From: Balanoglossus misakiensis
Lineage: Eukaryota > Animalia > Hemichordata
Direction of reading: 5' to 3'
Length of the DNA: 64,000 nt
Assembly: GCA_040954595.2 (NCBI GenBank)
Contig: CM082577.2
Location: forward strand, 15,879,903-15,943,902
The notes under the pieces are model-generated. The model saw only the letters and a list, made by a program, of their open reading frames with translations. It made no database searches and was not told the origin of the DNA. Shown in pieces: positions 1 through 64,000 of this stretch; within the stretch, counting starts at the first letter, position 1; each line of letters begins with the position of its first letter. Both the position numbers and the translations under genes were made by a program.

Positions 1-3000
1 TTGGATCATTGGGCTGCCATCGTTCGGTCCCCGACAAATGCAGTACTGGTCATTCCCTGGGCTTTCGGTTTCCCCCGTGTCGTTGGCTATGTTTGCCTGG
101 TGCCTAACGATCCACTGGGGTAAGACCCGATCCCTACATAGTTTGATCCTGTCATGGTGCACAGTCATCTCTGCCCTTTTCAACCTCACTTTGTACAGGT
201 ATGGGGAGAATTTCCCAATGATCACGGCTGGGCCCTTCCAGGGGGGACTGAGCTTGCGACATTTCCCTTTTGTGGTGGCGGTATCTAAAATGTATACACA
301 ATCCCCCACCCCATAAGCTTTGGTGTGTGTTCTCAAATCATAGTCCCTTTTCATCCGTTCCTGGGTGGCCCTTAAGGTATTACGGGCGGTTTCATGGGCC
401 GTGCTGATTGCTCTCTCCAATTCCCTAACATACCCCTCGGCCCTTTCCCCTTCATTGGAAAACTTGTCAGTGCTGTCTTTCCCCTGCCCTGTGGTCACCC
501 CAAACACCAGATCTGCTGGCAAGTTAAGTTCCCTTCCCAACATTAAACGGTTTGGCGTGTACCCTGTGCTGCGATTCACTGATGCGCGCATTGCCCCTGC
601 TATCTGGGGTAGGTGTACATCCCACTCGCGCTGATTTCCGATGAAGCAACGCACTGCGTCCATGAGCGTACGGTTATTTCGTTCTGCCTGGCCATTCGCG
701 GACGGTCTATAAGGGGTCGTTCTGCATTTGTGAATACGCAACAGCTCGCAAATCGCTACGAAAAGTTGGCTCTCGAAATTACGCCCCTGGTCGGTAAAGA
801 TCTCGAAAGGGTACCCGAAGCGCGCAAAGAATTCATTCACTGCTGCCTGGGCGGTGACCTCCGCCGTTTGTGACGGTAGTGGGATACACTCCACCCATTT
901 TGAGAACTGATCGACCATCATCAGGATGTATTCGTTTCCCCCTTGTGTCTTGGGGAGGGGCCCGAGAAAGTCCAGATGGACTCGCTCCATGGGGGAGCCT
1001 GCATGGAAACTTTTCATCTCTGCCCTGCCATACCGGTGGGTTTTCTTGTTCTGACTACACTCTGGGCATGTGGCCACAAAATCCTTCACTTCCTCATGCA
1101 TTTTGTACCAGACGTACTTCTGTTTTATTCTGGACAAGGTCCGTTGGGCACCTTGATGTCCGGCAGATGGGATAGTGTGATTCAAGTCTATGACTTCCTC
1201 CTTCATGTCTCGGGGGACTACAAATAATTTGTGGCCTGAGTCAATTTCCTCCCTCCATAAGACTCCATCAATCACACAGAACAATTCCCGGTTCACCCAA
1301 TAATTCTTGGCGGCTGGGCTTGATAGCATAAGTTTCCCTTCTAGGGGTTCTTTCCCTGTCTCAACCCAATGCAATAAATCGCTAAGGTCTGGGTCTTTTT
1401 GTTGCATTTCCCGGAATTCGGCCATGCTTACCCCGACGATAGCTGTGCCCTCCTGCTTTTCACTGGCACGCGTTACTACATATGCTTTGGGCTTCCCCTG
1501 TTCTCTATCCCAACCCTGTTCGATATCAATGTGGGATTGGGGGGCTTCCAACCAATTTCCCTCATGCACATTTCGGCCCTCGTATGACTCGCCTGGGTCC
1601 CAAGGCCAAGGTGGACAGTCACACCCCTGGGGAATTGGTGTGTCCCGGCCTGGGGATAAGGTTTCCCCCGGCGGAGATTCTGCCCCTGGTGTGTCGCTGA
1701 CCGTCTTCCCCTGCCCTATTGCCCTAGCTAAGGGGACCACATCGTCTACCTCCTCTATGAAAGCACTCCATCTCGAGTGGGCCTTCTCACAGTAGTTACA
1801 ACCCCCACAAGGAAGGTCTTGGGGGCTTATCCCATGGCTGAAATTGGAACATTGCTTGGGGTCTTGCACCCGTGAGAGTGCGTCGGCGTTTACATGTTTC
1901 TTCCCCGGGCGGTGCTCTACCTTCATGTCATATTGACTCAGCTCTTCGAGCCAACGGGCTAACTGTCCCTGGGGTTCCTTGAAACTAAGTAGCCAAGTCA
2001 AACTGCTGTGGTCAGTCCTTAGTAGGAAACGCTTCCCTAGCAAATAATGGCGATACTGCCGGGTAAACCTAATTACGGCCAACAGTTCTTGTCTAGTGGT
2101 GCAATACCGGCGCTGTTCAGGGGTCATGCTTACGCTGCCATACGCCACTACCCGTTCCCTACCACCCTGCACCTGAATTAACTCTGCCCCAAGCGCATGG
2201 TTTGACGCATCGGTATCTAATATGAATGGGTCTTCGTCGTTGGGCAAAGTCAGCACTGGTGGCGACATTAGCGCGGTCTTAATTTCTTCGAATGCGCTTT
2301 GCTGTTCGGGTCCCCATGCGTATGCCTGTTTCCCTGTGATTGCGTATAGGGGGGCGGCCATTTCTGCAAATCCCTTAATGAACGAACGATGGTAATTCGC
2401 AAGCCCTAGGAAACTCTCGACTTCCCTTGTCTTTGTGGGGCGGGGCCATTCTGCAATCGCGCGGATGGAGTCTGCCTCCAACTCGATGGAATTTTGCTTT
2501 ACCCTGCGCCCAAGGAAGGTCACTTCCGTGCAGAACAATTCGCATTTCCTTGGTTTTAACTTGAGCTGATAGTCACGCATGCGCTGGAAAACACCGCGCA
2601 AGTTCTGTAGATGGTGGTCAAAATCGGTCCCTAGTACCATAATGTCGTCCAGAAATGCGAGGACGACATCCCAGGTCAAACCCCGCAACACTAAATTCAT
2701 TACCCGTGAGTAAGTGGCTGGGGCATTGCACAACCCGAAGGGCATTCTAGTAAACTCAAAGAGCCCGTACTTGGTGACAAATGCAGTTTTCTTACAATCA
2801 GCGGGGTCAACCCTCACCTGCCAATAGGCGGAATTTGCGTCTAGTTTGGAGAACCAACGGTTTCCGGACAGCGTGTCCATACAGTCTTCGATTAACGGAA
2901 GAGGGAACACGTCCTTAGCCGTTTGGTTGTTTAACGCGCGGTAGTCTACACACCAACGCACGCTGCCGTCGCGCTTGCGAACTAGAACAGGGGCGGATGC

Positions 3001-4392
3001 CCATTCCGATACGGAGGGCCGAATGACCTTTGCATCAAACATTTTCTTCAAATGCGCTTCTTCCTCGCCTGCGAAACAACGCGGTGTGCGGCGCATCTTT
3101 TGTTTGACAGGTCTCGCGTCCCCAGTGTCAATGCGATGGCTAAGGGCGGTAAAGTTCCCAAGATCAAATTCATTGGCTGCAAACACGTCTTGGTAATCAT
3201 TCAACAGCTCTTTGAGTTTGTCTGTCTCCCCCGGACTCAGATTTGTACATGATTTTTGGAACAGGTCCTCTAAATGGCCGGGCACGTCTGGCTTGTCAGT
3301 TTCCCTTTTCCCCAGTGAGGCCTCAACTTTCTGGACAGTGATTTCTTCCGTTGTCCCAGGGGGGCCCACTACCTCGACTTCAGATGCTGTTGCCACCAGC
3401 TTTCCCTTGCTAAGGGTGACTGATCTATCGGATGGGTTAACTAAGCATACTTTGGGCAACCGTCCCCCACTATTGACTGTCCTTGGCACTATCACCCGTA
3501 AATTCCCCACTGGCTCGATGATATACTCGGACAAAGGGCAATCCATCCCACAACGTACCCTTACTACTGAATTTGGGGGAATTCTAGTCCGTTTGGGCAA
3601 CGTGACCTTTGCCACTTTCTTTTTTACCCCTTCCCGACCATAGGTCATGTGTACAACTTCACCCCCAAACCGCAACTGATTTCTTCGCATATCTAGGATC
3701 ACTCTCCTCGACCGCATAAAGTCTGCCCCTAGCAACATGTCATCTCCTATCGGCGCTACATACACGTCCTCTGTGAATTTGGTCTTTCCCAACTTCAGGC
3801 GCAAGGGACCTACTTTATGGGCTTTCATTTCCATTTCCCGCCCTGCAGTTTGCATGATGGTGGTTTTGAGGACTGGGGGGCGGTTCCCAAGACGGCTATA
3901 GAGGCGGTCTGAAATGATGGTGACTTCTGCTGCCGTGTCTACTACTGCCTGTACTTTAATCCCTTCGACTAAAATAGGTACACTATACATAGACCCTGAC
4001 ACTAACTGACAAATGGTTATGGGCTGGGTGTCTTCACCGCTGGAGATTTCGTTTTCTGTGGATCCGTCGGTGTCCGAGTTCAGGGAATCATACTCCTGTT
4101 CGTCCACCAACTCCTCCGACGGACCGTACTGTTCGTCGGTTCGAGCCTCCCTAGGGTGTATGTAGAACCCGTGCCCTTGTGACGTATCGTCAGCGTGGGT
4201 ATCTAAAGTGGCCTGACACACTGACCCCCCTTCTCGGACTTTGGCACCACCCTTGGTGTCAGTGTGTGCTGTCACTCTGCCAATTTCATTCCCTCCCCCC
4301 TTTACTTTGGGACCATTTCCCTTGAGTATTGGGCCCTTTTGTGGCTCTTGGGTCAAACTTAGGCCCTCTGGTCTGACCCTTTCCCGTTTAAA
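1..4392 (-). CDS. pol: Gypsy Pol polyprotein (protease, RT, RNase H, integrase), -1 frame relative to gag, runs off the window start
   Basis: Manual translation gives AVVDTAAEVTII (~3920-3950), VLAFLDDI (~2641-2660), FILDTDAS (~2203-2226), integrase CPEC (~1057-1068) and WKGP (~229-240). All motifs checked lie in the same frame. Probably absent from the ORF track because no stop falls inside the window. Confidence 0.9.
4331..4392 (-). promoter_or_regulatory. -1 ribosomal frameshift signal: U UUA AAC slippery heptamer plus predicted H-type pseudoknot
   Basis: Minus strand reads TTTAAAC GGGAAA GGGTCAGAC CAGA GGGCCT AA GTTTGACCC AAGAGCCACAAAA GGGCCC. The heptamer is in the gag frame and pol is in the -1 frame. 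Confidence 0.85.
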
Positions 4393-6401
4393 TGCTCAGC
4401 GAATGTTACCCGCTTCTCCCTGGAATCTGGGGTTACTCTTTCCCTTCCCTTGGGGCATTCCCTACGGAAGTGTCCAGGTTCCCCACAGTTAAAGCATTCC
4501 CGTCCCCTAGGGGAGGGTGACCGAGACCGGCCTGCCTCGCGTGAGGATAGGGCAACCACTGTCTTTCTCAAACTCTCTAAAGTCTTGGCCATTTCAGTCA
4601 TTCGTTCGTTAAGGGTATTTATCCCGCGACTGGGACTCTGGCTCGGGCTACGTGGGGTTCGAAACCTCTCCCGTGAGCCCGTTCCGCCGTCGGTGGGTGA
4701 TAAAGCCCGATCTCTGGGGGGTCGCTCCTGAGCGGCTGATCGCACACGTACAAATTCGCCGTCGCTATCTGTCTCAGATGTTACTCGCTTTACTTCGCGT
4801 CGCGAGATTCGGCGGCCGAAGATTTCGCGATTGTTGTATTGGAACCAACGTATTTGGTCTATGGCTTCTTCCATGGAGGATACGCGTTGGTTAGCAACTG
4901 AAAGCCCTGCCTCGCGATCTGCGCATCCCTGACAAAACTTCATTATCGCCTGACGGTCCATAGCGCGCTCCGTCAGTTCAGGGAAAGCGTTTGCCGCGAG
5001 GGACAGTAGTCGATCTGCCCACTTTTCAAGTGACTCCCCTTCCTTCTGATGTGACTGCTGAAATCTCATCTGCGCGGTTTCTTGTAATTCTTGGCGCCCG
5101 AAACGCTTTTCAAGCTTACTAATCAGCCGCTGGTAGCTGATATTCCGCTCGCGCCTGAGTAATGTTGAGTGAAATTCGCTGGCGTCGCCGTCTAAGCAAA
5201 AACACAAGCAACATTTGCGTTCGCTTTCCGTCCAACCCTGGGCATCCGCGTAGCTGGTGAATTTATCGAAAAACACGCTCCACTTTCTCTCCCCAGTGTA
5301 AACTAACGTTTTGGGCGTATTAAACATCCTAGAGCTGAAGGCGGGCCCTTCCCTACCCCCACCTTGCCTCATGCCCGTGAAGGACGTTTCACCATAAGGG
5401 TGGCTTGGCTGCACATTCCCATACGTCGGAGTCCAGGTGACATTGGATGGGGCGTATGGGCTAGGACTGCTTCCCACTTGAGGGGGTGGGCCATTGTACG
5501 TGGGATAGGGGGTCCCCGGTACTTGAGGCGCGCCACCACGGTTTTCGGTGGGAAATCGCCAATCCCCGCGTTCGTAAGGGCTGGCTGGGAGCGGTGTGGA
5601 CCCCATCGGGTATGGTGGTGGTGGGGTAAAATACCTTGGGAAGGGGTCTGTTGGATACGGTGGAGACACCCCAACCTGGTTCCCTGGGTAACGGCCTTGC
5701 TCTGTTGTGTGAAAATTATCCCTGTCTCGGGGTGCCCCATAATTTGGTGTTTGACCCTTGGGAATTATTGGCTCGTGTTCTCCCCCTTCCCCTTCATCTG
5801 GGCCTGACCCTTCATGGCCATTAAGTGAAAAACGGACCCTACGCTGCAAAGCACTTCTGGGTTGGGTTCCAGGACCCCCCTCCCCATAACTGGCTCTTCT
5901 TGATCCCTTGGGGTACTCGCTTGCTGTGGGAGGGTAACCCCCACTATCCAATTCCTGACGTTGGCCAATTTTCTCCCTTCCCTCGGGAAATGGGGTTGTC
6001 CTGGGCCTTGTACTATTCCCCCTTCCATACTCCAGTGATAACTGATCTATTTTGCTAGCCAGCTCTGAAAGTGGGATTTCCGGTGGCCCCTGAAATTTCC
6101 CTGTTTTGCGTGCATTTCTGCGGGACGGTGTCTGCTGGTCCTCATCACTACTGCTGCTGTAGGTATTTGAGTGGGTCGGGGCTGGAGGAAACTCAGCTTC
6201 CCTGATGTCATAGGACACCAATTCGTGAAAGTCAAGTGTGGGCCTGAAACGGGGGATTTCCCCTAGGATTTCCTTTGAGACCCTCCCATACCTACTTCTG
6301 GCTCTCATAATTGCCTTTGCCACTTTCTTTCCCACCCCAGGCAAGGTCTTAAGGGTCGTAAAGTCACACGTATTAATATAGACTGGACCCTTGCAGGCCA
6401 T
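4359..6401 (-). CDS. gag: Gag with N-terminal helix-hairpin-helix domain, Pro-rich linker, capsid-like domain and CCHC zinc knuckle
   Basis: 690-aa ORF 4359..6431, first ATG at 6401. Contains CFNCGEPGHFRREC knuckle, capsid-like region (WSVFFDKF...QKEGESLEKWADRL) and N-terminal YINTCDFTTLKTLPGVGKKVAKAI. Confidence 0.9.
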   Translation of the reverse strand: MACKGPVYINTCDFTTLKTLPGVGKKVAKAIMRARSRYGRVSKEILGEIPRFRPTLDFHELVSYDIREAEFPPAPTHSNTYSSSSDEDQQTPSRRNARKTGKFQGPPEIPLSELASKIDQLSLEYGRGNSTRPRTTPFPEGREKIGQRQELDSGGYPPTASEYPKGSRRASYGEGGPGTQPRSALQRRVRFSLNGHEGSGPDEGEGGEHEPIIPKGQTPNYGAPRDRDNFHTTEQGRYPGNQVGVSPPYPTDPFPRYFTPPPPYPMGSTPLPASPYERGDWRFPTENRGGAPQVPGTPYPTYNGPPPQVGSSPSPYAPSNVTWTPTYGNVQPSHPYGETSFTGMRQGGGREGPAFSSRMFNTPKTLVYTGERKWSVFFDKFTSYADAQGWTESERKCCLCFCLDGDASEFHSTLLRRERNISYQRLISKLEKRFGRQELQETAQMRFQQSHQKEGESLEKWADRLLSLAANAFPELTERAMDRQAIMKFCQGCADREAGLSVANQRVSSMEEAIDQIRWFQYNNREIFGRRISRREVKRVTSETDSDGEFVRVRSAAQERPPRDRALSPTDGGTGSRERFRTPRSPSQSPSRGINTLNERMTEMAKTLESLRKTVVALSSREAGRSRSPSPRGRECFNCGEPGHFRRECPKGRERVTPDSREKRVTFAEHLNGKGSDQRA

Positions 6402-6951
6402 TTTGACGTGGTCTAGTGGCCCCTTAAACAAACTAATAATTAACTACACACTCGACAACACGTAGGATTTACACGAGTGAACCTCTTTTATTAACAGAAA
6501 TAATCACCACAGACAAAAACTCACTCCCACACAAAAGAAACTTGAATGCTATACTAAAGAAAACTTCTGCGCATGCGCCGAACGCCGCACCCCAAACACG
6601 TTTTTGGTAATGAGGACCCCTCTAACAATAGAATGGGACCCTATGCCAAGATGGCGGCCAAATTTCCGCCCACGCTGTTTTGGGAAAAAACACAGAAATT
6701 TCAATATAAACGCTTCCTAAACCCCGGTACCTACCCAGCACCGACTCTAACTTTCCTCAAAAAATCCCTGCGGTCCCTGAGAGTTTGCCCAGTGTTTTCC
6801 TGCCCTGGCTATCCCCGATTTCTCGTTTTTTCTTACCCCAGAAAAAACCCCACGTCTTACCCGGACGCTATCGCTGGACTCCGGCCACAAAAACACCACT
6901 CTCCCCCGCTATTCACAAAAAAACGTTTCCCCGCACAAAGTAAGTACACAG

Positions 6952-6964
6952 GCTCGCAGCGCCA
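6952..6964 (-). promoter_or_regulatory. Primer-binding site, tRNA-Ser-like
   Basis: TGGCGCTGCGAGC directly after the LTR-terminal CA, complementary to a tRNA-Ser-type 3' end. Confidence 0.7.
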
Positions 6965-6965
6965 A

Positions 6966-7166
6966 TGTTGCGAAAGCCGATATGCTCACCTTAGATAAAG
7001 GTAAAAGGATACTGCGTAGTAGGTAGGCTGAATAACTTGTAGAATCTCTCGGAGCTCAGATAAAAGCGTGTAGCTGAAAGCTGGTCTCGTAGAAGAAGGG
7101 TCGAACTATATCCGCCCAAGGGGTGAGTAGGGTCAGTGACGTCATCACGGATGTAGATTCACAACA
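6966..7166 (-). repeat. Putative 5' LTR (~201 bp) of the Gypsy element
   Basis: TGTTGCGAA...TTCACAACA inverted termini adjacent to the PBS. The second LTR is outside the window, so the distal boundary is unconfirmed. Confidence 0.6.
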
Positions 7167-8399
7167 CTGGTTTCGTCGTTTCGTTGTTTCGCAAAGTATA
7201 ACTAGCCACAGTAGACATGGCTCTCCCATTTACAAAAAATACTCCAGAAATGTGCGATGTGCAGTGTGTGTTTGTGGTATGATGTGTATTCACAACCAGT
7301 GTGTTTGTTGAGGATGAGCAATTGAAATGGTTTTGGACCCTCACTAGCATTAACATTTCTCCTATCCCTTTCTATGACTTGATGGCAAAACATACTGGTT
7401 CATGACTCCTTGTTACATTTTTCATCATTTTTCTTGGGTGATTTAATTTTTTTTACTTAATGTATTTTTAACAGTTTTTATGGTTTCAGTTCTATTTGTT
7501 CATTCTGATCTTTCTCTTTATAAATGTGTGTTGTTTTATTCTCAATGTTTTCAGTCTTTGGGACTCTATACTAAATACTTTTTAAGCAAAGCTCTCATTG
7601 AGCGAGGTTTTAAAAACGTATCCCCCTAATGCCATTCTGAATGCTCAGTTTGTAAGGAATATACTCAACGCAAGTACAAAATGGTCTCCGTTCCTTTTCA
7701 TAAATCTACAGTATTAATTTCCTCTGCTCTTTCCGAAGCAAAATCTCTGCCTGTGTGCTTCCACTACAAGCATTTTTACTGTACGTACGAAATAAGTATG
7801 CACAATTTACACTGCGAGTGTGGGGCTTTAAACTAGCTCTTAATTTAACAAAATATCATGCTAAACTGTACTATAATTAATAATAGTATGCCATGCCGAA
7901 GCCTAGCTCTGTATCGAGCCTTTTTCGCTTAGAGGGGCGGCGGCCTAAAGCTTATAAAAGAACTCATGCACAGCCAAATTTAGGCGGAAAATGTCATGTT
8001 GTGTACTGACTGATAATATACTGTCATTTCACCCCAGCTATGCGCTCCAAAACTGATATGGCATTAACACCAGAGGATGTGTACTGATCTGAGTGAATCA
8101 GATCCCGTGAGGAGTACGGTGCCCAGAGTACACGTATCCAGAGAAATGCCAATAGTTTTGCTACATCTTCGCCCGCCATGTTGCAAGGTCGACCTTGTTC
8201 TCCAGAAAATTAGTCCATGGGCCAGGACCCGATTTTTCATGAATTGGTATCAGAAAGATGGACAAAGCCTCATGTGGTTTTTTGGAAAGGCCTATATCTC
8301 TAGATTATGAATTGGGGTGATAGCCCTGCCTATCGAGTAGCTTTCTGCATTTTTTCCCTCAAAAACTAATATAAGAACATAAAAATTTCCGACCCAAAT

Positions 8400-9495
8400 T
8401 TTGGGGGTAGGGGAACTTTAAATTGCTGTAACTCCAGCAAAACTAAAGCCAGAACAGTCATTTACCACTCAAATTGTGTGTTTTTTAGAACTCTACCAAT
8501 ATAATATATTTTGGTGGTAATTCGTTTTGAATTGAGGTCAGTAGAGGTCAAAAGGTCATGAAATTTGGGTCATTCTGAAAATTTGTAGTATGACTATTTC
8601 TTGAACGATTTTTTTGAACTTAAGTCTTTAAATGTCATTTACAAGATAAAATACTCTCCCAGAATCTATTTCAAACCAATAGAAAACCTTATTATTCATT
8701 TATGACCAGAAAAACACAAATAAAGAGAAACGACAGAAAGACATCCAATTTTCCACTCAGATTTAAGGGTAGGGGAAACTTAAGTTCTTGTAACTCCGGC
8801 AAAAATAAACCCAGAACAGTCATCTACCACTCAAATTGTGTGTTTTTTAGAACTCTGCCAATATAATATATTTTGGTGGTAATTCGTTTTGAATTGAGGT
8901 CAATAGAGGTCAAAAGGTCATGAAATTTGGGTCATTCTGAACATTTGTAGTATGACTATTTCTTGAACGATTTTTTTTAACTTAAGTCTTTAAATGTCAT
9001 TTAGAAGATAAAATACTCTCCCAGAATCTATTTCAAACCAATAAAAAACCTATTATTCAATTACGATCAGAAAAACACAAATACAGAGATACGGAAGAAT
9101 GGCACAAGACTTCAGACCCTGATATTGGGGTAGGGGAAACTTAAGTAGTTGTAACTCCGGTCAAAATAAAGCCAGAGCAGTCATCTACCTCTCAAATTGT
9201 GTGTTTTTTAGCACTCTACCGATTGTAATATGTATTTGTTGCAATTTTATTTTGAATTTAGGTCAAAGAGGTCAAAAGATCACAAGATTTGGGTAATTTC
9301 GAAAAATTATGGTACGAACATTTCCCGCATTAATTTTTTAAACCCAAGTCTTCAAATGCCATTTATGAGATAAAATACTCTACACGATTTTTTTCAGACC
9401 AATTGAAGACCTTATTATTCAATTAAAGTCAGAAAAAAAATTAGTAGAGAAACTGGATAATAACAAACAATTCCCACGGATTTTGGGGTAGGTTT
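8400..9495 (+). repeat. ~361-bp subterminal tandem repeat (3 copies); mirrored at ~14655-15750
   Basis: GGGTAGGGGAA(A)CT...ACTCCRGCAAAA...CTCAAATTGTGTG recurs at ~8406, 8767 and 9128. Confidence 0.9.
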
Positions 9496-10654
9496 GGCCA
9501 TCTAACAGGTAAGTATACACCCAACTGATCATGCACATATGGTGTTTAGGAGAACGGATGTGCAGATTTGTGAACCTTTGCATGCTGCTCATGTGCACTG
9601 TACTTGTATGATGATTCCTAACAATACTACGAGAAGGGGCCATTATAGCATTGTAGCTCTGATTGTGTATTATTGTTGGATACCATCCTACAGTGTACAG
9701 GCACAGCAGATGACAAGTCAAGCAAAGGTTCAAAAATCTGCTTATTTTTTTTCCTCAACACAATATGAGCATGATCTATTTATATTCAGGTCTACTATAA
9801 TAAATAAAAAATGGCAAACCCATCTTCTATTCCACACGAGGGCTCGACGGGATTGTTTTCTCGACTGTCATGAATCCGACCATAAAGCAAGCCTCGTCAC
9901 TCTACAAGATCACGCCTTCTGGATAACTTTGCTGAATACAGCTAACATACAAAAATACAAACCAATTCAGGACCTCGCCATTGGTTTGGGCGAAGGTGAA
10001 ATTCCTCAGGTGCAGTGCCATCGGAAATGCCGAAGTCTCTTTACGATGAAAAAGGCTCTTGAATCTATCCTTTCTAAAGAGCAGTCGTCATCAACTGAGG
10101 GAACCAATACACTGGAACGTGAAAAAAGGTCGAGCATACAAGGGTCTCGGGTGTACGATCATATTTGCATATTTTGCTCCACCACCAAGTACATGAAGGG
10201 AAGTAGGACAAGAGCTCCTTTAGTTCGTTGTCATCAATTGCGTGCGGACAACACATTAAGGGAGGCAGTAACAAGAAAAAATGACAGTAAAATTCGTGCA
10301 CTTCTCAGTCGTGAGTTGGTTGCTGCTGAGGGTCACTATCATAGAGCAGGTTCAAGTCATATGGAGGTTGATGAAAGTCAACATGATCAAGATACTAGTT
10401 ATGAGGATGTCCTGCAAATTGCTCAAGAAGAGTTATTTTCTTTTATCAGAAATGATTTGTCCACAAACCCTGAGGTAGTTCCCCTGACTGATCTATCAAA
10501 CAAGTTAGTTACCAAAATGCTCCAACTTGGTGTTAAACAGGTTAACAATTCCACCAACAAAACTTGCAGCATACGCTAAATACGGAATTCAAAGGGACAT
10601 TGATTTTTTTAGATGATGTAAATGGTAGGGTGCTTGTATATCCGTCATCACTAG

Positions 10655-11176
10655 TGTTACGATCTGTATAAAGGTCAAATGCGATTTCAAGGGTTAATTA
10701 ATCCAGAGCTCGGAAATGTCAATGTTTGATAGTATTTGATTTTATGTATTTGAAGTAGATAGGGAGAGCGGGTGTTTAACTGACTGCTCTGATTGTCAAT
10801 CATCACCGAACTGACTTTGTTATATAACACCTTATGTAAATTGGTTCGTATAGAGTTGACTGATGCCCAATGAAATTGTAACACATATATTTTACATTAT
10901 TAACCACGCCTTGAGAAAAGTAATTATAAGAGAACTTTGTTTCCAAAGTTGAAAAAAGAATAATCTAACGGGAGATGGGAGTACCTCAGGCTACTGAGTT
11001 CGTTCCCTTCCTCATGTACTTTACTGGGCGTATTTGATGTACTGGAGTAGTTCTGGACAATAAATGAACGTGAATCAGATACGTGTCTCCGTGGATCACT
11101 GTTCTCGTCAGAGCCCGATACCTCATCGCTACAGATTCCCCAATGCATGAACAATCATGAGAAACCAGCCGTAATA
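10655..11176 (+). repeat. 5' LTR (522 bp, TG...TA)
   Basis: Direct repeat of 13132-13653; both give identical ORF-track peptides. Confidence 0.95.
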
Positions 11177-11190
11177 CATGGTGGAGATAC

Positions 11191-12144
11191 GTGGGTAGAC
11201 GAAACAAATCCATCGGAGACAGAAACAAATCCATCGGAGACAGAAACGGCGACGTCCAGCGGAAAGATTACAGCATGGATCGCGAGATGCTAAACGACAT
11301 GAACAGTCAAATATCGGAAATACGACAGGTTACACTCAGAGCTGGAGGTCAGGTAGGCCCAGGTTTCTTTTCGGCTACAGAGACTGAGAATGCACACCGA
11401 TGGTGGAAAAAATATATAGACTTTGCTGACTTTAAGCAATGGTCAGACGAGAAACGGCTTAAAGGAATCGGACTATATTTGACTGGTGAAGCGGAGCGAT
11501 GGTTCTACAGACTGTCTGCTGAAAAGAAAAATGACTTGACGACACTGCAAAATGTCTTCCTCGCTCGTTTTGATAAGTGCGGTCCGATGTGGCTGTATGA
11601 CGAGAAACTGTTTCGCCTGAAGCAACAGCCGGACCAGACTGTTGAACAATATGCGGAATTAATATGCGAAAAAGCAGAAAAAGCGAAAAAGACTGATGAG
11701 GAAATACTATCTTTCTTCATGAACGGACTGAGACCGGACATACTAAAGTTCGTAGCGGGAATGTCACCTGAGGACTTCGAAACAGCGTACAAACATGCTC
11801 GAACAGCAGAGGTCGTGGCAGGATTACCAGAGACAGACGAGCCAGAAGCGGGTCTTTTACAACAAATCTCGACACGGATTGACGAGATGAAACAAGAAGA
11901 TCAAGAAATGAAGACCAAATCAAGCGCGGCAGATCATCGAGGACGATCGACAAAAAGAGAGAAGAAATCGCCGAATTACAGAGCAAGAGAACGAACAATA
12001 GACTATAAGGTAAAGAGGAACATATATAATTTTACTGGGCACTCTACCCAACGTTTTCCTCGACATAGTCAATTTAATTCCCGTGCATGTTTTAATTGTG
12101 GGCGTTACGATCATATAGCTAGAAATTGTTCAAAATATGCGTAA
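11191..12144 (+). CDS. gag: Gag protein (retrotransposon gag domain plus CCHC knuckle)
   Basis: 317-aa ORF with YLTGEAERWF, LKQQPDQTVEQY, FMNGLRPDI and CFNCGRYDHIARNC. First ATG is near 11275. Confidence 0.9.
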   Translation: MGRRNKSIGDRNKSIGDRNGDVQRKDYSMDREMLNDMNSQISEIRQVTLRAGGQVGPGFFSATETENAHRWWKKYIDFADFKQWSDEKRLKGIGLYLTGEAERWFYRLSAEKKNDLTTLQNVFLARFDKCGPMWLYDEKLFRLKQQPDQTVEQYAELICEKAEKAKKTDEEILSFFMNGLRPDILKFVAGMSPEDFETAYKHARTAEVVAGLPETDEPEAGLLQQISTRIDEMKQEDQEMKTKSSAADHRGRSTKREKKSPNYRARERTIDYKVKRNIYNFTGHSTQRFPRHSQFNSRACFNCGRYDHIARNCSKYA

Positions 12145-13131
12145 CAGAAAAAAAAACGGAAAAGGGAGACACGTGGTTGATTGAAATGAATATTTGAATA
12201 TGACTGAGAGGTATGAGTGTATGCCGGCCTGTATGAGTGAGTGTACGATTGGCGTGTCCCATGATTCGTTTAATGTTACGTAAGTTGTCGAATGACATTT
12301 TATTATCCGTTGTTTGCTGAGTTTAGTTGTAAGTGCTGTGCAACCTGGTTCCCGTGTCACTCTGTTTAAATGTGTTTATGTATTTGAGTTGTAAAGAAAT
12401 TACCAGTGAAGTTTGAAGTTGCAGAGATTTTAACATTGGAGAAAAATGTTGTGAGTTGAATTTGCCGTTCGTTTGATGACCTAAATATAGATGGTCCAAT
12501 TTGTGTAAATAGCCCCTTTTAATGGCTATGTGTTTGTATAAAGAAACCAAAGAAAATCCCATTTTCGAATGAAGAAAATGCCATTTTCGAAGTTGTAAAG
12601 AGTGGATTTTTGACAAAACGCTAAGATGTTTCAGTTTTAATTTTTTAAAGGTTATTGAATTTGCCCGACACGACGTAACTCGAGAATAAGGAATGTCGGA
12701 TGATCGTTCGATGTAAAAGAATGCAAGAGTGTTTCTTTTGAGTCAATAAGACAACAGATATTCAGATTGTGTTCAATGATGGATACAACGTTTTATGGGT
12801 TTACAGAAGGAGTTGCGATTTTATTGGTTATATTAGTAGGTGGATATGTGTGCGAAGGTTTTATGAGCACATACTATTTTAAGTTTATATGTACTTTTAT
12901 TCTGTAGTAATTTTTGTATTGTAATTTTATAATTTTTCAAGACGATCACTTCATAGACATGACTCGATTTTTTTACTTCAATTTTGTTATATATATTGTA
13001 CTCTTACATTTCAAAATCATACGGTACATCTTAATATATTCTTTGGGTGGAATTGAACGATTACCCTTGGTGTACTGCTCTTTAAGAGATTTGTGTCCAA
13101 TGCGGGACGCATTGGTTTAAAAGGAGGGGAG

Positions 13132-13653
13132 TGTTACGATCTGTATAAAGGTCAAATGCGATTTCAAGGGTTAATTAATCCAGAGCTCGGAAATGTCAAT
13201 GTTTGATAGTATTTGATTTTATGTATTTGAAGTAGATAGGGAGAGCGGGTGTTTAACTGACTGCTCTGATTGTCAATCATCACCGAACTGACTTTGTTAT
13301 ATAACACCTTATGTAAATTGGTTCGTATAGAGTTGACTGATGCCCAATGAAATTGTAACACATATATTTTACATTATTAACCACGCCTTGAGAAAAGTAA
13401 TTATAAGAGAACTTTGTTTCCAAAGTTGAAAAAAGAATAATCTAACGGGAGATGGGAGTACCTCAGGCTACTGAGTTCGTTCCCTTCCTCATGTACTTTA
13501 CTGGGCGTATTTGATGTACTGGAGTAGTTCTGGACAATAAATGAACGTGAATCAGATACGTGTCTCCGTGGATCACTGTTCTCGTCAGAGCCCGATACCT
13601 CATCGCTACAGATTCCCCAATGCATGAACAATCATGAGAAACCAGCCGTAATA
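13132..13653 (+). repeat. 3' LTR (522 bp)
   Basis: Preceded by the PPT and followed by the CTAG TSD. Confidence 0.95.
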
Positions 13654-13762
13654 CTAGATAAAGGTACTGTTGACCTGAAGTACAATGCTGTAAGAAAAGA
13701 ACTTCTTGCAGCAGAAAAACAATCACATGAAAGTATCATCACCACATCTGCTCTAATCCTGC

Positions 13763-14344
13763 TTACGCTGCTTGAATATCAGGCCTTGTATAGTCCCTAT
13801 AACACTTTCTAAGATAGTGACCCTCAGCAGCAACCAACTCACGACTGAGAAGTGCACGAATTTTACTGTCATTTTTTCTTGTTGCTGCCTCCCTAAATGT
13901 GTTGTCTGTACGCAATTGCTGACAACGAACTAAAGGAGCTCTTGTCCTACTTCCCTTCATGTACTTGGTGGTGGAGCAAAATTGGCAAATATGATCGTAC
14001 ACCCGAGACCCTTGTATGCTCGACCTCTTTTCACGTTCCAGTGTATTTGTTCCCTCAGTTGATGACGACTGCTCTTTAGAAAGGATAGATTCAAGAGCCT
14101 TTTTCATCGTAAAGAGACTTCGGCATTTCCGATGGTACTGCACCTGAGGAATTTCACCTTCGCCCAAACCAATGGCGAGGTCCTGAATTGGTTTGTATTT
14201 TTGTATGTTAGCTGTATTCAGCAAAGTTATCCAGGAGGCGTGATCTTGTAGAGTAACGAGGCTTGCTTTATGGTCGGATTCATGACAGTCGAGAAAACAA
14301 TCCCGTCGAGCCCTCTTGTGTGGAATAGAAGATGGGCTTGCCAT
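13763..14344 (-). pseudogene. Inverted second copy of the Academ-like transposase 5' fragment
   Basis: 193-aa ORF nearly identical to the + strand copy at 9811-10345. Confidence 0.8.
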
Positions 14345-17300
14345 TTTTTATTTATTATAGTAGACCTGAATATAAATAGATCATGCTCATATTGTGTTGA
14401 GGAAAAAAAATAAGCAGATTTTTGAATGGCTTGTCATCTGCTGTGCCTGTACACTGTAGGATGGTATCCAACAATAATACACAATCAGAGCTACAATGCT
14501 ATAATGGCCCCTTCTCGTAGTATTGTTAGGAATCATCATACAAGTACCGTGCACATGAGCAGCATGCAAAGGTTCACAAATCTGCACATCCGTTCTCCTA
14601 AACACCATATGTGCATGATCAGTTGGGTGTATACTTACCTGTTAGATGGCCAAACCTACCCCAAAATCCGTGGGAATTGTTTTTTATTATCCCGTTTCTC
14701 TACTAATTTTTTTTTCTGATTTTAATTGAATAATAAGGTCTTCAATTGGTCCGGAAAAAAAATGGTATAGAGTATTTTATCTCATAAATGACATTTGAAG
14801 ACTTGGGTTTAAACAATTAATGCGGGAAATGTTCGTACCATAATATTTCGAAATTACCCAAATCTTGTGATCTTTTGACCTCTTTGACCTAAATTCAGAA
14901 CAAAATTGCAACAAATACATATACAATCGCTAGAGTGCAAAAAAAACACACAATTTGAGAGGTAGATGACTGTTCTGGCTTTATTTTTGCCGGAGTTACA
15001 ACTACTTAAGTTTCCCCTACCCCAATATCAGGGTCTGAAGTCTTGTGCCATTCTTCCGTATCTCTGTATTTGTGTTTTTCTGATCGTAATTGAATAATAG
15101 GGTTTTTTATTGGTTTGAAATAGATTCTGGGAGAGTATTTTATCTTCTAAATGACATTTAAAGACTTAAGTTAAAAAAAATCGTTCAAGAAATAGTCATA
15201 CTACAAATGTTCAGAATGACCCAAATTTCATGACCTTTTGACCTCTATTGGCCTTAATTCAAAACGAATTACCACCAAAATATATTATATTGGTAGAGTT
15301 CTAAAAACACACAATTTGAGTGGTAGATGACTGTTCTGGGTTTATTTTTGCCGGAGATACAAGAACTTAAGTTTCCCCTACCCTTAAATCTGAGTGGAAA
15401 ATTGGATGTCTTTCTGTCGTTTCTCCTTATTTGTGTTTTTCTGGTCATAAATGAATAATAAGATTTTCTATTGGTTTGAAATACATTCTGGGAGAGTATT
15501 TTATCTTATAAATGACATTTAAAGACTTAAGTTCAAAACTATCGTTCAAGAAATAGTCATACTACAAATTTTCAGAATGACCCAAATTTCATGACCTTTT
15601 GACCTCTATTGACCTTAATTCAAAACGAATAAGCACCAAAATATATTATATTGGTAGAGTTCTAAAAAACACACAATTTGAGTGGTAAATGACTGTTCTG
15701 GCTTTAGTTTTGCTGGAGATACAGCAATTTAAAGTTCCCCTACCCCCAAAATTTGGGTCGGAAATTTTTATGTTCTTACATTAGTTTTTGAGGGAAAAAA
15801 TGCAGAAAGCTACTCGATAGGCAGGGCTATCACCCCAATTTATAATCTAGAGATATAGGCCTTTCCAAAAAACCACATGAGGCTTTGTCCATCTTTCTGA
15901 TACCAAATTCCTGTCTGGCCCATGGACTAAATACGAGACTGCATGTAGTCGAGCGAGCACGTGCGAGCGGATAGTGTCGTTGCTTCCATCGATGAGGCGA
16001 ATAGAGACGTAGCGCTAATAAATAGTGTCTGTCATGACTATCACATCAAAACTGTCCTTTACGCTAAATACAAGGAAACATCAGGCTAAGTCGGCGAGGT
16101 CTTTACTCCACGTGTCTTCATTACCGAGAAGCCATTTGTATCTGATCGATTTTGCATACTGGTCAGGAAGCCACGCCTTACAGCCTCGTTCGCGGATGAC
16201 CTGTTTCAGTGTAGTGATGTATGTGATGTGGCGTGTATTTACGCCACTATCTGCTAAAGGATTGTTCAGAAATACTTCCAGGGGGTGGTGGATTTGCAGG
16301 CGGGGAGAGGGCATAGATTTTTGCATGAAAATTTGAGAGGTCCACTAAAAATACCACAGTCTTTTTTTATATTCTTTTATTGGGGGGGGGGGGGGGGGGG
16401 GGCTATGAACAAAACCCAGCTTATTTATTCCCATGCCTCAATGAGATATGTCCTTGTAAGATTAGAAGAAATCTTTTCGGTGGCACTACCTACAAAACTT
16501 TCTTTCACTATCTGTTATTTTAAAGAATTCCTATAATACCCTCACCGGAACTTCACACTGTCAGATAGATCAGTGATTACAGTTGTAGGTTCGTTGTTCT
16601 GTTATTAACCCCTCTGTAAATACTGGGTATTTGATCTATGAAGTTTGGATGGTTATGATCACAATATCTAGTATAGCTTGAATATGCACAGCTGAAACTA
16701 CTGTATTAGTTAACTGATGTTTTTTTAAGATGTTAATTTGATATCAACTGTGACTGATGTGTTGGGATTGGTGATGCAATGCAGTGCAAACGCAATAACT
16801 GATGTGATGCGAACATGTTGCTTGATACAATACGATCATTCTTGAGATGTGGTGCTAATACAAAGTGACATGTGAACTCTTGTCGGATCTGTACTGTACT
16901 GTCTGTTACATTCAACTTTTTTTTAAGATTTGAACTCAAAAGTATCTTCAACCAGTCATAAACATCATATTTTCTGTTCATTTTTCTATGTCTGAACCCA
17001 GGGTCTCAACCTGATAATTTTAACTCACTAAATTCTAAAGTTCAATTAACTTATTCAAATTATAGAAGTTGACCAGATAATTCTCTGAAAAAGATGCACA
17101 GTTTCAATCTTCCACTTGTTTCATGACATACAATTGTTATGTTTGCCCCAGCGTTAAACTGCCTTTCTATTGCTTTTATAACAGAGAGGGTCAGGTACGG
17201 CCCGATTTCATACCCAGAAACCTGGGAAGACCACGTGATCATAAACAAGATGGATGCCTCCAATGTCCGTATGCCAGTCAAGATTCATCCAGGCTGTTTA

Positions 17301-18839
17301 TTTTGTTTCGTTTGTTGTAAAGTTGGAAATCGAATGATAAACATTCATGGAGGTGAAGGAGAGAACGGGAAATGAGTATCTTACAACAACTTATCAACTT
17401 AACAACTTAATGTTCGTATGTATTGACCAATGAGAGCCATGTTTACAATAGGCTGTGCCTGACCCTTTCCCTTTAGCGTAGCGCAGCCAGCGGTGGGATT
17501 GGGGCAGGGAACCAGACTATCGGGCCACGCCCTCGGGCCTTATGGCCATCGCACCACGAAACGCCGAATCGGGCCTTCGGTCCTCAAAAGATACGGGCCT
17601 TACGGCCCTCACATGAAACACCAAATCGATACACATTAGGCACGAGGGACTGTTGACAGTCTATTTCGCTAGGAAACGGATGCAATCATCTTCGCCAGCC
17701 AAGACTCTAGGTACAGTGCTGTGTTTTAAGCTCAAAGTCACATGTAAAGTTGTTCTTGAATTTAACAAGCTTTGTAAAAATATTCATGTTGCTCATTGTT
17801 GGATCATGGTAGAAGATTGGCTGTTTTACAGCTCTTTCTTGATATGAAACTTCTTTATTCTTTGCATTTGAAGAGTCCAATGCAATGCTTGTAACCCGAG
17901 CAGGATCCACCCCCCCCCCCCTTCTCCTCCTTCACAAAAGAGGAATTCATCTGACATGGCAATTAAGTCTGCACATGCCACTGTAGACTCTCTCACAGCC
18001 CCTCTCGCCATCTACGAAGACTTCGGCAAAAACCGACGAGGAGGCTGTTATCAATCATTTTCCAGATTTTATTTCTGATTTTTCGATTGGCTAATCCAAA
18101 CCCTGCCCCCCAAGTTTACATTTTCTCAGCCTTTGGTTGTTGTACATGAGATTGACTTTCCTTGTTTACAAAATCAAATTGTATGCTAGAATTCTATGCT
18201 ATGAAAGCAGACCCCCCGTAGTTAATGATTAAGCAAATAGTTTTACTTACATAAAATACACAGCGCAATCTATTAATGTATATACCTCAGTAAAAGACCC
18301 ATCTTTCATTCCGCAATGTTAAGCTCAGAACAGGCCCAAGAGGCTGTCGAATTTACGAGAACTCAATGTAAAATCGACAGTTTAAAGAGCCTATCTTACC
18401 TCGAAACACACTTTTGAGGATAAATAATATTTGGGCTTGTGTGTTAAATGCTGGTGTCCTTTTACTTATTTCATATGGATAAATAAATGTTAAATTAAAA
18501 AATGTTCAGGGCCTGAGAAAAAAGTTCTGTTTAGGCCACGCCCATTTCCGTGACGTCACAAGAGGAACCCATTTACGTTTGCAACAGACTTAGCACTGTA
18601 CATTGCAGTAGTTGAATTGCAACCAAATGACTGTGATCTAAATGGCTTTGCTGTGTCAGCCTGGGTACAACTCTGTATCCCCCGTACCCTTCAAAATAAA
18701 CGTACATATGTCTACCTTATCATCTAGGGGAGATGCGATTATGAAAAAATAGCGTCAAGGACACTGTGGTCCCATTTGAGGATTATGCGGAAACAGTGAC
18801 ACACCAGAATAAAAATTACAGGTGACATTGCAAGCAGAT

Positions 18840-20116
18840 CTGCAAGCAGCAATAGCGGGCCCAAGCCAACATAGCACATAGCAACATAGCAATAAGCATA
18901 TCTGCTCTGGATGCCAAGATATGGAAAAGTAGGTCAAAGGTCACCTGAGGTTATGCAAAATTTGGGCAAGAAATTTTGACCATATACTGGTCCATGTTCA
19001 ACAAAAATCAAACCTATAGCCCTATTGGTTAGCCTGGAATTAGGTATGCACATAATTAATGAGATATGCAGGTGTCACAGATGACCCCAAATTTTGGCTT
19101 TTCAATTTTAGTCCCAACCCTCCAAACGCCAAGTCTGTACCTGTTCTGGATGCCAAGATATGATAAAGTAGGTCAAAGGTCACCTGAGGTCATGCAAAAT
19201 TTGGGCAATAAATTTTGACCTTATACTGGTCCATGTTCAACAAAAGCCAAACCTATAGCCCTATTGGTTAGCCTGGAATTAGGTATGCACATAATTAATG
19301 AGATATGCAGGTGTCACAGGTGACCCCCAATTTTGGCTTTTCAATTTTAGTCACAACCCTCCAAACGCCAAGTCTGTACCTGCTCTGGATGCCGAGATAT
19401 AGGAAAGTAGGTCAAGGGTCACCTGAGGTCACCCAAAATTTGGGCAAGAAATTTTGACCCTATACTGGTCCATGTCGCACAAGAACGAAACCTCTAGCCC
19501 TATTAGTTAGCCCGGAATTAGGTATGCACATAATTAATGTGTTAAGCAGGTGTTACAGGTGAGCCCAAAATTTTGCCTTTTATTTTGGCCCCATTGTGCT
19601 CACTGACCAATAGACAGTCACTGTACAGGACTATTGCACAGACCAGAATTCCACAATAAGACGTGGACATAGCTTAACCATAGAGGTATAAGTAAAGGTA
19701 TAAATTTAATAAAAAGACTAAAAAATTCATAAAAAATAAAACATCCATGATATTAACTTTACACTTACAGGTCGATGTGAGGTTGACATATGGTACAAGC
19801 TTACCAATTTTTAAAGCAATCTGACGAGTAGTTGTTGACTTTCAGAGTTTTGATAAATTTCACATTTTTCCAGCTATTTGCATATTTTTGGGCCTGGCAA
19901 CTTCGTTTGGACAAACTCCCATCTACAGCCCAGCCTGCACCTACACACCAAATATTGAGGTGATACGCGCAGCGGTTTTCAAGTTTTTGATGTGGACGGA
20001 CATACAGACATACATCCATACATACATCCATCCATCCATCCATACATACATACAGACGCAACCGATCCCATAAGGTCCCATGGTATATATGCCTATACCA
20101 ATGGGACCTAAAAAAC
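18840..20116 (-). mobile_element. Helentron/HINE-like non-autonomous element with internal 239-bp tandem repeats
   Basis: Terminal hairpin AGGTCCCATGGTAT...ATACCAATGGGACCT+A-run, (CATA/CATC)n microsatellite at ~20005-20055, CTGCAAGCAGCAATAGCGGGCCC at the other end. Repeat units at ~18907, 19146 and 19385. Confidence 0.6.
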
Positions 20117-22363
20117 CAACTCGGCCCGGTTAGGCTATGGCTACACATTGCAAGCAGTACACAACATGCAATGGCAGCGGATGTGTATAGGCACCTTCCA
20201 CATACAATGATTGCTGCCTCGATTAAACCGTGGAATATTGCCCAGATGTTTAGGTCTAGAGTGTTGGGTCTAAATCTACTTATCTTGGACAATGTCAACT
20301 TATTGATAACTGATCGTGGTCTTTTGGCGATTTTCGATGACTGCCTCAACAGACAAAATACGCGGACAAGGCCAAGGGAACTCCATCAGCGCCGATCGGC
20401 AGCGATGACACATATCGCGCCGCGATGTATATTTACTACCAGCTCTAAAATTCTGTCTTCTGAATTACATGTGAGCTATGCCTTTTTGGTGATGACAAAC
20501 AGAAACATTTATGACATGTCGCTGTAATCATGGAAGTTCCTTGACATGCTTCATACTGCATTATAACAAAATGAAACCATACAGCCATCAGCAACAGGCG
20601 ATCATGCCAGGCCGACCCACTCATGCTCACAAAGCATGAAACATTTTCATTGATACACACGAATATCTAAGTTTGGAAACGGTTTTCACTCACACGAGGC
20701 AAAATTTATTCAACACATTTTGTTTCAAAATTTGTACAGTGTGTTTTGGAGCCGATGAGTCGGACATAGCGCGACGTAAAACTTGTAAACAAAGAAATTA
20801 GAAAAGAAAGATGGCGACCATTCAGCCGAAGCCATACAAAGATACGACTGAAATAGTAACGGTAATATTTTGAACGTTCAAGTTAATAATAAACAATCTC
20901 AACATGATGTCGGCCAACGCAAAATTGTGTTTACGCATCCTGCCATTTCACCTATACACTCCCATGGCCAGTATAGGAACGGCCCAGTATCGGAACACGC
21001 GAGAGTTTATGGCACAATTTCTCGTGTTTGTCGAGACATCCGGGGTGTTGTTTGTGCTGAAAAATCTGCATATATGTGCAGACGACAGGTTGGTGGTTGC
21101 TGGTGGTAGACTGATTTCTCTCAAATTCATTTTTCGGTAAGTTTTTTTTACTTATGCGACATAAAATAATCGCGCGTCTTATGCGAATACGCCCTGAACT
21201 TTTCAATGACAATCAGAATATTTACCGTAAAGAAAATGTATTTAGTTTCAGCGTCGAAATTCCATCGAAATTTAACGTATTTGTTGTTATCGTTCGGATT
21301 ATGTGCATTGAATATTTCACAATATTTACTTTCGTTATGAAAAAGTCATCTTTCTCAGGGTGTGTACATGCCCAGTTTCGGAACACGGTGATTTCGGGAG
21401 TCTTAGAAAGCATGTTGGATAAAACATTTTCCGATTGAACCTTTGTGAATGTGATCGTATACTGTGTACGCGACCAACATTCGTTTCAAGTGTCTGCATA
21501 TTGATCTATCGGTCGGGTCGGTCGTAGCATATTCATAAATCACATTTTTTTGAAGATTTTCAGTTTTTATTGACTGTTACTCGTAAAATTTATCCTAAAA
21601 ACATCCCAGTACGTAAATTATTTCATATTAAAAGATGAGAATCACACTTGAGTATTCATGACTACACTGCTTACGCCGTACAATAATTGCTGGGATATCT
21701 CCCTTGCTCAATACTCGAACTCGCACAGCACGCGAGATATCACAATTCTGGCCGATTCTAGTCCCTAAACATTGTATCAACCAAATTCAGCCGATTTCTT
21801 TAGTAACTCGTGTCTCTGAGACAGATATTGTTCAAAATTTTGGCATTTTTGTTTTTGTTTTGTTTTGTTGCTTGTGTACGGTACTACAAGTAACCGCGGG
21901 TGGAGCGCCCTCGATGTCCACAGCTGATCGTTTTATTTAGCATTAGTCCTCCTTAAATCTGTCAAAAACCAATTATAAATAACATTCATTTTTCAAAAGA
22001 ACCCATTTTACTAAAAGGGGATAACATGTTTAGGTGTAGGTCACATAAGTAGGTGATTATTTTGCATTGAAAATCTGTATTTTTTCAGCACTTGTACTTT
22101 CTGTACTGATATTATTCAAACAAAAAATGAGCAAGCAAATTTTAATTTGAGAATGTTTTTTTTTGTATAAAATGATAATTTACAGTTTAAAGTATTCAAA
22201 ATGCATGCATGAGTAAAAAGCCTTTACACAATAATTATGCATGTACCTGTATACGAATCACCTGATTTTTGTATAGCACATATTGTTACACTGCCCACTT
22301 ATCATTTTTTCAGTTAGACTTACTAAATTCTGCATTAGCATGTTTGTAACAAAACATTGTTTA

Positions 22364-22504
22364 GAGAATAATGAACGCCCCAAAGACCCATAATGGACGA
22401 AAGCACACATTGTGCGTCATAATATACGAGGCGAAGCCGAGTATATTATGGAGCACAATGTGTGCTTGAGTCCATTATGGGTCTTTGGGGCGTTCATTAT
22501 TCTC
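22364..22504. repeat. 141-bp palindrome with GAGGCGAAGCCGAG apex (Crypton-type terminal hairpin)
   Basis: GAGAATAATGAACGCCCCAAAGACCCATAATGGAC... and its reverse complement. Confidence 0.75.
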
Positions 22505-23439
22505 ATTATTTTATAGTTTTGTCAATGCCAGTGAATTTGCAGACTTCAAAAAGTATAGGTGCGAACAATTCAGACTCGGACACGGAGATCGAGAACAGAG
22601 CAATGGCGTACGCGTAAACAAAAGGTCACCTGATCGCGGTGTGTCAGTGTACTGTACATTTCTAGTATCATATTCAAACATCAGGAAATAAATAATGAAG
22701 GTTCATTTACGCATGTGAAAATTCATTTAAGGGTTCTGCTAAAATATATCTGAAAAAGTTTCGATTTTTGTGTAATCTTGGGGAGGACTCGGGGAATATT
22801 TGAATTTGTTTGCGTTCTCAGGAAAGTTCACGTATACGGGCGCTCGGAAGGTTGCAATACATAAACAAACTCGCCCTCGATCGACCCTCCGTACCGCGTA
22901 GACAACATGACAGTGACACTTGCGGCATATTTTTTTTTTACGTATAGCTTCGTTGACATGATTGCTTGGTACATGGTATGGTGAACGAATGTCAAATCCA
23001 GCATCATGGAGAGGTTTGCTTTACGTGCGTGAGCGAGCCATGTTGACTGCGCGTGATTCAAGAGCAGACGACATGTACTGCATCCGTAGGAAGAAAAAAT
23101 AAACAAAACGCCAGTCGAGGACAGATTTGGAAATTAATAAAAATCGCCGTATTTATTCTGTGTACGTTTGCATTTCTTTTTTAGCCCTTAAAATGTTCGC
23201 ATTGTTTGAAATCCTCCGTTATTCAGTCGGAAATTGTACACGTCCACTGGTTCTTGGGCGCGTCGCGCGTCCATCGAATAACATGATACATTATCAGTAA
23301 TAATGTATAGCTATGACATCACAAAATTCACTGGTATTGATAAAGCTATAATATAATTTTCATTATGATAGCTGATGGTTGACTGGGGCACAATGCTGAA
23401 AAAACAATACGAAGAAGCAATGAGTGACGTGTCAAAAGA

Positions 23440-24520
23440 ATGTCTATAAGGAAGGCTGCAGCCAAGTGGGGTGTGAAGGCAACACCTTTACATACTAGAT
23501 TAACGGGGAGTGTTGATGTTTCTCGTCGGAGTGGCCCCCAACCCATCCTTACAATAACAGAAGAAAAGTTATTATCACAGTGGTTGATTGAAATGGCCAA
23601 AAGAGGGTTTGGCGTGACCATCACACAACTCCTTGCGACTGTAAAGGCCATAAAGAAACCCAGAAATCACTTTAATTAACACAAAAATCCTCGCTCTAAA
23701 GAGAGCTATGATCACAAAAGAACATGTGAATCAGTGGTTCATCGATTTTGAAACCTTTATCTCAGACCATAATTTATTAAATTGTCCCTTGCAAATATGG
23801 AATGCAGATGAATCTGGTTTTACATTGAAACCAAAGCCAGGAAAGTTTTGGGCCCATCCCAAAATAAAACGTGTCCAATCGTAACCTCAAACAGTAAGGG
23901 TCAAATAACCATATTGGCCTGTATTAATGCTGGGGGTCAAAGCATGCCTCCACATGCCATTTTTCAGGGCATAAACAAACCTGCTATGTGGAACCCATTG
24001 GCTGGTGGTGTTGATGGTTCAACATGTACATTCACAGAATCAGGCTGGATGGATACCCCATCTTTCTATGAGTGGTTTGCTAATGTCTTCTTGCAGAACT
24101 TGACACAGCACAGACCAGTTGTACTTCTCCTGGACAGCCACAGTTCACATATCAATTATGAAACATTCAAACTTGCTGAAGCCAACAATGTATATCTTTA
24201 CCGATTCCTCCCTAACGCATCACACCTCTTGCAACCATGTGACACAGGGTTATTTGGCCCTTTGAAATCATCATGATCACAAGCAGTTCAGGAATACCTC
24301 TCAGAAAATCCCGGATCAGATGTCACTAAAAGGGAATTCTCAAGAATATTCAGGAAACCTTGGAATAGAAGTGTGACACCATCACACATATGTGAGACCT
24401 TCAAGAAAAGCGGCGTTTACCCCATTCACAGAAATGCTATCAACACCAAACAACTGTTACCTGGTGAAACATTTGCTGAGATATGTGAACATCCTTCAAA
24501 TGTAGCTACATCTGCAGCCA
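23440..24520 (+). pseudogene. pogo/Tigger-family (HTH_psq + CENP-B HTH + DDE_1) transposase pseudogene
   Basis: MSIRKAAAKWGV HTH, IWNADESGF, ESGWMD, LLLLDSHSSH, LQPCD. Contains frameshifts and a TGA at 24274. Confidence 0.88.
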
Positions 24521-27500
24521 TGTTTCCTATTACCACACCACCAGCCATGACACCAAGCCAGCCCAGTACAGCCACATTGACCCCAGCAATGTTACCTATG
24601 ACCACACCACCAGCCATGACTCCAAGCCTGTCCTGTACAGCTACCCCAGCAATGTTACCTATGACCACACCACCAGCCATGACACCAAGCCTGTCCTGTA
24701 CAGCTACCCCAGCAATGTTACCTATGACCACATCACCAGCCATGACTCCAAGCCTGTCCTGTACAGCTACCCCAGCAATGTTACCTATGACCACACCACC
24801 AGCCATGACACCAAGCCAGCCCAGTACAGCTACATGTACCCCAGCAATGTTACCTATGACCACACCACCAGCCATGACGCCAAGCCTGTCCTGTACAGCT
24901 ACCCCAGCAATGTTACCTATGACCACACCACCAGCCATGACACCAAGCCAGCCCAGTACAGCTACATGTACCCCAGCAATGTTACCTATGACCACACCAC
25001 CAGCCATGACGCCAAGCCTGTCCTGTACAGCTACCCCAGCAATGTTACCTATGACCACACCACCAGCCATGACACCAAGCCAGCCCAGTACAGCTACATG
25101 TACCCCAGCAATGTTACCTATGACCACACCTCCAGCCATGACACCAAGCCTGTCCTGTACAGCTACCCCAGCAATGTTACCTATGACCACACCTCCAGCC
25201 ATGACACCAAGCCTGTCCTGTACAGCTACCCCAGCAATGTAACCTATGACCACACCACCAGCCATGACACCAAGCCTGTCCTGTACAGCTACCCCAGCCA
25301 TGTTACCTATGACCACACCTCCAGCCATGACACCAAGCCTGTCCTGTACAGCTACCCCAGCAATGTAACCTATGACCACACCACCAGCCATGACACCAAG
25401 CCTGTCCTGTACAGCTACCCCAGCCATGTTACCTATGACCACACCTCCAGCCATGACACCAAGCCTGTCCTGTACAGCTACCCCAGCAATGTTACCTATG
25501 ACCACACCACCAGCCATGACACCAAGCCAGCCCAGTACAGCTACATGTACCCCAGCCATGTTACCTATATGACCACACCTCCAGCCATGACACTAAGCCT
25601 GTCCTGTACAGCTACCCCAGCCATGTTACCTATGACCACACCTCCAGCCATGACACCAAGCCTGTCCTGTACAGCTACCCCAGCCATGTTACCTATGACC
25701 ACACCTCCAGCCATGACACCAAGCCTGTCCTGTACAGCTACCCCAGCAATGTTACCTATGACCACACCATCAGCCATGACACTAAGCCTGTCCTGTACAG
25801 CTACCCCAGCAATGTTACCTATGACCACACCTCCAGCCATGACACCAAGCCTGTCCTGTACAGCTATCCCAGCCATGTTACCTATGACCACTCCAAGCCT
25901 GTCCTGTACAGCTACCCCAGCAATGTTACCTATGACCACACCACCAGCCATGACACCAAGCCTGTCCTGTACAGCAACCCCAGCAATGTTACCTATGACC
26001 ACACCACCAGCCATGACACCTGAAGCCTGTCTTGTACAGCTACCCCAGCAATGTTACCTATGACCACACCACCAGCCATGACTCCAAGCCTGTCCTGTAC
26101 AGCTACCCCAGCAATGTTACCTATGACCACACCACCAGCCATGACACCAAGCCAGCCCAGTACAGCTACATGTACCCCAGCAATGTTACCTATGACCACA
26201 CCACCAGCCATGACTCCAAGCCTGTCCTGTACAGCTATCCCAGCAATGTTACCTATGACCACACCACCAGCCATGACACCAAGCCAGCCCAGTACAGCTA
26301 CATGTACCCCAGCAATGTTACCTATGACCACACCACCAGCCATGACTCCAAGCCTGTCCTGTACAGCTACCCCAGCAATGTTACCTATGACCACACCACC
26401 AGCCATGACACCAAGCCAGCCCAGTACAGCTACATGTACCCCAGCAATGTTACCTATGACCACACCACCAGCCATGACTCCAAGCCTGTCCTGTACAGCT
26501 ACCCCAGCAATGTTACCTATGACCACACCACCAGCCATGACACCAAGCCAGCCCAGTACAGCTACATGTACCCCAGCAATGTTACCTATGACCACACCAC
26601 CAGCCATGACTCCAAGCCTGTCCTGTACAGCTACCCCAGCCATGTTACCTATGACCACACCTCCAGCCATGACACCAAGCCTGTCCTGTACAGCTACCCC
26701 AGCAATGTTACCTATGACCACACCACCAGCCATGACACTTAGCCTGTCCTGTACAGCTACCCCAGCAATGTTACCTATGACCACACCTCCAGCCATGACA
26801 CCAAGCCTGTCCTGTACAGCTATCCCAGCCATGTTACCTATGACCACTCCAAGCCTGTCCTGTACAGCTACCCCAGCAATGTTACCTATGACCACACCAC
26901 CAGCCATGACACCAAGCCTGTCCTGTACAGCAACCCCAGCAATGTTACCTATGACCACACCACCAGCCATGACACCTGAAGCCTGTCTTGTACAGCTACC
27001 CCAGCAATGTTACCTATGACCACACCACCAGCCATGACTCCAAGCCTGTCCTGTACAGCTACCCCAGCAATGTTACCTATGACCACACCACCAGCCATGA
27101 CACCAAGCCAGCCCAGTACAGCTACATGTACCCCAGCAATGTTACCTATGACCACACCACCAGCCATGACTCCAAGCCTGTCCTGTACAGCTATCCCAGC
27201 AATGTTACCTATGACCACACCACCAGCCATGACACCAAGCCAGCCCAGTACAGCTACATGTACCCCAGCAATGTTACCTATGACCACACCACCAGCCATG
27301 ACTCCAAGCCTGTCCTGTACAGCTACCCCAGCAATGTTACCTATGACCACACCACCAGCCATGACACCAAGCCAGCCCAGTACAGCTACATGTACCCCAG
27401 CAATGTTACCTATGACCACACCACCAGCCATGACTCCAAGCCTGTCCTGTACAGCTACCCCAGCAATGTTACCTATGACCACACCACCAGCCATGACACC

Positions 27501-28166
27501 AAGCCAGCCCAGTACAGCTACATGTACCCCAGCAATGTTACCTATGACCACACCACCAGCCATGACTCCAAGCCTGTCCTGTACAGCTACCCCAGCCATG
27601 TTACCTATGACCACACCTCCAGCCATGACACCAAGCCTGTCCTGTACAGCTACCCCAGCAATGTTACCTATGACCACACCACCAGCCATGACACTTAGCC
27701 TGTCCTGTACAGCTACCCCAGCCATGTTACCTATGACCACACCACCAGCCATGACACCAAGTCTGTCCTGTACATGTACCCCAGCAATGTTACCTATGAC
27801 CACACCACCAGCCATGACACAAAGCCAGCCCAGTACAGCTACATGTACCCCAGCAATGTTACCTATGACGACACCTCCAGCCATGACACCAAGCCTGTCC
27901 TGTACAGCTACCCCAGCAATGTTACCTATGACCACTCCAAGCCTGTCCTGTACAGCTACCCCAGCCATGTTACCTATGACCACACCTCCAGCCATGACAC
28001 CAAGCCTGTCCTGTACAGCTACCCCAGCAATGTAACCTATGACCACACCACCAGCCATGACTCCAAGCCTGTCCTGTACAGCTACCCCAGCAATGTTACC
28101 TATGACCACACCTCCAGCCATGACACCAAGCCTGTCCTGTACAGCTACCCCAGCAATGTTACCTAT
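24520..28166 (+). repeat. Minisatellite of 60/66-bp units with a 956-bp higher-order duplication
   Basis: Unit ATGTTACCTATGACCACACCACCAGCCATGACACCAAGCCTGTCCTGTACAGCTACCCCAGCA. Identical ORFs at 26032 and 26988. Confidence 0.97.
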
Positions 28167-28351
28167 AGCCGCTTGCACACGTGCCATGGTTAGGCCGCCC
28201 TTTTTGGGATTATAAAAGTTGGTAAACATTTCTTATCAGCGACTCAAATAGTTTTGCATTCACATGTGTATAAAAGGGACGGGGTCATCGCCCTCTACGC
28301 CCTCATCGCCCTCTACGCGCGTCCACAGCAGAGTGGCTTAAAGGTCACAAT

Positions 28352-30406
28352 ATGGCGGATCCAGTGATGTGTTTAATGTATATGCTACTCTTGAATTTGC
28401 TTTTTAAACGTCGTCGAGGCCGATTTCATGGGCATTTGAATGACCCGATACCCGTTTATGGTAACCTTTCATTGGAGGTTGCGAGTGGAAGACTGCAGTC
28501 CATGCTACAAAATCGGCGTCGGAGGTCGAGTTTGCAATTCCTGTGTATGTGCCTTGGCCATTTCCGCGCCACGATGACCATGCCTGTAAATCGAACTCTG
28601 TGGATGAGAGAACGAGGAAACAATTGGTGGGAAACGATAGTCATGAGAACTTGGGAGGATAGAGACTGGTTGGAAAATTTAAGGTATGTTATACGCTGTA
28701 TTCTATTGTTGTTAAAATGTCCACAAGCTAAAAATCGGGTGGCGGTGGCCATCTATTGTTGTACTCGATCGCGTCGCGTGGGTGGACAATTGTTCCTGTA
28801 CGTGTAATTGTTTGGCTATGGTTCAACATTTTCAATGCTTCGCTGTAAAAATCTTCGTCGAGATTCTAGATAGTCAATCGGTATCGTCAAGTTCACATTT
28901 TACATGAAAGGATTAAGTGTATGCATTATGCATCTGGTTATAGTACAAATTTGAAATTTAATTTCAGTGCAGTTCCTCTGTTCACCCTCTTGAGAAAATT
29001 GTATGTGGAGTTTCATTACAACTTGAACAAGTTCTAATCTTTTATGTATATTTTGTCCCATAGAAAAAGAAGGTGGTCATGATGAAGGATCCCTACCAAT
29101 ATTTAACTATGGGTCATCCATACCTACAAAACTTAATATTCTTATGCTTTCACTTATGTTCCTACAGAATGAGAAGAGATACCTTTATGTATCTGTGTAA
29201 TCGCCTACGACGGAGAATTTTCCGAATGGACACAGAAATGAGACGTGCCTTTACTGTTGAAGTTCGTGTTGCTGTTACACTTTGGCGATTAAGTACTAAT
29301 TGTGAATATCGCTCCATTTCACATTTGTTTGGAATGGCAATATCTACTGTGTGTGCAATCTTCAGAGAAACGTGTGAAGCCATTAATCAAGAATTTGCCC
29401 GTGAAGCTATCAGATTTCCCAGAGGAGATGACCTTCAAGTGAGTATAAATTTTGCTGTAATCAGTTGGTGATTAATATAAGTTTTTTTTAGCTCTCACTT
29501 GAACTGGCTGGTGAACATACAAGGAATATGATTGCCCAGTCGGAATAACATGTCATGATTATGTTTTTAAAATTTGTGAAAACACATTTTAAATAGAGTT
29601 GTAATATTTATTCATTGCAAGAATCTTATGTTTTTAGCATGTTTAATGGTTCTTTGAACGTTTGCAGATTGGTCTGAATTAAATATGACTTAAACAGATT
29701 TATTTTCCAGAGAACTATTGATGGATTTGAAAACCGCTGGGGCTTCCCACAAGTTGTTGGTGCCATCGATGGGTCTCACATCCAAATCATTGGCCCAGAG
29801 AAGTATGCCAAGGATTATTTCAACCGAAAAGGGTATCACTCTGTTGTACTACAAGCTGTAGTAGATGACAAGTACTGTTTCACAGACATTTCTGTTGGCT
29901 GGCCAGGTAGTATGCATGATGCGCGTATTTACATCAATTCCAAAATTGGTTCAAAGCTGTCAGCAAATAGATTCCTGCCAGACATAACCAGGCCAATCAG
30001 TGGGGTAGATGTTCCATTAATGCTGCTAGCTGACCCAGCATATCCTCTTCAGAGACACATCATCAAGCCATATTCAGACACTGGTAGACTCACTCCTGAT
30101 GAACTGTTTTTTAATAGACGTTTAAGCAGTGCTCGTATGGTTGTGGAAAATGCTTTCGGACGCCTTAAAGGCAGATGGCGTTGCCTTATCAAGCGTAATG
30201 ATTGTCGGTTGGATACGATATCCAAAATAGTCAAAACTTGTTGTATTTTGCATAATATATGTGAGCAACAAGGTAATGCTTTCTATGAGCAATGGTTATG
30301 CGACGACGGAGAAGAACCACATGTTGCAAACAATGTAAATGATGATGTTAATGCTGCCAACACCAGAGCAGCTCTTACTCGGTATTTTCGTGATAACCAT
30401 GAATAG
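28352..30406 (+). CDS. Harbinger (HARBI1-like, DDE_Tnp_4) transposase, 3 exons (28352-28683, 29168-29438, 29711-30406), 432 aa
   Basis: GT-AG introns with compatible phases. Motifs GAIDGSH, WPGSMHDARI, LADPAYP, VENAFGRLKGRW. Confidence 0.9.
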
Positions 30407-30692
30407 ATACCAATAGGTGTCCAGAGGAAATGTTTGTCTTTTAAAGTGTGCAAGTGTACATTTTTTTGTTGTTGATTAATGCAATTGTAGTGATAACCAT
30501 GAATAGATACCAATAGGTGTCCAGAGGAAATGTTTGTCTTTTGAAGTGGGCAAGTGTACATTTTTTTGTTGTTGATTAATACAATTGTAGTGATAACCAT
30601 GAATAGATACCAATAGGTGTCCAGAGGAAATGTTTGTCTTTTAAAGTGTGCAAGTGTACATTTTGTTGTTGTTGATTAATAAAATTGTAGTA
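30390..30692 (+). repeat. ~100-bp tandem repeat x3 overlapping the transposase stop
   Basis: GTGATAACCATGAATAGATACCAATAGG at ~30390, 30490 and 30591. Confidence 0.9.
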
Positions 30693-31210
30693 GTTAGTCT
30701 ACTAGATCAGTCTACTTTCTTTCTTGTGGGAGTGTTTTTTATATTAACACAAGTGATGGAGATCTTTCATGAAATGAAAATCAACATTTATTGATTTGTT
30801 AGAAAAATACATCTTCATTGAAATAGGACGGTAAATGAAAAAAAAAACATCAGAATTGTTGACTTATTTAAATGATACTGCAAGGTTGTGTAAATATAAC
30901 AACAAACTATTATGACTGACTGCCAAAAAAGTCTGGAAGAATTTTAAAAAAAAAATAAAGATAAATGCCAATGCCATAATGCTTTTTGGGGCTTGGGCCC
31001 CTATTCCAGTTAAAACTCAGAGAAGATATGCTTACCCAAAACACAGAAATTTACACACAAAAAAACTCCCTAAATATGAAAAAAAGCAATCAGAAAATAA
31101 ACTTGGGTTACCCCTAGGAATAAAGCATATGTTAGTGAGCATAAAAAATAGTAAAAAAATTATCAAACGAAAAATTTAAAATAATGCCAAGGATGTATCA
31201 ATTGTAAAAC

Positions 31211-33750
31211 CTACATTGAAGCATAAGTCGAATTAATGGCGCTAGATATCACATCATCAGGAAAATGAGAACTACCAGGTCTTGGCAGTTGAGGATCAAT
31301 GTCATATCGCTTCTGCCATGGATTTGGTGTTACTACAGGAGCTGGTGCTGGTGGTGTCTGCCTCATTTGCTGGGCCATTAAGTTCATCATGGTGTTCATT
31401 ATTTGGTTGTCGAATTGTCTTTGTTCTCTTTCCATTGCGATTCGCCTTTCTTCGAGCTCCTGCCTCTTCCTTTCATTTTCCAGATGCTGCTGTTCAAAGG
31501 ATTGCTGTCTCTCGGCCAGTATATGCAATTGCTGTCCATAGAGACGATGTCTCTCCTCTTCTATTTCCGTTTTTTTCTTGTCACGCCCCTGCTCGAACGT
31601 AATGTACTTTTCGATCATGGAATTTACACTCTTCATTGCTTTGCCTTCATTGTCTATTTTGTGACGTTTTCTGCGTTCTATTTGTGAGAAGAAAAAGAAA
31701 TTCTTAACAAGTATAAAACAAAATTCATTCCCATTTTGATAGAATTTGAACAGAAAAAAAGAAAATTGAAAATTTAGAAAAACATCAATACTTGCGACGA
31801 GGTTAAGACAGAAGTTTGACTTACTACTGGTTAATTTATGGACTTCCCTGCTTATGCTGGAAAGCATACACTTTCAATTTGCTAATTTGTGTTTATGCTG
31901 CATAAAACTGGATATACAATTTCATTTCCCTGGCAAGAGTCTTGTGTTGGTAATGACTTCAAACTATTACAAAATATGAATTAATACAACATGTTTGCAG
32001 CTTTTGCATGATATGATTTTTTATAGGAGTCAATGTACTGAGAACTCACCTCTTCGTTGGGCAACTGCAGGAGAGTTGACTTCATTGCTTCTAGTTTTCC
32101 TGGTCTCTGCGGCTCTCTGCTGAGTGTCACTGGAAGCTATTTGATAAAACAAGGATATGTGGTAAAGGAGATGACAGGGAGTTGTGTCTATGAGCGAAAT
32201 TTTGCTCAAAGGGGAAACTTGCTCAGGCTGCATTGTTATGGTTCACATAGGGTTAATGTGGAAGTCATTATTTTTATGAAAATCTTCAAACATTACATAT
32301 GCCAAAGGTGAAAACTGAACAGTTGTTTTCAGCGATATAAAAGTCAAAATCACAGTCCCAAAAATCCAAGTACAATAAGACAATTTATCTTACCACTGCT
32401 GGTACTGCCAGAATCTGAATTCTGGTCATCCTGTGTAAAGGTAAGGCTGTGAGGGCGTTTCTTAAGTGGTACTCTCGGTGTGTCTTCTTGAGGAAAAAAG
32501 AACAGTATATTTAATAATTAATTTATTGAATAAAATTATCATACACATAAACACAGTGAAGCATGTCAAATTAGCTGTGTCTTTTCTACTTGTTTTTAAT
32601 GTCACAATTTCAAAACAAGCTAAACTCAAGTCAAAGTTTGTCAAAAAGTGTGGCCACAGAAAGTTTTCAAAATGTGACTGACCTGCCTATTACCTGGTGA
32701 CCGTGATTTGGGCAAGCAACATACACAAAGATGTAGTTATATTAGGCCTACATGTATATTGAAACTGATGTAAAATTGATGGTACACTTTATTTTTTCTG
32801 GTGTTTCGAAATGACCATATTTACCTTGTACAACATCTCCCCTTCTCTCCATGTCTTCTGGACCGCACTGATCTGCATGCTGGACAACTGGAATAATACA
32901 GAAACCCATTGTCAAAAAAATTGTTTTGTACACACCATAAATTTATGTGTACACTGAATTGAATTAAATTAACCAAGAAAAATTATCAAGATGGGGACTC
33001 AGGAAGTGAGGAATTGAGGATTTCCATGTCTACACGTACACAATCATGTAATGATGTGACTGCTGTGGTCAGGCTGCATTGTGACTATTGGAATTTCTTC
33101 TTTTATGAGACAATAGACTGGATTCAGAACACAATAGTGCCTGTTGGCAGCCTTTGTTCGCCAGTTTTTTCAGCTTGGGGAGATCCCTGTCCATGTATTG
33201 TATTGCAGCGATCAAATAAACAAACAGTGTTCTGGTCAGGGTTCTTTGAACTCTTACTCATATGTTTTTGAGAAACAACTATCATTTGATGTACATGTAA
33301 CTACTAAATACAGCTCACCGGAGAAATACGCTCTGACAAATGTACTACTACAATATGAATATGTAGAACCTGAACTCACCAGCGTGTGCGTCCTGTTCGA
33401 CCACTGTACCTTTATCGCCACGATCACTATGGTCCGAATTGAAGCTTTCTTCACCGTCACCGTCGTCGCTGCTTTCGATGATCTCCTCTACTGCAGCATG
33501 CTGTGGATCCACGCCGGGCCTGTGACCGATAACTTCGGCCAACTCATCGAAATATGGCATTGACTTCCTGCCCCTGCCGCTCCGTTTATTGTTGTCCACA
33601 ACGGCCTTGAACTGGGACCGCAGACGTTTGATTTTTTTATGATTCTGATGTACTGCGGTCCGGTCAAGGCCTTTGGCAATCGCTTTAGATGCAATCACCC
33701 CGTATACCCGCGAATCTCTTGAAGTGCCATCCAACATCCTCTGCACCCCT
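31211..33750 (-). pseudogene. Harbinger Myb/SANT (trihelix) accessory protein gene, multi-exon, 5' truncated
   Basis: VQRMLDGTSRDSRVYGVIA...KIKRLRSQFK...SGRGRKSMPYFDEL, small minus-strand GT-AG exons (~32825-32887, ~32394-32488, ~32050-32137) and a coiled-coil last exon ending at 31211. Confidence 0.75.
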
Positions 33751-34874
33751 ATCAACCTTTCCCACGTCACAATCAAATTTTTTCCGGCCAATACCTCATC
33801 CATCCTACAACCACTGGATCAAGGGGCAATTCGCGCTTTCAAAGCTCATTACAGAAGGCGACTTCTTCGTTCAGTATTGGCAAAGATTGACAACGCATCG
33901 AATGCAAGTGAAGTAGCGAAGTCCGTCAATGTACTCGACGCGGTGTATTGGATCAGCGGTGCATGGAAAGAGACCAAAGAAGAGACGATCAGAAAGTGTT
34001 TCTGGAAAGGCAGCTTCAAAGTCGACGCTGAAGAGTCCGATATCAGCGAAGAACCAGAAGAAGAAAATGAACTAGGAACACTCATCCGAGAAGTAAATGC
34101 CGGTTGCAGTGAACAGTGTACCGTTGACCAGTACGTGAACTTTGATGACGAATTGCCAACCAAAGCAACGTATGACGGGGAATGGGAGGAACAGATCCTA
34201 CAGAACTGCCTGGCCAACAAAGAAGGGGAAAGCAGAGAAGCAGAAAAGGAAGACGGAGAAGATGGACAACAGAATGACAACACTGAAAACATCGACCCAG
34301 ATGATGGTTCGCAGTTAACCTACGGCGAAGTCCTTGTTATGCTGCGGAAGTTGCAGAATTTTGCCGTGAACAGACACACTCGCTATCTCTCCGAAATTCA
34401 GGATTTGATGTCGATGACGGAACGCCACATTGTGCAGAAGCGATGTTCCCTAAACAATCATCCCTTGACAGTTTTCTAAAGAAAAAATAGACTGGATGTT
34501 CTTCACGACTACTTATCAGTAGTTTCCAGGAAATCAATTGTCCGACATTCTGCCGATGCGATACGTCTTCCTGTTAATCCACTCAGCCCGCAAACGAACT
34601 TCAATTTCCTTTTTTTTATTTTCAACAATTTTCAGAAATTAAGCTGTACAGAAGTTTTTTTTAATTACCTTTAATTTGAAATAAACATGAAATACAAATG
34701 TACAAACGTGTGTATATCGTGTGTGTGTCTGCTGTGCACTGTGTGTATGAGATCGGGGTCAAAGGGTTCATGGGGGGGGGGGGGAGCCACGCCCACTCTG
34801 AGTAAACCGACCCACTGTGAAAACCGACCAGAATGTGTGGTCCGAGGTGAGGTCGGTTTTGCCAGGTTTCACTG
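33750..34874 (+). mobile_element. 3' remnant of a Tigger/pogo (DDE_1) transposon
   Basis: FFPANTSSILQPLDQGAIRAFKAHYRR...TIRKCFWK in ORF 33673..34479. Ends ...GGTTTCACTG followed by TA. Confidence 0.85.
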
Positions 34875-35749
34875 TACTGTTAAATGCCCATTGCTGTTGA
34901 AACATTTTCCACATACTTTGCATTCATATGGTCTCTCTTGGGTATGAACTCTCAAATGCACTGTTAAACGCCCATTGCTGCTGAAACATTTTCCACATAC
35001 TTTGCATTCATATGGTCTTTCTTGGGTATGGACTCTCAAGTGTGCTGTTAAGTCCCCATTTTGGGTGAAACATGTTCTGCATTCATATGGTCTCTCTTGG
35101 GTATGGACTCTCAAATGCACTGTTAAACGCCCATTGCTGCTGAAACATTTTCCACATACTTTGCATTCATATGGTCTTTCGTGGGTATCGACTCTCAAGT
35201 GTGCTGTTAAGTCCCCATTTTGGGTGAAACATGTTCTGCATTCATATGGTCTCTCTTGGGTATGGACTCTCAAATGCACTGTTAAACGCCCATTGCTGCT
35301 GAAACATTTTCCACATACTTTGCATTCATATGGTCTTTCGTGGGTATCGACTCTCAAGTGTGCTGTTAAATGCCCATTACCGTTGAAACATTTACCACAT
35401 ACTTTGCATTCATGTGGTCTTTCTTTGGGATGGACTCTCAAGTGTGCTGTTAAATTCCCATTTTGGGTGACACATTTTCCACATGTTCTGAATTCATATG
35501 GTCTTTCTTGGGTATGGACTCTCAAATGCACTGTTAAATGTCCATTGCTGTTGAAAAATTTTCCACATACTTTGCATTCACATAGTTTTTCGTGGGTATC
35601 GACTCTCAAGTGTGCTGTTAAATGCCCATTGCCGTTGAAACATTTTCCACATACTTTGCATTCATGTGGTCTTTCTTGGGGATGGACTTTCAAATGTGCT
35701 GTTAAATTCCCATTTTTGGTGAAACATTTTCCATATGTTCTGCATTCAT
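34875..35749 (-). repeat. C2H2 zinc-finger-coding tandem array (84/75-bp units), left segment
   Basis: ORF 34869..35693: repeats of [26 protein letters not shown]. Confidence 0.92.
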
Positions 35750-36054
35750 CACGGCTGTTAATATCGTACGTAAGGCGAATTCTAGTTGGAGTAAAGAAAT
35801 AACAATGTCAAACGCACGAGATCTCGTGTATAGGGAGAACTCGCAGCGGGATTTCGATCACATGTTTTTTGAGAATTGCCTCCGATCGAACGAAGCAAGT
35901 TCTGGGCGGGGTAACTACCTAATATGGACTTAAACCTCACTTCCTCCTCACTTTCTTAAGAGCAAGCAAACACAAAACACAGATGTTGGGTCAACATTGG
36001 GGGGTAAACTTTAATACTAAACTACTGGACCTTAGTCGTTACATACTACGAAAT

Positions 36055-36085
<31 letters not shown>

Positions 36086-36640
36086 CATACATAAAGCAGG
36101 CCTGTGAAAGAGGCAGAACTTACAAAATTGCCAGTAAAAAGGCAGGCAGCAAATGCTTCAAATACAAATGCACAGTGATAATGTATGAAATGTAAAGGAA
36201 AGCAGTAAATATTACATTGCAGCAACAACAAAAATAAATAAAAAAAATAAGAGGTGGGAGGGTGGGGCAAAGAGCTGAGTGGGGTGCAACACTCACACTG
36301 GCTGTTCTCGCTCGAATGAGCTACGGGACTTTCCCTCCTCCTGAGGATGAGTAACTAAGGCAGTGATTGGTTAAACAAAGAGGGAAAAGGCGATTGGTGA
36401 AAATGCAACCTCGTCCTCAGCCGATTTAAACCTCGCTCAATGAGAGCTATACCTTAAACCTCACTTCCTCCTCACTTTCTTAAGAGCAAGCAAACACAAA
36501 ACACAGATGTTGGGTCAACATTGGGGGGTAAACTTTAATACTAAACTACTGGACCTTAGTCCTTACATACTACGAAATCCCCAACACCCAACAGTAGTGG
36601 TAGTCGAAGTAGGAAAATAGGTGGGTTGAAAATGTACACA

Positions 36641-36988
36641 CTAAACAGAGTGTGCATCAGGCAGAAATTGTGCACGAGACGGCTGGCGCAGGCAATTGAT
36701 GCAATCAAGAATTCGTCGAAGGAAACTTCTACCTCCATGAATAACCTGACAAGCCCAATTTAATTTCCCAGCAAGGGATTGCAATTGGCGGCGGGACGCA
36801 CGCTTCTTAGAGCGAAATGACAGCAGCAATGTGTAAAGCTCTTTTAGCTTTGTCGGCGGCAGCGCTAAGGTGAAGTTACAAGTGTCGATGAGTATGCCCA
36901 AAAACACCAGTTTTTGAGTGGGACCTTCCACCTTACTCCAGGCAATGGAAAACCCCAATTTCCGTAACAATGCAATAAGGGTGTTCAA
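36641..36988 (-). pseudogene. DIRS/Ngaro reverse transcriptase C-terminal fragment
   Basis: LGFSIAWSKVEGPTQKLVFLGILIDT...LQSLAGKLNWACQVIHGGRSFLRR. Confidence 0.85.
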
Positions 36989-37740
36989 CGCAGTCTGACA
37001 TTAGCATGTAAAGAGCTAGGTACATAATCCACAACGTCAAAGTAGGTCAAACCTTGCATTGTTTTAGGTTTTAAGTAAACCAAAGGGTCCAAATCCATTC
37101 GGTGTGGCTGCTGCAGTGGAGATGAAGGCATAGTACTAGAGTTATTGTTCAATGTCCCTTCATTTAAATTAAGCGCCTGGAGAAGAGAGTCCAAACCAAT
37201 GCTGGAGTGGTTGTCCGATCGGACCGGAGGTTGGGTGCCTTCCGTCTTCATCGATGATCCCGTCGCCCCGCTGGTGGTACTCGGAGAACAGGAGGCCGCC
37301 ATGTTGTTGAGTTGTTTATCGAACGGCGCCCTCTGTTGGTCAGCATGTCCGTGATTACTTGCCTCGCTGGGGGTACGCTGGCCAGCCAAAAGTTTCAGGG
37401 CAGCTTCCAGATGACGAAGTTGAGCGAGAGGCGAAATCTTCAGTAACAATAAGTCTTCGTAGTGTAAAAGCTTCATCGAAGACATGTTAGTAAACCCGTT
37501 GATGGCCAAGGAGTGAAGTGTCAATGATGTGATGCCATTCTGCTCGGCCCATAGTTGCACTTCAACATCAGGTGTCTGCACTTCAGCGTCCGGTGTCGGC
37601 ACTTCAGCGTCCGGTGTCGGCACCGAGCTGATGATCGCTGGGTCAACTTGCTCCATCTTACCACAGATGGAGAACCAACGGGAAAGAGGAAAATCAGAAA
37701 TTCTGGCGTCCGGTGAAGGCGGGAAGAAAACTTCGAGCAA
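36985..37740 (-). pseudogene. Ngaro ORF1 (gag-like) N-terminal fragment
   Basis: 251-aa ORF directly after repeat A1 and upstream of the RT fragment; call is mainly positional. Confidence 0.6.
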
Positions 37741-40077
37741 AGAGCTGAGTGGGGCGCAACACTCACACTGGCTGTTCCCGCTCGAATGAGCTACGGGACT
37801 TTTCCCTTCTCCTGAGGATGAGTAACTAAGGCAGTGATTGGTTAAACAAAGAGGGAAAAGGCGATTGGTGAAAATGCAACCTCGTCCTCAGCCGATTTAA
37901 ACCTCGCTCAATGAGAGCTATACCATAATCGTGACATTTGCTAAGTATAATTGGTTTCCGAAGATGTCCGAACAACCTCACTGATATTTTGCTGGCTTCC
38001 TGATGTACTGCAATCGCCTCAAAGTGTGATTTTGTGGTTGCGTTAGTGGCGATTTTTTTCACGGTAGCCGTGCGATCTGTAGGTGAGCATGGTTATGATG
38101 TGTATTTTTTTGAGCTTGATTTAAAATTAAATCAATTTTCACAACGTAAATAACAAATTTCTGGGGTAGTTTGCTGTATGTACGATCGTTTTGTAGTGTT
38201 GGAGTGGCTTCGGAATTTAGCGTGTGGCTACGTAATTACACTTTCTGTAGAGTTCGTGATTGTGATTGACGTAAATTGACTCAATGTCACCATGGTCACG
38301 GCGTCTATACGCTACCTGTTACCGGTGTCTGTGGCGCCAAAATCAAAATACAGATCATCTTGAAGCAAAATATGGCCACCAAGAAAGATTTGGATGCACA
38401 TTTGGGTCTAATCTCAACACTGTGTAGAATTTGTGGTACAAAAATCGTCAGTACTTCGTACGCGTGTAAGAGCTTCCAAACCCAATTGCGCGATGCGTTC
38501 AATGTTGACGTAAACAACGACGAATCGACAGTTCATCCAAATAGTTTCTGCAAGAATTGCAAGCGGACAGTCGACTACTGTTTACATGTAACACAGGCCA
38601 GTACAGCTAGCTATAGCCCGAGAACGAAGGTGACATTGTGGAAAAAACATCCGCGAAACGGTGAGTGTGATGTTTGCCTTCGGTCTCGACCCGGAAGGAA
38701 ACCAAAACAGACGAAACGAGGACGTGAAAAAGTTAAATATCGTGTCTACTCCTAATGACTCTGATGATAGGAAGTTGGGTTCAGGAACTCAAAGTCAAAC
38801 TGACACACCCGTTGATATAGATTTAGTCAATGTTGTAAAGACCAAAGCAGGCAAGAGGTTTAGGTGTTCACTGGGACTGTCTCCACAACGATTCATTCAC
38901 AGCACATATATTGGCCAAGAACTCGATTGCCCTATTTGCAAAGAAATTGTGGACGAGCCTGTCCAAATTCTGTGTGCTAACCCCCACACATTTTGTTCCC
39001 CCTGCTTGGCAGAGTGGTTCAAAGTTTCCCCAACATGTCCTGTCTGTCGGGTTACAATAGACAGCAATTTAGTTGCTTTGATTCCAGTCATGTTGGGAAA
39101 TATCCTAAGTTCACTAACAATACACTGTGATTATAGTAATTGGGGATGTACTAGAGAACTGCCATTGAGGGATCTGAAAGGCCATTTTGAAAGCTGCCCC
39201 TACACATCAATTGCCCATGATCATCATTATGCGTCAGCCAAGCTCAACAGCAATTACATGTAAATTGCAATGACACTGACATCGATGTGAATGGGTCGGT
39301 ACACCAGCCAGAGACCGTGAAAACAACCAGTACTATATCCCCACAAGAAGCACTTGACACCATTGCTAACTGTTCTGAAAAAATCGACAAGATGGCTGGT
39401 TTCGATACAGTGGCAACCAAAATAATCAAACTGAAACTGGAACAAACCCCTGGCTCTAGAAAGGGAGAGGCGATAACATTTAAAACTAGATCAAAGGTAA
39501 GGAAAAAACAGTGTTGATTTGAAATTAATGTCATAATTATTATGACTGTAGTAGGAATGAATAAGTAGTTATAGTGTTTTGTAATATTGTCACAATGTTC
39601 AATTGATGACATATCTGATATGTTTAAGCATGACATATGTATTTGTGTGTAATTTTTCCTAGTAAGGCCATTTACCTGCATTACATATGTCCCCATCATG
39701 TTAATAAAATATTTGCGTGTGTCATTTTTCTCCCATAAGCCTATTCACCTGATGTATGTCCCAAAGGCAGTGAAGGATTCCACCAGAGTATCAACTCGTA
39801 CACAGGCACATCGAGCAACCATTGTAGAGAAGACAAGAGAAAGTGCGTCAGGTGTGTCAGGTGACAGCAAAGCGGTAGCACAACAGGTTAGGCGGGAGCT
39901 GGGCAGATTTGGGAAGACTGAACTACATTCCCTTGGTCTTTTGCCTAATGTTCCTCCTGGAGCTGGTCTAATGCTAAAGACCAGTTTGTCACTACCATGG
40001 AATAAGTTGAGGGCACTGAGGAGGTAAGGATTAAGTGGGTGTGTATGCCAGCGTTTTTATAGCATATTTTACTAGTA

Positions 40078-40264
40078 CAGTCAAACCTGTCAATAGTGGC
40101 CAGTCAAGGGACTGTCCAAAACTAGCCTTTATAGACGTAGACAGGTGGCGCTTATAGACAGGTCAGTTAATGTACAGTAACTTGCACCGGGACTGTAGCA
40201 AGGTGGCAGCTATAGAAAAGTTCCACTATAAAGAGGTGGCCTGCCACTTACACAGATTTGACTA
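40078..40264. mobile_element. Tc1/mariner-type MITE in a Chapaev intron
   Basis: TA|CAGTCAAACCTGT...ACAGATTTGACTA|TA. Confidence 0.75.
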
Positions 40265-41964
40265 TATATTGCAAATGTGCTAATTTCATGCATGGTGTCT
40301 GTGTCTGCCTCTGTGTGTGCTGTTGGGGGTTTAAAATAGATGTACTGAGTTTTTCAGTACCAGTACAGTCAGCTTTATAGCTTATTGTCAGTCTATTCAA
40401 TTTGACACAAAATACCAAAATCTAGTAAAATTTTAGAAAAACAATATCAGAATATTTGCTTTTATTTTCAACATGCACTGGTGTGTGCAAACTTGTCTGA
40501 CAATTCACCAGCCCTGCTTTGTCAACTGTAGGTTTAAATATGTGCATTTTAAATATTTGTGGTAGTTTAATTGCAGTTCTGTATACCAAAAATTGATTTT
40601 AAAAAAATATAGAGTTGGATTGAATTTACCATTTGAACAACAAACTGGTCAAATGTTTAGAAGATAGATGTGTATATTGTAATATTTTGCTGAGAGACAA
40701 CAAAGTGATAAACAATTGCAATGTGTCATGGAATGGGTAAGTACACATGCATTTCAACATAATCTATTTTTTTCCTCAGATGGTTGCGAAATTGGAACAT
40801 ACATGTCCAAGGAGAGACAAGGGACAGGGAAATTGCTGAAACGCTATCCCTGCCCCTTTCTGCGGAAAGACTTCCCTTCACATTTAAAGTGAGGGGAACA
40901 GATGGCAAACACTGTACAGAAATCAGACTTGCACCATTGGTAGTAATAGAGAATGTGAAGGATGCAATCATTACTAAGCTTGAGTGTTTGGAAAGGTAAC
41001 ATTGAGAATAATCAACAAATTTGGATTTTACTTTCAGGTATCCCTAAAATGTTCTCGTGAATGCTGGTAGGGAGTATAATTTGGAGTTAACATTCAACTT
41101 CATTGACGTAAAAATGAAAGACATCATATAATGTCAAAAATAAATAGTATGTTTTGTTTTGACCTTACTTTAAACATTTTCAATTGAATTAAATTAGACT
41201 AATGGTACGTACCTTTCACTTCACATTTTACACAATATTTTGTACACATGGTCTTTTCATTCTCATTCTTCAACATTTTTTACTACCGTGTTTGTAATGC
41301 ATTTATTATATTGATATTATTATATCAATCTACTTTATATTTCAGAGAAAATAAACTTACTTGGCAGGAAAGCACTATTCCCTGTGATGAAGTCTGGTGT
41401 AAAGTTGGGGGCGATAAGGGAGGTGGCAGCATGAAATCTGTCTTTCAGATTTGTAATGTGGCCAACCTTAATTCAATTGAAAACACAGTGGTGTGGAATA
41501 TTTTTGCTGCACCGGATACAAGGCATAACCTTGAGATTGCCTACAAGGTTAATTTAGACCAAATCAACTCATTAGAGAGTTGCACATGGAAGTGAGTACA
41601 TGATATACATGTAAATGATGCAAATATTTCAATTATGCATTAAAATATCTAGTCATAGTTTTCTCTTCTGCAGCATTACCCATGGTAGAGGATTGTACAT
41701 ACCTGTTCAGCTCTATTCAAACTGATGCACACCTTTTCTTACAATGGCTGGTTTTCTGACACTCAGTACATGTAGCTGTAACTTTTATTTGTTTCAGATA
41801 CTTTTAGCTTGACTCTTTCAACTAACACTGTGTTGTGTGTTCCCTATACCATGTTGAAACACACAATATCGATTCTGTCAGCACAACCAGTGTATGTATA
41901 ACAAACACTGTTATCGCTTACAATTGAAATCAATTCAATTGTCAACAATTAAAAATTAGTTTTC

Positions 41965-42986
41965 TCGTTGATGACCCTGTCTGGTTTTGCAATTCTCCCG
42001 TTGGGGTCAATAAATTGGGTGATATGATGAAAGAGATTTCGAAGGAGGCAGCACTGTCCCGTGTTTATACAAATCACTGTCTGAGAGCGACGGCATGCAC
42101 AGTTTTAGACTCGGCGGGAATAGAGACGCGACACATTATGTATGTATCCTGTCATAAAAACGAGGCAAGTGTAAGGTCATACACAAATAAACTTACCACT
42201 GAACAAAGTCGAAACCTATCAGGTATTCTTTCCAGAAGTGTTGGGTACACTGACGTACAGACAGCATCGCCTGATGTTGTCCATGGTGCGTGTGATCGCC
42301 AACAACAAACTGCGTGTAATTCTTCCAGTGTCGAGTCAAACTCTGATGCGTGTCGTTCTCGGACCATTTCAAGCAATATGACGAATCAGACTTCAGGTTT
42401 GTTTCAAAACTGTACATTTAACAATCGTGTTAACATTCAAATTGTAAACAAAAACGACTGAATTCCATTTGGAGCGGAGCGAAACATTCTCTCGATCACC
42501 GTGCATATTGCAACGTCTGTGTGTCGGCCTCCGTTGAGGTCAATGTTTGCAAATCTTTTGTATTGTTATGTAAATATTTTCTATTTTTAGCTTTCATAGT
42601 TGTGTTTTAGCTTACGTAGTTGTGTTGACATGCTGTATTTCTGTATTGGAATTAAACGTTTCCTCTTTTTTGAAAACAAATTTCTTTGTGTTGCGTGAAA
42701 TATGTAAATCACGGGTACCAGGAAATTATGAACATAAACAATATTCATGTTACGGGGCCCTCTAACAACGCAAAACTCATAGTCAAAGAAAATGCCTTTT
42801 TAAAATGTTTTATGCAAAGTTTCAATATACTGGCATAATATAATAGCAATAAAACACCCCAGCCATGGTATACCACTCGATTTTGACCAGTTCAACTCCA
42901 TATACGCACTCGCTATCGCTCGTGCGTATATGTCGTGAACTGGTCAAAATCTCGTGGTATACCATGGCTGGGGGTGTTTTATTGCT
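41965..42986 (+). mobile_element. Crypton remnant: tyrosine recombinase (DUF3504-like) C-terminus plus terminal palindrome
   Basis: PVGVNKLGDMMKEIS...YTNHCLRAT...IMYVSCHKNEASVRSY (ORF 42015..42461) and a 142-bp palindrome at 42845-42986. Confidence 0.8.
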
Positions 42987-45778
42987 TAAATAATTCATGG
43001 GTAATTTGTCTTTAGGCAGATTTTTCTGTCTTTGGTGTACTATTACCAAGGAGGAAGCAAAGCGTGAACCAGGAGACAGACCAGAAATAAAACAACGGTC
43101 CCTTGAGCAACTGAAAGCTGACAACCAGGCCTATGTAGCAGCAGGGAGTGATAAGAAGACTACGTTGATGTTCAACAACTGTATCAACAAGCCTTTGTTT
43201 GATATTCCTCTAAACAGGGTGTGCAGTTTAATCAATAATTGTCATTTTGACTTGGTTGTTAAACAGTTTTATTTGCTCCTAGCATTACCAGTTGTCACTT
43301 TACCATATGATATGCACATGTGATGGAGACATGCAGGATCAAATTGCAACTAAAGAAGAAGTCTTTTTTAGCTTGGGAAGTTAGCTTAGTGGGTTTGAGT
43401 CCTGGCTTTGTGAATGCTACTTCAGGTCTTGGGTTTGTCTCAAAAAAATCTAAAATATGTAAAACATAACTGTATACTGATGATCTTCTCTATAAATAAT
43501 TACATTTATTGTTGAGGGAATACTAAGTAGCCAGACAGTATATTCCAAATAGGCCTGTTAAAGTTTACTTAACTCAGTATTTTTTTTATTCACAGTTACA
43601 TTGATTTTGTTTTGCTTCCAGGTTGCAATTCCAGCACTGCATATAAGCCTTGGCTTATATAAGAAAAAAATGACGACATTGATGAACCTGTCTTAAAACC
43701 AGCACGTTTTGATGCATATGTGTCATTGCTTCGTGAGGCCCTTGTCTTGGAAAGGGAGGCCGGCTCTCAAGAAGCCAGGGCTGCTGCCATGGAGAATAAC
43801 ATTCAGAGACAACTTCTTGATGATGATAGTGATGACGACAGCGATGATGATTCCCTTTCATTAGCTGCTATTTCAAAAGCATCAGATGTGTAGGAAAAGC
43901 TAATTGCAAGTGCCAAGGCCAAGGTTAGGGTTAGAGTACTTTGCAGTGTTTGTTTCTCATGCTAGGTTTTGATCATGTCAATGATTTTTTTTCTATTTGC
44001 TGTAATAGAAACAGAATAATATAATGTTTCATATGACACCAGAAAAAAAGAAAACCAAATTTTATGTGTACTCATAACAGGAAAATTGTTGCCATAGTTA
44101 TTTCAAGTGCTGAGGTATGAGAAACAAACATTTATTTTGAACATAATCCTAGTCTTTCACCTCATTTTCACCTGTCTTTTGGATAACCATGCTACTCTTG
44201 ATTTCATACTTCAGCTTTGCAATAGTTTCACTGACAGTTTTGTTTCCACACAGAGAGAGGATGCAGCAAGCCTGAAAGGAAACTTACCAAGGGATGCTGG
44301 ATATACAGTCAGGAAACTTGATAGGAGTCTAAATAAAATTCATGTGTACAGACAGGCTTACCATGGAAAGTCTTTCATTGGAAACCATGTCAACACATGC
44401 TGCAAGGTTTCTATAATACTAGTATATTGTATTGCTTCCCAAATATTCAAGTTTTAAATCTAGTGAAGAAATTGTTTTACTTCAGAGGATAAGAGTAACT
44501 GCAAAATAAGGCATGATTTGTGGTTATTGACCCCAGTTCATTTTTTTATGTAGATAACAATGGCATGCTGCTTTCTTAAAATTTTAAGTTTCCCCAAGGC
44601 AGTAAGTTATCTGCTGCTTGTATGCTTGCCTGTTGGTATTTTCATTTCATACAGTTCAAATCCTAGAAATGAAAAGGTTAAATTAATATTTAGTTTTACT
44701 CTGCTTTTGTTGTAGATATTCACAAATACATTTTCAATTTGTTTCTGACATTTTCTTATTCATGCATTCATGCAAACACGTACACCTATTAAACATAAGA
44801 TCTTTTCCATCTCACATTCAGGACAAGAATATCAACATCATTGTTGATAGTGTGGTACAGTGTACTGAGGAGATGACACCAGAACTGATTACTGATGCAG
44901 AGGCCATAAGGGACAAATTCAAACCATTACTGACACTGTTTGCATCATGCCACAACACATATTCTCTTTCAAGGAGGTTGACCCAAGATGAAATAACTGA
45001 GCTTGGTGACTATTCTTATCAAGATAATCACATTTGTTCAATTATTCATAATGTATTTGAACTAACCGTGTTCTATGGTGTGTTTTTTCTATTTGGCAGT
45101 TTGTAGATACTTGAATTATACCAGAGAAGCCACGGGCAGATTTAGAAGCCTGGTTGCTGCATGCTGTAAATTTATTCAATGTTGAAGTTTGCATAAAATA
45201 AGTATTATTTTCTTGTTTGGATAATCAACGATAATTTATTTTGTATTTGTACTTTTTCTTGTGTTCACCTTTTTTGTTCTCTCTCTGAGTGTATAATTTT
45301 TATATTTATTGTATTTGATTTTACTTTGATGTTTACATTTATATGTATGCTCATGTTGTAGTTGTAACTCTTTACATTTGGATTCCTTAGTGTTTAGTGG
45401 ATAAAGTGATAAACCTCTTGCAATTTCTTAAATTACCACTCACTAAGGATTTTATATTTTCTCTTTTTCTCCTAGGTATCAACATACGAGGGCTCATGGA
45501 ATATTACAGATCAAATTTCCCTAAAGAATCTGTGTTTCCAAAGATGCACCTTCTTGAATGTCATGTTGTCAGTCAAATTGAAATGACAAATATGGGGCTG
45601 GGTTTTCTAGGTGAGCAAGGTATTGAGGTCATTCACCATCACTTCAACACAGCAGAGAGGAGTTATGCCTCAATGCCAAATGACGTAGACAGGTTGAAGT
45701 GCATGGTGAAAGATCATCATATCAGGAATCACCCAGGAAACCCTAAGCCACCTACAAGGAAAAGGGCTCGTAAAGATA

Positions 45779-47165
45779 CCCTTACGAAAAAATAAGGCTT
45801 CCGGCGCACAGTTGTGGTAAACTTACCGCAACTTTGCGGCACATATACAGCGACTGTTTGCGGCGCACGCGCGGCTAATGCATATTTTCGCATGCAAATA
45901 AGCTGTTGCGGCGCACAGTTGCGGTAAACATACCGCAACTTTGTGGCACATATGCGGCACGTATGCCAAAACGGGTTTGCGGCGTATATGCCGCAAATTC
46001 TGCCCTCTTGCAACTTTGCGGCACATATACCGCAACTGTTTGCGGCGCACGCGCGGCTAATGCATATTTTCGCATGCAAATGAGCTGTTGCGGCGCACAG
46101 TTGAGGTAAACATACCGCAACTTTGTGGCACATATGCGGCACGTATGCCAAAACAGGGGTTTGCGGCGTATATGCCGCAATTTATGCCAGCTTGCTAATA
46201 ATTAATCCCTACTGTGGCCCCTTCCTAGCTACAATGCAGCCACCCGTAAAAAGAATTGCCAATCTATCCATTCTGTTCTTAAGTTTGCAATGACACATAC
46301 TTCCCAGTACATGTATCTTGGTTCAGCAAATCTTAATTCTCATGTGAATTTGGTGTGTCATATTTATACAAAGTCATGTACTTCCCATAAGGAGAGTAAT
46401 CCAAAGTATATTCAACAGGCATGGACCAAACATTTCTTTGTGAAATTGTGACCCTCATTGTTTATTTCAACAACAGGAATTATTTTATAGCTATCTCAAG
46501 TGATTCAACTACCACAGAACATTTAGAAACTCACCCAGCTGTATACATGTCATTGCAATGTTCTTGTCTCAAGTGTTCTCTTACTGTACAAGATTATGAC
46601 ATCATCCTCAGGAAATTGTTCAAACTACTGACCTCTGGTAATGCACAAATATCGCTACCACAGTATTCAAGTGAAGCAGCTTCCAGCTGTATGGATTTGT
46701 GACATCAAATTCATGGTTTTTGATGGGCACAGAGATCCCAGTGTAACCTTACACAATCAAAATGTCCGCCTAAATGAAATCAGCCTCATTCTCGTTTCTG
46801 CACATGTCACCAAAAAGTAATTTTAACCAGCTGCAAATTCAAATTCTGTTTACTTGAACGTTCTGGCATGTATACCGCAACCGTGCCGCAACAGACTCCA
46901 CTGATCACCAGATAATATCAAACTCCCTGTTTACTTTACTTTTGCGGTATATGCGCCACAAAAGGCGCCACTGATCACCAGTAGTACAAGACACTCTGTG
47001 TTTACTTAAATGTTGTGGCACACGTGCCGCAAAAGGCTTGACTGATCGCCAGAAGTGTGCCGGTACTGGCGATCATCGGCGATTAGTCGCCACAAAGTTG
47101 CGGTCAGAAATTTGCGTGCCGCAACTTCGCCGCATGTTTGCCGCAAGAAAACAACTTCGTAAGGG
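45779..47165. mobile_element. Non-autonomous EnSpm/CACTA-like element inserted just before the Chapaev stop codon
   Basis: TA|CCCTTACGAA...TTCGTAAGGG|TA (2-bp TSD), dense subterminal GCCGCA/TGCGGC motifs and an internal ~180-bp duplication. Confidence 0.75.
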
Positions 47166-47651
47166 TAGCAGCTAAATGTTTAAGATGAAGTGATATGCAT
47201 GCACTTTGCTAAAGAAAAGAATAAATGGTTAAAAAAGTACAAGTTTTGTCAGTAATCATTTCTTGTGATGTTTGGATGTAGTTCATAGAGGTGTGAGTGT
47301 ATGGATCGGAATACACATATATACCGGTATATATTTATATAAGTGTGTGCGTGTGTGCCCATGTGCCAAACAAGAGCAATGATTTTTTAAGGTCGTGGCC
47401 AAAAAAATTAATTAAAAATATAATTTAATTGAAAAAATCTATGAATTTAAAAGTGAAATAATATAAATTTTCAAACTACATACATTTTTTTTTTAAACTT
47501 GTACTTTTAAAATGTGTATTGTATTAAATTTGTGACCACAGCACAGATCAGGATTGCCATATGAATATCGCCCTCTATCGATGTAATTTGGTAAGGTTTG
47601 TGAATTTGTATTTCTTTACTCCAACTAGAATTCAGGCTGAATACGGCTGTG

Positions 47652-54768
<7,117 letters not shown>

Positions 54769-55165
54769 ATATCAAGCTCAACACCTATTTATGACAAAAC
54801 GGCCAAAAATTAAAGAAAAACGAAAATTCCTGCAATTTTTTAAAAAGTGCAATATTGCAATGAAAAATGAAAATCTGAATCTTAGTGGTGTACATTTACT
54901 TCCATGAGCTCAAGTGGATGAGATCATGTTTTGTTTATGAAGTTTCACAACCGGAAATGCGACATTTTTATTGTTTCTTGCATTTTCCCACGGTGGCGGC
55001 CATAATCGCTTGCGGCAAAGCTTTATTATTTATCTGGTTAAAACTTGCATATGCACTCATATTTAGGGTTTATAATGCTTGTGCCTCCATCTGCATGGAC
55101 TAATGGTAGTGCAGTTTGAAACAAAAATTATGAAAATTATCCCAAAAGTTACAGCTTAAGTGCCT
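54769..55165. mobile_element. Kolobok-like non-autonomous element fragment (one end)
   Basis: Ends GTTACAGCTTAAGTGCCT|TTAA. 54769-55078 is homologous to 57891-58165. Confidence 0.55.
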
Positions 55166-57013
55166 TTAAATCATATGAGAAAATTTTGTTGGAGGCATTG
55201 AGTCATCTTGGGCATGGCTGGACAGAAATTTGTGCAAGATGGCGGCCAGTACCTGACCCCCTCCTTTTAGCTGGTGCAGCCAGCACTGAAAATGGGGCAG
55301 GGGACCAGACTACTGGATGGATGCATTTCTTTTATAGGCAACATTTTAAACTTTCTTTTGCTTTTTCCTCAGGTTCTTCCCATGGGTCCCAATGAGCAGG
55401 ACACCTATCAACAACTGGCAAAGAATTTGCAAACGCAAAGGGAGAGAGTTGTAAGGCAACAAGAAAACTTAAATAAAGAATATGATTGGCTGGACCAACA
55501 GCAGGAGCTCTTGAAGCATTTCACTGAGCTTGAAAACGTATTCATGAGCTTGCAGCAGGAGACAAGGTAGGTGTGGCGTACACGTGGATATATTTGTAAA
55601 GTTGAATATTTGTAAAGTTGAATATGCATGATACTACAGTGGCACCTTTGTGCGAACAAAAATTTAGCGGTCTGATTATGTGGTCAGAACTATACTATTT
55701 GTAGTCGCATTTTATATTTTGCAGGACACAATTTGCATTTCATCAGAGCACACTCATAACATTTGCACATCATACATGTGGTAACTCATATGACAGAAGT
55801 GTAGTCGTCATGTACCGCATGTCTGGTCGGCCAAGCCTCAAGGAGGTCAAAAATAGCAATATGTACACTCAAAAAGAACGATATGGTCTCAGAGTTTTTG
55901 TGCCAACTAAAATTAAATGGTCTAATTATGTGGTAGTAATTTTGTCCACAGTGAAATTGTTAAAAGGAATTAAAGCAGTGAACATGCTCTGAGTGCATCG
56001 ACAGAGTTGCATCACCCAGGAAAATATGGATGAAGTCGTCAAAATGCGCCCAAACGACACCCCGCCTCAGCCAAAATTTGTAAAAATTGTGTCCATATAA
56101 ATGAAAATTGGGTCCACCAAATTGAAAAGGTGTCTGCAAATATTATAAGTAGTTCTGACCCGGAATTTGAATTGTTGGGATGTAGTGGCCAATAAGGTCC
56201 GTTGCATTTTCTCATCATGGGCCACCCCTGTTTGTATGTATATTGGCCAGACTTTCCCTTTGAAAACAACATTTGGATCAAACCACCAATGTGGTAAAAG
56301 AGGTAAATTAATTCAAAAACTGAATGAACAGCATTGAAGAATTATGTGTCTTTCAAATTGCGTCAGTTTCAAAAATGTCTTGGTTTTCATTTTGTGTGTA
56401 TATACCAAGAATGTGGTTGTTTCTTGAAGAGGGTAGAGGGTGCACATGCATGTCTAACAATAATTCTTGAAATCACTGAAAATAACATGTATATTGCTGA
56501 AATAGGAGTCTCGTGCATACTATCAACTGTCTCTAATGTTGTACTGTCTTGGGTTTCTTTCAGCTGGGATGAGCTGAGGGCTCATAAGCAGCCAAGAACC
56601 GTTACATACAGAAATTTGACCAGATGGAGGTGGTCCTGAACACATTTGCTATGAAGACCAGACTATTGAAAACCTGGTTAAAAAATATTGCCATGGACCC
56701 AGAACGCTGAAAGGTATGGTGAATTTTGACCCCTGTGTGACCTTTACATCCTGGCACTTTGTTGGTATGATTTAACCATTTTGAGTTCAAACTCTGGATC
56801 AATCAACCTTACTTACTGAATCTGTGCACTGTAAATCCCAAAACAACATTTTTGAATATTGTCTTTTTCACAAAAGGGAACATGTTGTGGGTAATGCTGA
56901 ATTACCAACAAAACACGAGGGTTTCTAAAACTTGTAACGAGCAGAACCTACAGTAATGACCAATAATGACCTTGAAACAGATCAAATGATTAATAAGAAG
57001 CAATAAAGACCAA

Positions 57014-57360
57014 AAAATATAGCTGTAAGCAGCAATAGCGGGCCCAAGTCAAAATAGCACATAGCAACATACGAGTAACCAGTACAGGTGAGTGCTTATT
57101 CTCACAAAATATGAAGTCTCAACGTCCTTAAGTTAGGAGCCAAAAAAATGAACACTACACTAGTCTAGGTATAACATAAACTGTACCCCTATCCCTATTG
57201 GTTCACCTATAATTAGGTATGCATCATATAATTAATGAGATAAGCAGGTGACACAGGTGACCCCGAAATTTGGATTTTTATTTTAGTCCCATTCCTCCAA
57301 ATGCCAAGGCTGTATCTGCTGTTGATGCCTAGATATGGTAAAGTAGGTCAAAGGTAACCT
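57014..57360 (-). mobile_element. Truncated copy of the HINE-like family at 18840-20116
   Basis: AATATAGCTGTAAGCAGCAATAGCGGGCCCAAG followed by one diverged 239-bp-type unit. Confidence 0.65.
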
Positions 57361-57795
57361 GTACAACATCTGATTGCTTTTTTAGATCCCCGAGAAACTA
57401 GATACTGAGAGATGTCAATCAATTGGACACTCAGCAGCTGCATCAACAAGAGCTCAGTAGACATTGCATGGATTGAGTCCTGGCTTCATTTAAGAGTTAT
57501 GGGGTCAGCACTGACATGTCGGTACATTTGTATATATTTCTTGTAAATTTAGTTATTTTAAGTGTACACATCTGTATTTGAACATTTTATTTGTAACTGT
57601 ATATTAAGTTATTTTGTTAGTTGTAGTTATAGTTAATTATAGTATAGTATAGTTAAAGGGTATTTCTGTTTGTTTGGTGTGTGTGTGTCATTCTATCAAA
57701 GTGTAGGGTACCTGTATATAATATCACGGTCATACTGGTAAAAATTTCAAATGTTTCACAGACACTATTAGCGTTTTGTAAACACAGAGAATTAA

Positions 57796-58165
57796 AGGTA
57801 TAGGAGCTGCAACTGGTTAAAAAAATAAAAGTTTTAAATAATCTCATATATGCTTTCAATTATGTCTATTATATGATATTTCATGATAATATATCAAGCT
57901 CAACACTTATTTATGACAAAATGGCCAAAAAGTAAAGAAAAACGAAAATTCCTGCAATTTTTAAAAAAGTGCAATATTGTCATGAAAACAGAACATATAA
58001 TGTCTCAGCGGTGTACATTTAATTCCATGAGCTCAAGTGGATGAGATCATGTTTTGTTCATGAAATTTCATAACTGGAAATGCAACATTTTCATTGTTTC
58101 TTGCATTTTCCCATGGTTATCTGGTTAAAACTTGCATATGCACTCATATTTAGGGTTTATAATGC
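57796..58165. mobile_element. Kolobok-like element fragment (opposite end)
   Basis: TTAA|AGGTATAGGAGCTGCAAC is an imperfect inverted match to the end at 55148-55169. Confidence 0.5.
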
Positions 58166-58622
58166 ACCTCTCCACAACCCATTGTTGTCTATAGGATTGA
58201 GCCTCAGCACCTTTACATAAACTTTGTGTGGACACGAAGCGAAGCGACTCAAAGGGTTCATGCCCTGTGTTTACCATAGGCAAATAGCGCGCGTCTCAAT
58301 TTTTTTTCATGTGACATGTGAACCTGGTATAAAGTAGAACGTGTTAGAAGCATGCAACATGTGTAATTTGACAATGCGTGGCGCTTTGGAAGGCATATCA
58401 TTGATGCATTCATGCAAAGTTGATGGGTTATATTCTGAATTTTTCCTCACTTCAACGCCAGACTCTTTTTAAATTCAGGGCACGCCTGTTCGAAAATGAG
58501 AACTTTTTAATTCGTTGTGTTTTAGACTGGGATTTGTTGTTGTTTTAATCTTTTTGGAAACATCTTAGATTTGGAATGTATTGTTAAAGTTTTAAACCTT
58601 TTTTTCTGTATTTATTGTCCCT

Positions 58623-59276
58623 TGTTACGTAGGAGAAGTTTGCTGTTGTTTTGTGACCAGGTGTGTTTTCGCTTACTTTCGTAATTTGAATTTTGCGTGA
58701 CCAGGTGTGGTGCATTCATTTTTTTTCCCTATAATAAAAGCCCGCACGTTGTGTTGCGGCGTAGCTACTAATTTGGACTTGCCCGTGTGTTCTGTTCTGT
58801 TCCTCGCCGGCTTGGAAGCTGTGCTGTATTTCATGCTGCCCTGGTCTGGAAACCGCGCCCAGAAGTTGTGCTACCTCATGGGGGAATTCGTCTGAAAGCT
58901 GTGCCGTCTACCGGGGAATTGTGCCAGAACGCTACTCGGACTGAACGTCACTGTTGGGACTGCCGTGGTGCTGGTCGCGTTCGTCGTGCTCTACAGGACC
59001 GTGGACTTTATTCTTTCATTTCCCACACCTGGTCACATTTAAGGTAGTTATTTATTTTTGTGTGTTTTCTTCCCAATGTACAATATTTTTATATTTTTAC
59101 CAATGTTTAGTTGTAGTAATTAAAAGTTTCCATAAGCAAGGAAATAACGTGTATTGTGCCTATTGTTGACCGTCTTTGTTGCGTGCTGCGCTGGTTGGTT
59201 CACCAAAGCAAGCCATTCAGTAACTCTATTTGCTCACTGCCCTGTTTCGGAACTGAATGGCCAGCGTGCCGTAACA
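58623..59276 (+). mobile_element. Solo LTR (654 bp)
   Basis: TGTTACG...CGTAACA termini, TSD CCCT on both sides, TATAATAAAA near 58730 and ATTAAA near 59120. Confidence 0.85.
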
Positions 59277-59346
59277 CCCTTTTTTATTCTCTGTAACTTT
59301 ATGAAGCTTGTTTGTTTGATATGGGCAGAATTGCCTGAAATAAACA

Positions 59347-59380
<34 letters not shown>
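59347..59380 (+). repeat. (ATT)n microsatellite; similar tracts at ~60965-61020
   Basis: Direct reading. Confidence 0.9.
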
Positions 59381-59383
<3 letters not shown>

Positions 59384-60992
59384 GTTAAGGGGTTTAAAGA
59401 ATTATATAAACAATCTATCAATTTAATAAGCACGGGTGGATTTCCTGTACAATCATTCGTGATACTTCAGATTCATAAAGACAACATTTTTCAAAGTGGC
59501 CTATGTATCTAAAATTGCAGACGACGTTTCAACGCTTTCGGTTGGAGATTTTCTACCTAATACTCACAAAAAGACCTCGGGTATTGTTAAACACTATTTA
59601 AAACCTTGTTACCCAGTGAGTCTGGTGGCGTGTGTACGACAGATCTGAGGTACAAAACTTCGCTCGAAACCCAACACGAGTTGGAGACCGAGTTTATTTA
59701 CGTACAACATTGTAGCAATTTTTCGTATGTTTGCGCGCGCTCTGAAATCACGCGATGTCAACTGAGTGTGAACGAGCTGTTTCGCGTCGTGTCGTCTGCC
59801 CAGTTTTCGTGGCTAAAACGACAGGAATAATACCCCAGTTGGCTTTAGAATTGCACATATCATGAGATTTGAGCGCCATAGAAACCGCAGATATCGTGGA
59901 ACAGGAAGGTTAGTGTTAAAATTATTGTTTTTAATCAAAGTATTGACCTCTGAGTTGTGCTACGTTTGTGTCGGTGTCAAACGGACGCAATGTTTACAAT
60001 GTACAAGGCAGCCAAATAGAATCAGAGAAATGAAGAAATGTTATCACGATACTTTGGATTTCGTGTTATTATTTCTCGGGAATTTTATTGTTTTCTCAGA
60101 CGAGGTGACAGGACAGACACACGAGGCATCTCGCGGTTCCGTTTTCAATGTTGAATTTTATGTTTTGGCTGTATTTGCGTGTCAGCTGACAGGTCTTCGC
60201 ATTCATCAGAAGCTATCGTGCGTCGCTGAGATTTGATTCTTCATAGACGAAAATTATTTCATAACCATACCAAATAAAACATTTCCAGAAATTTAGAAGT
60301 TTGCAGACTTTTCTGCTAGTTGTCTATTTAGTGTTGAAGTCACGCTGAACTGCCAAATTTAACACAGACTCGCTGTCAATACTCAAACAGTGTACTTCTA
60401 CGAGTGTGTCCTGTAACTGCCTTCCTTCAATAACCCATGTCATACAACAACAAATAGACGGTAAACGTTTATGCAATACCAATGAATTTATGTTTTAAAA
60501 CTGGTCGACAGTCTGGAAATGCATGAACAATCGATTGATTGGATTCCTTAACGATACTATTGTATCTTGTATTTTTTTGTAGTTACACTGTGGAAATCGG
60601 CAGGCAGCATTGCCAGTTTTTCTGCACATGCGCAGTTCCTCTGTCTTGAAAGAAAAGTCAAATTTCACCAACTTATTATTGTGCATTCGGAAAATAAACC
60701 CCAAATATTTTCTTTGTGAACAAAAATACTGCCAGTGTGATTTTGTGTTCAAATCCAACCTATTATTATGTAAATTGACTTGTGATACCCTCTCTTAGCA
60801 CAAAAAGCATAATTTCAGCCCCAAAATGGTTGCCATAGAAACAGGTGATCACTAAACGGATATCATTTTTGTTCTTATTGAGCCAAGAAACCCCTATGGT
60901 GAAATTTTTGTGGAAATCGGTCCTATTATTATTAAAATTATTATTTTTATATAATTCTTTATTTAATTATTATTATTATATGCATTGTTGTA

Positions 60993-61024
<32 letters not shown>

Positions 61025-64000
61025 GCATTGTTGTATGCCAGCCGGCAGTGACATGGTAAAGGATTTGAACAATCAAAAGTAACCATACGAGAGCGCTACG
61101 CAGTTATGGAAGGCTGTTCCTGATTGGTTAGACTTTTGACAGCTCAATCTGCATGCTATCAATATCTGCGTTCAGTTTGTTTCACCTGTTGTTATATCCT
61201 TAACACCTCCTTACAATGCCATTTACATTTGTCTATTTAGCATATCGCTCACAATATTTGCATAACAATAAAACTCTTGCCGCTGATATTCAGTTCGTTT
61301 ATCGTTCTTATTACCTACACACGCTCCTATTCTCTCTCTCCGCCATTTATATATTCGCTAGCCCTAGATAGATTTTTTTCTCGATTTTTTTTTCTTAGTT
61401 TAGGTTAATTTATTGTATTACTTAGTTTAGATTATTAGTTATAGTTAGGTATAGTAATGAAATACATTACTTGTTTGACAGCGTTCTCCTGTGTAGCACC
61501 TGGGCGGTATCACAGACACCAGGTGACTGGACGCAAGAACCACCGTTCTGGCATGGATTTTCTTGACAGGGATTCAACACTGAAAGATTGACAACAAAAA
61601 TTGACAATAATGTTATTCGCTGTAAAAAGAAGATCTACTTAAATAGTGAAGCTTATTCTGGCTCTTGACAGAATATAACATTACTGCAATTTTACATAAT
61701 CATCCTAAATTAGGGCAGATCCTTGGTTGAGGATGGAGTGTCTGAACTATTGTGATTTCAGACATTACTTACATGTCTGGCAAACATTGCCGGTGTAACA
61801 TCCCGGACACTGGCAAATGTATTTCGTACAGGATCCTGGCACAGGAGAGCAAACACAAAAAATACATACTGTATTTAAGAAATCCTGTGCTTTTCAGATT
61901 CTGAATGGAACAACCTGCATGTACTTTGATGTATGAGAGCCATTTTTAAATCCTGACTTCTGATAGAGGTCAAGCTGTTTAATACGTGTGCATGTACTGT
62001 GGACAAACACAATTATTTGTGAAAGTATACATTTCTATACGTACGGGTCTCACACAGTGTACCAAAGTAGCACTGTGGATGATCCTGGGCTCTGCAGACA
62101 GAATCCACCATTGTGACATTTGGGTTCAAAACTGCAAACAAGAAAATTACATCACAGTCAGGGTCTACATGTCATCATGCAGCTTTTTTAGTGATTTAAC
62201 AGGTGCTTACATTAAGCCAAAAATCAACCTGAATGCCCTACTGTTACTGTATAAAATTTATGAATTTCCTAGTTTGTATGGATAGCTTATGAATACTATG
62301 GCAGAATGTTTACATTGATATTTTCTGGTGTCGGCAATTTATCCATTTTCAATGACCTTTGACTTTTTCTTAATAGTATTTTTTATTCCTTTCATTATGT
62401 GCAGATCATGGATGCCGTAGGAATCGTGGTAGTGGATTTAAATCATTTGGGTGCAGTCCTAGAGTTCATTCAACATCTTCAGGGGGACATCTACGAGGTG
62501 AACGGGGTAATTTTCTGTTACGATCATATTACCCTCATCTATGTCCTGAATTACGTCTCAATCCACGGTATTCAACATACAGCATTTGTTGTGCTACCAG
62601 GTAGGTGATATTTTAAATACTCTAAGAGATTTGAGTGTGTACGTACGTGCATACATACATAGACTCATGTTTTTTTTAAATATATTTTTGTGTTTTTTCC
62701 ATAGATTAGTCCTGGAAAGAAAAGAAAGATGGAAAAGAAGAAGAAAGATGGAAAAGAAGAAGAAATTTTGTTGACATTTTTTTATTGTTGTTTTAATTGT
62801 AGTTTTTTTTAGTGTCTGATATAACAAATTAAACAAATGTTGAAAGAAAAAGGACTTAGTCCAGTAGCTGTTCCTTCATGCTTCATGTAAAAATGAAAAA
62901 CTCATGACATGATAGGCACAGTTGTTGGATACAGTCAATTTCATCATGGAAGAAAACAATTGAAAAAATAACATGAACACGGTGGGACTAATGAAGGTCA
63001 TAAAGGTGAGTATCTGGGTGTGGTTGGATGGCTGTGTGTGTGCGTGCGTGTGTGTAACTGCATGTGTTCATTGTGTTCAAAGGAGAGTTTTGTATCATGC
63101 CTTGAGAGAGAATTTACAATAAGGCTGAATAGACCTGAATAGAACTGGAATTCAATATTATAACATAACATCATACAGTCAAAATTAGTGCTGATCAAGG
63201 CCATGAATGTAAACACAAGGTGAAATTTATGAATTACCTAGTTTGTATGCATAGCTTATGGCAGTACTGAACAAGTAAAAACTGTAAAAATATCCTATCA
63301 TGTGGTTAACTGTCTCTGAAAATTACAAGCTTCAAACGACATGTTTTCTAACTGTTTTAAATTTTGACCTATGACAGTGTAAGCCTATGACATTATTTTT
63401 CATAATTACAGTTTTATAACTTCTTGTCTTCATTTTTTAAAAATTAATGCAAATGTCTATACATCCTGAACAAATCAGCACTCAGGACAGGGTCACATAA
63501 ATTATAATTTTCCTATACTTCAACATGCATAATAACAAAGGAATCACTTTATTTTTGGCACACCTATTAATTCATGACTGGCCCCTATTTTAATAATGGT
63601 ATCGCCATGACCGGCCAACCTTTGACCTCGGAGACCACAATGTGGAGCTTTCGATCAGCTTTTCGTGTTTCAATCAAACATTGAAATCACGGGATAAAAT
63701 CACTGACTAGTTTATACCTTTTTCGGTGTTTCATCTAACCATGGAAAGGAGTATAAAAAAATGAAATGACGGCACGTAATGTGCATTTCTTGTTCACGTG
63801 AGGGGACTATATTTGTGCGTAATGATCCAAATGCAAGGGGTTGTGTGAACAGGCCTTAAATAATAAGTTGGCCTTAAATAATAAGTTGACAAACGGCGCG
63901 AGTGCATTTTTTCATGGTTTAGAAATCACTTATTTATATATAATTCATTATATATAAATAATTATGTAAATCACTCATGATATATATAATAGACTTGCAC

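Follow-up and report, generated by a model that had tools for sequence, protein, structure and literature searches.

A decayed RING-type Chapaev transposon whose two ends carry a shared inner motif at depths differing by about one helical turn

The window, i.e. the whole stretch of 64,000 nucleotides that was analysed, carries an element spanning positions 35750-47651, with its left tip at 35750 and its right tip at 47651. Its features are listed below; exons of the transposase gene are putative.

35746-35749, +: left target-site duplication TCAT; the 4-bp length alone matches on both sides
35750-35760, +: left tip, of the CAC-N-G-S-Y-GT type common to related Chapaev families
35761-35776, +: long spacer, the inner motif beginning 27 bp from the tip
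35777-35801, +: left copy of the inner 25-bp block, of which the first 10 bp correspond to the cross-family motif (consensus GCCACTTAGT)
35929-37923: nested insertion carrying split direct repeats as well as a frame (36641-37000, minus strand) with weak similarity to reverse transcriptase
38372-39496, +: transposase exon 1, with a Chapa/NZD-like zinc finger, a RING and a zinc finger
39740-40023, +: transposase exon 2, with a helical segment at the position of the RAG1 nonamer-binding domain (NBD) and the start of the next domain
40099-40717: nested insertion within an intronic repeat (contigs join 40098 to 40718)
40780-40995, +: transposase exon 3
41346-41591, +: transposase exon 4, with the first catalytic Asp in GGDKGGGS
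41950-42988: foreign segment with a tyrosine-recombinase frame (PF00589, E 8.3e-7)
42989-45006, +: middle exons of the transposase, including an exon at 44822-45006
45477-45776, +: last transposase exon, with the H(4)H motif MHLLECH and the catalytic Glu in GEQGIE
45777-47165: nested element flanked by TA, with inverted ends of 10 bp, in the last codons (contigs join 45776 to 47166)
47609-47633, -: right inner 25-bp block, with the motif beginning 18 bp from the tip
47634-47640, -: short spacer, unaltered and ungapped in X1 record 1 and X2 record 3
47641-47651, -: right tip
47652-47655, +: right target-site duplication TCAT

At the left end, CACGGCTGT is followed by 18 bp and then by the 25-bp block; at the right end, read as the reverse complement from 47651, CACAGCCGT is followed by 9 bp and then by the same block (25/25 identical). 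The initial annotation had reported this unequal spacing and this identity, and both are exact at the two ends. Its description needs amending on two points: with RSS counting, which starts after a 7-bp heptamer, the spacers measure 20 and 11 bp, and only the initial 10 of the 25 bp of the block are conserved across families. The best left/right shift of the element was +9, matched in 0 of 1000 shuffles. Within the 64 kb, a search for the block at up to 6 mismatches gave no site beyond the two ends, and the CAC[AG]GC[CT]GT pattern was found at the element tips only. When duplication lengths of 2-7 bp were compared at both flanks, 4 bp (TCAT) was the sole match; the 5-bp flanks differ, so that a duplication of the Transib/RAGL type is absent. 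In silico excision of the element reconstitutes a normal unit of a host C2H2 zinc-finger array.

By sequence, the element is a RING-type Chapaev cut-and-paste transposon, present as a decayed copy. It displays CAC...GTG termini (a Chapaev feature; PMC4079192), the 4-bp duplication, a Chapa followed by a RING domain and a DDE core bearing C(2)C and H(4)H motifs. The Chapaev identity proposed initially is thus borne out by duplication length, Chapa and RING domains and a DUF1280 core. Exon 1 matches PF12560 (E 1.3e-14) and the RING profile PF13639 (E 6.3e-9), and exon 4 matches DUF1280 (PF06918, E 7.6e-11; 672 homolog clusters). The middle exons carry FFCLWC (the C(2)C motif) near 43020, ALHISLG near 43630 and FIGNHV near 44380. 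The core signatures GGDKGGGS, FFCLWC, MHLLECH and GEQGIE are all present, and the second Asp is absent from this copy.

The Chapa-RING-DDE gene is disrupted by nested insertions and frameshifts. Exon 1 is frameshifted at ~38726 and ~39244, where contigs carry 5 and 10 more letters, and 62 letters are absent from the middle exons at 43664. The segment at 35929-37923, across which contigs join 35928 to 37924, is possibly a DIRS-like insertion; its reverse-transcriptase-like frame matches PF06817 only at E 0.037. The segment at 41950-42988 stands in place of 387 letters of family sequence (joint 41949 to 42989), which likely held the exon with the second catalytic Asp. The undisrupted family layout is ~7.3 kb, mostly transposase gene. 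A word-index search with the last exon returned no longer homologs, and no relatives of the element were found in viral contigs.

The same family is carried by contigs of runs X1 and X2, which come from one sample and are the sole runs that hold the element; run X3 contains almost none of it. The main X1/X2 contigs have both spacers as in the window, and X1 record 1, over 35750-35844, reads through the long spacer without gap or change. Contigs devoid of the window's insertions and frameshifts nevertheless share the identical two spacers. Another right-end flank revealed a second insertion site, and at a sister end the block lies 16 bp from a CAC, or 18 bp if the first base is mutated. No exact match to a 20-bp piece of the block was found among metagenome contigs.

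The geometry was then examined in 78 related loci, whose tips were called blind to the interior. This yielded 26 ends, a tip not being found in 27 of the 53 flanks examined; L011, 99.8% identical to L010, was left out of the counts, and one large clade is the source of most ends. The offsets that the window by itself predicts (18±1 and 27±1 bp) were observed at 15 of the 26 ends (3.9 expected, p 6e-7), and the remaining 11 lie off them. The shared inner motif is 10 bp long. A free-offset motif search placed it at 18 bp in 8/26 ends and at 28 bp in 6/26, while in 40 shuffles two offsets together reached at most 7/26. A motif built leaving one family out recovered 15/26 ends versus 5/72 decoy tips. 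Against a motif built from the other loci alone, the window's left motif was the best of 40 offsets, with a weak score of -0.3 bits. A tip-like site at 58967 (minus strand) scored 6.5 bits at offset 18; we rejected it as a chance occurrence since no partner or transposase lies nearby, and its score illustrates the false-positive risk of the tip and motif search.

Autocorrelation within the blind-called ends showed two peaks, at shift 0 (z 11.9) and at shift 10 (z 8.4), these shuffle z-values being computed without regard to kinship among loci. The 10-bp peak also holds when major clades are compared with one another (z 5.2); in a quick tree, of unnamed or uncharacterised homologs only, the transposases of these clades stand far apart. 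Between families, in sets picked by eye, spacer identity was 0.27/0.35 versus 0.64/0.52 for the motif: spacer length is kept and spacer sequence is near random. Because the spacers are unchanged in the contigs, and because offsets and spacer length are held across related families, we conclude on sequence grounds that the unequal ends are a family-wide feature and not a private indel. Equal or variable spacers in other copies, the outcome that the initial annotation had set against its own reading, were not what the X1/X2 contigs and the distant families, taken together, showed. The first 10 bp of the inner block are likely the transposase-binding site, for which we put them forward as a candidate.

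The end that is long is not always the same: it is the right one in one transposase clade (clade A) and the left one in the window element and two other lineages. Comparisons within clade A gave peaks at 0 for ends of the same side (z 6.8) and at 10 for ends of opposite sides (z 6.9); between clade A and the others, same-side comparisons peak at 10 (z 8.2) and opposite-side ones at 0 (z 9.9). The offset of roughly one turn noted initially therefore recurs in distant families, as 18 versus 27-29 bp, with the long side swapped between clades. Six distinct elements had paired ends, among which no unambiguous equal pair was found. Shifts were +9 in the window, +10 in L008 and -10 in L003 and L010 (individually non-significant, p 0.14 and 0.06); L005 showed no clear shift, and in L051 the best was 0 (p 0.285), with -11 second. 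Duplications match in 3/7 paired-end rows, with 4-bp matches including L003 and L005. For the left-long loci L039 and L053, the search for a partner yielded no convincing right tip.

The predicted model of a homologous transposase (P0042) has RAG1 as its closest solved fold (Z 25.1, rmsd 4.1 over 459 residues). Against NBD-bearing chains the alignment stays collinear from model residue 312 to RAG1 residue 391, and the exon 2 segment aligns by profile, with low posterior, to mouse RAG1 389-489. Taken in isolation, the NBD-like segment compared with the RAG1 NBD (3gnb) gave Z 3.6, rank 8 of 48,161, tied with unrelated helices, and Foldseek found nothing for it at E<=0.001 (E 4.6). The transposase is predicted to fold like the RAG1 core and to carry a helical segment at the site corresponding to the NBD.

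How far do these ends resemble V(D)J RSSs? Both have a CAC tip and a second motif that, on one of the two partners, is displaced inward by a helical turn; inner motifs start at 18/27-28 in Chapaev ends versus 19/30 for RSS nonamers (7+12 and 7+23; PMC1131882). Of the RSS-like layout suggested initially, the pair of spacer classes, one for each end and separated by about one turn, stands. In other respects the ends differ: GCCACTTAGT is unlike the A-rich nonamer, and the tips compared by hand match the heptamer CACAGTG at 4/7 (left) and 5/7 (right) positions. The system differs further by its 4-bp duplication and apparent lack of RAG2.

The shared box lying one DNA turn deeper at one end, here and in distant relatives, leads us to propose that the Chapaev transposase may bind one short and one long end, preferring the unlike pair, a reading for and against which we consider the case evenly balanced. 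By analogy with RAG, where an NBD dimer enforces the 12/23 rule (PMC10462144), two protomers would cut at the CAC tips while paired NBD-like segments gripped the inner motifs, which lie 18 bp inward from one tip and 27 bp from the other. The ~10-bp difference would leave the two motifs facing the same side of the DNA, and a tilted NBD-like dimer would fit a short-long pair better than two like ends, a preference that would work without any RAG2.

An alternative that we find possible, though we lean against it, is that the inner motif is a true binding site with a fixed helical face (18 or 28 bp) but that like pairs work equally, the asymmetry being kept for some other reason, for instance distinct roles of the two ends, bending or an activity limit. 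Every sequence statistic given here is equally compatible with it; mouse RAG1 alone, without RAG2, has no 12/23 preference (PMC8355894), the NBD-like domain of amphioxus RAGL is only auxiliary (PMC7204232), and the ends of lamprey Merrow are apparently symmetric. It is less at ease with the lack of an unambiguous equal pair, and with the side swap: where one side has become long the other is short, as a pair requirement predicts. We think it improbable that an ancestral Chapaev gained 10 bp at one end, that its descendants merely inherited this insertion and that the spacing is functionless. The kinship of the 78 loci and the dominance of one clade would suit this, but spacer length held over near-random sequence, the 10-bp peak between distant clades and the swaps of the long side argue against it.

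The element could also in truth be a RAGL/Transib, where such asymmetry is already described. RAG1 is the closest fold, and the nearest named proteins to the window transposase come from Ptychodera flava, whose RAGL-A ends have a 10-bp asymmetry (PMC10462144). We nevertheless judge this very unlikely: the duplication is 4 bp and not 5, the core is DUF1280, no RAG1-core Pfam match at E<=0.1 and no RAG2-like frame appeared among the 14 of 47 listed frames scanned, P0042 is only 12-14% identical to RAG1, and tips and inner motif are unlike an RSS. Least likely of all is a private indel or assembly artefact, for although this copy is decayed (four nested or replaced segments plus frameshifts) and the element-bearing runs are one sample, possibly the source of the assembly, both spacers recur in contigs free of its lesions and the geometry in other families.

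The origin of the 12/23 asymmetry is disputed between a 'Transib seed' and RAGL-A (PMC8355894, PMC10462144). Chapaev, more distantly related, has another inner motif and apparently no RAG2, but the same one-turn geometry, which would push the 12/23 design back or mean two origins. More tentatively than the pairing preference itself, we suggest that a 12/23-type rule enforced by an NBD-like dimer without RAG2 might be older than the split of Chapaev from Transib/RAG, Chapaev having its own motif and at least one swap of the long end; the V(D)J asymmetry would then be ancient in single-protein transposases of this clade. The label 'non-Transib' used initially overstates the distance, as PMC4411706 makes Chapaev a clade within the Transib superfamily. 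Chapaev offers a simple one-protein system for asking whether asymmetry enforces pairing, and the natural left/right swap of the long end provides a built-in control. Mouse RAG1 alone is indifferent to 12/23, an observation that counts against a pairing rule in an element that apparently lacks RAG2.

Asymmetric Transib elements (Transib5, Transib2_AG and others; PMC1131882) and P. flava RAGL-A (PMC10462144) show a spacer difference of ~10-11 bp, as here, but, unlike the window element, end in an RSS-like heptamer and nonamer and duplicate 5 bp of target. In five Transib families (PMC1131882) the 5′ end is always the short one, whereas in Chapaev the side differs by clade.

RING-bearing Chapaev transposons were reportedly described by Kapitonov and Jurka in 2007. 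The available parts of later descriptions (PMC4411706, PMC4079192, PMC12730594, bioRxiv 10.64898/2026.01.24.700457) share termini, duplication, domain order and the DDE core with its C(2)C and H(4)H motifs with the window element; they give invariant termini and duplications only, with no bipartite end, inner motif, one-turn length difference or side swap. Our literature search found no report of end asymmetry in Chapaev, and 'asymmetr' does not occur in the main text of PMC4079192. Chapaev duplications measure 3-4 bp; Chapaev3 Merrow differs from the window element by its 3-bp TWA duplication and, in the figure available (PMC4079192, Fig. S6), by a T-rich inner part. Lamprey Merrow, with >249 copies, has consensus ends that differ by 0 and 1 bp by our own count and look symmetric, contrary to a pairing rule. 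The tuna and dragonfly Merrow consensus ends shown there differ by 10 and 9 bp, again by our own count.

The end structure claimed in the initial annotation of the Chapaev transposon (35750-47651) was borne out: a 25-bp inner block starts at a distance of 27 bp from the tip on the left (35750) and of 18 bp from that on the right (47651). A search of the window allowing up to 6 mismatches located this block only at these two ends. A 4-bp target-site duplication (TCAT) was the sole fitting length, and excision of the element in silico from the C2H2 zinc-finger tandem array into which it is inserted leaves a normal array unit. The tips themselves, 35750-35758 and 47643-47651, are approximately reverse complements of one another, so that the tip motif is almost palindromic.

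A Pfam scan covering 14 of the 47 listed frames matched PF12560 (RAG1 N-terminal, the Chapa domain), RING and DUF1280, and translation revealed the motifs GGDKGGGS, FFCLWC, MHLLECH and GEQGIE; exon limits were inferred from GT-AG and homology, without RNA. These features agree with descriptions in the available parts of PMC4079192, PMC4411706 and PMC12730594 and support the Chapaev identity. A further match, to a tyrosine recombinase, is located inside an insertion. The foreign segments were delimited using contigs carrying the element from X1 and X2, two runs of one sample which may be the source of the assembly:

35929-37923: 2-kb insertion in which the direct repeats are split and one frame weakly resembles reverse transcriptase; skipped by contigs
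40099-40717: 620-bp insertion private to the window copy; skipped by contigs
41950-42988: foreign segment with a tyrosine-recombinase frame (PF00589); contigs have 387 other letters there
45777-47165: non-autonomous element flanked by TA, with inverted ends of 10 bp and numerous palindromic repeats inside it; skipped by contigs

We take the first to be probably a deleted DIRS-type retroelement. In the third, 387 letters of the transposase gene are replaced, not interrupted, and a hairpin repeat inside it (42857-42973) has very high depth. The contigs also carry extra letters at 38726, 39244 and 43664. Together with the missing insertions and the 387 other letters, this indicates that the window copy is decayed and, by arithmetic, that the family form measures about 7.3 kb.

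One X1 contig begins exactly at 35750 and is gapless and unchanged as far as 35844. At the right end, X1 and X2 contigs are gapless with a single change, just inside the block; a second flank beyond this end is present in X2. X1 depth was 216-257 on the element versus 85 on the private 620-bp insertion, contig depth being distinct from copy number and rare variants being dropped from contigs. Another contig, one per run, shares exactly 31 bp of the right end (47605-47635) but differs from it in outer spacer and tip. The distance from its block to a CAC is 16 bp, or 18 bp on the assumption of a mutated first base; at the tip, the X2 version diverges from that of X1. As depths are equal, this contig is probably the one joining 44409 to 47605, and it may represent the right end of a sister family.

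To place these ends in a wider context, related Chapaev loci (76 metagenome and 2 genome-collection) were retrieved with a 44-sequence transposase alignment. The first catalytic exon had matched 672 protein clusters, the best four named matches being from Ptychodera flava. Tips were called only from the pattern of the first 10 bases, refined after inspection of the loci, 150-1300 bp outside the gene; this succeeded for 16 of 27 left and 10 of 26 right flanks. The 29 candidate ends became 26 after removal of the duplicate L011 (L010 and L011 are a single element with two different right flanks), second candidates being retained. Two loci, L077 and L078, are transposase fragments whose contigs are assigned to bacterial MAGs, where they are likely to be contamination from eukaryotes.

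Bipartite ends fall in two length classes one helical turn apart: tip-to-block spacing in related families, the check proposed in the initial annotation, showed both classes recurring. Inside the 26 ends, between-family identity has one peak at shift 0 (z 11.9) and another at 10 (z 8.4), 9 and 8 being raised too. A free-offset search yielded the motif GCCACTTAGT at offset 18 (distance from the tip) in 8/26 ends and 28 in 6/26, while shuffled controls (n=40, fewer starts) placed at most 7 on two offsets. In the window's own ends its best sites are weak (-0.3 bits), at 27 (left) and 18 (right). Leaving one family out, 15 of 26 ends scored at 18 or 27-29 versus 5 of 72 decoy tips in gene bodies, with some leakage remaining since the all-ends motif supplied the offsets used for training. 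Offsets preset from the window alone (18±1, 27±1) also recovered 15/26, for 3.9 expected. Among the 11 ends missed are two second candidates, ends of a subclade with a different motif (L027, L044, L005 left), and two ends (L008 right, L051 left) in which 18 is the second-best offset. In sets chosen by eye, the short spacer had an identity of 0.27 and the long one of 0.35, compared with 0.64 and 0.52, respectively, in the motif. Left ends of one subclade (L027:216, L044:232, L041:284, L005:285) carry a divergent inner motif that falls less neatly into the 18/28 scheme.

Within single elements, the paired-end shift was +9 for the window and +10 for L008, whose left tip was called with a relaxed pattern (each 0/1000 shuffles). 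It was -10 for both L003 (p 0.14) and L010 (p 0.06); L051 gave 0 as best value (p 0.285) and -11 as second, and L005 no clear value. Duplications match in 3 of 7 paired rows (window, L003, L005).

The side of the long end differs between clades. In a quick tree of 35 transposases, without a true root, most right-long loci group in one clade (clade A, SH-aLRT 86) and left-long ends belong to three lineages outside it (the window with homologs P0002/P0152; L008; L039/L053/L078); 23 loci were picked for a callable end, 8 being weakly labelled by eye. Within clade A, same-side comparisons peak at 0 (z 6.8; 5.0 at 8), and the peak for opposite-side comparisons is at 10 (z 6.9). Comparing clade A with the other lineages gives the reverse (same-side 10, z 8.2; opposite-side 0, z 9.9), in non-independent pairs and for a split noticed only after labelling.

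The 44-homolog profile aligns to mouse RAG1 99-489 (E 9.6e-12), where GGRPR, at the start of the nonamer-binding domain (NBD), is paired with a GG.P motif at low posterior. For a model of the homolog P0042 (pLDDT 83), RAG1 was the best Foldseek match (E 1e-15), other matches being BbRAGL (6e-11) and HzTransib (8e-6); VIA gave Z 25.1 and rmsd 4.1 over 459 residues against RAG1. Against NBD-bearing chains, the VIA alignment reaches model residue 312 / RAG1 391 with rmsd ~10. The window's own NBD-like exon is predicted as helices (pLDDT 87) and aligns to the RAG1 NBD in the same register, with Z 3.6, a score tied with unrelated chains.

These data are compatible with a mechanism whose chances we judge even: the catalytic cores of the transposase would cut at the element tips, and an NBD-like dimer would grip the inner motifs and favour the combination of one short and one long end. 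The main alternative is that the inner motifs are bound likewise but without any pairing rule, which we consider possible rather than probable. In the available part of PMC4079192 (Fig. S6, counted by eye on T-rich consensus sequences), Chapaev3 Merrow ends from two lampreys, with >249 copies, differ in length by 0 and 1 bp, whereas those of tuna and dragonfly differ by 10 and 9 bp. According to the accessible parts of the sources, the 12/23 preference of mouse RAG1 requires RAG2 (PMC8355894), and in amphioxus the NBD-like domain has an auxiliary role (PMC7204232). Together with the symmetric lamprey ends, this counts against a strict rule. A preference for short-plus-long pairing, the 12/23-like rule suggested in the initial annotation, is plausible in Chapaev as an unproven but directly testable hypothesis.

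Asymmetric ends are already published for some Transib families (PMC1131882) and RAGL-A (PMC10462144), in the parts of these papers available. For Chapaev, no report of them was found in the literature searched, in the accessible parts of the papers cited above, or in those of PMC3014272, PMC4411706 and bioRxiv 10.64898/2026.08.26.747230, 10.64898/2026.01.24.700457 and 10.1101/100735; Repbase Reports 2007/2008, Repbase entries, bioRxiv supplements, Panchin and Moroz 2008 or Yuan and Wessler 2011 could hold an earlier description. The element is a known kind of transposon whose end design is real and family-wide, and for which no earlier description was found.

A tip-like site at 58967 (minus strand), which has a sequence resembling the motif at offset 18, was attributed to chance, having neither partner end nor transposase. 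The zinc-finger array hosting the element (79 unit matches, 34920-54683) is very long, with 84-bp units coding on the minus strand, higher-order repeats and some frameshifted units.
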